Shown here: positions 1-64,000 of the stretch, in pieces | Layout of the letters: every line of letters begins with the position of its first letter | Numbering within the stretch: the first letter of the stretch is position 1 | Virus record (IMG/VR): IMGVR_UViG_3300048930_000242 | Span: 64,001-128,000 of that record | Strand: one strand, 5' to 3' | Origin: a virus | Length of the DNA stretch: 64,000 nt | The notes under the pieces: model-generated | What the model saw: the letters and a program-made list of their open reading frames with translations, nothing else | What the model was told of the DNA's origin: nothing | The model's database searches: none | Position numbers and translations under genes: made by a program

Positions 1-278
1 GACAAGCCGGTGAATGCGTAGGTTCCATCTCCGGCCGATATGGTTTCATCAACCAGCGCGCCGGTTTCTCTGTCATATAGGCGGATCGTCCTAGAGACAG
101 GCCCGAGACCATTGAGAACCAGACCATTAGGAGCGTCGCCACCGATGCGCAGAGAACCAGAAGGGATTCCAATGATCCAAGCAGTGTCAAAAGACGGCGG
201 CAAAGCGGCTTGGCCTACCGGATAATTAGGCGTCCTAATGCTAAGATTTACTTGGACCGAGTCTATGAGAGCTGGCAC
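1..278 (-). CDS. Partial virion structural protein, paralogue of 1657..2031 (absent from ORF track)
   Basis: GTG at 278 and open to the window edge; LRIGGDAPNGLVL..RTIRLYDRETG..DGTYAFTGL aligns with LRIGGDSPDGLVL..RIVDVFTRDT..DGTYNLSGL. Confidence 0.8.
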   Translation of the reverse strand, partial: MPALIDSVQVNLSIRTPNYPVGQAALPPSFDTAWIIGIPSGSLRIGGDAPNGLVLNGLGPVSRTIRLYDRETGALVDETISAGDGTYAFTGL

Positions 279-281
279 CTA

Positions 282-1148
282 TCACTCCCAAATCCATGCC
301 GATCGATTATTGTTGGCATTGGCTCCGCCTTGGGCCGTGTTTCCTGGTCCGGCCGCATCAGAAAGAGATAAGAAAGTTCTAGATGTCACTCCAACTGGGA
401 CCAAACTAAAAGTTGTCTCCGTTCCTATTTCAGCGGCGTAGAATGTCACAAAATATGGAATCACAACTGAATCAGGCACCCCGTAAAAAGCCCTATAGAC
501 CGTAGGGTTACCACTCACTATTGTCGCCGAAAGAGGATGAGGAATCAAACTAAACGAGGTATCAACAGCTTGAAGAACTCCATTAATGAACATTCTTCTT
601 TGAAGAACAATGGTTGTCGCTTGGGTGAAGAAAAACATCACGCCATCGGCAGTTGGAGATCCTGTAGAATTTACAGTTCTTACAACCGCGAAAAACAAAG
701 AAGCGTCTACCGAATATCGACGAAAGGCGCTAAACCAAGCGCATCCATCCACCTTACACGCGAAAAGCGGATAAGTTGAAACTGTAGGGGCAACCGAACT
801 TCCAATCTGAGTTCTAGGAAGGAAAGAAGTGCCGCCTATTGTTCCAGTTCCGTTTGATGAAGATCCAGCGGTCACCCACATAGATGGTCTTCCAGCAGAC
901 CCAGTTCCATACTCAATTTTCAAAATGATCGGATTGGTTCCGTGAAGAGAATCATTGAGATATCTGATTTCATATCCGGCGGCCGTGGATGTTCCTGGAA
1001 TAGTAGTGGTCAACCAATCGATCTGCCCTGTGTCTGCCGTCTTAGTGAGTCCAATTGCGTCAAGCTGAGCAGAAAGAGCGGAACCCCAGACTCGAAACCC
1101 AGCGGTTGAACTATGATCCATCACGGCCGTTCGTGTATCAGTCGTCAT
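282..1148 (-). CDS. Putative tail fibre/baseplate-associated protein, paralogue of 2045..2914
   Basis: Shared N-terminal half (DH.S.AGFR.WGS.LS..L, ADTGQI.W.T, GYEIRYLNDSLH); lies in the baseplate operon. Confidence 0.7.
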   Translation of the reverse strand: MTTDTRTAVMDHSSTAGFRVWGSALSAQLDAIGLTKTADTGQIDWLTTTIPGTSTAAGYEIRYLNDSLHGTNPIILKIEYGTGSAGRPSMWVTAGSSSNGTGTIGGTSFLPRTQIGSSVAPTVSTYPLFACKVDGCAWFSAFRRYSVDASLFFAVVRTVNSTGSPTADGVMFFFTQATTIVLQRRMFINGVLQAVDTSFSLIPHPLSATIVSGNPTVYRAFYGVPDSVVIPYFVTFYAAEIGTETTFSLVPVGVTSRTFLSLSDAAGPGNTAQGGANANNNRSAWIWE

Positions 1149-1156
1149 AAATTTCC

Positions 1157-1684
1157 TTAGAATCTAATTCGAAGAACACCGTTCAGCTGAGGAACCGGTG
1201 TGAAGTTTGTATCCATATCTATGGTGAATGTCAGCGGCACTTGTACAGTCATCTGATCGTATGGAATGAACAACGAGTCCATTGTAACGACCAATGGAAC
1301 TGGAACCGACATCAGTATTGGATTAGAAGCCTCAAACTCGGTGTTAATCGAGGAGGTCAAGTCGATATTGATGTCGATCTGGAGTTCACCAGCTGACAGC
1401 GCATAAATCGATGGAACAAAAATGTCTGTCAAGACGGCAGCCATCTGGCCGCCGTCCGGAGGAACATAAAGGTCGCCGCCAACGTCGGTGAAATCCGGAG
1501 GAATGTATCCAATCAAGAATCCACCGGCGTCTGTGAATGCAGGTGCTGTGTATCCTTCCTCTAGAAGGCCACCGGCATCAGTATACGGAGGCGCCGATCC
1601 GTAGCCGGATATTAACTCGGCACCAACTTTGCTGAACAGAGGAGGAGTATAGAAGCTCACCCAGGCTGAATTCCGGGGAACCAA
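1157..1684 (-). CDS. Putative structural protein with three (Y)xPPxFTDAGG repeats
   Basis: Repeats PPYTDAGG/PAFTDAGG/PDFTDVGG; the true start may lie downstream of 1684. Confidence 0.55.
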   Translation of the reverse strand: MVPRNSAWVSFYTPPLFSKVGAELISGYGSAPPYTDAGGLLEEGYTAPAFTDAGGFLIGYIPPDFTDVGGDLYVPPDGGQMAAVLTDIFVPSIYALSAGELQIDINIDLTSSINTEFEASNPILMSVPVPLVVTMDSLFIPYDQMTVQVPLTFTIDMDTNFTPVPQLNGVLRIRF

Positions 1685-2031
1685 ACATCGCGTTCACCGT
1701 TCGCGACGATTCCTCGAATGCAGACGTCATATCCTTCAGCTCTGGCGAAAAGCCCGGACAGATTATAGGTTCCATCTGGATTTGACATAACTCTCTTCAC
1801 ATGGAGCAAAACCGGAGGATTATTGACTGTATCTCTGGTGAAGACATCTACGATTCTCTGAACAGGAACTCCGTCCAGTAGAACAAGTCCATCTGGAGAA
1901 TCTCCGCCAATTCGAAGAGGTCCATTATTAGACCATTCAACTGTTGCTGGTTCCATGTGAACCGTCAAAGTCGATTGCGTCGGCAGACTAAGAGGGGCCG
2001 AGACGGTATTTTGATAAACGACAACAGCCAT
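1657..2031 (-). CDS. Putative structural protein (DGTY.FxGL beta-sandwich type)
   Basis: Paralogue at 1..278; operon context. Confidence 0.7.
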   Translation of the reverse strand: MAVVVYQNTVSAPLSLPTQSTLTVHMEPATVEWSNNGPLRIGGDSPDGLVLLDGVPVQRIVDVFTRDTVNNPPVLLHVKRVMSNPDGTYNLSGLFARAEGYDVCIRGIVANGERDVWFPGIQPG

Positions 2032-2044
2032 TTGTGTCTATTCC

Positions 2045-2914
2045 TTAACTGCTGTATCTCATAGCGTATCGCAAGACGGAATTTTGGATGCCTAAAGGCG
2101 CATTCGGGCCACCAATACAAACAAATGTTCTTGCGGCTACTCCAACAGGAGTCGCCACGAATGTACTATTGTTTCCAATTTCGTCATCACGGTAGATCAA
2201 AACATTTCCTATCACCCTGGCCTGAGGTTGAAGGCCGATAGTTGGAAATGCTTGAACATCTCCTCCGCCAATAGAAGTGGTGCTACCACCTGTTGGATAG
2301 CAACCGTGCGAAGCGGTTCCGTCATTTATAGACGAGGCAATATACGTAATTCTATTCATTGTGTTTGGAGGTGTGTAATAGTAGAAATGGAAACCTTGAG
2401 AATTTGGGGTTCCATCTGTGGATTCGGTACGACAAAGAAAGAAATGGCCCATATCCCATCCGTCAGTAACTCCGGACCTTTTCAATACCATTCCAAAAAA
2501 TCCCGGAGCTACGCAAACGTGGCTTAGCCTGTTAATCACAGTTGACGCGATCGTGTAATTGTACGTGCAAGTTGTTTGGCCGAGATATGTAGTTCCGCTT
2601 AATGTGCCGGCACCATTTGTGGCCGAGGCGACCCCAACGCTAACAAGAGGCATAGTGGCTGTTCCAGCAGTACGATATTCGATGCGAATGTAACACGGTT
2701 TGGTTGCATGCAGTGAGTCGTTTAGATAGCGAATCTCATAACCACCGAGTGCGTTAATTCCGGGACGAGTCACAGTTGTCCAATTAATTTGGCCTGTATC
2801 AGCAGCCAAGGGCAAGCCAGCCGCTGTTAGTTCGCTGGAAAGTTCCGAACCCCACGCTCTGAATCCAGCATCAGATGTATGATCGATGACCGAATTGAAT
2901 GATCTTGCTGTCAT
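2045..2914 (-). CDS. Putative tail fibre/baseplate-associated protein
   Basis: Paralogue of 282..1148. Confidence 0.7.
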   Translation of the reverse strand: MTARSFNSVIDHTSDAGFRAWGSELSSELTAAGLPLAADTGQINWTTVTRPGINALGGYEIRYLNDSLHATKPCYIRIEYRTAGTATMPLVSVGVASATNGAGTLSGTTYLGQTTCTYNYTIASTVINRLSHVCVAPGFFGMVLKRSGVTDGWDMGHFFLCRTESTDGTPNSQGFHFYYYTPPNTMNRITYIASSINDGTASHGCYPTGGSTTSIGGGDVQAFPTIGLQPQARVIGNVLIYRDDEIGNNSTFVATPVGVAARTFVCIGGPNAPLGIQNSVLRYAMRYSS

Positions 2915-2958
2915 TGTTATCTCCGAAAGTTACGCTGATAATTACTTCGCCACACTAT

Positions 2959-3375
2959 TTAGGCTACCGAGATTGTGCCTGAAACGATATTCACCACACC
3001 ACCAAGGGTGATTGCCGTGGTTGGAAGCTTCAATTCGGCCGCCGAGAGAAGGTCACCGACGTCGATGTCCATCACGAAGTTGCCATCCGAGTCGACCAAC
3101 CGAGCCCATACGGCCGTGCCGGTCGCATTCGCCGAAGGATCTTGGACCGGAAGACGGAGCGTCATCGAGCCACCAGAAGGGTCGGCAAAAGAGCCCGGAG
3201 CGGTGTCAACGAGATCCAACTCGGACAAGAGAGTCTGAGTGGTGATCGCCACGCCGGTGCCAGGCCGTGGAGCATTATAGAGTCTGATCTTACCTGGACC
3301 GGAGCCGGCGTCGATAAGAGAGCGAATACCGGCCAGAGCCGAGTTCTTTACTGATGTAGAGATTCCAACTGTCAT
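2959..3375 (-). CDS. Phage tail/baseplate-associated structural protein
   Basis: GKIRLY, LLSEL, ATGTAVWARLVDSDG motifs typical of small proteobacterial phage tail proteins; follows gp6. Confidence 0.6.
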   Translation of the reverse strand: MTVGISTSVKNSALAGIRSLIDAGSGPGKIRLYNAPRPGTGVAITTQTLLSELDLVDTAPGSFADPSGGSMTLRLPVQDPSANATGTAVWARLVDSDGNFVMDIDVGDLLSAAELKLPTTAITLGGVVNIVSGTISVA

Positions 3376-3387
3376 TTTGCTTTTCCT

Positions 3388-5184
3388 TTAGACCTGTCCA
3401 GTGATTTGATTCTTGTACCAACGCTTCAACGTGATGTTCGTGTTCCGAAGAGTGATCAGATTGTTCTGCTTCGCCACCATGTCCTGATTTGCGCATGCCA
3501 CCGAGAGATTCACGGTGGTGTTGGCCGGAACATCGAAGCGATAATCGAGGTTGACCTCTCCTTTGGCATAATCCACGAAGCCGATAGAGGCCTGCGCGAT
3601 ATTGCCATTCAGAAGTGCGTCCACCCTTCCATTATCTCTGCCAACCAAGGTGAGTGAAGCTCCTGAACCAAGTACCGTGACGGCTTCCGAGGTCAAGGAG
3701 CCCGGCACGATCGGGTTGAAGAACTTGATGGTATACTTCTTCAATTGAGAAGGAACCGGCACGAAGCCTTTGATCATTCTGTAGGTGGTCGAGTTGCCAA
3801 GGATCGAAGCGTTTGAATCATCGATCTCGGAGACCAGATTTGAGAATCTGAATAGACCATTGAACTTGGTGACCACGTCTCCGAAATAGTTGTAGATCGC
3901 TCCGGCAATCGCCTCGTTGATAACCGATTCCGGCTCGAAGGTCCTTTCCTTTTCGTATTCAACCGTGGTGAATACGTCCACGAAGGTGTAATCCGGGTCA
4001 ACAATGTCCGGTACAATGCCAACCACCGAGAACTTGTCCAGCACCTGCTCTCTCATCTGCTGCTTGACGGCCGGCGAAAGACGAGTGCCATCTCTTGGTT
4101 TGACCGAGACCAGCACCTTGCCGTAAAGAGGAGGATCATTGGTCTCTCCACCCCAGACGGTGATTGCCTCGATGAATCCGAATTCACGGAGAAGAAGAGC
4201 CTGATAATCTCCTTCGGTGACCGCTCGGTTCTGAGCGGCATAGGACTTCGGAGCGGTGAACTTAATCGACTCAATGGTCTGCTTGGCCGTGCCATAGGCC
4301 GACTTCTCAATCGTTGTGGTAGAGGCCGCCGAGAGTGGAACCACCAAGAATCCGCCGGCGGCCAGAGTGGCGACCGGAGAAGCCTGAAGAGAGAATGAAG
4401 TGACGCCGTTGGCCTTTGAGCCTACCGTGGTCAGATATTCTACAACCACTTCGGAGCCAATAGCCGGCTTATGGCCGATAATGCCGTCTCCGAAATAGAA
4501 CTCGATTGCTTCGTTTGGTCCTTCCTGGAGAAAGAATGCCTTGGTCTCGTTGGTGATTTCAACGACATTCAGTTCTCGGTAATATGGAGTGTAGGTCGCA
4601 TCGCCGGGCTCTTTCACCTTGACCTTGAAATAGTCGGTCTCGATGTCTTTGTTCGGAATCACAAACCGGTGAACCTCGGTGGTCGAAGGGTAGGTGAATG
4701 TCCGCTTAAGGATTTTGCCTTCATAGATGTCGACAACCGACTTATAGGTGTTGGCTCCGGAAGCGGCTAGCTGAGTGTCCTCTAGCACCACGAAGTCATA
4801 GCCGGTGCCGTCATTGGCTCTGGCCGAGAAGACCGATCCTTCAGGGATGGTCATCGAAGAGACGGTGGAAACCGGAGGAACCCATGTGACCGAGACCTCG
4901 GCCTGCGCTCTGGCGGCCGAGATTTGTCTTGGGAAGTAGCCGAGTTCCTTCGCTCTGGAGACAGCCGAAGTCCGGCGCTGGCAGGAGTCAAGGAAGACCT
5001 CCGTGAGAGCCATATTGGCATGGAGGGCCATATAGTTTGTGGTATAGGCCAGCATATTCAAAAGCATCGAAGCGGCCGACCCTTCGAAATCGAAGTCTTG
5101 GAACTCTTCTGTTTGTCTCAGATAAGACTTCAAATCCTCTCGGATAGAGAGAAAGTCGGCGTTAGAGAAATTGGATGGATTCAT
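3388..5184 (-). CDS. gp6: Baseplate wedge subunit, T4 gp6-like
   Basis: FQDFDFEGS, LAYTT.Y, AKELGYFP, YFGDGIIG, AQNRAVT..DY, VWGGE.NDPP.YGKV. Confidence 0.95.
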   Translation of the reverse strand: MNPSNFSNADFLSIREDLKSYLRQTEEFQDFDFEGSAASMLLNMLAYTTNYMALHANMALTEVFLDSCQRRTSAVSRAKELGYFPRQISAARAQAEVSVTWVPPVSTVSSMTIPEGSVFSARANDGTGYDFVVLEDTQLAASGANTYKSVVDIYEGKILKRTFTYPSTTEVHRFVIPNKDIETDYFKVKVKEPGDATYTPYYRELNVVEITNETKAFFLQEGPNEAIEFYFGDGIIGHKPAIGSEVVVEYLTTVGSKANGVTSFSLQASPVATLAAGGFLVVPLSAASTTTIEKSAYGTAKQTIESIKFTAPKSYAAQNRAVTEGDYQALLLREFGFIEAITVWGGETNDPPLYGKVLVSVKPRDGTRLSPAVKQQMREQVLDKFSVVGIVPDIVDPDYTFVDVFTTVEYEKERTFEPESVINEAIAGAIYNYFGDVVTKFNGLFRFSNLVSEIDDSNASILGNSTTYRMIKGFVPVPSQLKKYTIKFFNPIVPGSLTSEAVTVLGSGASLTLVGRDNGRVDALLNGNIAQASIGFVDYAKGEVNLDYRFDVPANTTVNLSVACANQDMVAKQNNLITLRNTNITLKRWYKNQITGQV

Positions 5185-5598
5185 TTAGCGGGCTCTCTCG
5201 AATGCGAGGTCAATTGTTCTGGTTCCTATCTGACCGACGATGATGTACTGTATCTTCACTCTTACCGTGCCATCCTGATCTTCACCGGCAATCACGTCTT
5301 TCAGCACCACCCTTGGCTCTCCGGTGATAATGGCTCGACCAATCGCTCTTCGGAGAAGGTACTCGGTTTCCCATGAGTAGTTCTCGAAGAGCGAGGAGTT
5401 TACATTTGTGCCTTTACCAACCTCTTTCGGAGATTCATAGAATGAGGTGAGAATCAGATTCCGAATCGATTGCTTGATAGAGCCTTCTGTGTCTTTCACC
5501 ATGATGTCGTTGGTCACAGGGTTCCGGCGAAACGACATATCGAAGTCTCGATATTCGTTCTTTCTTACCGCCTGGAGAACCTGATACGGATTAGACAT
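5185..5598 (-). CDS. gp25: Baseplate wedge subunit, T4 gp25-like
   Basis: YRDFDMSF..NPVTNDI, IKQSIRNLILT..YE.P, EPRV. Confidence 0.93.
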   Translation of the reverse strand: MSNPYQVLQAVRKNEYRDFDMSFRRNPVTNDIMVKDTEGSIKQSIRNLILTSFYESPKEVGKGTNVNSSLFENYSWETEYLLRRAIGRAIITGEPRVVLKDVIAGEDQDGTVRVKIQYIIVGQIGTRTIDLAFERAR

Positions 5599-5617
5599 TA
5601 CTTATGAATCCAAATGG

Positions 5618-7750
5618 TTAGTGAACATGGTCAATGGCCGCATAGGCGAGGTCATGGTTATGATCAATTGCTGCGTAATCAGCATCATGATTATGGACAA
5701 TCGGCGCATAGCGAGTGTCAAAATAAGCTTGAAGAGCGGCTGAATATGCGTCCAAAGATGCTGTATTTGCCGGCCCAGCGAGAGTCAAGAAAGCACCGCC
5801 GCCGGTAGAAATTGTAACAACTCCTAAAGAGGTGAGGTTCACCGTAGTTCCGGACAAAGCAGCCGCCCCGGTGGCCGTCAGATCGATGTCTCCTCCGATC
5901 GAACCTACCATATTGCCGACCGTCTGAATATCTAAAGCACCTCCAGCAATGGCGGTAATGTCTGCGGCGGAATCGATGTCGATATTGGCGACCAATGAGC
6001 GAACTGTAACGCTATTCTGACCTTCAAGGACAAGATCATCGGTAATGAAGTTAAGGTTCGGTGACTCAAGAGTGATTGCCGCTCCTGAGACTCCGACCTC
6101 ACCGGTGCCGCCTGCCGAGATGTCCACGTTCGAGGTCGCCGAAGAGACCGAAACATTCCCACCGGAAGAAGACAAGGCGACAGCCGAGGCCGATTGAAGA
6201 GCTGTGCCTAAAGGATTCGTTGTGGAGAGATTCACTGCTCCAAGAGCGGTGTCGATTCCAAGAGAAGATCCAGAGGCCAGATTCATCAGGCCATTGGCTC
6301 CAAGCGTGGAGAGGCTCATATTGCCGGTCTGGGCGATCATGCTGACGCCTTGCTGGGCGACCGAACTGATCGATCCAGCCAAGGCGGACATGTTGATAGC
6401 ACTCTGAGCCACCGAACTAATCGATCCGGCCAAGGCGCCCATATTGATCGAGCCGAGGCTGGACACGAAGTCCATTCCCTGATTCGCCAGAGCGGAGATC
6501 GCTCCGGTCAAAGACGTCAATGACAGAGCCGACAATGCGGTGCCGACGATAGAGCCGGCGGCCGACAAGAGATTCACATTGCCGCCAAGGGACGAAATGT
6601 CGACAGAGCCGGAGAGCGACTTCGTGGAAATGTCCAGAAGCGCCGTCGCATTGATAGAACCGAGCGGAGCACTCGTATTCACCGATCCGGTCAGTGACGT
6701 CATATTCATCGGCAAAAGCGAGGCCATACTCATGGTATTGGCCGACGCCATCAAGGTCATCGGGCCAATCTCGGATGTCATATGGAAGCTATTCTGGCCT
6801 TTGGCGGTCATATTGATTTCGCCGAAGGCATCGACAATCACATCACCAAGAGCTGACTTAATCTTTACATTGCCTTCTCTGGAGAGCAATCCAAGATTCT
6901 TCTTGGCGGTCAGGTTAAGGTCTTTCTCGGCATAGGCGTGAATATGCCCACGTGCGACCGTAAAGAAGTCTTTCTGGGTCTTCAGCTGGAGCTTACCGTC
7001 TGGGTGAATCTCCATATAGGACTTCGACTTATGCCAGAGGTGCCAGCGCTCGGCATCCTTGGTGTCGTCAAATTCCATCACATGGCCGGACTCGGTCTCG
7101 AAGACATGATTGAATGGATATTTGGCTCCATATGGAATAGCCATCTCATCCCAGAGTGAACCGAAGGCGGTAGGGATTCTCTTCTCTAGATCCTCGCGCT
7201 TTGGCTTGATCAGGGTTTCATCAAGTTTCTCGGCTCTGGCGAGTCTATTCACATCGACTTCGTTAAGCCATTTCTCCTGAGGATACCGACCTTGCGGAAT
7301 GCCTTGCCCAGGATAGCCAGGGTCTCGATTCTCGACCTCGTTGATGTACCTAGGAGTGCCGGCGATTTCACCGGCCGACCGAGGATCGACAAAGCCTTCG
7401 CGGCCGCCTTTATCATCCGGCGGATCTTCCGGCTTGCCACCGATCGAACCAAGGATAAGGAGATCGTTCATGGCCTCGCCATCACGAGCGAAGCCAAACA
7501 CCCATGTGCCTTCTACCAGTCCGAGCGGAGTCTGACCAATACCGTCCATTGCGGCCGATGTGATTGGCCGGATTACGGTAGCCCATGGGAGGTCATCGGT
7601 TGGGATTCCCTGACCGGTCGAGTCGTTGATCTGCTTCTCTTTGGAATGGAGAGCATGAATACGAACTCGAACACGGCCGCGCTTATCTGGGTCTTTCCGG
7701 TCTTCGACAACGCCGGTGAACCACATGAATCCATCTTGACCCATCATCAT
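5618..7750 (-). CDS. gp5: Baseplate central spike, T4 gp5-like (OB fold plus beta-helix, no lysozyme domain)
   Basis: WFTGVVEDR.DP...GRVRVR, DLPWA, GTWVFGF..DG, YPFNHV.ETESGHV.EFDDT; long S/A/G-rich repeat; C-terminal HxH motifs. Confidence 0.92.
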   Translation of the reverse strand: MMMGQDGFMWFTGVVEDRKDPDKRGRVRVRIHALHSKEKQINDSTGQGIPTDDLPWATVIRPITSAAMDGIGQTPLGLVEGTWVFGFARDGEAMNDLLILGSIGGKPEDPPDDKGGREGFVDPRSAGEIAGTPRYINEVENRDPGYPGQGIPQGRYPQEKWLNEVDVNRLARAEKLDETLIKPKREDLEKRIPTAFGSLWDEMAIPYGAKYPFNHVFETESGHVMEFDDTKDAERWHLWHKSKSYMEIHPDGKLQLKTQKDFFTVARGHIHAYAEKDLNLTAKKNLGLLSREGNVKIKSALGDVIVDAFGEINMTAKGQNSFHMTSEIGPMTLMASANTMSMASLLPMNMTSLTGSVNTSAPLGSINATALLDISTKSLSGSVDISSLGGNVNLLSAAGSIVGTALSALSLTSLTGAISALANQGMDFVSSLGSINMGALAGSISSVAQSAINMSALAGSISSVAQQGVSMIAQTGNMSLSTLGANGLMNLASGSSLGIDTALGAVNLSTTNPLGTALQSASAVALSSSGGNVSVSSATSNVDISAGGTGEVGVSGAAITLESPNLNFITDDLVLEGQNSVTVRSLVANIDIDSAADITAIAGGALDIQTVGNMVGSIGGDIDLTATGAAALSGTTVNLTSLGVVTISTGGGAFLTLAGPANTASLDAYSAALQAYFDTRYAPIVHNHDADYAAIDHNHDLAYAAIDHVH

Positions 7751-7763
7751 AGGAATTTCTCTC

Positions 7764-8285
7764 TTATCTGATTTTCACAAGCACACGGTAATGAAGGCGC
7801 TGTATGTTATAGCCTCCAGCAAGAATGGTCTCGATATTGATGAACTTCTTTCCGGAGTTGGTTTCCAATTCAAAGAGGCCGTTGAATCCATCATGAGACC
7901 GATTTATCTTTGCCTCTAAGACCGAGACCACTCCGAGCTTCTGGAGCTGAGCGGCGATCTTGAAGTTTCTCTTTTCGGCCGTCGCCTGCTCATTCTTTCT
8001 GATTCTCTTTTCTACGTCACTGCTCCAACCATATTGGAGCAGTGAATAGTTGCCCTTCCCACCAGAAATCACCCAGAGCTTGTCATAATAAGCCCATTGG
8101 TTTTTCATAGCGAGCTCTCTGTTTGCCGCTTTGAATTCCTTCAGTTTGTCGGCGATTCCTTTGAACCAGTTCACAGAGTCATCTTCGACCTTTTTGTCGA
8201 ATGGTGCGAAGTTCTCTTTTAGAGTCTCTATGATCGACTTTACGACGTCATAGGACTCTGTTACAAATTTCTCGAATGGGAGCAT
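7764..8285 (-). CDS. Hypothetical protein with capsid-targeting-like N-terminus
   Basis: MLPFEKFVTE resembles the T4 internal-protein targeting sequence MKTYQEFIAE. Confidence 0.6.
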   Translation of the reverse strand: MLPFEKFVTESYDVVKSIIETLKENFAPFDKKVEDDSVNWFKGIADKLKEFKAANRELAMKNQWAYYDKLWVISGGKGNYSLLQYGWSSDVEKRIRKNEQATAEKRNFKIAAQLQKLGVVSVLEAKINRSHDGFNGLFELETNSGKKFINIETILAGGYNIQRLHYRVLVKIR

Positions 8286-8295
8286 TTACTTTTCC

Positions 8296-9549
8296 TTAAC
8301 TCTTCAAGCAGTCTTTAGAGATTTCACAAACCATTCGGTGCTGGTCGTTGGTGATGATATGTTTGATTCTGGTGATGATGTACTCGCCGGAGAGTCTCTT
8401 ATCTTCTTCGGAAGAGCCGGCTTTATTGGAGATCAGATTGAACTGGACCTTGTCACCTAGACGAGCGGCCGAGTTACCTTCGGTATCTAGTTCAAGCTTC
8501 CAATTCATCAACGACTGAATCATCGGTCGGCGGCGCTTCATCCAATCGTCGGCATGCTTCGAGTTGTATTCCATTCCGTGGCCTTCTTTCTGCCACGGAC
8601 CATATGAGATCGCCTGCTCCAGAGAAGAAGAGTGATTCTCTCGTTGTTTCACTCCGCCTCCATCTGTATGAACTTGCCCACCAAACTCACCATTATAGAT
8701 GTACTCTTTCTCTTCGATTTTCTTTCTGAGAATATCTTGAGCGATGAACTTATGAGCGAACATACCACCGGAAGAGTTCTGGATGTTATCAAACGACCGA
8801 ATGATCTTGTATTCCTTGGCATTCCAAAGTTTCGCATTGGATCTTGGAGAGTCAATACGAGCCAAGTGATAATCGATGTCCCATTTCTTTCCGGCCTCCA
8901 TTAACTTGTCGATCGAGCAGAACTGATATTTGTCCATTGTCTCGAAGAAGACATAGTTCGAGGCTGGATAGCCGGAGGCGCGCACACAAGATGTCGCCAG
9001 GTAGTTGATGGCGTAAAGCGGACGCCAGCCCGGCATCACGATGTCTCTTGGGAACTTGGTCGCCTCGGCATCTACCTCAACCTCTAGCAGGTTGGAGCAG
9101 ATGTTCTGGACAATCGCGTCCTCCTTGAGGCCCTTGAAGGACCGTCGCAGCCTTTTCTCCATGTTCTTATGGAAGGCCTTACCAGCGAAGTTAAGCTGGT
9201 AGACGCGGGACCTAGACCCGTGTACGGTGCTGAAGCCATCGCATTTGTAGATCCAGAACTCCTTGGTGAAGTCCGCTCTCGGATACTCCGGCGAGGTCTT
9301 GAAAGTGATCGTAATGGTCTCGTCACCGCAGATCGGACCGTCTTCAAAGACGCCGTTCGTGTCCATCATCACCAGAGTGCCGGTCATGAAGTTCTTGAAC
9401 AAGTCCTCATAGATCACCAACGTGATCAGAGCGGATTCCTTGAAGATCTCCCATGAGCCGCCTCTGGTAGATAGGTTCACCGAGTCTATCTGGACCGACT
9501 TTTGCCGACCAGGATAAGTCCGTTCTTCGGCCGAATAAAAATCACTCAT
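8296..9549 (-). CDS. Baseplate hub protein, gp27-like
   Basis: IYEDLF..FMTG.L...D, PICGDE, YVFFET, LSGEYIIT.IKH; between gp53 and gp5. Confidence 0.75.
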   Translation of the reverse strand: MSDFYSAEERTYPGRQKSVQIDSVNLSTRGGSWEIFKESALITLVIYEDLFKNFMTGTLVMMDTNGVFEDGPICGDETITITFKTSPEYPRADFTKEFWIYKCDGFSTVHGSRSRVYQLNFAGKAFHKNMEKRLRRSFKGLKEDAIVQNICSNLLEVEVDAEATKFPRDIVMPGWRPLYAINYLATSCVRASGYPASNYVFFETMDKYQFCSIDKLMEAGKKWDIDYHLARIDSPRSNAKLWNAKEYKIIRSFDNIQNSSGGMFAHKFIAQDILRKKIEEKEYIYNGEFGGQVHTDGGGVKQRENHSSSLEQAISYGPWQKEGHGMEYNSKHADDWMKRRRPMIQSLMNWKLELDTEGNSAARLGDKVQFNLISNKAGSSEEDKRLSGEYIITRIKHIITNDQHRMVCEISKDCLKS

Positions 9550-10307
9550 CGTCTAATCACGCCTCTCATTGTCTTGTCGAACTCCGAAACGATATTGGCC
9601 AGATAACGCGGACGGAGCACCTTGATAATCCGCTTCTTCTCGTTCTCGATTTCTTCATGTTCTTGGTTTGTAACAAAGACCGACTCCGGATGAGTGTACG
9701 GTCCGATGTTCTCCCAGACCAAGTCTCCATCCACAACGGTCTGACCGAATCCTCCAGGCCAAACCGGCTCGGTTGCTCCAGAGATTGAGTCGTTTCCGTT
9801 ATTGAGTTCAATCACTTTGAATCTGAATGGAGTTGCTGGAAGATTGAGTACGTTTTCCGGCGCGGCCGCTTCTTGAGCGTTCACTACTGTCGGAACCACG
9901 ATCTCGAGGCCTTTGAATCCGTGCTCTGGTTTCCATCGTTGCTCGAAGATAACAGGTTCATAATAGACTCTGTCTTCGAAGACATAATGATGAATGTCAT
10001 ACCTTGTCTCTCCTGGATACTTCAGAGCGATTAGCCGATCGAGTTCCACTTGGGAGAGACACCAATCGAAGAGAGGATTCACCATATCATTCAGGCCGAG
10101 GATGATCCAGTCATATTCTTCGGAGCCATAGAAGTCATGAGCGAGACCCCATGGAGTCTCACCACCCTTGACCTTATAGAAACCGACCAGCCGATAATCG
10201 TCCTTGATGTCTCTGAGGAATGTGGCTCTCCTTGTTAGATCGACCAATTGACGACCAAGGAAATTGACCTTTGGGAAGTACTCGAAATAGTTCTTGACTG
10301 CGGCCAT
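9546..10307 (-). CDS. gp53: Baseplate wedge subunit, gp53-like, with an inserted domain
   Basis: YFEYFP, GETP..LA..FYG...YDWIIL..N...NP.FDW, IHHY, E..ENEKKR.IKVL.P. Confidence 0.9.
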   Translation of the reverse strand: MAAVKNYFEYFPKVNFLGRQLVDLTRRATFLRDIKDDYRLVGFYKVKGGETPWGLAHDFYGSEEYDWIILGLNDMVNPLFDWCLSQVELDRLIALKYPGETRYDIHHYVFEDRVYYEPVIFEQRWKPEHGFKGLEIVVPTVVNAQEAAAPENVLNLPATPFRFKVIELNNGNDSISGATEPVWPGGFGQTVVDGDLVWENIGPYTHPESVFVTNQEHEEIENEKKRIIKVLRPRYLANIVSEFDKTMRGVIRR

Positions 10308-10313
10308 ATTGGA

Positions 10314-11021
10314 TTATCCGAAGAGTGTGGCGTCTTTAGATCTTGAAGGAAGATCTAGTTCAATGAACGAAATGGTGATCACGATATGAACTGGTTGACC
10401 GTTGCGGAACACAGCCCAAATCTGCTCCGGTGAGAGATTCACGTTGATGCCAGTGACGGCGCAGTTACCGCGATTCACTACAATTCCTTCTCCACCGTTC
10501 ACTACGACCGAAAGAGTCTCTGGATATTTGTAGAACGCCGAGCCGCCCTCGATTTCCGGAGCGGCTAGCATATGGAGCTTCTTAAGGAATGCGAATACGC
10601 TCAGAGAGTCACCGGCGGTGAATGGAGCCAAATCGAAGATCATATTGAATCGGCGGTGTTTCACGCCTTTGAAGAGCACTTCTTCCTTAGGGTTGATTGC
10701 GGAACGGTTGGCGGCCAAAGCGCCCTGAACTACACCAGAACCGGCCGCCGCTCCAAGAGCCGCCGCTGCAGCGCCTTGAGCGGCGTCGGCCATGATTCTC
10801 ATTCCATGCGACTTGATTGAATCCAAACTACCAACATCCATAGTATTCATGCCGCCTCTGGCAATGGCTGACCCGGTCATTCCAAGTTCTTCGGCTTCCC
10901 ACATGTATTCGGTCTCGACTTCCATGTTCCTAGGAAAAGGAAGTTTGAATCCAAAAATGTCTACGGCGCCAACTCGATTTCCGGACGTGAGCTTATTGAA
11001 CGTGATTACCGTCGATGTCAT
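10314..11021 (-). CDS. gp48: Baseplate tail-tube cap, gp48-like
   Basis: INPKEEVLFKGV..R.F...F.L.P, YP, NGQPV...I...F.E. Confidence 0.82.
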   Translation of the reverse strand: MTSTVITFNKLTSGNRVGAVDIFGFKLPFPRNMEVETEYMWEAEELGMTGSAIARGGMNTMDVGSLDSIKSHGMRIMADAAQGAAAAALGAAAGSGVVQGALAANRSAINPKEEVLFKGVKHRRFNMIFDLAPFTAGDSLSVFAFLKKLHMLAAPEIEGGSAFYKYPETLSVVVNGGEGIVVNRGNCAVTGINVNLSPEQIWAVFRNGQPVHIVITISFIELDLPSRSKDATLFG

Positions 11022-11248
11022 CGGTTAGGCCTCTTATCCTTGCCCTTGAAATCAAGATCGATGATCTGAATTCTCTCCACTTGATTGGTCTTGGTCACAT
11101 ACCCATCTTCATCTTCGATCTGAAGAAATCTGTCAAGGAGCTTGTTGATGTCATTGTAATTCATTCTCAGGAGTTCTTCTTCCTTTGGGAATGGATTTTC
11201 ATTGGCTTTTTGGTATCTTGCCGGCTTCATTTTACGCCTCTTCGACAC
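11018..11248 (-). CDS. Hypothetical protein
   Basis: Stop overlaps the gp48 start. Confidence 0.5.
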   Translation of the reverse strand: MSKRRKMKPARYQKANENPFPKEEELLRMNYNDINKLLDRFLQIEDEDGYVTKTNQVERIQIIDLDFKGKDKRPNR

Positions 11249-11297
11249 AGTCTTATAGAGGTATCTAAAGTGCCTTCAGATGCTCATAGATAATCCT

Positions 11298-11750
11298 ATG
11301 GCTAAAAGAACTGGACACCATAAGCGTAAGTATACGGTCATGAACGAGAAGAAGTATCTCGGCGACCCCTCTAAGATTGTGGCCCGCTCCTCTTGGGAAC
11401 GAGTGTTCATGATCTGGTGCGACAAGAATCCGAATGTCCTCAGATGGGCATCCGAAGAAGTCGTGGTTCCGTATATCTCTCCGCTGGATAATCAGAAGCA
11501 TAGGTACTTCGTGGACTTCTTCGTCGAATACATCGACGGCAAGACCGGCGAGAAGAAGCAGAAGCTGGTCGAGATCAAGCCGAGGGCCCAGCGACTAGAG
11601 CCGAAGAACCGCAATGGAAAGTCCTACCGTGGAGCGGTAGAGACCTATGTGGTGAATCAGGCCAAATGGAAGGCGGCCGAGATTTATGCCAAGGCTCATG
11701 GAATGGAGTTCGTGGTTCTAGACGAATATGACCTGGGGATCGTGCAGTGA
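11298..11750 (+). CDS. gp4: Head completion nuclease, T4 gp4 (gp50)-like
   Basis: KY.GDP.KI..RSSWE..F..WCD.NP.V..W.SEE..VPY.SP.D...HRYF.DF, EIKP, NQAKW.AA. Confidence 0.95.
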   Translation: MAKRTGHHKRKYTVMNEKKYLGDPSKIVARSSWERVFMIWCDKNPNVLRWASEEVVVPYISPLDNQKHRYFVDFFVEYIDGKTGEKKQKLVEIKPRAQRLEPKNRNGKSYRGAVETYVVNQAKWKAAEIYAKAHGMEFVVLDEYDLGIVQ

Positions 11751-12316
11751 ATGTAGGCAATTTCACCGCCGAGATTATCTCAAAGGCCGGCGCTCTCCAT
11801 GACGCTCTGGACCGAATCGGCAAGCAGCCATCCGACGTCACCGAGCCGCTGGTGAAAGAGATTCTCCGTGGCGGCTTCAATGTGAATGTTCCGGTTGTAG
11901 GCCGAATGTACACATTCACCTACGAGGCGAAATACAAGAACACTCTGCCGTTCTGGGATGCTCAGCCGGTGGTTCTGGTGATTCAACTCCATGATAACGG
12001 AGACTTCACCGGTCTTAACTTTCATTATCTTCCGCTGGACCTGAGAGTCAAGTGTTTCTATCTGTTGGACCATCAAACACGACCGAACGACACCAAGACA
12101 CTCAGTGTGACATGGGAGAAACTGGTCGCCTCGGCAGCAAAGAAAATGGCCGAAGTGACGGTCAAAAGATACATCAAGAAGAATCTCAAATCCAGACTAA
12201 CTCAGATCCCGGCCAAGAACTGGTTTCTCGCACTTGCTCTTCCATTGGCCGACTTCAGAAAGGCGACAGAATTGCAAGTGAATGCTATCTCTAAGAAACA
12301 TGTAGGTGCAGGATGA
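11747..12316 (+). CDS. gp2: DNA end protector, T4 gp2-like
   Basis: GRMY.F.Y.AKYK.TLP.WD..P, F.GLNFHYLP, KRY. Confidence 0.92.
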   Translation: MNVGNFTAEIISKAGALHDALDRIGKQPSDVTEPLVKEILRGGFNVNVPVVGRMYTFTYEAKYKNTLPFWDAQPVVLVIQLHDNGDFTGLNFHYLPLDLRVKCFYLLDHQTRPNDTKTLSVTWEKLVASAAKKMAEVTVKRYIKKNLKSRLTQIPAKNWFLALALPLADFRKATELQVNAISKKHVGAG

Positions 12317-12798
12317 ATATCAGACAGATTCAAGCGGTTGTCAATAACAACTTCCTTCGTGGAAATCGGTTCAAGGTAATGACCGGTCTAGGCAACTTCG
12401 TGGACGAGAGATGCTGCTCGGTCTCTTGGCCGAACATCACCTATTCGACATTCAACTGGAAGAACGCCGGACCGAACATCAAGGTGCCATATGAGCCGGT
12501 CTTCGATGAGGTCCGACTAGAGTTCTATTGCGACCATAACGGCGTCGTGCCTTCGGCGATCCGCAAATGGAACAGAGATATTCTGGATGGATCTCTTCAG
12601 TTCAATTACTTCTCGGAGTATGTCCGTGACGTCTCTATCATGGAATACAACACATCAAACCAGATGGTCCATAAGAAGATTCTCTGTAACGCCTATCCAA
12701 TCACAATCGAGCCAGTTCAACTTGGTTTTGAACTGAATAACCAAGTAGAGAAAATCGCAATGCTTCTGTCTTATGAGTACTCAAAGGATGAGGGATGA
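12313..12798 (+). CDS. gp54: Baseplate tail-tube initiator, gp54-like
   Basis: R.NRF.V, KVPY, Y..EY, AYP..I....L; synteny. Confidence 0.75.
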   Translation: MNIRQIQAVVNNNFLRGNRFKVMTGLGNFVDERCCSVSWPNITYSTFNWKNAGPNIKVPYEPVFDEVRLEFYCDHNGVVPSAIRKWNRDILDGSLQFNYFSEYVRDVSIMEYNTSNQMVHKKILCNAYPITIEPVQLGFELNNQVEKIAMLLSYEYSKDEG

Positions 12799-13283
12799 CA
12801 AACCTGGTTCAAACTCCGGAATTCGTGAAAGTTCTTGATGGATGGCTAGAGAAGAACGATCAGAAGTTCGCCTCGAGGATCAAATCATGGAGCGGGCAAA
12901 TTCCGCCGCAGTTCAAGACTTGCACCACTCCGCTCTACCGTGGGATGACAGTCGATGAGTCTTTCATGGCAGCGGCCGATAAAGGAGTGACATTCAAGAC
13001 ATTCACTTCTTGGTCAATTAAGCCGGAAGTGGCGAAGAAATTTGTGAATGACCCGGCCTATAGATTGTCAAATGGCGGCGGAACGAAAATCAAAATTCTG
13101 ATAACGAAGAAGCTAAATGCATCCGATATTGTGTTCAACATTTTCAATTATGTTCTTTTCATGGGGTGGATGCTCCCATCATTAGGAATGGACGAACTAT
13201 CATTGGATTCTGCAACAAAAGAACAAGAAGTACTAGTGAATAAGGGCGTTGTTATCAAAATGCCCGATATCAAAATTATCTGA
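12795..13283 (+). CDS. Putative ADP-ribosyltransferase (R-S-E type fold)
   Basis: LYRG ... FTSWS....VA..F ... EQEVL motifs in canonical order. Confidence 0.6.
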   Translation: MTNLVQTPEFVKVLDGWLEKNDQKFASRIKSWSGQIPPQFKTCTTPLYRGMTVDESFMAAADKGVTFKTFTSWSIKPEVAKKFVNDPAYRLSNGGGTKIKILITKKLNASDIVFNIFNYVLFMGWMLPSLGMDELSLDSATKEQEVLVNKGVVIKMPDIKII

Positions 13284-13304
13284 AATCAAAATGGAGAAAA
13301 CATA

Positions 13305-14045
13305 ATGGGTCTTCCAAATATCCAAGCGGCGTATCTCACCAAGCAAATCGTGCTTCCGATCTCTAACAAGAAGATCAAGATCCGTCCGTTCTTGGCCAAA
13401 GAAGAGAAACTGATGCTGATGGTGAAAGAATCTCAGAATCCGGACGAGATCGCCGACATTATCTGCCAGGTGATGGACGCCATCTGTCTCGGAGAGATCA
13501 AGACCAAGGAACTTCCCGCGCCGGACACCGAGGCGCTTTTCTTGGCGGCAAGATGCCTCTCAAAAGGAGAGACGTCCGAAGTGACCTATATCTGTCGGGC
13601 GAAGGTCCCAGACCTGAATAAGCCCGGAGAGATGAGAACATGCTCCACTCCGGTGCCTATGGAGATCCGACTCGACGACGTGAAGGTGGTGATTCCAGAA
13701 GGACATACCAAGACGGTGAAGATCACCGGCACTCCTTTCGCTATTAACTTCAGGTATCCTACTCTGGCGGATTCAGCCGGAGTAGAGAAGAATCAAGATC
13801 CTTTCGAGAACGTAGTGAAACTGATCGAGTCGGTTTCTAATCTGGAGACCGGTGTGGTCTATGATGACTTCACCAAAGAAGAACTGAATGAATTCTTGGA
13901 CAGCCTTCCATTTGGATTCATGGCCGAAGCAGCAAATCAGTTTCTCTCCACGATGCCGACTCTATCCAAGAAGATCAAGTTCAAATGCCCATCCTGCGGA
14001 CACGAAGAAGACATCACGGTTAGAGGGTTGACCAATTTTTTCTGA
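13305..14045 (+). CDS. gp26: Baseplate hub assembly protein, gp26-like
   Basis: MGLP, LP.S.KKI.IRPFL.KEEK, D.E.LFL..R..SKGE, CPSCG, C-terminal GL..FF. Confidence 0.9.
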   Translation: MGLPNIQAAYLTKQIVLPISNKKIKIRPFLAKEEKLMLMVKESQNPDEIADIICQVMDAICLGEIKTKELPAPDTEALFLAARCLSKGETSEVTYICRAKVPDLNKPGEMRTCSTPVPMEIRLDDVKVVIPEGHTKTVKITGTPFAINFRYPTLADSAGVEKNQDPFENVVKLIESVSNLETGVVYDDFTKEELNEFLDSLPFGFMAEAANQFLSTMPTLSKKIKFKCPSCGHEEDITVRGLTNFF

Positions 14046-14254
14046 TCAGCGCCTTTAACGACTCGATAAGGGCGCATTATACCTTGAACTTCTTTTTGGT
14101 CAAGGAATATGGTATCACACCAGAAGAGTCCGAGAATATGCTTCCGTTCGAAAGAGAAATCTATATGGGACAGGCGATGAAGGACTTGGAAGCAAGAAGA
14201 AGAGCAGCAATCAATGCCGCCCGTGGCGGACAGTGGACTGAGTTAGGAGCGTAA
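14042..14254 (+). CDS. gp51: gp51-like hub assembly segment, probably expressed by -1 frameshift from gp26
   Basis: -1 frame reads HYTLNFFLVKEY..TPEE.ENMLPFEREIY (short gp51 family); no ATG/GTG before the conserved part. Confidence 0.8.
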   Translation: MISAFNDSIRAHYTLNFFLVKEYGITPEESENMLPFEREIYMGQAMKDLEARRRAAINAARGGQWTELGA

Positions 14255-14258
14255 CTAA

Positions 14259-16748
14259 GTGGCCGAACAACAGCAAAACGACAAGTTCCGTAAAGAGGTC
14301 TTGGCTTATCTCAAGAAGCAAGATTACGGTTCTCAGCGCCTTGGCCCGTTCAAGTCGAATCAACAAGGCAATGAAGAACTTGCCAAAATCCTTATGGACC
14401 TTCAGGACAAGTCTTTTGAAGAGGACACTGAATCACTTGGAGTCCTGGGCAAGGAACTGTCCGAGAAACTCAAGGAGCTGAATGAATCCGCTCTGATGGG
14501 CGATGCCGCCTCTCAGGCCATTTTGCTGGATCAATTGACTGCCTACGAGAATATGATTCCTCTTCTTGAGGAAGGGAATGCCGCTCAGAAGCACGCTAAA
14601 GAGATGCTTGGAATGATGTATAAGGATTCCAAGGCGGCGATGAAACAGAACTCGAAGTTCTATAATCGACTTGTCGAGGGCGCGAAGTCCTTGATGCCGG
14701 CTGCATCCGGCTTCTTGACCGCAATGACCGCCAAGTCTCCAATTGCGGGTGCGATGGTGAACTTCGCCTTGGAGAAGTTCCAGGCCCGTCAGAGACAGAA
14801 AGAAGACGCCAAGGAGCAGGCGGTCAAGTCCTTGATGAAGACTTTTGGAGCGATGGGAACGGCGTCCAGTCCGACCTCTCCAATGCGTGTGCCAAGCGCT
14901 CCATCTACAAGTTACCAGGACCACACCAACGACCCTGAGTTCCAAGCCGGCATCGAGGAAGGCATCATTGAGGAACTTCAGAAGCTGAACACTCAGCAGA
15001 TGGAGGAGCTAAAGACCAAGCTGACCGAACTGTTCGATGTGAACGAAGAGGAACTCGACTCCATTGAGCGGATCGCTCAGTTCTTGGCTCCGATCGCCTC
15101 CGAAGAGGCCACAATGGAAGCCGAGCGCCAAATGGACGAGCAGACCAGAATCCTCCAGTCGATTGCGAAGAACACCGGAGAGGCCGCCGATCCTAAGAAG
15201 AAAGATGGCGCCGGTGGAATGTTGGCCAATCTGCTCGGCTTGGCCGACATGAAGGCCGCGTTTGACATGCTGAAGGGCGCCGGCCTGATGATGTTTGGGT
15301 ATGCCAAGAATCTGGCCAAGCTTTTCTCGAAGTGGGCTATCCCAATCACTCTGGCCGTGGGCATTGGCAAAGGCCTTTACGGTGGCATCAAGAAATGGAT
15401 GGACGGAGGCACATTTGCCGAGGCACTGGCGACCGGTCTTACCGATGCCGGAGATCTCCTCCTGGACATCTTCACATTTGGCTACGCCAACGAAGTGAAG
15501 AAATGGTTCTCCGAGAAAGGCACCGACATTCTCGATCCAATCTTCGAGGCCTATGATTCGATCACTCTCTTCATCTCGGATTCGATGACCACGATTGTCG
15601 AGACATTCCAGAAGCTGAAGAAGTCGATCGGAGGAATGATCACCGACGCCTCGGACATTATTGATGCCATCTCCGAAGGAGGTTTGGACGCCGGTTTCGC
15701 GAAGGCTCAGGAAGTTTACAATCGCCGAAACAATATTCCGCAAGTGAATGTTGCCGGAAACGCCGGAGTGGATTCTCTTGGGAGAGATTCGGCATTTGGG
15801 AAAGCCCACCAAGAGAGGATGGATCGGACCGGCAATCCAAAGTTGATGTCCGCTCGGAAGCGTCGTGAAATGAAGGCTCTTGAAGAGCAGAACCAGGCGG
15901 CCGCGCCTGCCTCGACTTCTCCAGCCAGAGTTCCATCTATAAAGGCGACGACTGCCGAAAAACAGCAAGCCATGTTTGACATCATGGAAGCATCCGAGAA
16001 AGTTGGGGTGAATCCAGAATACATGATGAAAATAACTAAGCAGGAATCTGGATTTGATCCGAAAGCGCAAAATCCAAAATCTTCGGCCGGAGGCCTATTC
16101 CAATTTTTGGATGCTACTTGGCTTGAAATGATGGACAAGAATGCGGCAAAGCATGGAATTGACACGAGTCAAATGTCCAGAGATCAAATTCTGGCCATGA
16201 AGAAAGATTCAAAAATCAACTCGTTAATGGGAGCCGAATTCGCCAAGCAGAATGAAAAGACCATTGGGTCTAGTGATATCGGAGATCTCTACCTTGCTCA
16301 TTTTGCCGGAGCTGGGGCAGCTAAGAAATTGATTTCTGGCGCCGATCCAAGAGAGGCGTTTGGGAAAAATTACAATGCAGTGATGCAGGCGAATCCGTAT
16401 ATCCAAGGACTTGATTCGACTGGAATCAGAAATTGGGCTGCCAATAAAATGGACGGCCCATCTTTGACCGCTCCCGTTATTGGGGCACCTGCGGCCGAAC
16501 TAGCAACCAACGTGACTCCAAAGGCGGAGGCCAATGTAAATGCTCTGGAAAGCGCGTCCACGAAGGTCAAGGCCGACGAGACGATTTCCAGAGCGAAGGT
16601 CGAGTCGAAGAACTCTCAGGTCAACATCCAGAACAACAAGATCGCTGGTGCGTCAAGCGGCGGTGGTCCTCCATCCGGAGGAACCGGTGCGAACTCTCCT
16701 CGTCACTTGGACCCAACAATCGAGAAGTTCTCTCCGTTGTTGACTTAA
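14259..16748 (+). CDS. Tape measure-like protein (gp29 position) with SLT lytic transglycosylase domain
   Basis: Long helical protein; QESGFDP.AQN..SSA.GLFQFL..TW and YLAHF.G motifs. Confidence 0.8.
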   Translation: MAEQQQNDKFRKEVLAYLKKQDYGSQRLGPFKSNQQGNEELAKILMDLQDKSFEEDTESLGVLGKELSEKLKELNESALMGDAASQAILLDQLTAYENMIPLLEEGNAAQKHAKEMLGMMYKDSKAAMKQNSKFYNRLVEGAKSLMPAASGFLTAMTAKSPIAGAMVNFALEKFQARQRQKEDAKEQAVKSLMKTFGAMGTASSPTSPMRVPSAPSTSYQDHTNDPEFQAGIEEGIIEELQKLNTQQMEELKTKLTELFDVNEEELDSIERIAQFLAPIASEEATMEAERQMDEQTRILQSIAKNTGEAADPKKKDGAGGMLANLLGLADMKAAFDMLKGAGLMMFGYAKNLAKLFSKWAIPITLAVGIGKGLYGGIKKWMDGGTFAEALATGLTDAGDLLLDIFTFGYANEVKKWFSEKGTDILDPIFEAYDSITLFISDSMTTIVETFQKLKKSIGGMITDASDIIDAISEGGLDAGFAKAQEVYNRRNNIPQVNVAGNAGVDSLGRDSAFGKAHQERMDRTGNPKLMSARKRREMKALEEQNQAAAPASTSPARVPSIKATTAEKQQAMFDIMEASEKVGVNPEYMMKITKQESGFDPKAQNPKSSAGGLFQFLDATWLEMMDKNAAKHGIDTSQMSRDQILAMKKDSKINSLMGAEFAKQNEKTIGSSDIGDLYLAHFAGAGAAKKLISGADPREAFGKNYNAVMQANPYIQGLDSTGIRNWAANKMDGPSLTAPVIGAPAAELATNVTPKAEANVNALESASTKVKADETISRAKVESKNSQVNIQNNKIAGASSGGGPPSGGTGANSPRHLDPTIEKFSPLLT

Positions 16749-17134
16749 GTGTTCGGATCTTTCGGAAGACTCTTGACCTCAGAGATGATGTAGTCACAAG
16801 CAGCTCCGATCGTCCTGATGATCAGCGAGACCGCTCCGTAGAGAAGAGCGGTCCCGAAGCAGAGAATAGCGATCGGAGCACTCTTCAACAGGAACGCTGC
16901 CAGAAGAGTCAAGATCAAAAAGAAGTACTTCATCCCTATCGAGATCTTGTAGTGCTGGAAGAGATCTCGTGGGATCACTCGGACCTTGGTGAGGACTCCG
17001 CCGATCTTGGCGATCCTGAATGTGGCTCCGATGTCTCCAACATGTGGGGTGAGAGAAGTCTGGACATAATGCTCGGAGAACTGAACCCCGTCGATGACCA
17101 CGATTTCATTTGCCTTGTCGTGAACGATTTCCAT
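16745..17134 (-). CDS. Membrane protein (two TM segments)
   Basis: Hydrophobic C-terminal half; GAGGA RBS. Confidence 0.65.
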   Translation of the reverse strand: MEIVHDKANEIVVIDGVQFSEHYVQTSLTPHVGDIGATFRIAKIGGVLTKVRVIPRDLFQHYKISIGMKYFFLILTLLAAFLLKSAPIAILCFGTALLYGAVSLIIRTIGAACDYIISEVKSLPKDPNT

Positions 17135-17145
17135 TGCGTCCTCTG

Positions 17146-17913
17146 TTAGTCGATGTAAAGGCGAGAGAGCGAACGAATGTCCACGATGGTCCCGGGCTCT
17201 TCTTCAGCTCGGCGGAAAAGCTCATCGATTGCCAGAGCGATCTCGTCGAACAGTCTTGGACTTGGAGTAAAGCCATAGCGGATGTACTTGCTTGTTCGCT
17301 TCAGTGTCGCCACCGGATATTCGAGTGCATTGATTCGGAGAGCCGAATTCAAGGCATCGGAGACCGAGAGAAGTCTGGTGTAGATTATCAATGGGCTGTC
17401 CGAAGAGACTGCGAACTGGCAGACCGTGAAATCAAACGAGTCGATCAGGTCGAAAATCGAGGAATAGAACCGCGGAGTGATCAGCTGAATCTTGATCTCT
17501 GGTTCGAATTCCTTGATTGTCTCACTTGGAATCATATTGGTGAGAGTTCCTTTCGGACAAACAAACGAAGTGACGAAGCCTCGCTCGGTCAGAAAGTTCT
17601 TGGCATTCTGGAATGCTTCGTCTCCAGTGAAGAAGATGTCATAGTCGTTTGGGGTCTTCCGACCGGAAGCCATCTCACGAGCGGCTCCTCCGCCGATGAA
17701 AAGACCTTTGACATTGCTGATCAAATCGATCACAATCGGAGGAATCTGAGAATAGTTGGCGACCAGAGTCACCGGCAGGTTGCTCTTAGTGAGCAGCTCT
17801 AGGTCTTCCGGAGTCGGCTTGGCCTTTCTGGAGAGATACCCAATATCAGAGAGCAGCGGATTCGGGTCACCGTAGGTCAAACGAAGGATTGGCTGGTTCA
17901 CGTGTTTCTCCAT
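17146..17913 (-). CDS. Nucleotidyltransferase (polyA polymerase/CCA-adding head-domain-like)
   Basis: GGAAR...PNDYDIFF, IQLI, FDFTVCQ, R..KY..YGF. Confidence 0.75.
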   Translation of the reverse strand: MEKHVNQPILRLTYGDPNPLLSDIGYLSRKAKPTPEDLELLTKSNLPVTLVANYSQIPPIVIDLISNVKGLFIGGGAAREMASGRKTPNDYDIFFTGDEAFQNAKNFLTERGFVTSFVCPKGTLTNMIPSETIKEFEPEIKIQLITPRFYSSIFDLIDSFDFTVCQFAVSSDSPLIIYTRLLSVSDALNSALRINALEYPVATLKRTSKYIRYGFTPSPRLFDEIALAIDELFRRAEEEPGTIVDIRSLSRLYID

Positions 17914-17923
17914 TATGTAATGC

Positions 17924-17947
17924 AGCGGCTAGGATCTCCTAGCCGCT
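17924..17947. terminator. Hairpin after gp32
   Basis: AGCGGCTAGG-ATCT-CCTAGCCGCT, perfect 10-bp stem. Confidence 0.6.
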
Positions 17948-17965
17948 TCTGTTCACTCACCGATG

Positions 17966-18868
17966 TTACTTGTTCGCCATTGCCTCGAACAAGGCCAATG
18001 GATCGTCTTCATCGGGAAGAGTAGCCGGAGCACTCGCCGGAGCGGCCTTCCGTGGTTCTTCGGAACGACCGGCCGAAGGAGCCGGCTCGGAGCGTTCGAC
18101 CGACTGACGCTGAGAAGGAGCGGCAGCGGCACCAGTCACCTGGTTCAACTTCGCCGTGAGCTCTTCCTTGGTCTTGTACTTGCTAGGAGCGGTGAACTCG
18201 TCCAGGTTGTGACACTGGCGCCAGATCTTCTCGATGAAGTCATCATCGCCCATCGCCGACGGAGCCTCGAACTTGGACTTGTCGTACTTGGTGTTACGAT
18301 CCTTGTCCTTGTAGATTCGGAGGTTGAAGTTGGCACCGCCCCATGGATCGAAGGCGTCGATGATCGGCTCGTCAGGGAACTCCGGCTTCTGAGCGGCCAT
18401 CAGCATGTTGAAGACCGTCGGACCGGACTTGAAGATTCGAACGGTGCCGTTGTCTTCCGGATTGGCCGGGTGCGAGATGACCAGGATGTTGTAGTAATAG
18501 GTCAGCTTGCGCTTCCGGTTCCTGGCGATCTGCTTGTCGGTCTCGAGACCGGTCGCCCAGAGACCAGAGTTGGCCTCGCAGACCGGGCACTCTTTGCCGA
18601 TGGTGGTCGGACATTCCTCGATGAACCACTTGCCGCCCGGACCTTGGAACCCGTGGGAGTAGGCCTGATTCCAGTGGAGGCTCTTGCCTTCTGCGGCCGG
18701 GAGGAACCTGATGATTGCGAAACCGGAACCCTTGTCGTCGACCTTCGGATAGAACATCCGAGCATCTTCGGTTCGGTCATAGGTCTTCTGGCCACCGAGA
18801 GCACCAGTCTGGACTCCGGATGCCACCTGAGATACACGCTTTCTTAGTTCTGAAATAGAGCTTGCCAT
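17966..18868 (-). CDS. gp32: Single-stranded DNA-binding protein, T4 gp32-like
   Basis: G.AIIRFLP, HGFQGPGG.W.IE.C.TT.G..CPV, YY.NILVI..P.NPE.NG.V, FD.W.GANF; acidic tail. Confidence 0.97.
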   Translation of the reverse strand: MASSISELRKRVSQVASGVQTGALGGQKTYDRTEDARMFYPKVDDKGSGFAIIRFLPAAEGKSLHWNQAYSHGFQGPGGKWFIEECPTTIGKECPVCEANSGLWATGLETDKQIARNRKRKLTYYYNILVISHPANPEDNGTVRIFKSGPTVFNMLMAAQKPEFPDEPIIDAFDPWGGANFNLRIYKDKDRNTKYDKSKFEAPSAMGDDDFIEKIWRQCHNLDEFTAPSKYKTKEELTAKLNQVTGAAAAPSQRQSVERSEPAPSAGRSEEPRKAAPASAPATLPDEDDPLALFEAMANK

Positions 18869-19551
18869 TCGTCTTCTTCCTTTTGGTTAGCCTGTTGGGA
18901 TTTACCCTGATCGGCGTTGCTTAGAATTTGCTTTTGTCTCTGGACATCAATATGGCGTTGCGCCATCTGCGCTCCTTTCCGGACCAGAGACTCTCCGAGG
19001 AAGGACCTGTATCTATCCAAGATGTAAAGTGATTGCTTGAATCTGATGTTACATTGTACCATAAGAGTGGGCCACATGTCCAGTACTTCTATCACTGAGA
19101 TGATCATCTCAGGACACTTGAACCAGTAGTTGAAGATGGATGCATCCAGGTTGAACGGATTCAACCCCAGCCACTCAGTGACCTTGAGTTCACCATAGGC
19201 TAGCTGGTTACCGAGGACCATGACATCATCTCGGACGACCGCGTCGATGTTCGCCCAGTTAGTTCGAAGAGTCTCCGGAAGAGAAGGCTTGGAGGTAAGA
19301 AGATTGATCGCCGAGAGCGGAGCCCACTCCTCATCGGAGTAATGGATCTTCAGATGAACGAAGATCGCAATGGCATCTCCAACTGTCCGGCATTTCCGGC
19401 CAATGATGCCGAACACCGGATTCTTCGACTGAGGACCAGTGAGTGCTCCACGGACTCTGGCTTTCGACTCTCGGATGTCGTACTTTGAGCTTGGGTCAAA
19501 ATGGAGTTCGACCGCTCTGTAGGCTTGGTAGGCCTCTGGTCCGGTGATCAT
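18844..19551 (-). CDS. gp59: Helicase loader, gp59-like
   Basis: EAY..Y.AV.LHF....KYD; directly upstream of gp32. Confidence 0.75.
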   Translation of the reverse strand: MITGPEAYQAYRAVELHFDPSSKYDIRESKARVRGALTGPQSKNPVFGIIGRKCRTVGDAIAIFVHLKIHYSDEEWAPLSAINLLTSKPSLPETLRTNWANIDAVVRDDVMVLGNQLAYGELKVTEWLGLNPFNLDASIFNYWFKCPEMIISVIEVLDMWPTLMVQCNIRFKQSLYILDRYRSFLGESLVRKGAQMAQRHIDVQRQKQILSNADQGKSQQANQKEEDEWQALFQN

Positions 19552-19560
19552 GTTTCATCC

Positions 19561-20580
19561 TTAAAGTGCTCTCATCAGAAGTCGCAAATATCTTGGGCCG
19601 GTGTCGGCTCCGGTGGTTCCACGGAATTGGAAATTTGCCTCATATTGCTTGTCTTTAACTTTGACCTTGCATTTGATATTGGCGTACTTTCTTTTGCCGG
19701 CCTCTGGATACACATACGAGTTTGCGTCGAGTCCGGAGATGCTTACCGGAATCTTTGAAGCTCCGATATTCAGCACGTTCACCGAGTTGGTTCTCTTCTT
19801 ATGCACGATCGTGACATGAGTTCCTAGAGATTGGCTGATGAGATTCTCGAGATTTGATTTCACTCTGGAGAATCTTCCTGGGTTAGAAGTAGCATCCGAG
19901 AGATATTCTGGTCCGAAGCCGGCCAATTTCTTTCCTTCAAATCCGAAGAACTCTCCAATGGCCTTTTTTGTGCTCGGACTCTTGAAGTACTGGAGCACTC
20001 CGGCATTGATGAGGTAATAGGACTCGGACATTTTCAGCGAGACATAAATCTTCTTGCCCTTTGAAGAAACCAAAGTAAGGTCGGTAAGAGTCTCTCCGGT
20101 AGAATTCTGGACGACCAGATTGTTGCCTTGCATCACCACGCCGCGCTTCTGATTCTTGGAGCCTTCGGCTTGAATCTTCCATTTCTCATCTTCGGAATTC
20201 GGCTTGAGTCCAATCTCGTCGACCATCGCCTTGATCACGTCTGGATGTGCAAACTCAATCTCGCCGCCGTTGAAATAGAACTCGAGGTCCTTGGCGAGTT
20301 GCTTCTCGAAGTCCAGGCCGCCGGCGCCTTTCGCCTTATGCGGCTTATAGATGATGTCGATGCCGTTCCATGAGGGCACAACGGTAACATCCATCGAAGA
20401 AGACTTCGACTTCTTGGCAACCGACTGGTGAGCAATCGACTCTTTTCGGAGGTACTCTTCAACGATTTTCTTGGCCGTCACTCGGTCCTTGGACTTGACC
20501 ACAATGTCCTTCTTCCGAAGCTCGACCACATCTCCAGGCTTCACCTTGTCCTTGAGGACATTCACCAACTCGATTGACAT
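19561..20580 (-). CDS. Putative PD-(D/E)xK nuclease-like protein
   Basis: G..FE ... TDLTL ... YVSLK spacing. Confidence 0.5.
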   Translation of the reverse strand: MSIELVNVLKDKVKPGDVVELRKKDIVVKSKDRVTAKKIVEEYLRKESIAHQSVAKKSKSSSMDVTVVPSWNGIDIIYKPHKAKGAGGLDFEKQLAKDLEFYFNGGEIEFAHPDVIKAMVDEIGLKPNSEDEKWKIQAEGSKNQKRGVVMQGNNLVVQNSTGETLTDLTLVSSKGKKIYVSLKMSESYYLINAGVLQYFKSPSTKKAIGEFFGFEGKKLAGFGPEYLSDATSNPGRFSRVKSNLENLISQSLGTHVTIVHKKRTNSVNVLNIGASKIPVSISGLDANSYVYPEAGKRKYANIKCKVKVKDKQYEANFQFRGTTGADTGPRYLRLLMRAL

Positions 20581-20673
20581 TACTCTCGCCTATTTTAGAC
20601 AGCCTACATCTATTTATGCCGGCGAGCTAGCCGTCCTTACCTAGGTTGACCACACGCTTCTCGAGTGATTTTC

Positions 20674-20943
20674 TTAACGCTTTTCACTTTGAACCTCCTT
20701 GAAGAATTCGGCAAGCATTTCTTTCTCTCGAGACTCCGGCTTCAAGAGCCGCATCTTGGTCGCCTCGAGGTGGAAAAGAGCCAGGATTTCCGGTGTGAGA
20801 TACTTCGGGATGTCGGTTTGCTCCAGTCCAAAGACCTCGGCCTCTTCAAGAGCCGACTCGAGCATCGTATGGCCGGTCTTCACATGTCGCTCATGGACCG
20901 CTCTGGAGTAGATTGTCGCTAGTCGCTTAAGGTTGCGCTTCAA
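20674..20943 (-). CDS. gp33: Late transcription coactivator, gp33-like
   Basis: Size, IPKYL.P.I......EA...RLL; position upstream of gp59. Confidence 0.65.
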   Translation of the reverse strand: MKRNLKRLATIYSRAVHERHVKTGHTMLESALEEAEVFGLEQTDIPKYLTPEILALFHLEATKMRLLKPESREKEMLAEFFKEVQSEKR

Positions 20944-21187
20944 CTTGGATCTCCTTCATTGGTGGCCTGGACTGATAGGCTTTCGCTCGGTACTCTATTT
21001 TCACGCCATTGGCGCAGAAGATGTAAAGCAAAACCGTATCGGCGTCCTTATAGCCGGTGTTGTAGATTGAGTAAAGGCCACCGTTCGAGGCGCAGATAGC
21101 TTCACCTTGTTTGACATGCCACGAATTGATGAAGTCTCCGGCGCAAGCTCCGAGGAAAAGCAGACAGAGGATCAGGAGAGCCTTCAT
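20927..21187 (-). CDS. Putative lipoprotein
   Basis: Signal peptide with lipobox LGAC. Confidence 0.6.
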   Translation of the reverse strand: MKALLILCLLFLGACAGDFINSWHVKQGEAICASNGGLYSIYNTGYKDADTVLLYIFCANGVKIEYRAKAYQSRPPMKEIQVEAQP

Positions 21188-21729
21188 GTCATCCTCACAT
21201 ATTTCTCGTACTGGTAAGGGAACTCGTTGTCCTCATCGGCCGGAAAGAGATTCGACTGATCGACGCATTTGAACTGGAAGAGCGGAACCTCCCAGTAAGC
21301 GCTGTTGATGGCGAACGAGTGACGTGAGTGAATCTTGGTCCGGTAGATGGTGTTCACCAGTGGAACAAGCATGTCGAAGACCCTGGTGCCACCGATGACC
21401 CAGATAGACTTGTCGTTGTCGAAGGCGATTTCGTCCTTGAGGAACTCGATAGCCGCCTTCGGCCCCATCATGCACTGGTTGTTGACGTTACAGCACTTAT
21501 AGTCATCGCCGAACTTTCCGGAGATCGTCACCAAGTATCGACCTGGGAGACCGGTCTTCGGAAGAGTCTCTCGGGTTTTCCGGCCCATGACGAGGATTGG
21601 CATAGAAACACCGTCATGCCTCTCGCTGGTCAATCGCTTGAACCTGGCGAGGTCGGCCTTCTGTTTCCACGGAAGACCACCATTGACGCCAATGAGGTTG
21701 TCCAAGTCCGAGGCGAATATCAAGTTCAT
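21184..21729 (-). CDS. frd: Dihydrofolate reductase
   Basis: IG.NG.LPW...DL..FK.LT, VMGRKT, LPGR, WVIGG; start moved to MNLIFA after the GAGGA RBS. Confidence 0.93.
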   Translation of the reverse strand: MNLIFASDLDNLIGVNGGLPWKQKADLARFKRLTSERHDGVSMPILVMGRKTRETLPKTGLPGRYLVTISGKFGDDYKCCNVNNQCMMGPKAAIEFLKDEIAFDNDKSIWVIGGTRVFDMLVPLVNTIYRTKIHSRHSFAINSAYWEVPLFQFKCVDQSNLFPADEDNEFPYQYEKYVRMT

Positions 21730-21834
21730 GTCTTTCCTCTTTGGTCTTGTCTCTCTTGGCGAGAAGCCGCCAAGAGCTGAAGCTTCTCTTCTCTCCTTTC
21801 TAGGAGTATACTCTTGTCTGCAAGGTACTCTTTT

Positions 21835-21878
21835 ATTGTACCCTAGACGAGTGCTCTTGTCCAGTAGAGAATTGTAAC
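21835..21878 (-). promoter_or_regulatory. Early promoter copy
   Basis: TGGACA-N17-TACAAT. Confidence 0.75.
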
Positions 21879-21892
21879 AAGTTGTAACAGCC

Positions 21893-22471
21893 TTAGGAGT
21901 TCCATTCCTCACGCAGATGGCCATTGATCATTCGAATAGCCTCTCGACGGTGCTTGCTCTTGAAGGTCTGATTCCAGCCTCGGCCGGTCTTCACGAGCGG
22001 CTTCATCAACTCGACCGGCATGACACCGACGTCGAATCCGTAGAGCGGGAAATACATCGATTTGCGACCTTCCGCTTCACGAGACCAGACAGTCCCGCCA
22101 AAGCGATCGATGTAGGTCTCCTTGAGCATCAGACCATGAAGGCCGTCGAAGACATACACTCTGCCGCGGAGCATAATGGTAAGAACCACGTGGCAGAAGT
22201 CTACGCAATTGTTGTTCCAGAAGTCTACCGTGTTCTTACGTTTTGGAGAGGAATTGATCATCTCAAGAGCTCTCTTGAAGTGCCGATCATGCTCGACATC
22301 GTCAAAAACTGTCAGGCCGATCACATTGAACGGAAGAGCCTTGGCGACCTCGACGGCGAAGAAAGCACATCCGCCGGAGTTCAAACACCAATTGAGTTCT
22401 GGGTTCCTCAAGATACCTTTGTGGAGAGCGATCAATTTCTCTTCCATTTCGGCTTCGGTCTTGATGATCAT
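21893..22471 (-). CDS. Hypothetical protein (NSGGC...HVV...DG motif)
   Basis: ORF downstream of a promoter. Confidence 0.7.
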   Translation of the reverse strand: MIIKTEAEMEEKLIALHKGILRNPELNWCLNSGGCAFFAVEVAKALPFNVIGLTVFDDVEHDRHFKRALEMINSSPKRKNTVDFWNNNCVDFCHVVLTIMLRGRVYVFDGLHGLMLKETYIDRFGGTVWSREAEGRKSMYFPLYGFDVGVMPVELMKPLVKTGRGWNQTFKSKHRREAIRMINGHLREEWNS

Positions 22472-22503
22472 CTTTGTGAACCATTGCGGTTGATGTTAGG
22501 TTG

Positions 22504-22548
22504 ATTCTAACACAATGAAACGTGGATGTACAGCCTTGAATTGTAAAC
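22504..22548 (-). promoter_or_regulatory. Early promoter copy
   Basis: GTTTACAATTC..TGTACA-N17-TAGAAT. Confidence 0.8.
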
Positions 22549-22872
22549 TTGAGTTACGAATGAGTCACCATGCTCCACGCCTACGGAACCCTAGTGAGGT
22601 GATCCGAACTGGCAATCACCTTTGCTTCTAGAATCCCGTAGGCGTGGATAGGTGGTCACCAGGTCGCGAGAAGAGGATACCCAAGCTTCTTGAGTTCCTC
22701 GTCCACTTCAACCAACGAATGACATGGAATTGCAGCAAGCATGATCGGAGTCTGAATTCGAATCGACCACTTGAACCGATGCTCCGGTCGATTCTTGAGC
22801 AGAGTGATCTGGCAAGTTCCTCGTTCTCGCTCGATGTCGAGCTTATTGTAGACCGCTGTCATGCTGCTCTCC

Positions 22873-22898
22873 GGGTGATCTAGGTGAATTCTGAGAAG
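22873..22898 (+). repeat. 26-bp direct repeat, copy 1
   Basis: GGGTGATCTAGGTGAATTCTGAGAAG, identical at 24073-24098. Confidence 0.9.
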
Positions 22899-22936
22899 CA
22901 AGGTGGACTGACATCCACCTTGCTTCAAGCTCGTGA

Positions 22937-23992
22937 TTAGGCAGCGCGAGCGGCCATCAGGCTCTTCCACTTCGCGGCCGGCTTCAGCACCGAGTGGATC
23001 GCCAGCTCCATCCAATCACCGCCGGTCTTGCGGAGGCCAGCAACTTTGACCACCGTGCGGAGCGAGAGCTCCTGGAGGTCCGAGACGTGGCTGGTGATGA
23101 AGTTCACCACGTCGGCCGTCTGAGAGTCGGTCAGGTCGAACTTGTTCAGCATGCCTTCGCCAACCAGCGAGGTGATGCGGATCAGCATGTCCGACTGATT
23201 GGAGATACCCAGGTCCAGGTAGAAGCAACGGCTCTTCAGAGCGTCCAAGTGCGGCTGGAGGCGCTTCTGAGTGTTCTTGTCGAAGTTCAGGTTGGTCAGG
23301 AAGATCACCGAGCCGTGGAACTCGAACTTGTTCGGGATGTCATTCTTGGCCAACGTGAAGGACTCGGAGTTCCAAGAGACGAACCGGCGCTCCGAAGAAT
23401 CCAAGACGGCCTTGAGGATGTTCAGTGCTTCGTCATCATGAAGCACCGAATCACAATCATCGAAGACCACCACGTTGTGGCGACCACGATTGTGATAGAG
23501 AGTCTGGTAAAGGCAAATCGCCGAGCTCTTGCCCTTGACGATCTCATAGTTCTCTTCCGGAAGATTGTTCACGATGGTCTCTTCGACCGAGAAGCTCTTG
23601 CCGATGCCCGGAGGACCAGAGACGACCAAACCGCGGATCATGCCCTTGATGGCACCGCGGGTCATCGTCGTGATGATCTCGAAGCTCTTCTTGATGCGGG
23701 TGGCGGCTTGCTCCGAAGTTTCGGTCGAGCGAACCATCTGCTCGAAGTCGACTTCTTCGACCATCGTCTCGAGCACGCCGGTCGGCTCTTCTTCGGTCGA
23801 AGCTCCAACCACCGCGAAATCCTTCTTGGCGCAGTAAAGACGAGCAACCTGGCCGTTATGGAGCTTGACCGTGACGAACGAGCCCTTGTTGCCACCTTCG
23901 CTGAACGGACGAACCATCATGTAGCGACCGGAGACTGCCTGGCTGCGAAGGGTGCCTTTCTTGACTTCGATGACCTTTGCCGTTTCCATCAT
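22937..23992 (-). CDS. AAA+ ATPase
   Basis: Walker A GPPGIGKS, Walker B VVFDDCD, IFLTN, AL.SR. Confidence 0.85.
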   Translation of the reverse strand: MMETAKVIEVKKGTLRSQAVSGRYMMVRPFSEGGNKGSFVTVKLHNGQVARLYCAKKDFAVVGASTEEEPTGVLETMVEEVDFEQMVRSTETSEQAATRIKKSFEIITTMTRGAIKGMIRGLVVSGPPGIGKSFSVEETIVNNLPEENYEIVKGKSSAICLYQTLYHNRGRHNVVVFDDCDSVLHDDEALNILKAVLDSSERRFVSWNSESFTLAKNDIPNKFEFHGSVIFLTNLNFDKNTQKRLQPHLDALKSRCFYLDLGISNQSDMLIRITSLVGEGMLNKFDLTDSQTADVVNFITSHVSDLQELSLRTVVKVAGLRKTGGDWMELAIHSVLKPAAKWKSLMAARAA

Positions 23993-24013
23993 GTTCTCCT
24001 AGAGTATGTGTAG

Positions 24014-24058
24014 ATCATACCACAATGGATAGAGCATGTAAACGGCTGAATTGTAAAC
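24014..24058 (-). promoter_or_regulatory. Early promoter copy
   Basis: GTTTACAATTC..TTTACA-N17-TATGAT. Confidence 0.8.
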
Positions 24059-24072
24059 TAGAGTACCAATGT

Positions 24073-24098
24073 GGGTGATCTAGGTGAATTCTGAGAAG
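24073..24098 (+). repeat. 26-bp direct repeat, copy 2
   Basis: Identical to 22873-22898. Confidence 0.9.
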
Positions 24099-24172
24099 AG
24101 TGGTGGATGGTAACCCTGGTTGAAGAACCTAGGTGAACTTGGCACTTCTAAGTGACTGATTTCAAACAGAAG

Positions 24173-24196
24173 AAAAGGGACCTTGCGGCCCCTTTT
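24173..24196 (-). terminator. Rho-independent terminator
   Basis: GGGGCC-GCAA-GGTCCC followed by TTTT. Confidence 0.8.
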
Positions 24197-24380
24197 GGTT
24201 ACTCTTCAGAATACTTTCGTCGATCTTTTTCCTTTCGCTGGCGTTCTCGTTCAAGAGCCTCGCGCTTGTGTTCCTTCGTTCGTGTGGGATCTGGACGTCG
24301 AGTAAACTTCTCGAAGCGGACATCCAATTCGTCTTCACGATCACGACTTTTGCTCATGGTGGTTCTTTATTGCCTCTCTT

Positions 24381-24772
24381 TTAGGACTGGGAAGTTGCCG
24401 CTACGTACTGCTCCAGGCATGCGGCACGAAGCTCTGGAGAATTCCATTCATACATGTCAGGAAGGTCAAGAGTGACCAACTCCGGCTCGTAATCTTGAAG
24501 TGACTTTCCGTGACTCTGGAGAACTTCTCGTTTTACATCTTCTTCGACAAACACGACCTCATCGGGGCCCACTTCAGGTGGACTTGGTCAAGCGGCACCA
24601 ATGCGAAGTGCGGAGAGTAGCCAACGGCTCGGGTGTTGTACCCAAACTTCTCATGGAGCACATTGGCCAAAGTTGGACTTCGGAGCATTCCGGCCGAGCA
24701 CACACAAAGGACCTTCTTAACCTTCGTCTGGTACTCGTTCTTCGCGTTGCCTAGTCGGTTCATCAAGCTCAT
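24381..24772 (-). pseudogene. LMW protein-tyrosine-phosphatase-like gene split by a frameshift
   Basis: VLCVCSAGMLRSPT (CX5R) in one frame; DEVVFVE...LDLPD.Y continues in another after the C-run at 24564-24567. Confidence 0.7.
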
Positions 24773-24831
24773 TCTAAACACCTCTTTGTTGAGGGGCCAA
24801 AGAAGCTCTGGCCCATTAAGTATCTACATTT

Positions 24832-25104
24832 TCAAGCGCTGGTCGGCACGGTCGCTGTCTTCGGCCAGTACTTCTTCTCGGACTCGGTCATGTAGCCCTT
24901 GGAGCGGAGTATCTCTAGCGGCGCGATGCCCTTCTCGTACTCGGCCTTGTACTCCTCGACGGTGAAGTGCTTGGCCAGAAAGTTGATGAAGCTGGTCCGG
25001 ATCTTCCGGTTGTACTTGAAGCGCGCGATGAACATGCCGCAGACACCGCCGTACATGAGGTACTCGCCGGCGGTGAAGTTGGCTTTCTGGAATTTGGTGC
25101 TCAT
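24832..25104 (-). CDS. Hypothetical protein
   Basis: Phage-typical codon bias; own promoter. Confidence 0.7.
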   Translation of the reverse strand: MSTKFQKANFTAGEYLMYGGVCGMFIARFKYNRKIRTSFINFLAKHFTVEEYKAEYEKGIAPLEILRSKGYMTESEKKYWPKTATVPTSA

Positions 25105-25132
25105 GGTCTCATTCCTATTCGGGTATAGTTGG

Positions 25133-25177
25133 ATCATACCATAGTGGACGATCCATGTCCACTACTGAATTGTAAAC
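25133..25177 (-). promoter_or_regulatory. Early promoter copy
   Basis: GTTTACAATTC..TGGACA-N17-TATGAT. Confidence 0.8.
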
Positions 25178-25181
25178 AATG

Positions 25182-25499
25182 TTACGCCAAGGCGATCTTC
25201 AGAGCACGCTCGACGATCTGAAGAGTTCCAGGAGATCGAGAGTAACTCGAGACGATATTTTCGCCTTGTCCATAGAAGAGGACGATCCCACCGACAATTG
25301 TCGGTCCATTGAAGAAACGAATAGTGTCTTCATCAGTGACGCCCATACTTTCAAGGATTTCCTCTTCAAAGCATGAATGAGAAATCGCTTCTTCTTCTCC
25401 ATTATGGATTGACACAGTGTATCCACGCACCAAAATTTCATGAATAAGTGCTTGAGCAATACGAGATTCGATCTGCATAGGAAGATTGAAAATGCTCAT
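25182..25499 (-). CDS. Hypothetical protein
   Basis: ORF with own promoter. Confidence 0.65.
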   Translation of the reverse strand: MSIFNLPMQIESRIAQALIHEILVRGYTVSIHNGEEEAISHSCFEEEILESMGVTDEDTIRFFNGPTIVGGIVLFYGQGENIVSSYSRSPGTLQIVERALKIALA

Positions 25500-25530
25500 T
25501 TGGACTTCTCTTTGCGGTTGGTAGAAGTAA

Positions 25531-25559
25531 ATCATACCATAGTGGCTTGACCTTGTACA
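25531..25559 (-). promoter_or_regulatory. Early promoter copy
   Basis: TGTACA-N17-TATGAT. Confidence 0.7.
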
Positions 25560-25642
25560 GCTTTCTTTTCCGTAATGACCAATTGTTTACAATCTCTTGC
25601 TGCACAACTTTTCTAGCTTGTGCAGCAAGAGCGCTTCTCCTT

Positions 25643-26473
25643 TTAGCGACTGATGATCGAAAGTGACGGATGGGCAATTGGCTCGTTGTACATGGCCAAG
25701 ACATCCGAAACCACTCGTGAACGAACAACGTCTCTTTCGTCAAGCTGGTCGACCGAGATCAACTTGGTCCGTGATTTGGCTAGACGGTTTCTAAGGTCGA
25801 CCAGGCCGTTCTCAGAGGCCTTCAGGTCTGATTGATTTGGGTCTCCAAGGATGACCGTCTTGGAGTTCTCACCGGCTCGGGTGGTCAAGCATTTCATCTG
25901 GGAGATGGTCGAGTTGCTCATCTCGTCGGCCAGAACAAAGGCATCCGAGAAGGTGCTACCACGCATGAAGGCGAACGGACGAATCTGAATGACACCTTTC
26001 TCAATCAGATGGTTTGTCATTCGACCACCAACAAGTGTAACAAAGCAGTCCAAGATCGGAAGCACATAAGGGAGCATCTTCGAATCGACGCCACCAGGCA
26101 AGAAGCCTAGTTGCTCGTCGGACTCAACAGCTGGCCTTGTGATAATCACTCTTTCAATTCGCTCGTCTCGAAGAAACTCAAGAGCGGTAAGAACTGAAAG
26201 GAAAGTCTTTCCTGAACCAGCTGGACCAATGATGACCGACATTGGAAGCTCGGATCGGAGGTTATGAAGAACCTCTGCTTGGCCTTGTGTTTTCGGCTCA
26301 ATCAACTTATGGATCTTGATCTCGGAACCACGTATTGGCTCGAAATATCCCATCCGAATAGCATCGGACTTTGTTTGGTTGATTGAACCTAGCAGCGGTT
26401 CCTCTTCGCGGCGCGTTTCTGACCGAGAGTACTTTTGCTGCTTTTTCTCATAATTAGAGTTTCTTCTGCCCAA
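25643..26473 (-). CDS. phoH: PhoH-family ATPase
   Basis: GPAGSGKT, ITRPAVE, LGFLPG, FMRGSTF, DE..N, GD..QSD, DVVRS. Confidence 0.95.
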   Translation of the reverse strand: MGRRNSNYEKKQQKYSRSETRREEEPLLGSINQTKSDAIRMGYFEPIRGSEIKIHKLIEPKTQGQAEVLHNLRSELPMSVIIGPAGSGKTFLSVLTALEFLRDERIERVIITRPAVESDEQLGFLPGGVDSKMLPYVLPILDCFVTLVGGRMTNHLIEKGVIQIRPFAFMRGSTFSDAFVLADEMSNSTISQMKCLTTRAGENSKTVILGDPNQSDLKASENGLVDLRNRLAKSRTKLISVDQLDERDVVRSRVVSDVLAMYNEPIAHPSLSIISR

Positions 26474-26762
26474 AAGAGAAGCTCCTGTAGTGATAAATGA
26501 GTTTTGAGTACAGCGAGGAAAAGACGTCCGAAATTTGATTGGGCTTCAGCAGTATACTGCTCGAATAACTAGATTATTTCTTTCTGTCTTTTCCTACAAA
26601 CTTATCTATCTGATTCCAGGCAGACTTCCTTCAAGAGTCGAATCTCGTTTTCAATATGCTCGAAGAGATCCACTCCGTAGGTCTCTTTCTTTTCGGCGAA
26701 GTAATTGCGGCCTCTGGTGCATATCCGCTCAAGGATCTCGAATCTACTCTCTAGGATTGATT

Positions 26763-27164
26763 TCATTTCACCAGGTTCGCGAAATATGGCTGCTCCCATT
26801 CTCGGCAATATTTGTCAGTGCAATAGATCCTGTACCAAGCCTTTGAAAGAGGTCGACTAATTTCATCGATAATTCTACCGGCCCATGATGGATGAACGGT
26901 TTGATCTTCGATAGATTGCTTAAACCATTCATGATCGTTAATGCTACGAGCGATATTCAAAAGATCTCGGCGCACATCGAAGAAAATAGTTGGATCTTGT
27001 TGAATGAAGTCGGTTTCATTATTCTTGAAACAAGAATCTGCTCTTGGCTTCAGGCGTAGCATAATAAGATTGATTTCTTCGCAAAGAGATTCATGAGCTA
27101 AACACGAAGCAACATCATGAAACATTGACCCATCATTTGCTTCAAATCGAATAATTTCTTTCAT
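26763..27164 (-). CDS. Hypothetical protein
   Basis: F.A.DG..F...C..HE N-terminus. Confidence 0.65.
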   Translation of the reverse strand: MKEIIRFEANDGSMFHDVASCLAHESLCEEINLIMLRLKPRADSCFKNNETDFIQQDPTIFFDVRRDLLNIARSINDHEWFKQSIEDQTVHPSWAGRIIDEISRPLSKAWYRIYCTDKYCREWEQPYFANLVK

Positions 27165-27479
27165 TTTGAGATTCCTATTTCACCAGGTAGAAAGCAATTG
27201 AAGAACCGACAAGAGCACCAAATGCCGCACCTAACGCGTAGAGAAACCTATCAATGGCTCCACCGAATACAACCTTTCGGATATTGTGAGTCCAGATAAT
27301 AGAGATCATGAAGCTCGTCAGAAAGATTCCAAGAGGAACATATTTGGCGACCAAATAGGAATTTGCTCCAACGAATGCTACTTGAATGAATCCAGTAGAG
27401 AACAGCATCACTCGATCCTTGGTCGAACTAATAACAATGCTTGTCCGACGGTCCACTCGCTTGACCTCTTCTTCAGTGC

Positions 27480-27806
27480 TCAATCGCCACCACCAGAGCT
27501 GCATGAAGAAGAACCAGAGTCAGAAGAAGACGAGCATGAATCATTTGAAGAGTACGACAAATCAATTGCCGCATACGAAGACAATTTTGGTGGGCTCACT
27601 CCAAAATCAGCAAGAGTTCGATTATTTGCGCTTGGATATTCTGGCGCAAGCGGAGTAGTATATCGACGGGTCTCTGGGATCTCCAGGTCAATATCGATTT
27701 CTGGAAATTCAATAGCCGACTTTCTATTAGATCGCCGAATCAAATAATACAGCACAACCACTGCAATCAATGCGATAATAATGAAGACAACAAATTCGGT
27801 GCTCAT
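27480..27806 (-). CDS. Small membrane protein with Ser/Gly/Asp-rich tail
   Basis: N-terminal TM segment; SSSSDSGSSSCSSGGGD. Confidence 0.7.
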   Translation of the reverse strand: MSTEFVVFIIIALIAVVVLYYLIRRSNRKSAIEFPEIDIDLEIPETRRYTTPLAPEYPSANNRTLADFGVSPPKLSSYAAIDLSYSSNDSCSSSSDSGSSSCSSGGGD

Positions 27807-27817
27807 TTCGGTTTTCC

Positions 27818-28099
27818 TTAATTGGTCACATCACTAGAAACTGGATCGATGTAAACATGCCAAACCAGTCCGTTATTCATCAGAGCGGTTCCGACATATT
27901 CAAGACTATAGTCGTCAAATTCATTTCCGGTGCCGGCGATATGAACATTAACAATACATGGCTTTGCTCGATCATCGGTCATCATCCATAGACACAAAAC
28001 TCCATTCTGCTCATGGACAGAGAGAGGCTTGAAACCACGGAAAGAATGAATCTTCTGCTCGTCGGTGATCTTCAGCTGATACTTCAGGATGCGCTTCAT
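27818..28099 (-). CDS. Conserved phage hypothetical protein
   Basis: I.KY.L, LSV..Q, GTG, YVGT, VWHV motifs. Confidence 0.7.
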   Translation of the reverse strand: MKRILKYQLKITDEQKIHSFRGFKPLSVHEQNGVLCLWMMTDDRAKPCIVNVHIAGTGNEFDDYSLEYVGTALMNNGLVWHVYIDPVSSDVTN

Positions 28100-28104
28100 G
28101 TCAT

Positions 28105-28467
28105 TTACTCCGGTTGCCAGTTCAAACAACGGTTAGATTCTTCACGAATGTCATCTTCGTATTTGCAAGCCCATTCCATATAGTCCCAGATCGCCTTGGC
28201 GCCAATAGGATTCTGAGAGTGAACATCGATCTCAGGAAACTCGGCATTGTGCCAAACGCAAAACCGGATCAACTGCTTGAGACAATCCAGGCCGGTCCGT
28301 GCTTCACCCAGGTCATGGTCAAAAGAGACCTTGACCGGAGGACCGTACTCTTGGAGGACATTATTGAACTCAGCCCAAGAACGGACAATAATCGGTGCAC
28401 CATCCTCGAAGAAAGTCGAATGAGCTGGAGGAAAGCGTTCGTCATCAAGAAAGAGATTGTAGCTCAT
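28105..28467 (-). CDS. Cyclic-phosphate-processing receiver-domain protein
   Basis: LFLDDER.P, SFDHDLG...TG.D, VHSQNP.G. Confidence 0.75.
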   Translation of the reverse strand: MSYNLFLDDERFPPAHSTFFEDGAPIIVRSWAEFNNVLQEYGPPVKVSFDHDLGEARTGLDCLKQLIRFCVWHNAEFPEIDVHSQNPIGAKAIWDYMEWACKYEDDIREESNRCLNWQPE

Positions 28468-28579
28468 TTCGAATTCCTTGCCTTGGCTCGAAGGACCCTT
28501 GCCAGATAGTGCTTCGATCGGTAAATTTGCTGACTCCACTTATGAAGAAGGTAAATGTTCATCGATAGTCCAATTGACT

Positions 28580-28798
28580 TTAGTCGTCAAACTCATCACT
28601 GTCGCAAGTGACGGTTTCCATCGCCACTTGAAGAAGATGCTCGTAGTTGCTGGATGTCATGTTGTCCATGACGGCCTTGATCTCTTCCTGAGAGACTCCA
28701 CCACGACGAAGAACTCGAGTAAGCCGACCCATGATCGAGTAGGCATTTCCGTCTTCGCCGGCAAGCCTCATATGGAGTTGCGGATACTTGATGCTCAT
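28580..28798 (-). CDS. Hypothetical protein (G.DGNA..IMG family)
   Basis: Motif; own promoter. Confidence 0.7.
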   Translation of the reverse strand: MSIKYPQLHMRLAGEDGNAYSIMGRLTRVLRRGGVSQEEIKAVMDNMTSSNYEHLLQVAMETVTCDSDEFDD

Positions 28799-28824
28799 GA
28801 TAAATCTCCAATTGGTAGAGTTAG

Positions 28825-28869
28825 ATTCTAACACTTCGGAGCCAGATTGTCCAGCTCCGAAGTGTTAAC
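28825..28869 (-). promoter_or_regulatory. Early promoter with overlapping stem-loop
   Basis: TGGACA-N17-TAGAAT; CTTCGGAGC/GCTCCGAAG inverted repeat. Confidence 0.75.
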
Positions 28870-28880
28870 TTTAGAACCTA

Positions 28881-29885
28881 TCAGACCAGCGCCAACGCCT
28901 CGGTGAAGGCCTTGTTCTTCAAGCGCTCACCGGCTCCGAACCATGCTTCCGAGAGACGAGTGTCCAGATTTCGACGACCAGCATCGAAGTCCACATCGTG
29001 GGTGACCGCGTTCAGCAGGCCCCAAACGGTTCCCAGAGCGGTCGGCATATCAGAGCCAGGAGCGGTCCGAAGGATCTTCGCCATGTGCTGGATGGTCCGC
29101 TCATGCTTCCGAACGACCGGCTCGCCTTCCTTCAGATTGTGGTAGACCTTCAGGAGGTACTTCGCCTGCATCTCTTCGGTGACCGGAGTCGAGGCCATCT
29201 TCAGCATCTGACCCTTGAAGGTTTCCCAGGCCTCGCCGATCTTGAGATCGATCTTTGCCTGCTGAGCATCAAACTTCCGAGAGTGAGGAATCACCAGGCT
29301 CGATGCCGACTGCTCGGAGTTGCTCATGGTCAGAGTGTTGTTACAAACGACTCGGACCGAAGTGAACTTTGCCTGGGTGGCGACCGAACGATCGAAGGAA
29401 GTGGAGAGGAGCAGATAGGCCTTGACTTCATCGACGTCCTCCAGAGAGATCGCCATGTTGGTCGAAGCAAGCGCCCAGATCACTCGGCCGCTCTTGAGCA
29501 CTCCGGCGGTCTCCATCTTGAATCCGTAGCTTTCGGTCAGATCTCCGAAGAAGCCCATGACTTCGGCCGGCTGCACGATGTTGTATCGCGGAGAGACCAT
29601 GCCAAGGAAGCCACCAGTATCCGAGCGGACCAAAGCGTTGAGCTCCTCGATCGGACTGAAGCCAGTCTCGGCATAGATGCCGCCAGCTTCCTCGATCTGC
29701 TCGATCGTGTTGTTCGGATCGAATCCAAGTCGATAGCGATTCGCCTGCCACCCCATGCCGGACAGCTGAAGCCATTCCTCGAGGGTCTCATTGCCGGTCA
29801 TCGGAGTACCGAGACCATGCCAAGGCGGAAGACCAACCCAAGCAGTTGCTGCGCGACCAGTGGTCATATCGATCTCGTGGCTCAT
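28881..29885 (-). CDS. DUF932-type phage/plasmid protein
   Basis: PWHGLG, VS.RY.IVQP, METAG.L..GR..WALA, T.VRVVCNNTL, T.WG.LNAVT. Confidence 0.88.
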   Translation of the reverse strand: MSHEIDMTTGRAATAWVGLPPWHGLGTPMTGNETLEEWLQLSGMGWQANRYRLGFDPNNTIEQIEEAGGIYAETGFSPIEELNALVRSDTGGFLGMVSPRYNIVQPAEVMGFFGDLTESYGFKMETAGVLKSGRVIWALASTNMAISLEDVDEVKAYLLLSTSFDRSVATQAKFTSVRVVCNNTLTMSNSEQSASSLVIPHSRKFDAQQAKIDLKIGEAWETFKGQMLKMASTPVTEEMQAKYLLKVYHNLKEGEPVVRKHERTIQHMAKILRTAPGSDMPTALGTVWGLLNAVTHDVDFDAGRRNLDTRLSEAWFGAGERLKNKAFTEALALV

Positions 29886-29921
29886 TTTGAAGCTCCTTGT
29901 TGATTGGTTGATTGTAGAATT

Positions 29922-29968
29922 ATTCTACCGCAATGGAGACCAGGTGTCCAGTCATTGTGGACACCTGG
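29922..29968 (-). promoter_or_regulatory. Early promoter with overlapping stem-loop
   Basis: TGGACA-N17-TAGAAT; CCAGGTGTCCA/TGGACACCTGG. Confidence 0.75.
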
Positions 29969-29979
29969 TACAATTCTGT

Positions 29980-30333
29980 TCAATCGATCCGGTAGCCGTA
30001 GGAGACGTCTTCGACGTTCTCGACCAGGCCAACGAGGATCAGAGCTTCGTTGAAGGCTCGAGCTCCGGCGATCTTGGCGTACATCGCCTGAGTGTTGAGG
30101 TTCGCCGGGTCCCAAACCTGGACGCCACGCTCACCGTAGGCCTTGTTGGCACCAAAGTGCTCTTTGAGGACCTTGGCCAGCGCCGAACGGCCATCCTTCA
30201 CGATGCACCAGGCGAAACCACACGGGTACCAATCGTTCGGATTGCGATCGAGGTACCGCTGAGTTGCCATCCGAGCCGCCATGAAGCACTCGTTGAGCTT
30301 CTGGATGATCTCGTTTTTGGTGAACTTGCTCAT
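29980..30333 (-). CDS. Hypothetical protein (CGFAW family)
   Basis: PCGFAW motif, C-terminal RID. Confidence 0.75.
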   Translation of the reverse strand: MSKFTKNEIIQKLNECFMAARMATQRYLDRNPNDWYPCGFAWCIVKDGRSALAKVLKEHFGANKAYGERGVQVWDPANLNTQAMYAKIAGARAFNEALILVGLVENVEDVSYGYRID

Positions 30334-30365
30334 TGTGAATTTCCTGGTTGGTTGACTATGATAGA

Positions 30366-30410
30366 ATTCTACCACAACGGAGACCGCTTGTCCAGCAATG
30401 AATTGTAAAC
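30366..30410 (-). promoter_or_regulatory. Early promoter copy
   Basis: GTTTACAATTC..TGGACA-N17-TAGAAT. Confidence 0.85.
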
Positions 30411-30415
30411 TTGAG

Positions 30416-30781
30416 TTACGAAACCTGAGCGGCCAGGATGAACTCTTCGTAGGTGAACGGAGTGCTCGGCTTGATCAGCTCGATGAGCTTCTCGAAGAGA
30501 GCACGAGCGGCCTTGTCGCCGATCTCGCTCCGCCACGCTTCTTCGGCCATGCTGCGGATGTTCGGATTCGCCGCCATTGCGGAAGCGACCGACGGCTCAA
30601 AGAGACCGAGGTACCATGAGATCAGTTCGGAGCTCTTCGGAATCGGAGTGCCTGCGATAGCGGCATCAAGAACCTCGTGGATCTCTTCTTCGGTGCATCG
30701 ACCTTCATCGACACTCGCTTGGATGGCGCCTTCGATGCGAAAGGCAAGGGCACGGGCGTGAAGCATTTGGGTGGCATTCAT
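30416..30781 (-). CDS. Hypothetical protein
   Basis: RBS and codon bias. Confidence 0.65.
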   Translation of the reverse strand: MNATQMLHARALAFRIEGAIQASVDEGRCTEEEIHEVLDAAIAGTPIPKSSELISWYLGLFEPSVASAMAANPNIRSMAEEAWRSEIGDKAARALFEKLIELIKPSTPFTYEEFILAAQVS

Positions 30782-30784
30782 GTG

Positions 30785-31120
30785 TTAGTCTCCTGAGTCT
30801 ACTTGACGGGTTGCGCCGCACTTGGCGCATGTGTGGAGGTAGAGACAATTGCCGATCTTGGCGGTCTCTACCCATTCATGGATGCATTCTTTGGCACGAG
30901 AGGCCGGCACATAGCCATGGCCACCGCACTGGTTGCAAGATCCGGACATGTTGGCGAACAATCGCCACTGTCCGTGACCTTTGCAGACCGGGCAGTCGAC
31001 CGGATCTTTCATGTAGGTCGGAACCTCTCGACGGAAGAGTCCATCGAACATCCGAGGGTCCGGGTTGTGGATCGGGTGCCAGTAGTTCGATTTGATCCAG
31101 AGGTTGCTCATGTCGTCCAC
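30785..31120 (-). CDS. Zinc-finger protein (CxxCxGxG twice)
   Basis: CPVCKGHG, CNQCGGHG, CAKC. Confidence 0.7.
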   Translation of the reverse strand: MDDMSNLWIKSNYWHPIHNPDPRMFDGLFRREVPTYMKDPVDCPVCKGHGQWRLFANMSGSCNQCGGHGYVPASRAKECIHEWVETAKIGNCLYLHTCAKCGATRQVDSGD

Positions 31121-31458
31121 ACTCGTCCAGTTGCTACGTTCACCAACGTAACGCCAGGTCCAAACTCAGCACGAGCCTCGGCGTCGTTCTTATCGCTCAC
31201 GGTCGCTTGCTTACCGCAAAGAGTCAAAAATGCAGCCAGATCTTCCGCTGCCGCCCGTTTACACGCCAGTAGATCAACCGCCAATCCAATATGGACGGCC
31301 AGTTCAAGACAGTCGGTCGGAGGGACAGCATTATTTGAGTCCCACCTGATGATGCCGTTGGTGATGGTCGCTTCGTTGCGAAGCTGATTAGCCACTCGCT
31401 CGGCGTCCTTGCGGAAGAATTCGTTGGTGGACTGGAGATCTTTGACCAAGTTTGCCAT
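31108..31458 (-). CDS. Hypothetical protein
   Basis: AGGAG RBS; own promoter. Confidence 0.7.
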   Translation of the reverse strand: MANLVKDLQSTNEFFRKDAERVANQLRNEATITNGIIRWDSNNAVPPTDCLELAVHIGLAVDLLACKRAAAEDLAAFLTLCGKQATVSDKNDAEARAEFGPGVTLVNVATGRVWTT

Positions 31459-31483
31459 GTTGCTTCTCCTAGACTATGATAGA

Positions 31484-31528
31484 ATTCTACCACAATGGAG
31501 AGGCCTTGTCCAGTGTTCAATTGTAAAC
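31484..31528 (-). promoter_or_regulatory. Early promoter copy
   Basis: GTTTACAATTG..TGGACA-N17-TAGAAT; 31461-31495 identical to 58929-58963. Confidence 0.85.
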
Positions 31529-31890
31529 TATAATGCACTCGGTAGAAGGTTCGAGAAGCTCTTTGGAAGAAGCACGTTCGGAGTGTGACCCTTGAAGAAC
31601 GGAGCGATGTCACCAGGCTTGTAGCCGGCCAAGCCGCAGCCGATCTTCACAACCTCGAATTCTAACTCCGGATGCTCCTTTGCGTAGACCAAGAACCTGG
31701 AGACCGCCGCCTGGATGTATGAAAGCGGAAGAGTCCGAAGGAACTTGTCCTTGGTTGGGATCCCATAAGCGTCTCCGGTCCGGCCTTCTCCTACCTTAAG
31801 TTGAGCACCATAGGCCTGACGAGCATGAAGAGCCGAGCCAGCTCCGTGAATGCCGGCCAGATTAGAACCAAAGACAAAGATCCGCTTCAT
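31528..31890 (-). CDS. A1S_2505-family (macro-like) phage protein
   Basis: IFVFGSNLAG.HG.G.A, G.G..G..YGIPT, IGCGLAG. Confidence 0.8.
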   Translation of the reverse strand: MKRIFVFGSNLAGIHGAGSALHARQAYGAQLKVGEGRTGDAYGIPTKDKFLRTLPLSYIQAAVSRFLVYAKEHPELEFEVVKIGCGLAGYKPGDIAPFFKGHTPNVLLPKSFSNLLPSAL

Positions 31891-32085
31891 GGCAACTTCA
31901 CCTTCCCAAAGAATCCATCGATGCGTTCATAAAGTCCGGCCTTCTTCAAGACCGACAGGTGACCGGACAATTCGGCCTTGGTCCATCCAGTCTCTTGGAC
32001 GGCGGCCTCAATGTAGACACCTCCCCATCCGAGATCCTCCCAGCAGACCTTGCCGCGGAGGATTCCAAGAAGTTTCTCGGTGTCC

Positions 32086-32697
32086 TCATCCAATCCGTTC
32101 AAGTTCTTTCTTCGCTTTTGTCAAGCGTTCCTCGATGGCCTCAATCTCGCGGAGCTTTGCATTCTTCAGATTGGAAGACTTGACCTTGTTATCCTGAGCC
32201 ACCTTTTTATCAAACTCCTCGGCGGTCATAAAAAGGTACACTCCGGGAAAGGTATGCTCGCTCTCTTCATCCGATCCACCGCGGCATCCGTAGATCAAAC
32301 AGGTCATCGTCAAGGCACCGGAAATCGTGCTATCGCGAAGACCAATGATGCGGTCAAATTGAAATCCAAGATGATAAGCAATGTCCTTGAGTCGAGGAAT
32401 AAGTGAACCAAGAAGATCGCCACGCTTATTCTCAAGCATATCGATCTCATGTCCGAGTTTATCGTATTCTTGCCATGCAGTTTGGTTGTCGTTCATTGCT
32501 GATTCTCCGTTCATTGTCGTTAGGCCTTTAAAGGCCTTTCTGATCTCTATTGCGAAGACACCGTGACATTTGTCGGCAATAGTGTTCCAAGCATTCTGGT
32601 GGATCGTCCAGACTTGGCGAGCCTTGTCCCAGTATCCACCAACCTTCTTGATGAGATGCCGGTGGGCGTAAGTCGCTCCGTGAAGTGTGAGTCTCAT
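32086..32697 (-). CDS. Hypothetical protein (possibly two fused genes; internal RBS before MNDNQ)
   Basis: ORF; internal GGAG RBS near 32505. Confidence 0.55.
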   Translation of the reverse strand: MRLTLHGATYAHRHLIKKVGGYWDKARQVWTIHQNAWNTIADKCHGVFAIEIRKAFKGLTTMNGESAMNDNQTAWQEYDKLGHEIDMLENKRGDLLGSLIPRLKDIAYHLGFQFDRIIGLRDSTISGALTMTCLIYGCRGGSDEESEHTFPGVYLFMTAEEFDKKVAQDNKVKSSNLKNAKLREIEAIEERLTKAKKELERIG

Positions 32698-33303
32698 GGG
32701 CTTTCGCTCTCGTCAATCCAGCAAATGCAGTTCCACACCGAGTTCATTCGCATTCCACTCCTACCATTGATTGGTTGCCATTGCCAGTGTGAACCTTGAA
32801 AACCGGAGTGAGCGTTCGATGGAAGTAGAGAAGTCCTTGTACACAGATAGTTGGGACCAAGTCCTTGTAGACCAATTTGGCAGCCGGAGGAGGCAACATG
32901 GTCTCATCGCAGAACTTCGGCCGCTCGGTCGGAACTTCAAGAGCAACCGCGTCGGTCAAGCATCCAACTCGTTGTCCGCAGACGTCATGACAAATCTTGA
33001 TCGGATTTGAACTGATGATTCCAGCAAAGAGAACTGATGCAATTAGAGTGTTCATGTTGATTCCTTAGGAGACTCGAACGAGACCAGAGAGATGTTCACT
33101 GAATGTGCGCGCCCACTTCTTGAAGAAGTACTTCGTCAACCAGCCAAATTCCAGAGTAGCGTTCGGAGTCAACTTGGCGACTCGAGAAATCCTCCAACTA
33201 TCTGAGAACGCCCACCGAGTGGCCGAGAAAGCCGCTTTCCAGATTGGCATGAAGAAGACAATTGCAAAGCAGACGGCGAAACCAAGCCAAAATTCGTAAC
33301 TCA

Positions 33304-33594
33304 TCACACCGATTCCTCTTGGATGTAGTTGTCGCCAACCGTCTCGTCCATCTCGAAGTGATCCATCCGGAGCAACTTGAGGAAGAGACTGTAGGAGATG
33401 TCATGGTAGACGCGACCGCAGTTGGCCGAGCCAGCACGACCAGAGATGATGATCCGCTCACAACCGATAGAACCGTCGGCATAAGTCCAGAAAGCCTTCG
33501 GGTAGACTCGGCCGGTCACTCGGACTCGCTTGCCGGCAAAGAAGGCGATGAAGTGGATGTAGCGGACCTTGTACTCGTTCATGACCATCTCCAT
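33304..33594 (-). CDS. Hypothetical protein
   Basis: First gene after a promoter. Confidence 0.6.
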   Translation of the reverse strand: MEMVMNEYKVRYIHFIAFFAGKRVRVTGRVYPKAFWTYADGSIGCERIIISGRAGSANCGRVYHDISYSLFLKLLRMDHFEMDETVGDNYIQEESV

Positions 33595-33605
33595 TTGTTA
33601 GGATG

Positions 33606-33634
33606 ATTCTAACACAATGGAGAGAGCATGTCCA
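33606..33634 (-). promoter_or_regulatory. Early promoter copy
   Basis: TGGACA-N17-TAGAAT. Confidence 0.8.
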
Positions 33635-33661
33635 GTGCCTTGAGTCACTTGTTCCGAAAGT

Positions 33662-33862
33662 TTACAATTCGCAGCCGCCGATGCCGATGTCCACGATTTT
33701 GATCATTTCGCCGTCTTGGCCAAAGTCCATGGTCTCGTAGACATCGAAGTCGGTTCCGTCCGCCTGGCGACCCCAGAAGCGAGCATTGAAGCCGTCTGTG
33801 ATGGTGACTTCCAGGTCTTGGTTGAGCGCCTGGAGCTTCTCAATGAGTTCTTTGACTTTCAT
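33662..33862 (-). CDS. Hypothetical protein (MKVKELIEKL family)
   Basis: Typical N-terminus; own promoter. Confidence 0.7.
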   Translation of the reverse strand: MKVKELIEKLQALNQDLEVTITDGFNARFWGRQADGTDFDVYETMDFGQDGEMIKIVDIGIGGCEL

Positions 33863-33896
33863 TGCCTTCTTTTCTATCCTATGCTGGATTAGATAG

Positions 33897-33925
33897 ATCA
33901 TACCACATCCGTGATCGCTTGTCCA
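33897..33925 (-). promoter_or_regulatory. Early promoter copy
   Basis: TGGACA-N17-TATGAT. Confidence 0.75.
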
Positions 33926-33952
33926 CATCCAAGGATAGAAGTTTACAATCTC

Positions 33953-34567
33953 ATGAGTTCAATCCCTCAGCGTCAGATCTCCTTCACGGCCGGGCAGACA
34001 TTCTTTGACCAAGTCATCTGGTGTCAAGGCGCCAGAGTTTACAAGCAGGTCGCTTCGGTCACCACTGGTCTGCCAACAAAAATTCGAGTGCCAGGCCACG
34101 GCATCCCATTGGAATTGACCATCGCCGTGTGGTTCGACAATTTCGTGACGGCCAAAGGTTCATTCTCTTCCGGCAAGCATTACTTTGCTTTCGCCGAAGA
34201 TGAGAACACTATCGTCTTGATCGACGACAATACGACCAATGAAACGATCAGTCAATACGGCACGATGTTCTATATTCCTCCGGTTGACCTGTTACAAACC
34301 ACGGTCTATGCGGATTTCAAATACAAAGCTTCAGATACGACGGCGCTGATTGATGCTTCTTCGTTGGCTCCTAACGCTATTTTCGAAATCGTTTCTCCTG
34401 GGCTTATCAGAATGGAACTTACTCCGGCTCATACAAAGACTCTGATCGGGTCTTCAAGAAAGGCCGTTTCCGGTGTGGCTCAAATCGAACTCCATAACGA
34501 AGCCGGCCAGGTATTCAGGCCTTGGGACTACGCCTGGGAAGTGCATCCAGAAGGAACCAGAGAATGA
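33953..34567 (+). CDS. Putative fibre adaptor/structural protein
   Basis: Starts the + strand island; its C-half recurs at 34937-35221. Confidence 0.65.
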   Translation: MSSIPQRQISFTAGQTFFDQVIWCQGARVYKQVASVTTGLPTKIRVPGHGIPLELTIAVWFDNFVTAKGSFSSGKHYFAFAEDENTIVLIDDNTTNETISQYGTMFYIPPVDLLQTTVYADFKYKASDTTALIDASSLAPNAIFEIVSPGLIRMELTPAHTKTLIGSSRKAVSGVAQIELHNEAGQVFRPWDYAWEVHPEGTRE

Positions 34568-34992
34568 GTAATGTAGCTTTGGTTTGGCCTGAGCACCAGG
34601 TTCTTATCTTCGGAGCTTCTCAGCCGTTTCCAGGAGTCTCTGGAGGTGGGTTTGTCGTTGATGTTCAAGAGTTCTTTGAGTCCGGAGAATGGACCAAGCC
34701 GGAAGACGCTCAGGAGATTGAAATTCACCTTTGGTCGGCCGGCTCTGGTGGTGGCGGCGGTGCGTATTCAACAATTACCCAATCTGGTGGTGGAGGCGGC
34801 GCGGCCGGAGGAGTTTATCAAACAGCTAAGATTCCCGCTTCGGCGGCTGGTTTAACCGAACTAGTGATAGTTGGTCTTGGAGGAATTGGTGGACTCGGAG
34901 CGACCACACCCGGAGGCTCTGGAGGAAATGGCGAAGCCGCCGATCGACACCACTGGTTTAACATTCGTGGCTCAGTTCAAAAAGAGCGCTAG
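34564..34992 (+). pseudogene. Truncated glycine-rich tail-fibre-type protein
   Basis: SG.WTKP..A, GSGGGGG, GGGGGAAGG, VG.GG.GG; loses frame at about 34936. Confidence 0.65.
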
Positions 34993-35221
34993 TTCTCCAA
35001 CTCTTCTGGAGATTCGCTCGGATGGAGTCTCTCCTGGATTCACTCTCCCGGGTAACGGCATTATCTCTATGGAGCTCACTCCAGATCAAACCAGAAGCCT
35101 TCTTGGATTCAGCAAGAGTTCCATCAGTGGAATCGCCCAGGTAGAGGCTATTAATGGAACTCTTCAGGTGTCTCGTCCTTGGGATTATGTATGGACCGTG
35201 TCCTATGAAGGAACTCAGTGA
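34937..35221 (+). pseudogene. C-terminal remnant of a paralogue of 33953..34567
   Basis: PPID..G.I.MELTP.QT..L.G.S...SG.AQ.E...RPWDY.W.V..EGT aligns with the paralogue. Confidence 0.75.
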
Positions 35222-35655
35222 TGCTTCAATCCATTGTCTTGTTCCCAGACACAAACTCGATAATCATAGAGCAACCGAAGGAAGAGAATAGCGCCGTCAT
35301 CATTTTCGGGCCTTCGGTCTATCCGGCGAACCAACGAGGCCCTCAGGGAATCCAAGGAGAAACTGGCCCACAAGGAGCTCAAGGCATTCAGGGAGAGACC
35401 GGTCCACAAGGTCCTCAGGGAATCCAAGGAGAGACAGGCCCTCAGGGACTTCCTGGAGTAGACGCGACGGTTCATGCAAGAAGGCAGGAGCATTCTACTC
35501 CATATCTCTACGCCGGCACAGCGCCGACCAATAGCTTAGAAAGCGATCCGGTCTGGAGAATCACTAGATTGACATACACAAACGGATCTTTGACGGCCAC
35601 TCAATTGGCCGAAAATGTCACTTGGACCGGCCGAGCCGGTCATACCTACATCTGA
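35218..35655 (+). CDS. Collagen-like fibre protein
   Basis: (GPQGIQGET)n G-X-Y repeat with 27-bp period, about 35338-35455. Confidence 0.85.
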   Translation: MMLQSIVLFPDTNSIIIEQPKEENSAVIIFGPSVYPANQRGPQGIQGETGPQGAQGIQGETGPQGPQGIQGETGPQGLPGVDATVHARRQEHSTPYLYAGTAPTNSLESDPVWRITRLTYTNGSLTATQLAENVTWTGRAGHTYI

Positions 35656-35665
35656 GGATCGAGCG

Positions 35666-35986
35666 ATGGCATTCACCGGCAACACCCCCGACTTCCCTTT
35701 CCGTGGCGTGAGCCTGATCACGTCGCCGGCGTTCGGCCCGACGTCAGTCGAGGGCCGTGTCGTGATCCAGTGCCAGCCGTATGGCGTGGTCGACGGGCAG
35801 ATCGTGCGGCCGATGACAACCGTCGACGTCGACGGGGTGCCGACCGAGGTCGTGGACACGTCGCGCAACACGTCGCGGAGCTTTGTTGACGCCTACGCGG
35901 CGGCGGCGGGGAATCCGGCCTATGCGCAGGCGCTGGCGCTGATCTCGCAGGGGATTCAACTCCTGATCGACGCCGAGGGTCTTTGA
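35666..35986 (+). CDS. Hypothetical protein (GC-rich)
   Basis: GAGG RBS; abuts the next gene. Confidence 0.65.
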   Translation: MAFTGNTPDFPFRGVSLITSPAFGPTSVEGRVVIQCQPYGVVDGQIVRPMTTVDVDGVPTEVVDTSRNTSRSFVDAYAAAAGNPAYAQALALISQGIQLLIDAEGL

Positions 35987-35987
35987 T

Positions 35988-37061
35988 ATGGCAGATAAAT
36001 GGCCGCTTGCCGACGGTGTCTGGTCGAACGCTGCAAACTGGAACGGCGGCACAAAACCAATAACCGGCGACGTCGTTTATGCGGACAACCGGATCGTCGC
36101 GATTGACGAGACGCCGGCAAGCGGCATCACGCTGCGGAATAGCGCGCGGTCCGGCGGGACAGCCGGCGGGCAGTTCACTATCGCCATTAACTTGACGCTG
36201 ACGCTTAATGTCGAGGGGTGGACACAAACGACTGCTGGTGGATTTTTGAATACTAGCGGAACCGCCAATGTCACAATTATTGGGAATGTAACATGGGCGG
36301 TCAGTCAATCGCTGGATGCCAGATATGCGATAAACCATGCCAGCACCGGGAGTCTTGTCGTTGTTGGAGCTGTCGTTAGCACTTCGACGCGCTCATCTGG
36401 CGGGGCAATCGCGGTTAATGCAGGCGGTCCAGTTTCCATTGTTGGCAACGTATCAAGCACGGCAGGATCGCCCGCTGTATCTTATTTCGCTTCATCCACT
36501 TTAACTATTACCGGCAATGTAACAAACAGTGGAAGCAGCGCCACGGTTTCGTCGGTTGTGGCTCAAACGGTAAACGTCATCGGGAACTTAATCGGCGGCG
36601 CAAGTTATGCCGTTGGTAACGGTAACACGTCGCAAGTGTTTATTGTCGACGTTGTTGGGAATGTAAGCGCGGGTGCTTCGCCGGCCGTATTAATGGCTTC
36701 GCCTTCTGGCTCGGTGACTGTCACCGGCAACTTAACGAATAATGTTGCTGTCATGGCAATATATTCACCAAGACTGCGTTTGGGAGCCACTCAGCCGACG
36801 TACTGGCAGCTCTACACGCCGACTGGCGTCGACCGCCGCCTCTACACCGCAGACAGCGTCGGCGGCAACCCGGCGACGTCCAACGTGCGCCTCGGCACGA
36901 CCTACGGGCCGGCATCGGAGTTGACCGGCACGTTGGCGGTGCCGCCTGCGTCGGCGGTCGGTGCGGGGGTGCCGGTCGACAATACGGTCGGAACTGCGGT
37001 CTGGACGGCGGAGCAGATCAGCGCTGCGCTGGCGCCGTTGTTTGCCGCCTACGGCTCTTAA
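35988..37061 (+). CDS. Beta-helix-like fibre/receptor-binding protein
   Basis: G.WS....WNGG..P..GD.V N-terminus, repeated V.I.GNV, C-terminal NVR.GTTYG..LTGT. Confidence 0.7.
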   Translation: MADKWPLADGVWSNAANWNGGTKPITGDVVYADNRIVAIDETPASGITLRNSARSGGTAGGQFTIAINLTLTLNVEGWTQTTAGGFLNTSGTANVTIIGNVTWAVSQSLDARYAINHASTGSLVVVGAVVSTSTRSSGGAIAVNAGGPVSIVGNVSSTAGSPAVSYFASSTLTITGNVTNSGSSATVSSVVAQTVNVIGNLIGGASYAVGNGNTSQVFIVDVVGNVSAGASPAVLMASPSGSVTVTGNLTNNVAVMAIYSPRLRLGATQPTYWQLYTPTGVDRRLYTADSVGGNPATSNVRLGTTYGPASELTGTLAVPPASAVGAGVPVDNTVGTAVWTAEQISAALAPLFAAYGS

Positions 37062-37463
37062 TCACCGGTCTCCTGGAGTGTATCCGAGGAACTCTTCCTC
37101 GGTCATTCCATTCCAAGTATGGCCATCGCCTTCAACATCGAAGATATAGCTCATAAAATGCCTTTGCTTGGTCTGACGAATCGTGAAGGTGGCGACTCCG
37201 TATCGATTCCGGCCGGTCGCCTTTTCTCCTAGTCGGACCTGACGTCCGGCTTCTCGCCATTCCAGGTAGGTCTTACTTTCCATATCAAGCCGCCTTGATT
37301 GACTTCACGAACTCGTTGGCCCAATAGACCGTCAAGATCAAATCCAGACCGACCAGCCACGGATTCTGACTGAGAGCTCCGGCCGAAACTGCGAAGAATA
37401 AACAGATCAGAAGAGAGATCTGAGACCAATTGCGCTTCAAGAAATCCATTGCGATTCTCCTTC

Positions 37464-38156
37464 TCAGACGATGATGGTGTTCACGAGCTTCAGCACGTTT
37501 GTCATGAAGACATGTTTGCCGAGGACCGGATTGTCGTAGAACTGGTTGACCAGAGTGAAGTCGACCAGATTCCGTGAGATCTGAGCCTCCGAGGCGTGAC
37601 TTCGGAACTCCTCTTTGCTGGTCGCTCCGATCGAACTCCCAAGAGCCTCGACCTGGATGATCACTCCGCCCATCTGGCGGATTGCCTCGGCCTCGTTATC
37701 GAAGCGCACGTCGGTGATCACCGTGAAGTAGCCATTGGCCTTGTTCTTCTGGACGTTCCGACGGACAATGTCCAGCCAGATTGAGTCCGAGATCATGTTT
37801 CGGCCCCAGTCTGTGCCGAGAGTCTGGAGCATGAACCGCAATGACTTGCCTCCGAACTCCGGTATAGGGTCGTTCTTGCCGACTCCACCGTGCTCTTTGT
37901 AGATCTTGTCTACGTCGATTCCGAGACACTTGATCATCTTGCGGATCGGCTCGGCGAAGGACTCTCGCTTGACACGGATACCGGAAGACTCGATCGCATC
38001 TCCGGCCGAGTCCTTGCCGGAGCCGGCTTTTCCGGCGAAACCAATCACCGGAATCTTGATATCTTGGAAACCTTCGGACTTCTTGAAGATCTGCTGGTAG
38101 AAGGCATTCGCGACCTTCTCAAAATCAATGATGGCCGCTTGGCCCAACTTAGACAT
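37464..38156 (-). CDS. gp1: Deoxynucleoside monophosphate kinase (T4 gp1-like)
   Basis: G.AGSGKD, SFAEP, R.MLQTLGTDWGR, ITDVRFDNE, HASE. Confidence 0.92.
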   Translation of the reverse strand: MSKLGQAAIIDFEKVANAFYQQIFKKSEGFQDIKIPVIGFAGKAGSGKDSAGDAIESSGIRVKRESFAEPIRKMIKCLGIDVDKIYKEHGGVGKNDPIPEFGGKSLRFMLQTLGTDWGRNMISDSIWLDIVRRNVQKNKANGYFTVITDVRFDNEAEAIRQMGGVIIQVEALGSSIGATSKEEFRSHASEAQISRNLVDFTLVNQFYDNPVLGKHVFMTNVLKLVNTIIV

Positions 38157-38167
38157 TCACATTCTCC

Positions 38168-38581
38168 TTATTCTGTTAACATCCTGTAGGCGCGAGCATT
38201 CAGCCTGATGCCTTGGACTCCGTGCACTTTCAGAAGCTCTTGTAGAAACTTCTTGCGTTGAACAAGCCACCCCTGGAGCAATTCAACTCGTTGAAAGTGA
38301 ATGTCGTCGCTGTAATAGAATTCCTCGTACGGCATTTTTCCACTACAGACGAGGTTGATTGCGGCCGCGTAGGCTTCTTGGTGAGTTCCGTATCGCGGCC
38401 TCTTCCACCAAAGCCAACCGACGATTTTCTTCTTCAGAATCTCGGTGCATTCATCGATCAGCGCCAGGCGCTTATTGGAAATCAATACATCGGCCTCAAA
38501 GATCTTTTCTTCGGCCTTTTTATGCACCCATTCAAGGCTGCATTCAATCTGGAAGTCAGGAGTTGGTTCGCATTTGCTCAT
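38168..38581 (-). CDS. Hypothetical protein
   Basis: ORF in operon. Confidence 0.55.
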   Translation of the reverse strand: MSKCEPTPDFQIECSLEWVHKKAEEKIFEADVLISNKRLALIDECTEILKKKIVGWLWWKRPRYGTHQEAYAAAINLVCSGKMPYEEFYYSDDIHFQRVELLQGWLVQRKKFLQELLKVHGVQGIRLNARAYRMLTE

Positions 38582-38766
38582 TTTGATTTCTCTCTTTCAG
38601 AAGTTGTCCGTGTAGTTGGGCAATCACCGCCGCATACACATCCAGGCTTTGCTTTGGCGGCCCTACTTGGAAATAGTGGAGCCACCAATGTCTGGAGTTT
38701 GGTTGGCGGATTCGAATCCCGACAACCTCTTCGTATTTGTCGTCGAGCATATACTCGACTTCGTAC

Positions 38767-39909
38767 TCATTTGGCTTCGTCATAAACCTTGTTCATCACC
38801 TTGAAAGAGCGGACCTTTCCGTTCTCGTCGACGTATTGGCAGACCACGCCTTCGAACATCTCGAAGTTATACTCCGGAGCCAAGAGCTCTTCTTCCTTTG
38901 TCGCAGACAGCGCCTCGGCCAGAGTCTTCGAAGTCTCGATCTTCCGAAGGAACTCTGCGGTGATCACAGTGTTGCACGAGAGGTATGGCACAGTTCGGAT
39001 GTCTTCGATGTCCAGAAGAGACTCGAACGGAAGGTACTCAAGAGTCCGAAGGTCGAGCAGCGAGAACCAAGAGACACTCTTCTCTCGTTGACTCCAAGGA
39101 TTGTACTTGCCGGACTGGATGCCTGGTCCATGGACTTCGCCGCGGATGGCCAGTGATTTGCCGGTCTTGACGCAGTAGTCCTCGAGCATCTTGAAGATGT
39201 TCGAAGACTTCACGGCATCCCAGTACCGATTGGTCTCACCGACTCCAGGAATCTTCAGCTCGTTGTTCCTGGCGCAGTAGCCAAGGATTGGTCGATCTTC
39301 AGTTCCGCCTTCGGCAAGGACATATCCACGATGGCCAGGAAGGACGCAGTAGACGGTCAATGATGTACCGTCGATCTTTTCGGTGACCGTACACACTTGT
39401 CCAAGAACCTGGGCTTCTCCAAGGTTCTGGTAGCGGTCCTCGTCGGTCGGCATCAAGCAAAACGGAAGCGGACCCTTGACGGTGAGGTCGGTCGGAAGAG
39501 GCGCTTCATACTTGGTGACACCGAAAGACGCTGAGACTTCGGTCCCAGCTTTCGGGTATTTGGGGTCCGTGCTCCACCAATGATCTGTGAACAGAGCATA
39601 GCAAGATGGATCGGAAGAAACTTTGTTGAACGGAACAACCAGGCCAAAACTCCACTCTCCACGGATGTTCTTGGCCTTCACTCGCCGGGTGGTCGAGGAG
39701 ACAAACGAAAGGTACTCTTGAGCCCACTCTCGGTCAGCCGGAAGAGACGCGTCAGGATGGACCAAGAAGCATTTCGAGCCGACCTGGTACACGCCACGGC
39801 CAACGATCGCCTCGTAGCCAGCGACTCGGACGATGTCCAGGCGGTCAGCATTCGGATGCGGTCGGACGGACTCGACACACTCAAAGGTCATCAACTTGTT
39901 ACTCATCAT
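38767..39909 (-). CDS. ATP-dependent RNA ligase (DRB0094/Rnl5-like)
   Basis: N-terminal HPNADRL, TDE.R.QN, motif I TEKIDGTS, RGE..GPGIQ, EGVV, SFKV. Confidence 0.88.
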   Translation of the reverse strand: MMSNKLMTFECVESVRPHPNADRLDIVRVAGYEAIVGRGVYQVGSKCFLVHPDASLPADREWAQEYLSFVSSTTRRVKAKNIRGEWSFGLVVPFNKVSSDPSCYALFTDHWWSTDPKYPKAGTEVSASFGVTKYEAPLPTDLTVKGPLPFCLMPTDEDRYQNLGEAQVLGQVCTVTEKIDGTSLTVYCVLPGHRGYVLAEGGTEDRPILGYCARNNELKIPGVGETNRYWDAVKSSNIFKMLEDYCVKTGKSLAIRGEVHGPGIQSGKYNPWSQREKSVSWFSLLDLRTLEYLPFESLLDIEDIRTVPYLSCNTVITAEFLRKIETSKTLAEALSATKEEELLAPEYNFEMFEGVVCQYVDENGKVRSFKVMNKVYDEAK

Positions 39910-39949
39910 TGGTCTCCATGCTAAAAGGCCTTCTCGATCTGTTAGATTG

Positions 39950-39993
39950 ATTCTAACACAAAGAGAAGGCCTTGTCCAGCGTTCAATTGTAAA
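39950..39993 (-). promoter_or_regulatory. Early promoter copy
   Basis: TTTACAATTG..TGGACA-N17-TAGAAT. Confidence 0.8.
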
Positions 39994-40364
39994 ATTTGTT
40001 ACTCGTCGGCTCCGTTCGTTGCCTGGATCTCCAGAGCGAGCTTTCGCATGTCATGCGTCAAGCGGCTCATCGCATTGGACTTTGCATTGGCCTCGCGGTG
40101 ACGCTCGCGGCCATGAGCCTTCGACTTCTCGATGAAGCCACGGAAAGCAACTCGCTGCTCCTCCGGAGTGTCAATCCTCCGCGCGAGCTCGTCCATCCGC
40201 TTGCAGACCTTCGTGTACCCGATGATGCAGGTTCGCTTTTTCATTTTCAATGATCCTCTTGATGGATTCGGAAACTTCGGACTCAACTCGATCGTACCAG
40301 TCTTCCCACTCTACGTTGCGTTCGGTGAGCATTTCCCTGGAGCTCCTCGGTAGTTGGTAGGATC

Positions 40365-40393
40365 ATTCTACCACTTTCCGAGGAGCTTGTCCA
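40365..40393 (-). promoter_or_regulatory. Early promoter copy
   Basis: TGGACA-N17-TAGAAT. Confidence 0.75.
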
Positions 40394-40401
40394 GCGTCAG
40401 A

Positions 40402-41403
40402 TCACTTGATTACAATCACCTTGGTGCCACTCACCAGCTTACGATTGAGGCTGGTGCTCTGGACGAAGACGTCCCAGACATTGCCCGGAGTCTTGTCGAC
40501 CGAGATCCGCACCGTACCGGCCGGGATCCCAAGGATTGCGCGAGCGTTCGGACCGTGGTAGGCCTTGCCGGAAACTCGGTGGACGATCAAGAGGTTCTTC
40601 ATCGGACCAAGCTGTTCGGACTTCGTGAGCTGGTAGTAGGCCGAGCCCTTCACATAGCGGCCAAGTTTGCTCTCGACGAACGGAGCGATCTCCACACCGT
40701 CGAAGTTCACATCCAGGAACTGGAGAGGCTGAGTGAACGCGGCCACCGTTCCTTCCGCAACGGCCTTCTGAACAGCCGCTGTGTTCGGACGGAAGAGGCT
40801 GCTCGAAGTGGTCTGACCGGACGAACGAGTGGTTGCGTATTCACGCATCGAGGAAGTGACGGTCGCCTTGACCTCAGAGAAGTCTCGGTTGATGTCCCAA
40901 ATCTGGATGTTGCCGTGAGGGATTCCAAGGCTCTTCGCGTAGGTCTCGCCGTATTGGTTCGGCACGAAGGCAGCCACGGTCACCAGGTTCGCCAACTTGG
41001 CGTGCTGAGACTTCAGCGTCGAGATAGGAACCCGCGAGCTGTTGTCCTCACCATCGGTAACCAGATAGACCAAGAACGTGCGATCACGAGAATCGCAGCG
41101 CTGGCGAAGAGCGGCGATGTCTTCATAGACCGTCGACAGTGCATCCACGATGGCTGTGTTGCCAAACGGACGGTAGTCATCGAACTTCGCGAACCGAGGA
41201 TCGCCATCGGTCAGAGCACGGGAGCAGCGCTCGTTGAATGTGTAAACGCTCACTCGATTTTCAACACCCGGAATAAGGTCTCCGGTCTCCGAGATCAAGG
41301 CGTTACAAACATTCTTCACCTGGTTGGTATGGCGCATCATCGAACCAGATTGGTCGACCACGAAATAGACATGATTGACCTGAGACGAATTGATTTTCTG
41401 CAT
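40402..41403 (-). CDS. von Willebrand factor A domain protein
   Basis: MIDAS motif VVDQSGSM, T...DA, LVTDGEDN. Confidence 0.85.
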   Translation of the reverse strand: MQKINSSQVNHVYFVVDQSGSMMRHTNQVKNVCNALISETGDLIPGVENRVSVYTFNERCSRALTDGDPRFAKFDDYRPFGNTAIVDALSTVYEDIAALRQRCDSRDRTFLVYLVTDGEDNSSRVPISTLKSQHAKLANLVTVAAFVPNQYGETYAKSLGIPHGNIQIWDINRDFSEVKATVTSSMREYATTRSSGQTTSSSLFRPNTAAVQKAVAEGTVAAFTQPLQFLDVNFDGVEIAPFVESKLGRYVKGSAYYQLTKSEQLGPMKNLLIVHRVSGKAYHGPNARAILGIPAGTVRISVDKTPGNVWDVFVQSTSLNRKLVSGTKVIVIK

Positions 41404-41481
41404 TTTAGATCTCCTTTGATTGGGACTTTGCCCTAAGTTTGGTTTCTTTTTTGGTGTGGCTTTCACCACAAACTATCTATA

Positions 41482-42927
41482 TCAGTCGAAACTAGCCTCA
41501 AGGTCGCGGTACATTTTCACTCGAGCTCGAATCGACTCTACATTCTGGTCAATCGCGTCTTCCAACGAATGCATCGCGCCGGCCACTCCAACAGGAAGAC
41601 GCTCGACCAGATTGTTCTTGCGGAACGCAACCGGCTCTCCTTTCTCGGAGAACACGGTGGTCACAATACCGGCCTTCGACTTCTTGCTGGTCTGGCCAAT
41701 AGGACTCTTGAAAACCGGATCCCAATGGTCGGAATAGATGTTGTTGGTTTTGGCCGAGCATTTCATGGCAAACGAAAAAGTGTCTCGGTCGAGCTTCTGA
41801 AGAAGTGCTCCGCCCATACCAAAGGCGATATTATCGGCAGAGAAACCATTATCATGGATCTCTTGAAGAATCTCTCCAATACTAACAGGATTAACTCCAT
41901 CTCCTTGGATAATTCGGACACGGTTCAAAACCTTGAACCCTTTTGTGTTAATTGTGTAACCAAATTTCTTTGCCAAAATCCAAAGACACTGAATGACAGT
42001 CTCCTTTGGATCTCCTGAATCTGGCCGAATCACCAGAGTTCCAGGCGCAGCGAGCACCTCGTCTTTCAGCACTCCGCCCCAGATGTTCTCACAGGCGTTG
42101 AAGATGTCGTAAGAGTCCGAGACAACAGCAAAGAGTCCTCCGCCGAACTGCTTGATCATGTTCCGATAGGCGTCGACCTCGTTGTCCTTGCCCCAGGAGG
42201 TGATCGTCGAATGCTCGGCTGCCGGGATCGAGAATCCGACCATCTCGGAATCATAGACCTCTTCGGCGAAAGCCAGAGCCTCCATCGTGTCGGTACCCAT
42301 GAAGCCAACGCAAAGGTGAGCGAAGCCACCAAGTTCGGCCGACTCATGAGAACTGACGCCTCGAGCTCCGAAGTCATGGAGCATGAATGGGAGCTTAGAC
42401 TTGTCGTCGCAAGTTAGGTCCATATAGTACTCGATCATCTCATAGCAGTAGTTCGAGATCGAGGCCACAGTGGACGGATACCAGATGCACCGCTGGATCA
42501 GCGTCTCGAGGAACCCAGGCAGCCAGAAGAAGTCCGGATCGGTGTTCACGACGGTGAGGATCGGAACGCCTGGGTTGACGATCGTGCCTTCCTTGACCGT
42601 ATTGATCTTGACGGCGCCAAGGAGACGACCACCATACCGCTCGACCAGAGTGTTCCAACCTTCCTCGTTGAACGGCTCTCCGGCGGCTGTTACAATCCGC
42701 TTCGCCTGTTCAACATGAGCGGAAGTCACTCGAAGGCTCTCCAGGAGAGCCAGAAGGTAACGCTGTCCGACGCAGACTACTTTGGTGATTGCATCTTCTC
42801 CACTGAGCGTCTTGATCGAACGAGCCTCAATGTACTCGTAGACATAGTTGGTGTCCGGCGGATACTGGAGATAGTGACTGTGCTTATAGGCATCGGTCAT
42901 GAGAATTGGGTTATTGCTGCGGTTCAT
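41482..42927 (-). CDS. nadV: Nicotinamide phosphoribosyltransferase
   Basis: TDAYK.SH..QYP, LHDFGARG, PAAEHS, SDSYD, RPDSGDP, QGDG, FGMGG.LLQ. Confidence 0.96.
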   Translation of the reverse strand: MNRSNNPILMTDAYKHSHYLQYPPDTNYVYEYIEARSIKTLSGEDAITKVVCVGQRYLLALLESLRVTSAHVEQAKRIVTAAGEPFNEEGWNTLVERYGGRLLGAVKINTVKEGTIVNPGVPILTVVNTDPDFFWLPGFLETLIQRCIWYPSTVASISNYCYEMIEYYMDLTCDDKSKLPFMLHDFGARGVSSHESAELGGFAHLCVGFMGTDTMEALAFAEEVYDSEMVGFSIPAAEHSTITSWGKDNEVDAYRNMIKQFGGGLFAVVSDSYDIFNACENIWGGVLKDEVLAAPGTLVIRPDSGDPKETVIQCLWILAKKFGYTINTKGFKVLNRVRIIQGDGVNPVSIGEILQEIHDNGFSADNIAFGMGGALLQKLDRDTFSFAMKCSAKTNNIYSDHWDPVFKSPIGQTSKKSKAGIVTTVFSEKGEPVAFRKNNLVERLPVGVAGAMHSLEDAIDQNVESIRARVKMYRDLEASFD

Positions 42928-42972
42928 TGTGTTTCTCCTTTAACGTTTAACAAGGATTGGTGTTGTTATACT

Positions 42973-43914
42973 TTAGACGACTGGGTCTTTCCACATCAGG
43001 TGCCGAGAGAGCATCTCCATCAATGGACGATGATTCGGAACCAGATCGGAATAGTTCGGCCACTTTGTCAGTTCGATGGTCTTGAGTTCGAAGAGATCGT
43101 CACCCGGCTCCATTCTGCCTTTCGGATTCCGACCGATGAAGAACAGAGTCTTGATCTTGTCGACTTCCTTCCGGTACCGCCAGTCGTCGATCAGCATCGA
43201 GCCGATGTACTCGACATGGCTAAGGATCAGACCGGTCTCTTCACGGACTTCGCGCTTGGCATCGTCCTCAAAGGAAGGAGAGTTCGGCTCGGAGAATCCT
43301 CCTGGGAAGCGCCAAAGCTCCTCGTTCTTCTTCCGACCAAGGACCAACAAACCAGACTCGTTGAAAACCGCTACATCCACCGTGGTGAACGTTGTTGGGT
43401 AGCGGTGATAGGCAGACCAAACTGCGCCGGCTCGGAACTCTGCGGTGGCCTGAGGGTTCTCAGCAATGCTTTCTCGGACCGCCGTACCGGATGGATTCTG
43501 GCGAACAATCTTCGGCTCAAGAATCTCGGTCTTGAAGTCGCCGGTGTAATGCGGAATGAACGAATCACGGGACCCGTAGAGAACGGTCTCGATGCTCGCC
43601 TGACCCATGAACTGGCGATACCTCACGATCAACTCGTCGAGATTCTTAGACCAGACATGGTCGAGCATTTCGTCTTGGATGTAGCGGTAGTTGACCCGAT
43701 CGGACACGCCGATGTACTTGAAGTGATCTTCAAGCATGCGCTTACGAGATTGGAAGTCCAGAGGATTCGCCCGAGTTGCTCGGACCGAAGAGTTGCCAAG
43801 GACTACTAGAAGATGGTCGTGTTTCGAGAGGACTTCATTGAAGAGCTCGATGTGACCCGGATGAAGAGTCGGAACCTGGAAACGTCCGACAATGACGCCT
43901 AGCGAGTTGCTCAT
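42973..43914 (-). CDS. Bifunctional NMN adenylyltransferase / Nudix hydrolase (NadM-Nudix, NatV-like)
   Basis: GRFQ...H.GH, NPL, SGT.VR; Nudix box GG...AKREVREETGL. Confidence 0.92.
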   Translation of the reverse strand: MSNSLGVIVGRFQVPTLHPGHIELFNEVLSKHDHLLVVLGNSSVRATRANPLDFQSRKRMLEDHFKYIGVSDRVNYRYIQDEMLDHVWSKNLDELIVRYRQFMGQASIETVLYGSRDSFIPHYTGDFKTEILEPKIVRQNPSGTAVRESIAENPQATAEFRAGAVWSAYHRYPTTFTTVDVAVFNESGLLVLGRKKNEELWRFPGGFSEPNSPSFEDDAKREVREETGLILSHVEYIGSMLIDDWRYRKEVDKIKTLFFIGRNPKGRMEPGDDLFELKTIELTKWPNYSDLVPNHRPLMEMLSRHLMWKDPVV

Positions 43915-43964
43915 TTTTCACTCCTTCTTGGCGGTCAACGATTACACCGCTTTTGTTAGGAACC

Positions 43965-44007
43965 ATTCTATCAGCTAGGCAGGCACTTGTCCATACCTAG
44001 CTGATAG
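43965..44007 (-). promoter_or_regulatory. Early promoter with overlapping stem-loop, driving the NAD salvage operon
   Basis: TGGACA-N17-TAGAAT; CTATCAGCTAGG/CCTAGCTGATAG. Confidence 0.75.
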
Positions 44008-44028
44008 TGTTTACAACATTGTTACAAC

Positions 44029-44664
44029 TTACCGAGTACCGACTGGCTCGTAGCCTTCAGCAAACAAGAAGTCAGCATTTCCGATCAACGCGACCGATGG
44101 GGCTGGAGTCGTGTAGGTCGAAGCACCAGTGCGGCTAAGGACTTCCAGACCGTCCAAGAAATAGCTTCCCTTCACGAAGGTATCGGTTCCGTTGGAGCCA
44201 GAATACTCTGCGTAGGCGAAACCATCGGCGTCATGGAGCTTGTCATTCGAGAACTGGCAGTCAAAGGTGATGTCGTTGCGCTTGGTAATGTAACGACCGG
44301 TCTTGACGCCGTTCACATAGAAAGCCTGGTCCGGCGTGTAGGCATAGGTGAAGCCAGCGGTTCCGTCAGTCAATTCAGCTTCGGCTGGATTACGGAGAGC
44401 CGCGCCGGTTGCGAAACCAGCAGCTGGGGTAGCCGCATGAGTGGTTCCGGCCGTGGTGCACTCGTAGACGTGATAGATCGCGGTGGCGCCGTCTGCCAAG
44501 ACCTTGATGACTAGGTCACCGAGTTCATAGGCGGTGTTGCGTGCTAGTTCACGAGCCTTGCCACAAGCAATGTATGCTGGACGGGCACCGGCGTCGTAGT
44601 GAAGACGGCCCTGGGTGTCCAGGTGGAAAATGCCGTCACGGTTGGTGTGCTTGGTTTGTGCCAT
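44029..44664 (-). CDS. Probable virion protein with TAY..GD..YECTTAGT module
   Basis: Strong codon bias; upstream ATAGATA motif. Confidence 0.65.
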   Translation of the reverse strand: MAQTKHTNRDGIFHLDTQGRLHYDAGARPAYIACGKARELARNTAYELGDLVIKVLADGATAIYHVYECTTAGTTHAATPAAGFATGAALRNPAEAELTDGTAGFTYAYTPDQAFYVNGVKTGRYITKRNDITFDCQFSNDKLHDADGFAYAEYSGSNGTDTFVKGSYFLDGLEVLSRTGASTYTTPAPSVALIGNADFLFAEGYEPVGTR

Positions 44665-45381
44665 TTTAGTTCCTCAGTTTGTGGTCAGAGATCGAGCTTT
44701 GTAGCCTTATCTATTCGTTTATGACTTCTCGGATAATCCGAATCATTCTGGTTACGGACTCCGGAGTGTCAGCCAAATCATCGTATTGCCCCATATGATA
44801 GATCAGGCCATTGATTTCGGCTTCTTGAAAATCATGGAACTTCTCGATCTCACGGTACCAGAAGCTGACTTTCACTTCTTCCAGGATTTCATAGGTCCAA
44901 GCATATTGGTCAAGTCTACAAAATCGACCTTTCGAAAGAAACCGAATCACTCTGCGAATCCATTCATGCTTCTTATAGGATTCGCGGAACTCATTCACGA
45001 GTTGTGTGATACAGTTTTGCTTATAGATCCGATTCTGGATCTTCAGCACTTCTAAGTCTTTTTTGGTTTCCCAAGCTTTCATTATGCATGGCCTCAAAAT
45101 AGATTCTGGCGAAAGAAAATAGGCCAAGTACGGCCAAAACAATCAAGAGAAACATAATAAACAACCACGTGATCATGCCGAAATCAGGTGACTGCTATCC
45201 CAAAGTTTGAATCCGCAGATTGGTGTGTCGAGCAGACACGTGTTTGGATGGCCTTGCGCTTCGTCGTATCCAACGACGGTTGCCACCTTTCCATCCGGCT
45301 TGACCGGAAACTGGCCCTTGGCCCCGATGGCCGCTCCATCGCGGACCTTCACTTTGGCTCCGATAGGAAACCGTTGAATGT

Positions 45382-45621
45382 TCATTCTGTGACTCTCCTT
45401 ACATTATCAGTTGCTGAATTCTTGAAATCGCTTTCGTACCATCCCTTTCCCTTCAGCCGAAACTCCGGAGCGGTCAAAATGGTCTTCTCCAGAAGGCAGA
45501 TCTTTTCAACCTGATCCGTCTGGAGACATTCCGAAGGCATCCGATCTTCGGCCGCCGAAATAGAAAGGAACTTCTCTGTCACTAGCCCGCATTTCGGGCA
45601 CACATAATCAAATGTCGGCAT
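45382..45621 (-). CDS. FmdB-family zinc-ribbon protein
   Basis: MP.FDY.C..CG, F.LKG.GWY..DF. Confidence 0.85.
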   Translation of the reverse strand: MPTFDYVCPKCGLVTEKFLSISAAEDRMPSECLQTDQVEKICLLEKTILTAPEFRLKGKGWYESDFKNSATDNVRRVTE

Positions 45622-45959
45622 TACTTGACCTCGATTCTCTTGGAGACGGAACAGAGAGTGTTTGGCTCCACTGGAACCAACTCATAGGATTTCCGGTCAT
45701 CAGAGAAGAACAATGTGAAAACCACATCGCCGTTATCAGATGAAGTTGTGAAGTCCAGAATATCATAGCGTGTATACACCGTCTTGTAGTTGCCATCCTT
45801 GTCGGTTGCGACGCACTTCATGTCGAAGACGACGTCTGGCTCCTTGTTAGAGGACTGGCTGATTGCTGGCTGAGTTGCAACCCAAAGCCCGGCGGCCAGA
45901 AAGAACGCACCGACCATAATGGATAGGCGCTTGGTCAAAGGATTTGAGTTTACCTTCAT
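45621..45959 (-). CDS. Secreted/membrane-anchored hypothetical protein
   Basis: N-terminal hydrophobic signal. Confidence 0.6.
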   Translation of the reverse strand: MKVNSNPLTKRLSIMVGAFFLAAGLWVATQPAISQSSNKEPDVVFDMKCVATDKDGNYKTVYTRYDILDFTTSSDNGDVVFTLFFSDDRKSYELVPVEPNTLCSVSKRIEVK

Positions 45960-45994
45960 TGCTACTTTCCTTGTTGTTTCTAATGGTTATCTAT

Positions 45995-47344
45995 TCAGGC
46001 TATCTTTGCGAGATCGGCGGCGAACTCTTTCTCCGGCTTCAAACCAGAAATCCGCTTGATCTCCTTCTCGAGCTCCTTGATTTTCTTCTCGGTCTCTTGG
46101 AGGACTTCGTTGGTGAACTGGTAGACCGGAAGGTTCACCAGTCGATCCATGTTGGACTCGATTTCCTCGGTCTGGAATCCTTCACTTCGGAGAGTTCCAC
46201 CGAATTGATCACGAAGTTTAGCCTTTGTGGTCCGCAGATTGAAGTAATCATGCGGACTAAGTCCGACAGCCTCTACCAAACGGCGCTTCATTTTCAAGAA
46301 AATGAAGTCTTGATTAAGTGCCGCTAGTTCCCTTGCAAATCGCTTTGGGTATACGGTCAGACGGTACTGAACGAAATCCCATACAAGTGAACCTATGGTC
46401 GGGTAGGTATTGACCTTGCCGTCCGGACTGATGACCACGATATTCTCGGTCATCTTGACTACAAGCTTCAGATCGGCCAGAATCTGGCCGTCGTCCTTCT
46501 TCTCCAGAGAGGACGGAACCTTCAAGGAGAAGCGGAAGCGGCCGCCGGAGGTCTCGTCGGTGTAGTCATTGATGACACCCTTCTCGATCAACTTCTCGAG
46601 CTTCTCGATGTAGCCTTCACGGTCATAGCCGTATGGCAGTTCAGTCACAATGATCCGCTTCTTGTCTCGCTCGATCTTGCCGGAGACAATCCATGAAGTC
46701 CGGCCGTTCTCTTCAAACGGTTTCACCGATCCGAAGAACTGCGGAAACGAAGGCTTGATATGAGTCGCCCTGGCCTTCTCTTCCGAGAGTCCGCCAAGGA
46801 TCTCCAAGACGAAGTCCTTGATCGAGGAGATGGACCGTGGGAAGATGTCGGTGGCGAAGCCGACGGCCATGCCCGACGCGCCATTGATCGCCACGACAGG
46901 AAGGATCGGGAGGAAGAAAGATGGCTCGTTGCCGTCCGGAGACTGGCGACAGTCCTCGGAGTCCAAGAAGATCGGCAATGCGGCCGGATTGACTCGGACC
47001 GAAGTGTATCGAGCGGCTGCTGGGACCTGGACGATCCTGGAGCCGAAGTTGCCTTCACCCTCTAGAAGCGGAAGGTTGTTGGCCCATGGAGCGGCCATCA
47101 AAGATGCGGCGTCTTGGAGTGAGGAATCGCCGTGGTGGTAGTCGGCCTCGACAATCACCTGACCGCAGAGAGCAGCGGTCTTGGTGAACTTCTTGGCGTG
47201 GTTCGTTGCGGTCCAGAAGATCTTCCGTTGGGAAGGCTTCATCCCATCAATCAATGATGGGATGGCTCGTGAGAAAACCACATACCGGGCGTAATCCCGG
47301 TGCGGTCCATTGATGAGATCAGTGATTGTGGTCAAACGAACCAT
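45995..47344 (-). CDS. gp52: DNA topoisomerase II medium subunit (gp52-like)
   Basis: RAIP...DG.KPSQRK, Y.HGD.S, GNFGSR, AAARY, NG.SG.A.GF, TELP. Confidence 0.96.
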   Translation of the reverse strand: MVRLTTITDLINGPHRDYARYVVFSRAIPSLIDGMKPSQRKIFWTATNHAKKFTKTAALCGQVIVEADYHHGDSSLQDAASLMAAPWANNLPLLEGEGNFGSRIVQVPAAARYTSVRVNPAALPIFLDSEDCRQSPDGNEPSFFLPILPVVAINGASGMAVGFATDIFPRSISSIKDFVLEILGGLSEEKARATHIKPSFPQFFGSVKPFEENGRTSWIVSGKIERDKKRIIVTELPYGYDREGYIEKLEKLIEKGVINDYTDETSGGRFRFSLKVPSSLEKKDDGQILADLKLVVKMTENIVVISPDGKVNTYPTIGSLVWDFVQYRLTVYPKRFARELAALNQDFIFLKMKRRLVEAVGLSPHDYFNLRTTKAKLRDQFGGTLRSEGFQTEEIESNMDRLVNLPVYQFTNEVLQETEKKIKELEKEIKRISGLKPEKEFAADLAKIA

Positions 47345-47537
47345 CCCATGATGGCGCCAAGCGGCGCGATGAAGATTCCAACCACTCGGAGGATCGTCTC
47401 ACCGTCGAGGATGAACGGACTCTCGGTGGCGAGCTTGTAAATGTTCATGATCCAACCGATGCCGGCCAGGATAAGAAAAGCGAACATGCCAAGCAAAGTA
47501 GAAGTTCCGAAATTCCACGACCGCTGGATCGACTCAT
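47332..47537 (-). pseudogene. Small membrane protein gene with an apparent 1-nt indel near the 5' end
   Basis: RBS+ATG at 47537 opens a 30-codon frame; GIGWIMNIYKL..RVVGIFIAPLGAIMGWF is in another frame. Confidence 0.5.
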
Positions 47538-47911
47538 TGTGTTCTCCTTTTAGATTTCTTGTGAGGCCAAAAAGGCCAGGTGTTCAACTTCGGCTTCTGT
47601 TGGAGCGAAAAGCAGAACTCGCTTCCCATTGATTTCGTCCTCGAACGGATCATGGGTGCAATACACTTGCCCATAGGCCTTGACCAATTTCCGAATGAAC
47701 CTCTTATCGGTCTCCGGAGAAACTGAATCTGGAGAGTGATCTTCGAAAAGTCGTTCCAACGAGTGCTTCCATTTGACTCTGTTGAGGAAGATCATACGCA
47801 CCTCACCATAGCGAAGATGACGCAGAGAACGGCGATCACGATGATCACATTGTCCATCTTGTTCGAGAGTTCGGGTTGGATTTTCATGCCATTTCTCCAG
47901 TTGGTAGATGA

Positions 47912-47956
47912 ATTTTACCACAAAGAAGAGCGGATGTCCAACACTGAATTGTAAAC
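47912..47956 (-). promoter_or_regulatory. Early promoter copy
   Basis: GTTTACAATTC..TGGACA-N17-TAAAAT. Confidence 0.8.
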
Positions 47957-47960
47957 AATG

Positions 47961-48386
47961 TTACTTCGAGACCCATGGACACTCGACGAAGCACAGGTTT
48001 GGACGAGTCACTTTGATCGTCTCTTGAGTTCCATATGGACTGAAGCTCGCGGTCTTCATTGGACCAAACACCGTGTCTAATTCCTTCGCTATTACTGCGA
48101 ATTGCTGTGGGTCATCTTCAAAGATGGTTTCGATTTGGTGACCAGACTGAAGCAGCTGGAGAATCGTCTTGGCCTTGTGCCGGCCGGAGTCTTCACGCGT
48201 TCGCCCTTGGCTTTTGAGTTTCATGTTGAAGTAGATCGGAGGCCAATTCGCCGGCTCGCCGAGAAGATTCTGTAGCTTGTTGTAGACGATTTCGCACTCG
48301 TCGAACCCTCGGCCTGTGATGATCACATCGAAGGCCGTCGGACAAAGTCCGATAGACACCACACCATCAAAGTCAAACACGTTCAT
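47961..48386 (-). CDS. HAD-superfamily phosphatase-like protein
   Basis: FDFDGV, IITGR, K, FEDD. Confidence 0.75.
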   Translation of the reverse strand: MNVFDFDGVVSIGLCPTAFDVIITGRGFDECEIVYNKLQNLLGEPANWPPIYFNMKLKSQGRTREDSGRHKAKTILQLLQSGHQIETIFEDDPQQFAVIAKELDTVFGPMKTASFSPYGTQETIKVTRPNLCFVECPWVSK

Positions 48387-48397
48387 TCATAGTCTCC

Positions 48398-50272
48398 TTA
48401 GGACAACCAAACTTTCCGAGCGTCGGCCGAAGGCCCAAAGGCGATCATCAAGGACTTCTCGGCATCTTCATCTTTCTCGATCTTGGTCCAGCGCGGATTG
48501 CGGATCATCTCGGCGTAATCGGTCTCATTCATCGAACCAAGACCTTTCAGGTAGGTCGCCTTGGCCTTGGCCGGAATCGCCTTCAGAGCCTCCTCATCTT
48601 GGCCGTAGATGAAGCCAACCTTGGTTCCGTCGGTCCATCGGTAAGAAGGCGGCTCCACAGCCCAGAGGTGACCACCGGCAACCAGGTTAGGCCAGAGGCG
48701 CATGAAGAGGTTCACCAGAAGAGCCTTGATCGAGGCACCGTCATGATCGGCGTCGGCCATGATTGCGATTCGTCCGTACTCCAGGTCCTTTGGATCGACT
48801 TCCTCTCCAGGGCGGATCCCGAGCACGGCGGCGATCTCCTTAACCTCCTTGTTCTCGAAGATCTCGTTCAGAGTCATCCCGTGAGCGTTGATGATCTTTC
48901 CGCGGAGCGGAAAGCCACCATGCCGCTGAGGATCACGGACGTTCGAGAGCTGGCCGATTGCCGAGTCGCCTTCTGTCAAGAAGAGGATTCGCTGAGCCGG
49001 ATCAGGATGGTTGGCCGGAAGATGCTTGGCCACTCGGAGTTTCTTCATGTCCTTGCCAAGGCGCTTCACCTCGGCTCGCTCCTTCGCTTCCTTCTTCAGG
49101 ATGAAGGCCTCGACGATCTGGTCGCAGATATGAGACGAGCCGATCATCTTCTTGGCAACAGCCTCTCCGTCGAAGTCCTTGATCAGATGAGTCCAAGAAC
49201 CCGGCGGAGAGCTCAGGTACTCCTTGGTCTGTGACCGGAACTGAGGATCGACCACACCATCGAGCATCACAACGAAACAAGTCTTCGCTCGGATGTCGTT
49301 CGGCTTGATGTCGACCTTGTGTTTCTTGGACAGCTTGGCGGCGACCACATCGATGATCTTGTTGCGGACGTACTCCAGATGAGTGCCGCCTTCGTAGGTG
49401 TCAATTCCGTTCACGAAGCTCAGGTTGATGTTGTCATCCGATGAGAGGATCGCCAGGCGAAGGTTCTCGTACTCGAAGACCAGTGGGTCTGGACCGATTC
49501 CACAAAGAGGACTCGAAGAGATCGCTCCGGCGTACCGCTTGAAGGTTCGGCTCTGGACAACCAGGCCGTCCAACTTGAACGTGATGGCTGGGAAGCATGC
49601 CGCCAGGTCGAAGATTCGACGCCGAATGATCCGGACCGCGGTCTCCACGCTGTCAAGGTCAAAGATCGAACGATCCGGCATATATGAGATCTTGGTGTAT
49701 GGGTCGCCTTTCTTCGGAGACAAGGCGCGCTTCCTCTGGATTCCACGACAAGACTTGAGGCTGTAGAAAAGCTCGCCGTCCTCGATCTCTGCCTGGAAGT
49801 CCTCGGACAAGATGTTGACCAATGTAACGCCAAGGCCGTGAGTTCCGATAGAGACCGCACGGTCGGCATCGAAGTTGCTGCCGGCTCGGAGGTGCTGAAG
49901 AGCCAGGTCGGCCATCAGATGCTCTGAGTCCTTGGCCTTCCGCAATGGAATGCCGCGGCCATTGTCCCGAACGGTGAACCGGTAGTTGCCGAAGTCCTTC
50001 TCGGTGTTTACCCAGATGGTAAAGGTTCCGCCTTTGGCCGACTTATGGCCAAGTCGATAGGACTCATCGATGGCATTCGAGACAACCTCGTCGAAGAGCT
50101 TCACCAGCGCCGGCGAGTACGAAACCTCTTCCCACTTCAGCTCCGGAAGGTTCTTGCTCTCGTCCAAGACCCAACAGGTCTTCACCTGCGGCGCAACTGC
50201 GCCGACATACATTGAACTACGTAACCTGACATGTTCAATATCAGTTAATGCTACAATGTTATTGTCGTTCAT
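48398..50272 (-). CDS. gp39: DNA topoisomerase II large subunit (fused gp39+60 type)
   Basis: EHV.LR..MY.G, E...NA.DE, DNGRGIP, G.HG.G, TEGDSA, PLRGK, DAD.DG, KGLG. Confidence 0.96.
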   Translation of the reverse strand: MNDNNIVALTDIEHVRLRSSMYVGAVAPQVKTCWVLDESKNLPELKWEEVSYSPALVKLFDEVVSNAIDESYRLGHKSAKGGTFTIWVNTEKDFGNYRFTVRDNGRGIPLRKAKDSEHLMADLALQHLRAGSNFDADRAVSIGTHGLGVTLVNILSEDFQAEIEDGELFYSLKSCRGIQRKRALSPKKGDPYTKISYMPDRSIFDLDSVETAVRIIRRRIFDLAACFPAITFKLDGLVVQSRTFKRYAGAISSSPLCGIGPDPLVFEYENLRLAILSSDDNINLSFVNGIDTYEGGTHLEYVRNKIIDVVAAKLSKKHKVDIKPNDIRAKTCFVVMLDGVVDPQFRSQTKEYLSSPPGSWTHLIKDFDGEAVAKKMIGSSHICDQIVEAFILKKEAKERAEVKRLGKDMKKLRVAKHLPANHPDPAQRILFLTEGDSAIGQLSNVRDPQRHGGFPLRGKIINAHGMTLNEIFENKEVKEIAAVLGIRPGEEVDPKDLEYGRIAIMADADHDGASIKALLVNLFMRLWPNLVAGGHLWAVEPPSYRWTDGTKVGFIYGQDEEALKAIPAKAKATYLKGLGSMNETDYAEMIRNPRWTKIEKDEDAEKSLMIAFGPSADARKVWLS

Positions 50273-51014
50273 TCATTTTCCTGATTGTTGTTCTGACGCA
50301 TCTTTTCCTAATTTCACTATAGCCTTTTTGATTCATATAGGTTTCTAATTCATCATTTTGCAGCTTTGAGATTTTCTCATAATGAACTTTACTGGCTTTA
50401 TTTTTGAATATATGCGGTCTTTCTTTTGAATCGCCTGTGAAAGATTTCGGAAGATTGATTCTACCGGCTGTCCATCCTGGCTGAATGTTGTTTGGTTTCA
50501 CTCTAGAATTTTTGATTCCATTGTTCACCCATACTAGCCCAGTTGTTGGACATCTAATTCTACCTAATTCCCATCCATTTGGAATTTCAATTCTATCGGT
50601 TGGCCAAGTGATTTCAGTAATTTGATTGTTTATCCATTTCCAACCGCATACCGAAGAATCGCCATTTATTTTCCTAAATCCAGATCCAGAAGTTCCATTT
50701 AAGAATTTCTTATTCTTTCCGGCCATAACTTTTCTTAGAAATCTATGTTCCCAATTGAAGCATTTCATCGGTTGGGTGTAGAATCTTTCTCTAATTTGGT
50801 ATGAGAAAGATTCTACACCATCTTGGTGGATCAAGGCCTTAACGACATTTGAAGATGTGAAATATGTCACAAACAAATCTAATTCTGGTTCAACTGTTGA
50901 CAATCTTGCTCCATAATATAGCAGGCCACTCTTGTGTCTTAAAAGATAGCAATATCCAATCATTGAAGCCTCCAATGTACATGATGCTATACTATGTATA
51001 TTGGAGAATGCCAA
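50259..51014 (-). mobile_element. Free-standing GIY-YIG-like homing endonuclease with W(I/V)NN repeats
   Basis: YCY...YYG.R, YFTSS, E..FL..V, LN; AT-rich compared with neighbours. Confidence 0.75.
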
Positions 51015-51056
51015 TATGTAAATTAGACGAGCATCTCTCCTACTTCCTAAGGTTGT

Positions 51057-51085
51057 ATCTTACCACACTTCGACGGCCTTGTACA
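51057..51085 (-). promoter_or_regulatory. Early promoter copy
   Basis: TGTACA-N17-TAAGAT. Confidence 0.7.
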
Positions 51086-51133
51086 GCTTTATTTTGGTGG
51101 AGTCTGGTGGGCTGACAGACTGGCCACTAGAAA

Positions 51134-51152
51134 GAATTCACCTAGATCACCC
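51134..51152 (-). repeat. Inverted third copy of GGGTGATCTAGGTGAATTC
   Basis: 19/19 match to the 22873 and 24073 copies. Confidence 0.85.
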
Positions 51153-51186
51153 GTTGTGTCTCTAAGTGACTGATCTTCAGCAAAAG

Positions 51187-51206
51187 AAAAGGGGCCTTGC
51201 GGCCCC
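51187..51206 (-). terminator. Rho-independent terminator
   Basis: GGGGCC-GCAA-GGCCCC-TTTTCTTTT. Confidence 0.85.
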
Positions 51207-51230
51207 TCTCTTGTTTATACAGCTAGACCA

Positions 51231-51770
51231 TCATTCCCAGACTTCGGACTTCGCGGTCACCGAGGTCTTGATGGTGAACACCGAGAACTTGGTGCCTGGG
51301 TACTCCTTGGCCAGACGAAGAGCTTCGACCTTGCCGGAATGAAGGCTCGTGTGGACCTTCGGAGAACTCGAGAAGACCGGAGCGCCGTTCACGATCTTGG
51401 CGATCACGCAGAACTCAATCGGTTGGGCGGAGCACGGCTTGACTTCTACAGTCGCCGGAGCCGAGTTTCCGAACTTCCAGGCGTTCGGATTGCGAACCGC
51501 GAAGCTTTCTCGGTTTCGCTTCAGGATGCTCTCATGGTAGGTGAGGCGGCAGCCACTGTGGGTTGGTTCGAATGAGAAATAACGTCCACTGACGGTCTTG
51601 GTCCCACGGAGCTGGGCCAAATAGGCCACACCGCCGCCGGCGAAACTCACCAAGACCTTTGGTCCAAGAGACGAAATCTTGGAGAAGAGCAGGCCAGTCT
51701 CGGAAATGAAATAAGAGCCGCGGCGCACGGAACTCAAAACCAAAGCAAGATCAATCACGTTCATCTTCAC
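51231..51770 (-). CDS. Hypothetical protein (C-terminal P.VH....A..EA.RLA..PG)
   Basis: GAGGAG RBS; motif. Confidence 0.7.
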   Translation of the reverse strand: MKMNVIDLALVLSSVRRGSYFISETGLLFSKISSLGPKVLVSFAGGGVAYLAQLRGTKTVSGRYFSFEPTHSGCRLTYHESILKRNRESFAVRNPNAWKFGNSAPATVEVKPCSAQPIEFCVIAKIVNGAPVFSSSPKVHTSLHSGKVEALRLAKEYPGTKFSVFTIKTSVTAKSEVWE

Positions 51771-51784
51771 AGCTCCTCATAGTT

Positions 51785-52145
51785 AGACATCGTAAGAATT
51801 CTTGTCGGATTTTCTTCCCGCTTTGCGCAGGCTAGTGGATGGCTACGAGACTGGTCGATCCGACAACCTCCAGCCAAGAAGGGTTCCTTTTGGTAAGAAC
51901 CTCTATCTTAAGACCCTCTCTGTTCCGGTGGTAGCTAACCAACACAGTGGTAGAGAAAACCAACAGAGCGTTAACGATTGCTGCAAAACGAGTGGACACA
52001 TACCACTACACGCCGGCTAGTTTGAATTGTTAGCCGGGCCAATGTCTCCAAGATGCCACTCTCGGAGATGTTCCTCAATTTGCGCCGTTCGCGGACTTGC
52101 AAATCCCAACGGCTTTCATTGGCTCTTAACCGTCTAGCTATGTCT
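51785..52145 (-). ncRNA. Unassigned ~360-nt structured RNA
   Basis: No credible ORF; paired termini and eight or more hairpins. Confidence 0.65.
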
Positions 52146-52172
52146 TGCAAAACACAACTAGAATGAACTTTC

Positions 52173-52259
52173 TGGCGGAAAGCAGAGGTCCCGATCCCCA
52201 GCCCTTTCGGACCCATTCGCTTTCGAGGCGATGCCGACTCCCTGGTCGGTTTACTTTCC
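52173..52259 (-). tRNA. tRNA-Ser(CGA), 8/4 fold
   Basis: GGAAAGTA/TGCTTTCC-G-CCA, long V arm. Confidence 0.9.
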
Positions 52260-52263
52260 ATGT

Positions 52264-52338
52264 TGGTCGCGCTGGGCGGACTCGAACCGCCTACTTCGGC
52301 TTATGAGGCCGGTGTGTTTCCCGTTAAACCACAGCGCA
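52264..52338 (-). tRNA. tRNA-Met-type (CAT)
   Basis: CTCATAA loop, CCA; T1:G72. Confidence 0.85.
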
Positions 52339-52346
52339 TCAATTTT

Positions 52347-52414
52347 CGACTGGTCCCAGGTTCGACCTGGATCTCCTCTTAGAGGGAGGCGACTTTGCCT
52401 TAGTCCAACCAGTC
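52347..52414 (-). tRNA. Atypical tRNA-like element (anticodon TCT or CTA, no CCA)
   Basis: GACTGGT/ACCAGTC acceptor, GACT/AGTC D stem, GTCGAAC T loop. Confidence 0.6.
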
Positions 52415-52529
52415 TTGCGCACTCCGCTCCTAGCTAGGTCGCGATCTTAGCGTACGTTGGAGTGTCTACGTACGAGCATCTGGCTTTGGTGATGCCGCAA
52501 CGGACCAGCCAGAGAATCCGTCTTGGATC

Positions 52530-52829
52530 TTATGCAGCCGCCTTCAACTTGGCGATTCCGAGCAACTGCCCAGCGTACTTCACCATTGCCTTCCTAGCGA
52601 CCGCGAGCTGCTTCGGAGTCAAGAAGCCACGAGCCTTAAGCTGCTTCGAGAAGCTCGAAAGGATCGGAGCATCGACACCGTTGAAGCCAACACCGTTGTT
52701 CTTGTTGGTCGACTCGGACGCTTGTTCGTCCTGAGTCTGGTAGTCGAAGATTGCCAGAAGACCGCGGTACAGCCACCGGTCGGAGGCGATCAACTTCTCA
52801 ACAATGAACTCTTTCGTCAAGGTCGTCAT
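52530..52829 (-). CDS. Hypothetical protein (QT.DE....T...NGVGF...DA family)
   Basis: Motif and codon bias. Confidence 0.75.
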   Translation of the reverse strand: MTTLTKEFIVEKLIASDRWLYRGLLAIFDYQTQDEQASESTNKNNGVGFNGVDAPILSSFSKQLKARGFLTPKQLAVARKAMVKYAGQLLGIAKLKAAA

Positions 52830-53075
52830 GGCTTCAGCCCTTGTTCTTGCGGATGGCGGATTCGATCACCGACTTCATCGAGCGGCATTTCCATTCCGGG
52901 ATCATCGCCCAGACCATGCCTTTCTTCGTGTTGCGCTCGACCTTGTACATGACGCATTCGAAACCACTTCCGTCGACGTAGTTCTGGCGGCAATAACGAG
53001 TTCCGCTGATCTCAACGATCGTTTCGGTCTGGTTCGGCTTTGTCATCATGATCTTCATCTCCAGTTGTTAGAATG

Positions 53076-53120
53076 ATTCTAACACAACGGAGAGGCCTTG
53101 TCCAGCACTGAATTGTAAAC
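53076..53120 (-). promoter_or_regulatory. Early promoter copy (consensus)
   Basis: GTTTACAATTCAGTGC-TGGACA-N17-TAGAAT. Confidence 0.85.
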
Positions 53121-53309
53121 TTTACTGCAGAGAAGGATCATCGTAGTCGAAGACGTTGATGAACCGATCCTTGTCTGGGAAGAGTCGATGCTCTTCCTTG
53201 AACGGAACGAAAAACATGTAGAAGGCATAGACGGCGTAGCCGATGAACACAAAGAGCATCAATGCCGACATCACGATCGTATCGAGGTACATTTCTCATC
53301 TCCGTAGAT

Positions 53310-53386
53310 TGGAGCTCGAGACGGGAATCGAACCCGCATCTTCCTGGCTGAGAACCAGGCATCCTAAGCCTTTAGACGACTCGAGC
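53310..53386 (-). tRNA. tRNA-Glu(CTC)
   Basis: CCTGG-TTCTCAG-CCAGG, CCA. Confidence 0.9.
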
Positions 53387-53391
53387 GTTTC

Positions 53392-53464
53392 GGCGGTCTT
53401 CCGGATTCGAACCGGAGTCTCTGCTACCAAAGAGCAGTATCCTAAGCCTCTAGACGAAGCCCGC
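53392..53464 (-). tRNA. tRNA with TTG (Gln) anticodon on a Glu-like body, no CCA
   Basis: CTGCT-CTTTGGT-AGCAG; D arm almost identical to the adjacent Glu tRNA. Confidence 0.7.
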
Positions 53465-53475
53465 ACAGTAAAACT

Positions 53476-53549
53476 TGGTGGCCCTGTCAGGAATCGAACC
53501 TGCGTCTCCACCTTATCAGGGTGGAGCTCTACCATTGAGCTACAGGGCC
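53476..53549 (-). tRNA. tRNA-Ile(GAT)
   Basis: Canonical cloverleaf, CCA. Confidence 0.95.
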
Positions 53550-53840
53550 TTACTTTCTCATGTACTTAGCAAACAATTCGATGGTTCGCTGAGAGTGGAT
53601 ATGCCGACCGGACTCTTCATCCCAGACCTTTCGCCACTCATCTTTCGCCCACCAACTCTTCCCATCTTTTGGACCACCCCAAGGGTTTCCGAACTTCTTC
53701 GGTTGCGGCATGTCTTCCTTTCCGATCAGAAGGAGCATCCTGACGAGCCTACGCTCTCTTCTGTGCTCAAACGCCTTGTACAACTTCTCTGATCCGCTAG
53801 CATTCCCAAAGATCGGGGTCTTCTTTCTTGATCTGCTCAT
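53550..53840 (-). CDS. Hypothetical protein (MSRS.KKTP family)
   Basis: Motif. Confidence 0.65.
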   Translation of the reverse strand: MSRSRKKTPIFGNASGSEKLYKAFEHRRERRLVRMLLLIGKEDMPQPKKFGNPWGGPKDGKSWWAKDEWRKVWDEESGRHIHSQRTIELFAKYMRK

Positions 53841-54332
53841 GTGTCACCATAGGTTAGGGTACCTACATGACTTTCACCTGAGTCTTCTTGACCTGTTCTT
53901 GGAGGTCGCGAAGCTCAGCAGCGAGCTTCGCGCGTTCGTTGTAGTCTTTCGGAGAAGCGTATGGGTCAAGATTGGCCAACTCAACACGGATCTCATCCAT
54001 GCGAGCCTTCACTTTCTGAATCCTCTTGAACTCCAACAGCGTGTTCACATTGCTTCTCCGTTATGACTCCCTCGCCAAGGAGGTGAGTCGAAATGTCTTG
54101 ATCGGTCGACCTGGAAGGTCCATCTTAACCTTGGCATGCATCGTTCCACCGTGAGGCTTCTGTCGCTGATGGTCCCATTCTTGATCTTGAGGAGTCTTGA
54201 AGACCTCAAGAACAACTCCGGTCATGCCAGCCTTTGCGTAGTTGGCGTCCTCGTTACGAGAAATGTCTCGGAGGACAGACACAACATCTTTCGGTCGAAT
54301 TCCGGGATGACTCATGATCAACTCCTTCAAAA

Positions 54333-54421
54333 TGGCGGAAGCAGGACGTCTCGATCGCCATACCCTTTCAGGTACCCAACGCTTTCCAGGCGTGGCCGAC
54401 TCCCCGGTCGGTTCAGCTTCC
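54333..54421 (-). tRNA. tRNA-Ser(GGA), 8/4 fold
   Basis: GGAAGCTG/CTGCTTCC-G-CCA, GGCG-ATCGAGA-CGTC. Confidence 0.88.
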
Positions 54422-54699
54422 TTACTATATCTTTCCAAGCGCTTCCATCAGTGCGGATTCGTTCTTGTAGACTTCGGAGCCGGTTCGGCTGCTGCGCACC
54501 AGAATAAAGTTTCGATTGAAGACCTGGACAGTGCAATCAAGAGTTCGTGCTCGCCCAAAGGTCACGCATTCATACTTCCTTCCAGCAGTCGACTTTCCGG
54601 TTCCGCGGATCACACCATACGGAGCAGACAAAGTCGTGTTGCTCTTCGCCCATTCTTCAACTGCGTCGGCAATCCGGCAACTCTCGGACATCGCCATGA

Positions 54700-55056
54700 T
54701 CAGATCTCCTCTTTGAAGCCGATCGGAGCAACTCGCCACCAGCCGATGTTTCCACCGTTCGCGGCAATCAAGTGAATCCAATCGCCAACCATCATGCTTC
54801 GGTGTCCAAGAACGTCTCCCCAGAAGTCCTTCACCAACGGTTCAATGACATCGATCGCCTCATTGAAGTCTGGGTTGCGTTCACCGTTCTCGAAGAACTC
54901 TCCCTTGCTCCAAGAGCCTTGGATGTTCTGAGTCACTCGGTAGACATACTCAAGAGCATCTTCGATTCCGTGGTCTCCACCGAGGTCAACCACAGCCATC
55001 ATAGTAGTAGTCGGCACTCCACCTTCCAGGTCGGCAAAGAAGACTTCAGCTTTCAT
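54700..55056 (-). CDS. Hypothetical protein (RS..VGD family)
   Basis: LE...TQN, HRSMMVGD, GF. Confidence 0.7.
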   Translation of the reverse strand: MKAEVFFADLEGGVPTTTMMAVVDLGGDHGIEDALEYVYRVTQNIQGSWSKGEFFENGERNPDFNEAIDVIEPLVKDFWGDVLGHRSMMVGDWIHLIAANGGNIGWWRVAPIGFKEEI

Positions 55057-55080
55057 GATCTACTCCTTGAATGTGAGATC

Positions 55081-55123
55081 ATTCTAACCTAACTCCGGAG
55101 CTTTGTCCAGCTCCGGAGTGTAA
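55081..55123 (-). promoter_or_regulatory. Early promoter with overlapping stem-loop
   Basis: TGGACA-N17-TAGAAT; ACTCCGGAGC/GCTCCGGAGT. Confidence 0.75.
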
Positions 55124-55130
55124 CTCTTCG

Positions 55131-55538
55131 TTACGCCGCCTTCACAGCGGTCTTGATGCTCAGCTCCGGAGCCTTGAAGGTCTTACCGGTCTTCACGTCC
55201 TGGATGATGAACGGACGAGCGTAGCAGCGAGCATTGTAGCCGATGACCTTGTAGCCGCGGCCACCCATCATGAAGGTCTCGTTGACAGTGTCCTTGGTCA
55301 GATTGCCGAAGGAAGTGTACTGAAGCATCTTCTTCAGCGAGACCGACTCACGAGTGACCACTTCTCCGGTGGAGGCGATTGGGCAGAGATCGATACCGAT
55401 CTGAGCCGTGCCGGTGAAGCTATTGTAGCGGAACTTCTTCACCGAGAACTGGACGCCGAACTTCGTACCAACGGTCATCAGAGCGGCCTGGATGGCTTCG
55501 TCGATGGCTTTGGCTTGGGTGGCGGTCATTGCGGTCAT
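55131..55538 (-). CDS. Hypothetical protein
   Basis: Strong codon bias; own promoter. Confidence 0.75.
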   Translation of the reverse strand: MTAMTATQAKAIDEAIQAALMTVGTKFGVQFSVKKFRYNSFTGTAQIGIDLCPIASTGEVVTRESVSLKKMLQYTSFGNLTKDTVNETFMMGGRGYKVIGYNARCYARPFIIQDVKTGKTFKAPELSIKTAVKAA

Positions 55539-55574
55539 GATGTTCTTCCTTACTGGTTGATTGACTGTAGGTGT

Positions 55575-55619
55575 ATAGTACAACATCCTAAGCGTCTTGT
55601 CCAGCACTGAATTGTAAAC
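55575..55619 (-). promoter_or_regulatory. Early promoter copy
   Basis: GTTTACAATTCAGTGC-TGGACA-N17-TACTAT. Confidence 0.8.
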
Positions 55620-55702
55620 AATGTGCATCTTCCGGAGGGCAATCTAGGTGAAATCTGAGAGACTTCGCCGATCCAACTACTGGAACATGCTTCTAAATTC
55701 GC

Positions 55703-55770
55703 CAGAGTCATGGGATTCGAACCCAACCTGCCGCTCAACGCGGAGTGCCAACCAAATACACCTCACTCTG
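55703..55770 (-). tRNA. Degenerate tRNA-like element
   Basis: GGTTCGAATCCC T arm, CAGAGT/ACTCTG acceptor, shrunken anticodon loop, no CCA. Confidence 0.55.
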
Positions 55771-55839
55771 ACTCAACACCCGAGGTTCATGAGGCCTCGT
55801 GTCGGGCGATACCGTCGACTGTATGCCCAGTTGTGTTCT

Positions 55840-55915
55840 TGGCGCGCCTGGAGAGACTTGAACTCCCAACCTTCTCCTTAGGACGGAGCGGCTCTATCCG
55901 TTGAGCTACAGGCGC
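55840..55915 (-). tRNA. tRNA-Arg(CCT)
   Basis: Cloverleaf, A20, CCA. Confidence 0.92.
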
Positions 55916-55921
55916 ATATTT

Positions 55922-55996
55922 TGGAGGTCAGGGTGGGAGTCGAACCCACCTACAACGGGTTTGCAATCCGAGGCATAGCCGCTCTGCCACCTGACC
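55922..55996 (-). tRNA. tRNA-Cys(GCA)
   Basis: TTGCAAA loop, U73, CCA. Confidence 0.92.
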
Positions 55997-56004
55997 GGAA
56001 ATTC

Positions 56005-56380
56005 TTGCACCGTATCGGCGGTGCCACCCGGATAGACTTGGTCAGCCAACGTCTATCAGATCAGCCTCAAGCAGCCATAGCTACCGGAGCAAAGTACTCG
56101 TCATTTGCGGTTACTTTAGGTTTGGACTCTTTAGGACGGACTTGCCGACTTAAGCAAGCTACCCGATCCACGCGAGCTACCATCTCGGATCGCCAACAGG
56201 TTAGTATGACATCAGTCGAAGCCAGGGCAGGCCCATCAAAAGCTCTTTAGGTGGCTCCGGGTCTTGATACGGAGCACTTACATCCCCTTTCGTACCTAAA
56301 GGGCTTATGGTGGACCTGGCGGGAATCGAACCCGCGTGTTGCTGCCTTTTCGCTGTCAGTTTACGATCATTCAAGCCCTA
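56005..56380 (-). ncRNA. ssrA: Two-piece (circularly permuted) tmRNA
   Basis: Acceptor piece ends CAGGTCC-A-CCA at 56308; coding piece starts GGGCCTG at 56234 (G3:U70); tag ANDEYFAPVAMAA at 56108-56067; outer ends approximate. Confidence 0.92.
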
Positions 56381-56725
56381 ATCGCGCGAACGACTTCGGG
56401 AATCCGTTACGTGTTCAACAAGTGGAGCATCGGAAGGTTATTGATTCGGCGCTTATCATCGTAGCACGGCTCGAACACAAAGGCAACAACCTCTCCATGT
56501 TCTACGATGTCGCGGTCTTCGGCATGAAAGTACCGAACCTTGTGGTGCTTGCCTTGGATCTCAAGGCCGGTGTCGTAGGCGTCGTCATAAAGTCGACCGA
56601 TGTTCCGCTCCGCCATCGACATCTCACCGATCAACAGATTGGAAGCCTTGTAGAAGGTGAACATCGAAATCGGCATGGTCTTCATAGCGAGCTTTGCCAT
56701 TTCTGTATCTCCAGTTGGTAGAACC

Positions 56726-56770
56726 ATTCTACCAACTTCCGACCCTCATGTCCAGCACTGAATTGTAAAC
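56726..56770 (-). promoter_or_regulatory. Early promoter copy
   Basis: GTTTACAATTCAGTGC-TGGACA-N17-TAGAAT. Confidence 0.85.
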
Positions 56771-56778
56771 TTTAGTCC

Positions 56779-57177
56779 TCAGCTCCAGGTCTTACCACCG
56801 TCGCGACTGATCACACGCGGCCCAGTGGTTCCGTTACGACCACCGGAGGTCATGTTGTAGTCACAATGAAACCGAACCGAGAAGCCATCTTCTTTCAAGT
56901 AGTAGTCGACTTCGGCCTCGACAATCATCTTAGAGAAAAAGGCCGATAGAAACTTTGGAAGAAGTGCGGTCACATCGCCTTCGTAGTATTCAGATTGAAC
57001 GTTGGCGCTTTGCTTTTGCTTAACTCGCTTCAGTGAGACGGCGCCAAACAGACCAACAAGTCCAGCCGCTTTCATTGCCGAAAGAATCTGCGATTCGTCA
57101 AGCAATGCTCCGGGAATTGCCTCTTTCTTCAGAGTCTTGCCGGATTCAACATTCTCAAAAATCTTTTCAATGGACAT
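56779..57177 (-). CDS. Hypothetical protein (probably late)
   Basis: Upstream ATAGATA at 57217-57223. Confidence 0.65.
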   Translation of the reverse strand: MSIEKIFENVESGKTLKKEAIPGALLDESQILSAMKAAGLVGLFGAVSLKRVKQKQSANVQSEYYEGDVTALLPKFLSAFFSKMIVEAEVDYYLKEDGFSVRFHCDYNMTSGGRNGTTGPRVISRDGGKTWS

Positions 57178-57311
57178 CTTATCTCTCTCTCTCTGTTAGT
57201 GAATTGCGAAGTCCATTATCTATTAGGCTGGTATGAGTTCCGAAGTCATACCGTATGAGCTTTGCTTCAGGCGCAAGCTCTTAAGCCACTCCGATCTTCG
57301 GAATCAGAAAT

Positions 57312-57385
57312 TGGTACCTCTGACAAGAATCGAACTTGTGTAGCTGGCATGTCATACCAGAGCTCTACCATTGAGCTACAGAGGC
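57312..57385 (-). tRNA. tRNA-Val(GAC)
   Basis: CTGGT-ATGACAT-GCCAG, CCA. Confidence 0.9.
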
Positions 57386-57391
57386 ATTGAA

Positions 57392-57985
57392 TCAAATCGC
57401 GACGACGATCTTCTTTCCAGGAGTGCCGAACATCGCCTTGGTGTGAAGCTCTCCTCCGATGTCTCTTCGATAGAAGTACTCGGAGAAGTAAGGATGCTGG
57501 ACCAACTCTGGGTCGTCCGGTTCTACATCATGAAGAGTATCAGGCGCCAACAGAGCGGCCGCTTGGTCTCGAGGAATAGCGTACTTCTTCATGAAGTCCA
57601 GGCCAACCTCTTTGATCATGAACCGGAGCATCGGTCCAGAAGTCTCGTTGAAAGCTCTTCCGAAGTCCTCTCTGATCTGCATCGCCAGAGCGGCTTTTCC
57701 TTCGGCGGTTCCATCGGTGAAGACGGCAACTCGCTTTCGACCACCCTTGTCCTTGTAGAAAGCGCCTGAGACGATCGACTCTCCTCGGCGGATCAACTTC
57801 CACATTGGAAGGTTCCGAACCATGTCATCAGGAGAGCGGAATCCAGAACCATGGATTCCGCCGATCTTCGCATAGGCCTTCTTCAGCTTCTCAAAGACCT
57901 CCTCAGCGTACTTCTCTCGGATCGCTCGATCGTCGGTAAAAAGGTTCAGAACCCTCTCGGCGAGGAACTGTTCAAAGAGTAGCAT
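57392..57985 (-). CDS. Hypothetical protein with capsid-targeting-like N-terminus
   Basis: MLLFEQFLAE; ATAGATA at 58016-58022. Confidence 0.7.
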   Translation of the reverse strand: MLLFEQFLAERVLNLFTDDRAIREKYAEEVFEKLKKAYAKIGGIHGSGFRSPDDMVRNLPMWKLIRRGESIVSGAFYKDKGGRKRVAVFTDGTAEGKAALAMQIREDFGRAFNETSGPMLRFMIKEVGLDFMKKYAIPRDQAAALLAPDTLHDVEPDDPELVQHPYFSEYFYRRDIGGELHTKAMFGTPGKKIVVAI

Positions 57986-58024
57986 GGTTGGTTTCCGTGT
58001 TGGTCAGAGTCCAACTATCTATTC

Positions 58025-58597
58025 TCAGTCACTCCGCTCCGCAAAGGAGTTCCGAAGCTCATTGACGAACTTCGGAAGCAGATGGACTCGCTGGAACCGG
58101 TGATGGCCTTTGTCATAGACCTCGACATCCATGTACTTCGTCAAGAGTTCGATGTTCGGCCGCTGGTCGATGATCTCGTCACCGAGTTCGATCAGAGCGA
58201 CGCCGTGGACTCCAGAAGCGAACTTGAATGCTCCTTGGTACATCGCTTCGTAGCGAGCCTTCAGGTGGAGAGGAGCATCAGGTCCGAAGTACCGATCAGG
58301 ACGAAACGAAGGATTGATCAGAAGACACTTGCCGGAACTAGCGCCGGCCGCCGCCAGAGCCCAGAGAGCACCGAAAGAGTGTCCAACGAAGATGTCGTCC
58401 GGCCGAGTGCAGTCAAGGACAATGTCGACCATCTGGTCCGGCTGGCTGAAGTCCATGTTGATGCATGCCTTCGGAGCCTGAAGCGCCTTGTACTTCGAAG
58501 ACTCATGAGATGAGTCAAGACCATGGAAGAAGAAATTCACCGACTCAGGTCGGCTTTGGTTCGTTCCATAGTCAGTCACAAGAAGTCGGCTCATCAT
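58025..58597 (-). CDS. Alpha/beta hydrolase (YqiA-like esterase)
   Basis: HG..SS, GHSFG, LINP, DE, H.F. Confidence 0.82.
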   Translation of the reverse strand: MMSRLLVTDYGTNQSRPESVNFFFHGLDSSHESSKYKALQAPKACINMDFSQPDQMVDIVLDCTRPDDIFVGHSFGALWALAAAGASSGKCLLINPSFRPDRYFGPDAPLHLKARYEAMYQGAFKFASGVHGVALIELGDEIIDQRPNIELLTKYMDVEVYDKGHHRFQRVHLLPKFVNELRNSFAERSD

Positions 58598-58610
58598 GAT
58601 CTCCTAAAAG

Positions 58611-58700
58611 TGGCGGATGGCACAGGTATCGATCCCGATGGCTCTGTGGCCACGTATGGGTTAGCAACCCACCCTGACAACCCCGGTCAGTTTACCATCC
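58611..58700 (-). tRNA. tRNA-Ser(GCT), 8/4 fold
   Basis: GGATGGTA/TGCCATCC-G-CCA. Confidence 0.9.
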
Positions 58701-58951
58701 ATGTTAGTCGTAGTAGCCTTCTTCGAGAGCCCATCCGTAGAGAATCAGCTCGAGATCTTCAAGCGGCGCTTGATAGAACTCATTGGCGATCTCAAGATAC
58801 GGATGGCCACCGGTCGGAGAAGTGAAGATCGCCAGATTACCTGCGTAGAGGTAGCACTCGCGATCCGAAAAGTCGTCATTGTTAGTCGGCGACCGTGTGG
58901 CTTGGAACTCTGCGAAGGTCATCATTGCTGCTTCTCCTAGACTATGATAGA

Positions 58952-58996
58952 ATTCTACCACAACGGAGATGAGATGTACAGCACTGAATTGTAAAC
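58952..58996 (-). promoter_or_regulatory. Early promoter copy
   Basis: GTTTACAATTCAGTGC-TGTACA-N17-TAGAAT. Confidence 0.85.
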
Positions 58997-59097
58997 AATG
59001 TTGCTTCCGAAGGTTGGGACTGGATTACCCAACTTGCAAGAGTCCTTGGTAGAACTCGTTGCCACTCATTACTTACTTGCCGTAAGCCTTCGGAAAA

Positions 59098-59185
59098 TGG
59101 CGGAAAGCCGAGGTCTCGATCCCCAGTCCTCTCGGACCGATTCGCTTTCAAGGCGGTCCCGGCGCGCCTGTCCGGTTGACTTTCC
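59098..59185 (-). tRNA. tRNA-Ser(TGA), 8/4 fold
   Basis: GGAAAGTC/GGCTTTCC-G-CCA. Confidence 0.9.
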
Positions 59186-59189
59186 ATAT

Positions 59190-59277
59190 TGGTACTCTCG
59201 ATGGGACTCGAACCCACAACCCAGTTTCCCAGGTACGGCACCTCAAGCCGTTGCGTATGCCATTCCGCCACGAGAGC
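59190..59277 (-). tRNA. tRNA-Leu(GAG)
   Basis: Long V arm, CCA. Confidence 0.93.
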
Positions 59278-59287
59278 ATTGAAACTT

Positions 59288-59362
59288 TGGTGCCCCAACA
59301 GAGAATCGAACTCCGATCTAACCCTTACCAAGGGCTTGTACTAACCGTTGTACTATAGGGGC
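59288..59362 (-). tRNA. tRNA-Thr(GGT)
   Basis: Cloverleaf, CCA. Confidence 0.92.
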
Positions 59363-59368
59363 GAAACT

Positions 59369-59445
59369 TGGAGCCGTCGGCGAGGACTTAAACCCGCACT
59401 ATCCTTCTTACGAGGAAGGTTGCACTATCATTATGCTACGACGGC
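59369..59445 (-). tRNA. tRNA-Thr(CGT), atypical T arm
   Basis: CCTTC-CTCGTAA-GAAGG; T loop TTTAAGT. Confidence 0.85.
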
Positions 59446-59547
59446 ATTGTAAATTACACGCACCGTCCAAAAGGCCCATTTCTTTTGAACTAGCTCTTCT
59501 TTCTTCATAGAGCTGGATGCTATTAGGCTAAATGCGTGCAACTTGAT

Positions 59548-59623
59548 TGGCGCGGCTACCAGGACTCGAACCTGGACCCCATGGCTTCGTAGGCCAGGAC
59601 ATTCTCCATTGTGCTATAGCCGC
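59548..59623 (-). tRNA. tRNA-Arg(ACG)
   Basis: CTACGAA loop, CCA. Confidence 0.9.
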
Positions 59624-59718
59624 ATTGAACTAAAGAGTCGCCCTGGTTCTGAGCCAGCGTATAGAAGCTTGATTCTACAAGACATTCTATGGGTTCCGCA
59701 CCAGCAACTCATTGAAAT

Positions 59719-59795
59719 TGGCGACCCCGGAGAGACTCGAACTCCCAACATCCTGGTTCGAAGCCAGGTGCAACTATCCATTGTGCTACGGGGTC
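59719..59795 (-). tRNA. tRNA-Arg(TCG)
   Basis: CCTGG-CTTCGAA-CCAGG, CCA. Confidence 0.9.
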
Positions 59796-59802
59796 ATGTG
59801 AT

Positions 59803-59876
59803 TGGTAGCGGGCCCTGAGTTGAACTAGGCTCTTCAGCGTATGAAACTGACGAGGTCGCCGGACCTCCTACCCGCT
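59803..59876 (-). tRNA. Atypical tRNA (CAT)
   Basis: TTCATAC loop, 5-bp D stem, weak T stem, CCA. Confidence 0.7.
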
Positions 59877-59889
59877 ATTGAATGTTTAG

Positions 59890-59964
59890 TGGTGTGACCG
59901 ATGGGAATCGAACCCATATCGGAGCATTCACAGTGCTCCACTCTGGCCATTGAGCTACGGCCAC
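59890..59964 (-). tRNA. tRNA-His(GTG) with A73
   Basis: GAGCA-CTGTGAA-TGCTC; no G-1:C73. Confidence 0.92.
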
Positions 59965-59979
59965 ACCACTAAACACTTC

Positions 59980-60603
59980 TTAAATTTCAAATTCTTTGCA
60001 TTCTCTAAGAGTTTCAATTATCTTGAGATTCGGAACAGTCTCGCGAATTACTTTCAACTTTTCCGCTTGAACTCTTACCGCATGCTGATTTTTAGGATCA
60101 AGATACAAATTGAACTTCGGAAGGTAGAAATCAGGAAAATAATTATGAATCACGCCATCATTATCTTTCCATTCAACTGGACCAGGACGAATCCATTCTA
60201 TTTCAAGAAAATCGAGTCTCTTAGCTAGTTCCAATTCCCAACTAGAATCAAGAGTAACTCCGTTGTAGTCAATTGGATTCTTGCGCAATCTTCTGTGTTT
60301 TGATTTTAGCGCAGCTTCACTTATTTTCTTTTTCGATTCTTGCGTGTGCTTCTTTCCTGGCTTCCCTTTTAGGGCTGCGTTTTTGTCTTTGTACTTACCA
60401 AGTTTTGCGTTGGCTGATACTGTTCTCTTTCTCTTTTCTTCGGCTTCTTTCGAATGGACATTTTCCCAAATTCGACTTTTCAAATTTTCTACGTATTGGC
60501 TAATTTTAGGATTTGATTCACACCATCTAGAATGATTAGCCATCCATCCTTTTGGCTTATCAACAGTTTCGAAAATTTGGCCACAATGCTTACAGGTTGG
60601 CAT
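59980..60603 (-). mobile_element. Putative homing endonuclease (NUMOD3 plus PD-(D/E)xK domain) inside the tRNA array
   Basis: CxxC, GKKHTQESKKKIS, SSWE..YFPDFYL..YLDPK; AT-rich. Confidence 0.75.
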
Positions 60604-60623
60604 AACTCTCTTCTAATAGAAAT

Positions 60624-60703
60624 TGGCGCGCCTGGCAGGATTCGAACCCGCGTGTATCCAGCTAACCTTTCAAGGAGTTAGAAGCTCCAGGGTATACAGG
60701 CGC
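60624..60703 (-). tRNA. Rearranged tRNA-Arg(TCT)-like RNA
   Basis: Normal acceptor, T arm and CCA; anticodon arm directly after the acceptor; D-loop motif AGCTGGATA after it. Confidence 0.8.
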
Positions 60704-60914
60704 GTATTATCTATACGGAAGACAGTTACTTTATCCACTTAGGCGCGTGCCTAATCCATTCGAGCCACGAGGCGATTTGTATCAGAACCGACCAGACCAG
60801 AAGATCGAAACAATAAGAGCCGTAATCAAGACATCGCGAATCATCTTCGCGTAGTGCAATCGAGCTTCAAGCTGCTTGTTCGTCATCATGTCTTCATCTC
60901 CATTTGTTAGAAGT

Positions 60915-60959
60915 ATTCTAACACCTTTCGATGCGCTTGTCCAGCACTGAATTGTAAAC
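60915..60959 (-). promoter_or_regulatory. Early promoter copy
   Basis: GTTTACAATTCAGTGC-TGGACA-N17-TAGAAT. Confidence 0.85.
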
Positions 60960-60961
60960 TT

Positions 60962-61055
60962 TGGTACTCCTATCAGGACTCGAACCTGAACTGACCGCTA
61001 ATCTGGCGGAAATCGGGTTTATAAGGCCCGCCGTGCTACCTTACACTATAGGAGC
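60962..61055 (-). tRNA. tRNA-Ile(TAT) with long variable arm
   Basis: CTTATAA loop; V arm CCGC-CAGATTA-GCGG; CCA. Confidence 0.85.
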
Positions 61056-61059
61056 AAAG

Positions 61060-61137
61060 TGGTACCACGAGTGGGAATCGAACCCGACCTGATCTGTCTT
61101 GTAAGGACAGTGTTCTCACCAGAAAAGCGATCGTGGC
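61060..61137 (-). tRNA. tRNA-Val(TAC)
   Basis: CTGTC-CTTACAA-GACAG, CCA. Confidence 0.85.
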
Positions 61138-61145
61138 ATTGAATT

Positions 61146-61216
61146 TGGCGGAAGCTATCGATGCGGGCTGCGCAACCCGATCCTCCCTTGCAAGAAAGAT
61201 CTACACCGTAACCTCC
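61146..61216 (-). ncRNA. CCA-ending non-cloverleaf RNA
   Basis: GGAGGTTA/TAGCTTCC-G-CCA, a second helix and two hairpins. Confidence 0.7.
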
Positions 61217-61228
61217 ATTGAACTTGTT

Positions 61229-61360
61229 GCTTAGTAGTTCATGCCTGATGGTGCAGACGCCATCACATTGTGATCTAGCCCCTGAACCAAACCTTTCGGC
61301 TACTCGCTTGACGCTTTGCCCATCGATATGATGAGGTTCTACGTACATGAGCTACTAAGC
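61229..61360 (-). ncRNA. Unassigned ~130-nt RNA with a 15-bp terminal stem
   Basis: GCTTAGTAGCTCATG ... CATGAACTACTAAGC. Confidence 0.6.
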
Positions 61361-61364
61361 ATTC

Positions 61365-61441
61365 TGGTACCCTTAGTCGGATTCGAACCGACATCCACCG
61401 GATTTTAAGTCCAGCCGCGCTGCCAGTTAGCGTACAAGGGC
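61365..61441 (-). tRNA. tRNA-Leu(TAA), short V arm
   Basis: CTTAAAA loop, CCA. Confidence 0.9.
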
Positions 61442-61726
61442 AAATCTTATTTCTTGATGATCATCTGGGCCAAGTCCTCAAGGCTATTGGCCGAGAACTT
61501 AGCTACTCCTTGGTCTCCATCCATCAACACGTCAATGGTAAACCCGTGCTGCCCTTTCTTGACACCGATGATAGTCGCTCTAGTGTTGCCTCGACGATCC
61601 CGAGTGTTCTTGAACCTAATGATCTTTCCGATCAGGTCGCTCTCGTCCATTATCATCTCTGTTAGTTAGATGGCTATCTAAGAACCCTCTCGTGCCCTCT
61701 AAGGCAGAGGAGAAGGCCATGTTGAT

Positions 61727-61803
61727 TGGTACCCCAGAGGAGATTCGAACTCCCAACCACGAACTTTTGAGGATCGCCGCACTGCCAGTTAGCGTACCGG
61801 GGC
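61727..61803 (-). tRNA. tRNA-Leu(CAA), short V arm
   Basis: CTCAAAA loop, CCA. Confidence 0.88.
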
Positions 61804-61811
61804 ATTGAATT

Positions 61812-61886
61812 TGGAGCGGGTAGTGGGAATCGAACCCACCTAATCTTCCTTGGCAAGGAAGCAATCAACCACTGACTCATACCCGC
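61812..61886 (-). tRNA. tRNA-Gly(GCC)
   Basis: TTGCCAA loop, U73, CCA. Confidence 0.92.
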
Positions 61887-61895
61887 ATAACTCAC

Positions 61896-61986
61896 TGGTG
61901 GGACGAGTGGGATTTGAACCCACGATGAGGATTTCTCCTGTCGGATTAAAAGTCCGATGTCTTCGACCAGACTTGACGACCGTCCC
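61896..61986 (-). tRNA. tRNA-Lys(TTT) with long variable arm
   Basis: TCGGA-CTTTTAA-TCCGA; V arm AGGA-GAAA-TCCT. Confidence 0.88.
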
Positions 61987-62065
61987 GTATCTGTCACTAT
62001 AGGAATTCATCTCCTATAGAGGCCTCTTCTCAAGAGGACTTCAGCCCGATTGACCGGGAACAAAA

Positions 62066-62140
62066 TGGTAGCGAGAGAGGGATTTGAACCCACACCGCCG
62101 GCTTATGAGGCCAGCAATCTGCCAGTTAATATATCTCGCG
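62066..62140 (-). tRNA. tRNA-Met(CAT), initiator-like
   Basis: C1xU72 mismatch, CTCATAA, CCA. Confidence 0.85.
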
Positions 62141-62146
62141 TCAAAC

Positions 62147-62274
62147 TTTATCGTACCTGCCACCCCGCAGACCTCAGCCGTAGGCTCTTCCTTAAGAAGC
62201 GTACCTATTTGCCCGGTAGGGACTTCGTACTTCGATTAGGATTTCTCCGTTGAGCGGTACGAAGACACGATAAA
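62147..62274 (-). ncRNA. Unassigned ~125-nt structured RNA
   Basis: TTTATCGT/ACGATAAA terminal stem; CTTCGTAC/GTACGAAG internal stem. Confidence 0.55.
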
Positions 62275-62276
62275 CT

Positions 62277-62352
62277 TGGCGCCTCCTCCAGGTTTCGAAC
62301 CTGACTCTCCTGCTTTTCAAGCAGGCGCTTTCACCAGATTAGCTTAGAAGGC
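62277..62352 (-). tRNA. tRNA-Phe(GAA)
   Basis: CCTGC-TTGAAAA-GCAGG, CCA. Confidence 0.9.
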
Positions 62353-62428
62353 ATTGTGATAGTTGGCTCCTTGGTTTGAGGATTTGGCGACTTCCATCGT
62401 CGTCATTAGCCTTAAGGAGCTCGTTGAT

Positions 62429-62504
62429 TGGCAGCGAAGGTTGGTTTCGATCCAACTGCAATACTTTCAGAGAGTATCGGCTCAGCCACTTGCTCTTCTT
62501 CGCT
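62429..62504 (-). tRNA. tRNA-Gln(CTG)
   Basis: ATACT-CTCTGAA-AGTAT; A54 T loop; CCA. Confidence 0.85.
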
Positions 62505-62510
62505 ATTGTT

Positions 62511-62586
62511 TGGCAGCCCAGTACGGGATCGAACCGTATCCTCAGCGCTTCAAAGGCGCGGATGCAAGCCATTACACCACTGGGCA
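62511..62586 (-). tRNA. tRNA-Gln(TTG)
   Basis: CTTTGAA loop, CCA. Confidence 0.9.
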
Positions 62587-62595
62587 ACAATTGTT

Positions 62596-62672
62596 TGGCT
62601 CCTGAGGTACGACTCGAACGTACAGCCTCCGAATTAACAGTCCGGTGAATCTACCATTGATCCTACTCAGGA
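62596..62672 (-). tRNA. tRNA-Asn(GTT)
   Basis: CTGTTAA loop, G73, CCA. Confidence 0.92.
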
Positions 62673-62681
62673 ATTGAATTT

Positions 62682-62772
62682 TGGTGCGCGCAGATGGACT
62701 CGAACCACCACAGACTTATTTGGATGCGGCTGCTTTACAGGCAGCGGAGCTCAACCAGTGCTCAGTACGCGC
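62682..62772 (-). tRNA. tRNA-Tyr(GTA)
   Basis: GCTGC-CTGTAAA-GCAGC, long V region. Confidence 0.9.
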
Positions 62773-62781
62773 GTTGAAACT

Positions 62782-62857
62782 TGGTCTCTGAGAGAGGACT
62801 CGAACCTCCAACCCCTGCGCCCCAAACGCAAAGCTCTACCAATTGAGCTACTCAGAG
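62782..62857 (-). tRNA. tRNA-Pro(TGG)
   Basis: TTTGGGG loop, C1:G72, CCA. Confidence 0.92.
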
Positions 62858-62882
62858 AGAAAACTTTACAAGTAGATGGTTC

Positions 62883-62926
62883 ATTCTACCACCAAACCAT
62901 CTGCTTGTACAGCTTTGAAGTGTAAC
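62883..62926 (-). promoter_or_regulatory. Early promoter copy driving the tRNA array
   Basis: TGTACA-N17-TAGAAT. Confidence 0.75.
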
Positions 62927-62928
62927 AA

Positions 62929-63830
62929 GGTAGCCTGAGAATACGGCTTCCGGTGGTTGCCTTTCGGAGCATTATCACCATGTTGCGACACGGCGTTCTC
63001 TCCTTATCCACCTCCAGCAAGGAGGTATCAACCGTAGCGGCCTTTTTAGACTGGTGGCGTTTCCAGTGTCGTCATGTTCTATTCCAGGCCTTGTCTACCG
63101 CCTACCTTGCGACGAGCAGTACGGGCTGCTACACCCTACGTGCGACTCTTCCTGAACAACCTTTGACTTTGCGATTCTTAGGTTGACTTGATTCACCCGA
63201 AGGTGTCAAGTATTACGCTACTTTCAAACATGACCGGCAACGACTTTGCGTTTTAGTTGATGTGGGATTTGAACCGCACGCCAATTCCTTTAGATGGAAT
63301 TGCTCTACCAATGAGCTAATCGTAACCTCCTGAAGACGAGCGTTGCCGTGACTTCATGGACTTTTGGTCCACAAAATACCACCCGCCTAGTATCCTTTCG
63401 ACCGCTAAGTCTAGTCAGATCAGTTGTACCTTCTCGGCTCTTGCGAAGCCGAAACCTTACAACCTGGTGAACCGCTCTTGGCCGCTAAACCTCGAACTTT
63501 GATCACCTTCATGTTCAGCTTTGCTACTCGGTCTGTTTCGCTATGATATGCGAGTGCGAATCGCCAGGAGTCTTTCTACCAGTTGGCCTTGGACTCTTTT
63601 CTCATCAAACCTTCGCGGCTATCTCCGTCACCGAAGAGGCGCTTGTGGCGCCAGCGTTGCATGATTGTTTAGATGGACCTTTCGGCGGTGGTCGGGGAGG
63701 CCTTCCACCTTTCTGCACCTTGCGGTACAACATCCTTTCATCTTTTCACTTTCGATCAAGATGTGCTAAACCAGACGGATTTCTCCGTTTCGTCCTTTTT
63801 GAAGGGAGGACTCTTCAGTAGTTCCCTTTG
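62929..63830 (-). ncRNA. Large (~900 nt) structured RNA, GOLLD-like
   Basis: ORF-free, dense GNRA/UUCG hairpins, inside a phage tRNA array, embedded tRNA-like element; family inferred from size and context only. Confidence 0.65.
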
Positions 63831-63835
63831 AAGCT

Positions 63836-63910
63836 TGGCGCGCCGCGTAGGACTCGAACCCACATCTTTCGGCTTTGGAGGCCGACATCTTGCCATTAGA
63901 CGAACGACGC
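63836..63910 (-). tRNA. tRNA-Trp(CCA)
   Basis: TCGGC-CTCCAAA-GCCGA, CCA. Confidence 0.92.
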
Positions 63911-63916
63911 AACGAG

Positions 63917-63990
63917 TGGCGGGATGGAAGGGAATCGAACCCTCATTCTCTCGTAGACAGCGAGGCATCTTACCACTAGATGACCACCCC
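63917..63990 (-). tRNA. tRNA-Asp(GTC)
   Basis: CTGTCTA loop, G73, CCA. Confidence 0.9.
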
Positions 63991-64000
63991 TTAAACTTGG

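Follow-up and report, generated by a model that had tools for sequence, protein, structure and literature searches.

A GOLLD RNA with a tethered, acceptor-truncated tRNA-like domain and a predicted 5′ hammerhead ribozyme in the tRNA array of a T4-like phage

The locus lies in a virus record of 153,340 bp with direct terminal repeats and a G+C content of 51%, of which we analyzed bases 64001-128000 (64,000 nucleotides, referred to here as the window; coordinates are positions in the window unless stated otherwise). The phage encodes T4-type topoisomerase II subunits and a nicotinamide phosphoribosyltransferase (NAMPT), and its genes also include an Rnl1-like RNA ligase, phosphoesterases, a peptide deformylase, and homing endonucleases. 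The topoisomerase of its nearest isolate relatives shares only about 35% identity. All 35 tRNAs found by ARAGORN, as well as a permuted tmRNA, are carried on the − strand, which is also the strand of the GOLLD RNA described here; the element that hosts this GOLLD is the tRNA array of a 153-kb T4-like phage. Beyond the array, two paralogous homing endonucleases, a phosphoesterase, the peptide deformylase, and the Rnl1-like RNA ligase are encoded at L121:1913-7217 (genome 128913-134217), where the ligase and phosphoesterase would fit a role in tRNA repair. Also outside the window, at genome positions 129763-129836, ARAGORN lists a tRNA whose two-base anticodon ('at') is undetermined.

Two tRNAs recognized by both ARAGORN and Rfam flank the GOLLD gene. 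Upstream is tRNA-Trp(CCA) (63836-63910, − strand), whose encoded CCA end lies 11 nt before a predicted hammerhead ribozyme, and downstream is tRNA-Pro(UGG) (62782-62857, − strand). Just before tRNA-Pro, a 3′ trailer (62858-62931, − strand) folds into a long imperfect hairpin followed by UUUU (−22.9 kcal/mol, z = −2.1), which may be a terminator or a processing site. A weak promoter-like match on the − strand (62911-62883) overlaps this hairpin.

The conserved 3′ domain of the GOLLD (62932-63389, − strand) matches Rfam model RF02032 over its whole length (positions 1-416 of 416) with 200.3 bits (E = 5e-55), above the gathering score of 150 bits, for a model that spans only the conserved 3′ half of GOLLD. 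Nearly all model helices are paired in the window's sequence, and in the RF02032 alignment the pseudoknot GUCAUGUU/AACAUGAC is formed by strands that are perfectly complementary yet differ from the consensus. The variable 5′ domain (63390-63773, − strand, 384 nt) starts with UGGUUUAGCA and was delimited by nhmmer homology to the GOLLD 5′ domains of other loci, which begins after the hammerhead. It shares conserved blocks in alignment with the locus of a second phage, L319, and its minimum free energy (MFE) of −127.6 kcal/mol is better than that of shuffled sequences (z = −2.65). GOLLD proper occupies 62932-63773, about 842 nt in total.

An earlier note, made from the letters of the window, had proposed an ORF-free GOLLD-like RNA over 62929-63830 and had left the family assignment unverified. 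The full-model Rfam match now establishes the family, and the segment is indeed free of ORFs longer than 92 aa. The proposed span holds for the GOLLD at 62932-63773, but the first 57 nt (63768-63824) form the predicted hammerhead, which that reading missed. The note had also described a GGCAACG/CGTTGCC helix enclosing a tRNA-like element. GGCAACG (63341-63347) pairs with CGUUGCC (63236-63242) to close the variable linker (63236-63347, − strand), and among 42 homologues all seven pairs form in 35, with 28 distinct sequence versions of the helix; the mean is 6.81 pairs, compared to 5.83 when partners are swapped between sequences. Judged by this covariation, the helix is a true GOLLD helix. We regard the window's element as a genuine GOLLD RNA that carries a tRNA-like domain in tethered form.

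No close relative of this GOLLD was recovered from the collections that we searched. Public phage and plasmid records hold only GOLLD cores of about 70% identity, in Stenotrophomonas and Xanthomonas jumbo phages and a Pseudomonas megaplasmid. Searches of viral contigs with two neighboring proteins returned no closer relatives, and searches of metagenome contigs with an exact 27-mer and a scaffold pattern returned no closer GOLLDs. A pattern on the GOLLD 5′ start recovered only L251, which lies on the same record as L319, and one chance match.

GOLLD RNAs have been known since 2009 (described in Weinberg et al. 2009) as large phage and prophage RNAs near tRNA islands, and their assembly into an RNA cage since 2024-25. 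The cryo-EM structure of env-38 GOLLD is a 14-mer cage that encloses the variable linker, and its authors note that this linker sometimes holds phage tRNAs (Kretsch et al., bioRxiv 10.1101/2024.12.08.627333). The family, its tRNA-island context, and tethered tRNAs are thus all published, and the window's GOLLD joins a known kind. It resembles RF02032 GOLLDs and env-38 in its 3′ domain and pseudoknot, variable 5′ domain, length above 800 nt, phage origin, tRNA-island location, and a variable linker able to hold a tRNA. It differs in the hammerhead that precedes the 5′ domain and in a linker domain with a nonsense anticodon and a truncated acceptor. The closed multimeric cage itself has been seen by cryo-EM for other GOLLDs.

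GOLLDs in Mycobacterium tRNA arrays likewise embed a tRNA or pseudo-tRNA, according to what PMC6582537 and Morgado et al. 2020 (as cited in PMC12990946) say of these arrays. A review that proposes 'inhibited storage' cites a Mycolicibacterium GOLLD whose J13/15 contains tRNA-Phe, and in M. aubagnense no separate transcript was seen from the pseudo-tRNA inside GOLLD. Those elements and the window's share a location within a tRNA array, horizontally mobile in the mycobacterial case, and a (pseudo-)tRNA in the single-stranded linker J13/15. The mycobacterial RNAs belong to another host group and another GOLLD subfamily, carry tRNA-Phe or a pseudo-tRNA, and have no hammerhead reported in what these sources say of them. 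ROOL RNA (PMC5737381) is a further large, ornate phage RNA found near tRNAs, and it also forms a cage with a disordered internal linker; its sequence and fold are unrelated to GOLLD, and the window's element has no match to the Rfam ROOL model.

In the gap that separates tRNA-Trp from the GOLLD, a descriptor scan and the Rfam Hammerhead_1 model both point to a type I hammerhead ribozyme (63768-63824, − strand). It consists of stem I (GAACUA/UGGUUU), the core CUGAAGA, stem II (GUCCU/AGGAC), GAAA, stem III (CGGA/UCCG), and a U-C cleavage site, with cleavage predicted between 63774 and 63773. The core is complete (C3 U4 G5 A6 N7 G8 A9, G12 A13 A14, A15.1-U16.1, H17) and stem I is open. Across 1.9 Mb of phage tRNA-array DNA, the descriptor scan returned no other compact hammerhead, where 0.2 were expected per shuffle. 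A second phage carries a type I hammerhead at the same place (L319:1060-1111, on the record of L150 and L251; 26 bits, E = 0.001). The predicted cut lies 395 nt upstream of the GOLLD 3′ domain in that phage and 384 nt in the window, both GOLLDs start with UGGU(U/A)UAGCA, and in the pairwise alignment the hammerhead cores align, with compensatory changes in all three stems. As a general feature of GOLLD loci we rejected the hammerhead: the 192 records scanned gave one match, to which L319 is added, and only these two hammerhead-bearing GOLLD loci are found when five loci fetched later are included.

The match could be due to chance, or the ribozyme could be an inactive relic, with the GOLLD 5′ end produced by host RNases after processing of tRNA-Trp. 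Such a reading is favored by an Rfam score of 24.1 bits (E = 0.004), below the cut-off of 34, by the absence of a hammerhead at most GOLLD loci, and by the folding of the isolated segment, whose MFE structure is not the hammerhead (its z of −1.25 is uninformative). We nevertheless consider it improbable, as every invariant core nucleotide is present alongside three stems counted as 6, 5, and 5 pairs, only about 0.016 chance matches are expected per genome of this size, and the second phage retains the arrangement at a similar distance with compensatory stem changes. Type I hammerheads also recur directly after tRNAs in phage arrays (about ten cases), and the type is common in viral contigs. 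The GOLLD 5′ end is thus most likely freed by the predicted hammerhead cleavage.

Hammerheads of this type have been linked in published work to the processing of phage transcripts. The window's ribozyme shares the core CUGANGA...GAAA...UH and three stems with the type I hammerheads of phages and prophages (Perreault et al. 2011, PMC3088659), and it likewise sits between transcription units of a long phage transcript, where a role in transcript processing is presumed; it differs in lying between a tRNA and a giant non-coding RNA, whose 5′ end it would define. We found no link between hammerheads and GOLLD in the literature searched, and what is new relative to known systems is, on these sequence comparisons, a hammerhead leading a GOLLD in two phages. 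Separately, at least 119 viral contigs (L198-L316) contain the classical CUGANGAGUCC...GGACGAAAC core; 106 of 135 such cores are compatible with a type I hammerhead and 24 with type III, and none of those contigs that were scanned reached the Rfam gathering score. On the record of L319 (G001), another type I hammerhead, the first of that locus, directly follows tRNA-Gln (L319:857-1000); its predicted cut falls 1 nt short of the 5′ end of the tRNA that comes next (Rfam tRNA at 929-1000), which looks like a ribozyme-made tRNA 5′ end inside a phage array.

Within the closed linker lies the tRNA-like domain (63251-63326, − strand), at the position that the RF02032 model treats as an unpaired variable stretch. 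The earlier note had recognized here a tRNA-like element with anticodon CUA, bulged acceptor and T stems, and no CCA, and each of these features was recovered. Rfam tRNA model RF00005 matches it locally on the − strand (63259-63321, 44.9 bits, model positions 5-66 only), with the anticodon at + strand positions 63292-63294; a purpose-built model, R1, scores the domain at 76 bits, and ARAGORN calls no tRNA in the element. The D stem (GCUC/GAGC) and anticodon stem (AUUCC/GGAAU) are regularly paired, the anticodon loop AUCUAAA is canonical (7 nt, with U33, A37, and A38), and the elbow nucleotides of the D-loop and T-loop are intact. The T stem, GUG(C)GG/CCCAC, contains one bulged C, the acceptor has only 3 canonical pairs (GAU/AUC) that can be extended only across a 2-nt bulge, and the 3′ end lacks CCA. 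All six window tRNAs in the comparison set have 7 acceptor pairs and NCCA. Folding the segment alone was uninformative (MFE z = −1.3). Its anticodon stem is identical to those of the nested elements L126 (anticodon GUU), L125 (UGU), and L180 (UCU), so that different anticodons sit on one scaffold.

To place this domain among related ones, we gathered GOLLD loci from IMG/VR by sequence patterns, 20 of which were confirmed as GOLLD by Rfam. Of the first 119 loci, only L034, L037, and L074 hold a tRNA at this position, and those of L034 and L037 are complete and end in ACCA. The latter two (L034:3092-3167 and L037:2671-2747) belong to nearly identical GOLLDs of another subfamily and differ in anticodon (GAU vs. 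GUU). Patterns anchored both to the tRNA-like domain and to the GCAAAGUC motif downstream of it then yielded 43 distinct nested elements, which share one context.

Across the alignment of these 43 elements, the D, anticodon, and T stems are paired at 97, 96, and 93%, respectively, and double-sided changes number 252 against 87 in shuffles, which shows, at the level of sequence comparison, strong purifying selection on the fold of the nested class. The acceptor behaves differently along its length, with pairs 4-7 paired at 88-93% and pairs 1-3 at only 37-53% (n = 43). Free-standing tRNAs of these loci have a full 7-bp acceptor in 269 of 318 cases, nested elements in 3 of 43 (p = 1e-24); an encoded NCCA is found in 179 of the 318 and in none of the 43 (p = 1e-14). 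Anticodon loops of a length other than 7 nt are more frequent in the nested elements (7/43 vs. 11/318, p = 0.002). Either the D arm or the T loop was held constant in the search patterns, so that the census frequencies are not unbiased; the nested anticodons comprise UUU (9), GUU (6), UCU (5), UCC, UGU, UUA, and CUA (2 each), plus singles, and 8 of the 9 one-step neighbors of UUU are present. Four of the 43 nested elements have a nonsense anticodon, compared to 2 of 318 free-standing tRNAs, a share not above the 3/64 expected without constraint (p = 0.09-0.22). Two nested elements, L183:7214-7289 and L149:1629-1704, are identical but for one anticodon base (UGA vs. UGG). The acceptor-less nature and the anticodon drift of these tethered domains are what the census adds to the literature that we found.

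TAG ends 19 of the 169 long ORFs of the window's phage and is therein an ordinary, if rarer, stop. Recoding of TAG was rejected for this phage, in which reading TAG as sense brings no special gain, and for the 363-kb phage that carries the second nested CUA element (L152, locus L321, G004:C1:252271-253088), which gave no recoding signal. The 363-kb phage also encodes a free-standing canonical tRNA(CUA) about 290 nt downstream of its GOLLD, with ACCA and a 7-pair acceptor (5 G-C and 2 G-U); the proximity of this gene keeps some room for a link to amber decoding. Canonical amber-suppressor tRNA genes were further observed within about 2 kb of GOLLD genes at L122:11826-11902 and L125:660-736, both with the loop CUCUAAA, a 6-7 bp acceptor, and ACCA. 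The window's element shares with such phage suppressor genes a CUA anticodon within a phage tRNA cluster, and has neither the 6-7 bp acceptor nor the encoded ACCA of the true tRNA(CUA) genes of L122, L125, and G004.

An amber-suppressor role, implied by the earlier description of the anticodon, would require the nested element to be cut from the GOLLD precursor, perhaps only late in infection, then given a CCA end, charged, and used to read UAG. The canonical CUA loop and intact elbow would suit this, as would the complete nested tRNAs of L034 and L037 and the true tRNA(CUA) genes of some GOLLD phages. We judge it very unlikely and find no support for it: the domain lacks CCA, forms only three canonical acceptor pairs, has a bulge in its T stem, goes uncalled by ARAGORN, and matches Rfam only locally, while the true tRNAs of this phage all have 7 pairs and CCA; the outer acceptor pairs and CCA are missing across the whole nested class, in which the anticodon drifts; and TAG, an ordinary stop here, shows no recoding signal in either CUA-bearing phage. 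The short acceptor stub and missing CCA instead suggest a domain selected for tRNA shape rather than for decoding. On a different reading, the domain has lost any function of its own in this phage and is decaying toward the kind of degenerate linker that the most similar GOLLDs show. Few nested elements score lower, its T stem carries an extra base, and its acceptor has only 3 pairs; in L100, L122, and L124, which are among the most similar GOLLDs retrieved, the linker contains no tRNA-like domain, and no more than 3 of the first 119 loci had such a domain. This outcome is less remote than suppression, and still rather unlikely in our view, given that pairing is still perfect in the D arm, the anticodon arm, and most of the T arm, that the elbow nucleotides are kept, and that the fold of the nested class is under strong purifying selection. 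We conclude that the CUA of the window's domain most likely reflects anticodon drift on a retained scaffold and not a working suppressor.

Contigs from RNA libraries of four studies (sediment, freshwater, soil, and wastewater) are 98-100% identical to this GOLLD over 62978-63192, 63308-63495, and 63501-63735, including contigs on 63395-63495 and 63501-63735 of the 5′ domain at that same identity. Such contigs, with ends and strand that cannot be read and possible DNA carry-over, are silent on cleavage or excision, and they point to a possible expression of the GOLLD. No RNA-library contig covered 63736-63835, and none of high identity covered the tRNA-like domain. A contig of run X1, about 90% identical to the GOLLD core (63213-63257), leads past 63257 into a different, canonical-looking T arm; a different nested tRNA in the contig of a relative suggests that the content of the linker is exchangeable.

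Taken together, we favor, at a probability of roughly three in four, a GOLLD gene with a hammerhead-freed 5′ end and a retained tRNA-shaped domain whose CUA is a product of drift. The GOLLD (62932-63773, − strand, roughly 840 nt) would be transcribed together with the neighboring tRNAs, and the hammerhead (63824-63768) would cut between 63774 and 63773 to free the GOLLD 5′ end. By homology to the published structure, the RNA would then assemble into a multi-copy cage with its variable linker facing inside. The tRNA-derived cloverleaf in the helix-closed linker would stay part of the GOLLD RNA, keeping its D, anticodon, and T arms and elbow nucleotides on a short acceptor stub that ends without CCA. 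The earlier picture of a scaffold displaying a tRNA-like cargo matches the published hypothesis based on cryo-EM.

As to function, we put forward as speculation, less probable than not by a wide measure, that GOLLD-tethered cloverleafs are a distinct class of never-released tRNA mimics, in which selection would preserve the elbow and the anticodon arm and not the charging end, and which would act as a caged bait or sponge for a tRNA-binding factor. Some phages would release the cage RNA from the tRNA transcript by hammerhead. One candidate target would be a host anticodon nuclease directed against Lys, Asn, or Arg tRNAs, as the anticodons of those tRNAs dominate the nested class.

A published idea holds that the cage stores tethered phage tRNAs. 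Because the tRNA shape is kept while the charging end is lacking and anticodons drift even onto stop codons, our census argues against storage of usable tRNAs in this GOLLD subfamily and points to partners that recognize tRNA shape. The hammerhead, for its part, gives a precise predicted 5′ end for the native GOLLD RNA and would be a new example of ribozyme-based processing in phage tRNA operons.
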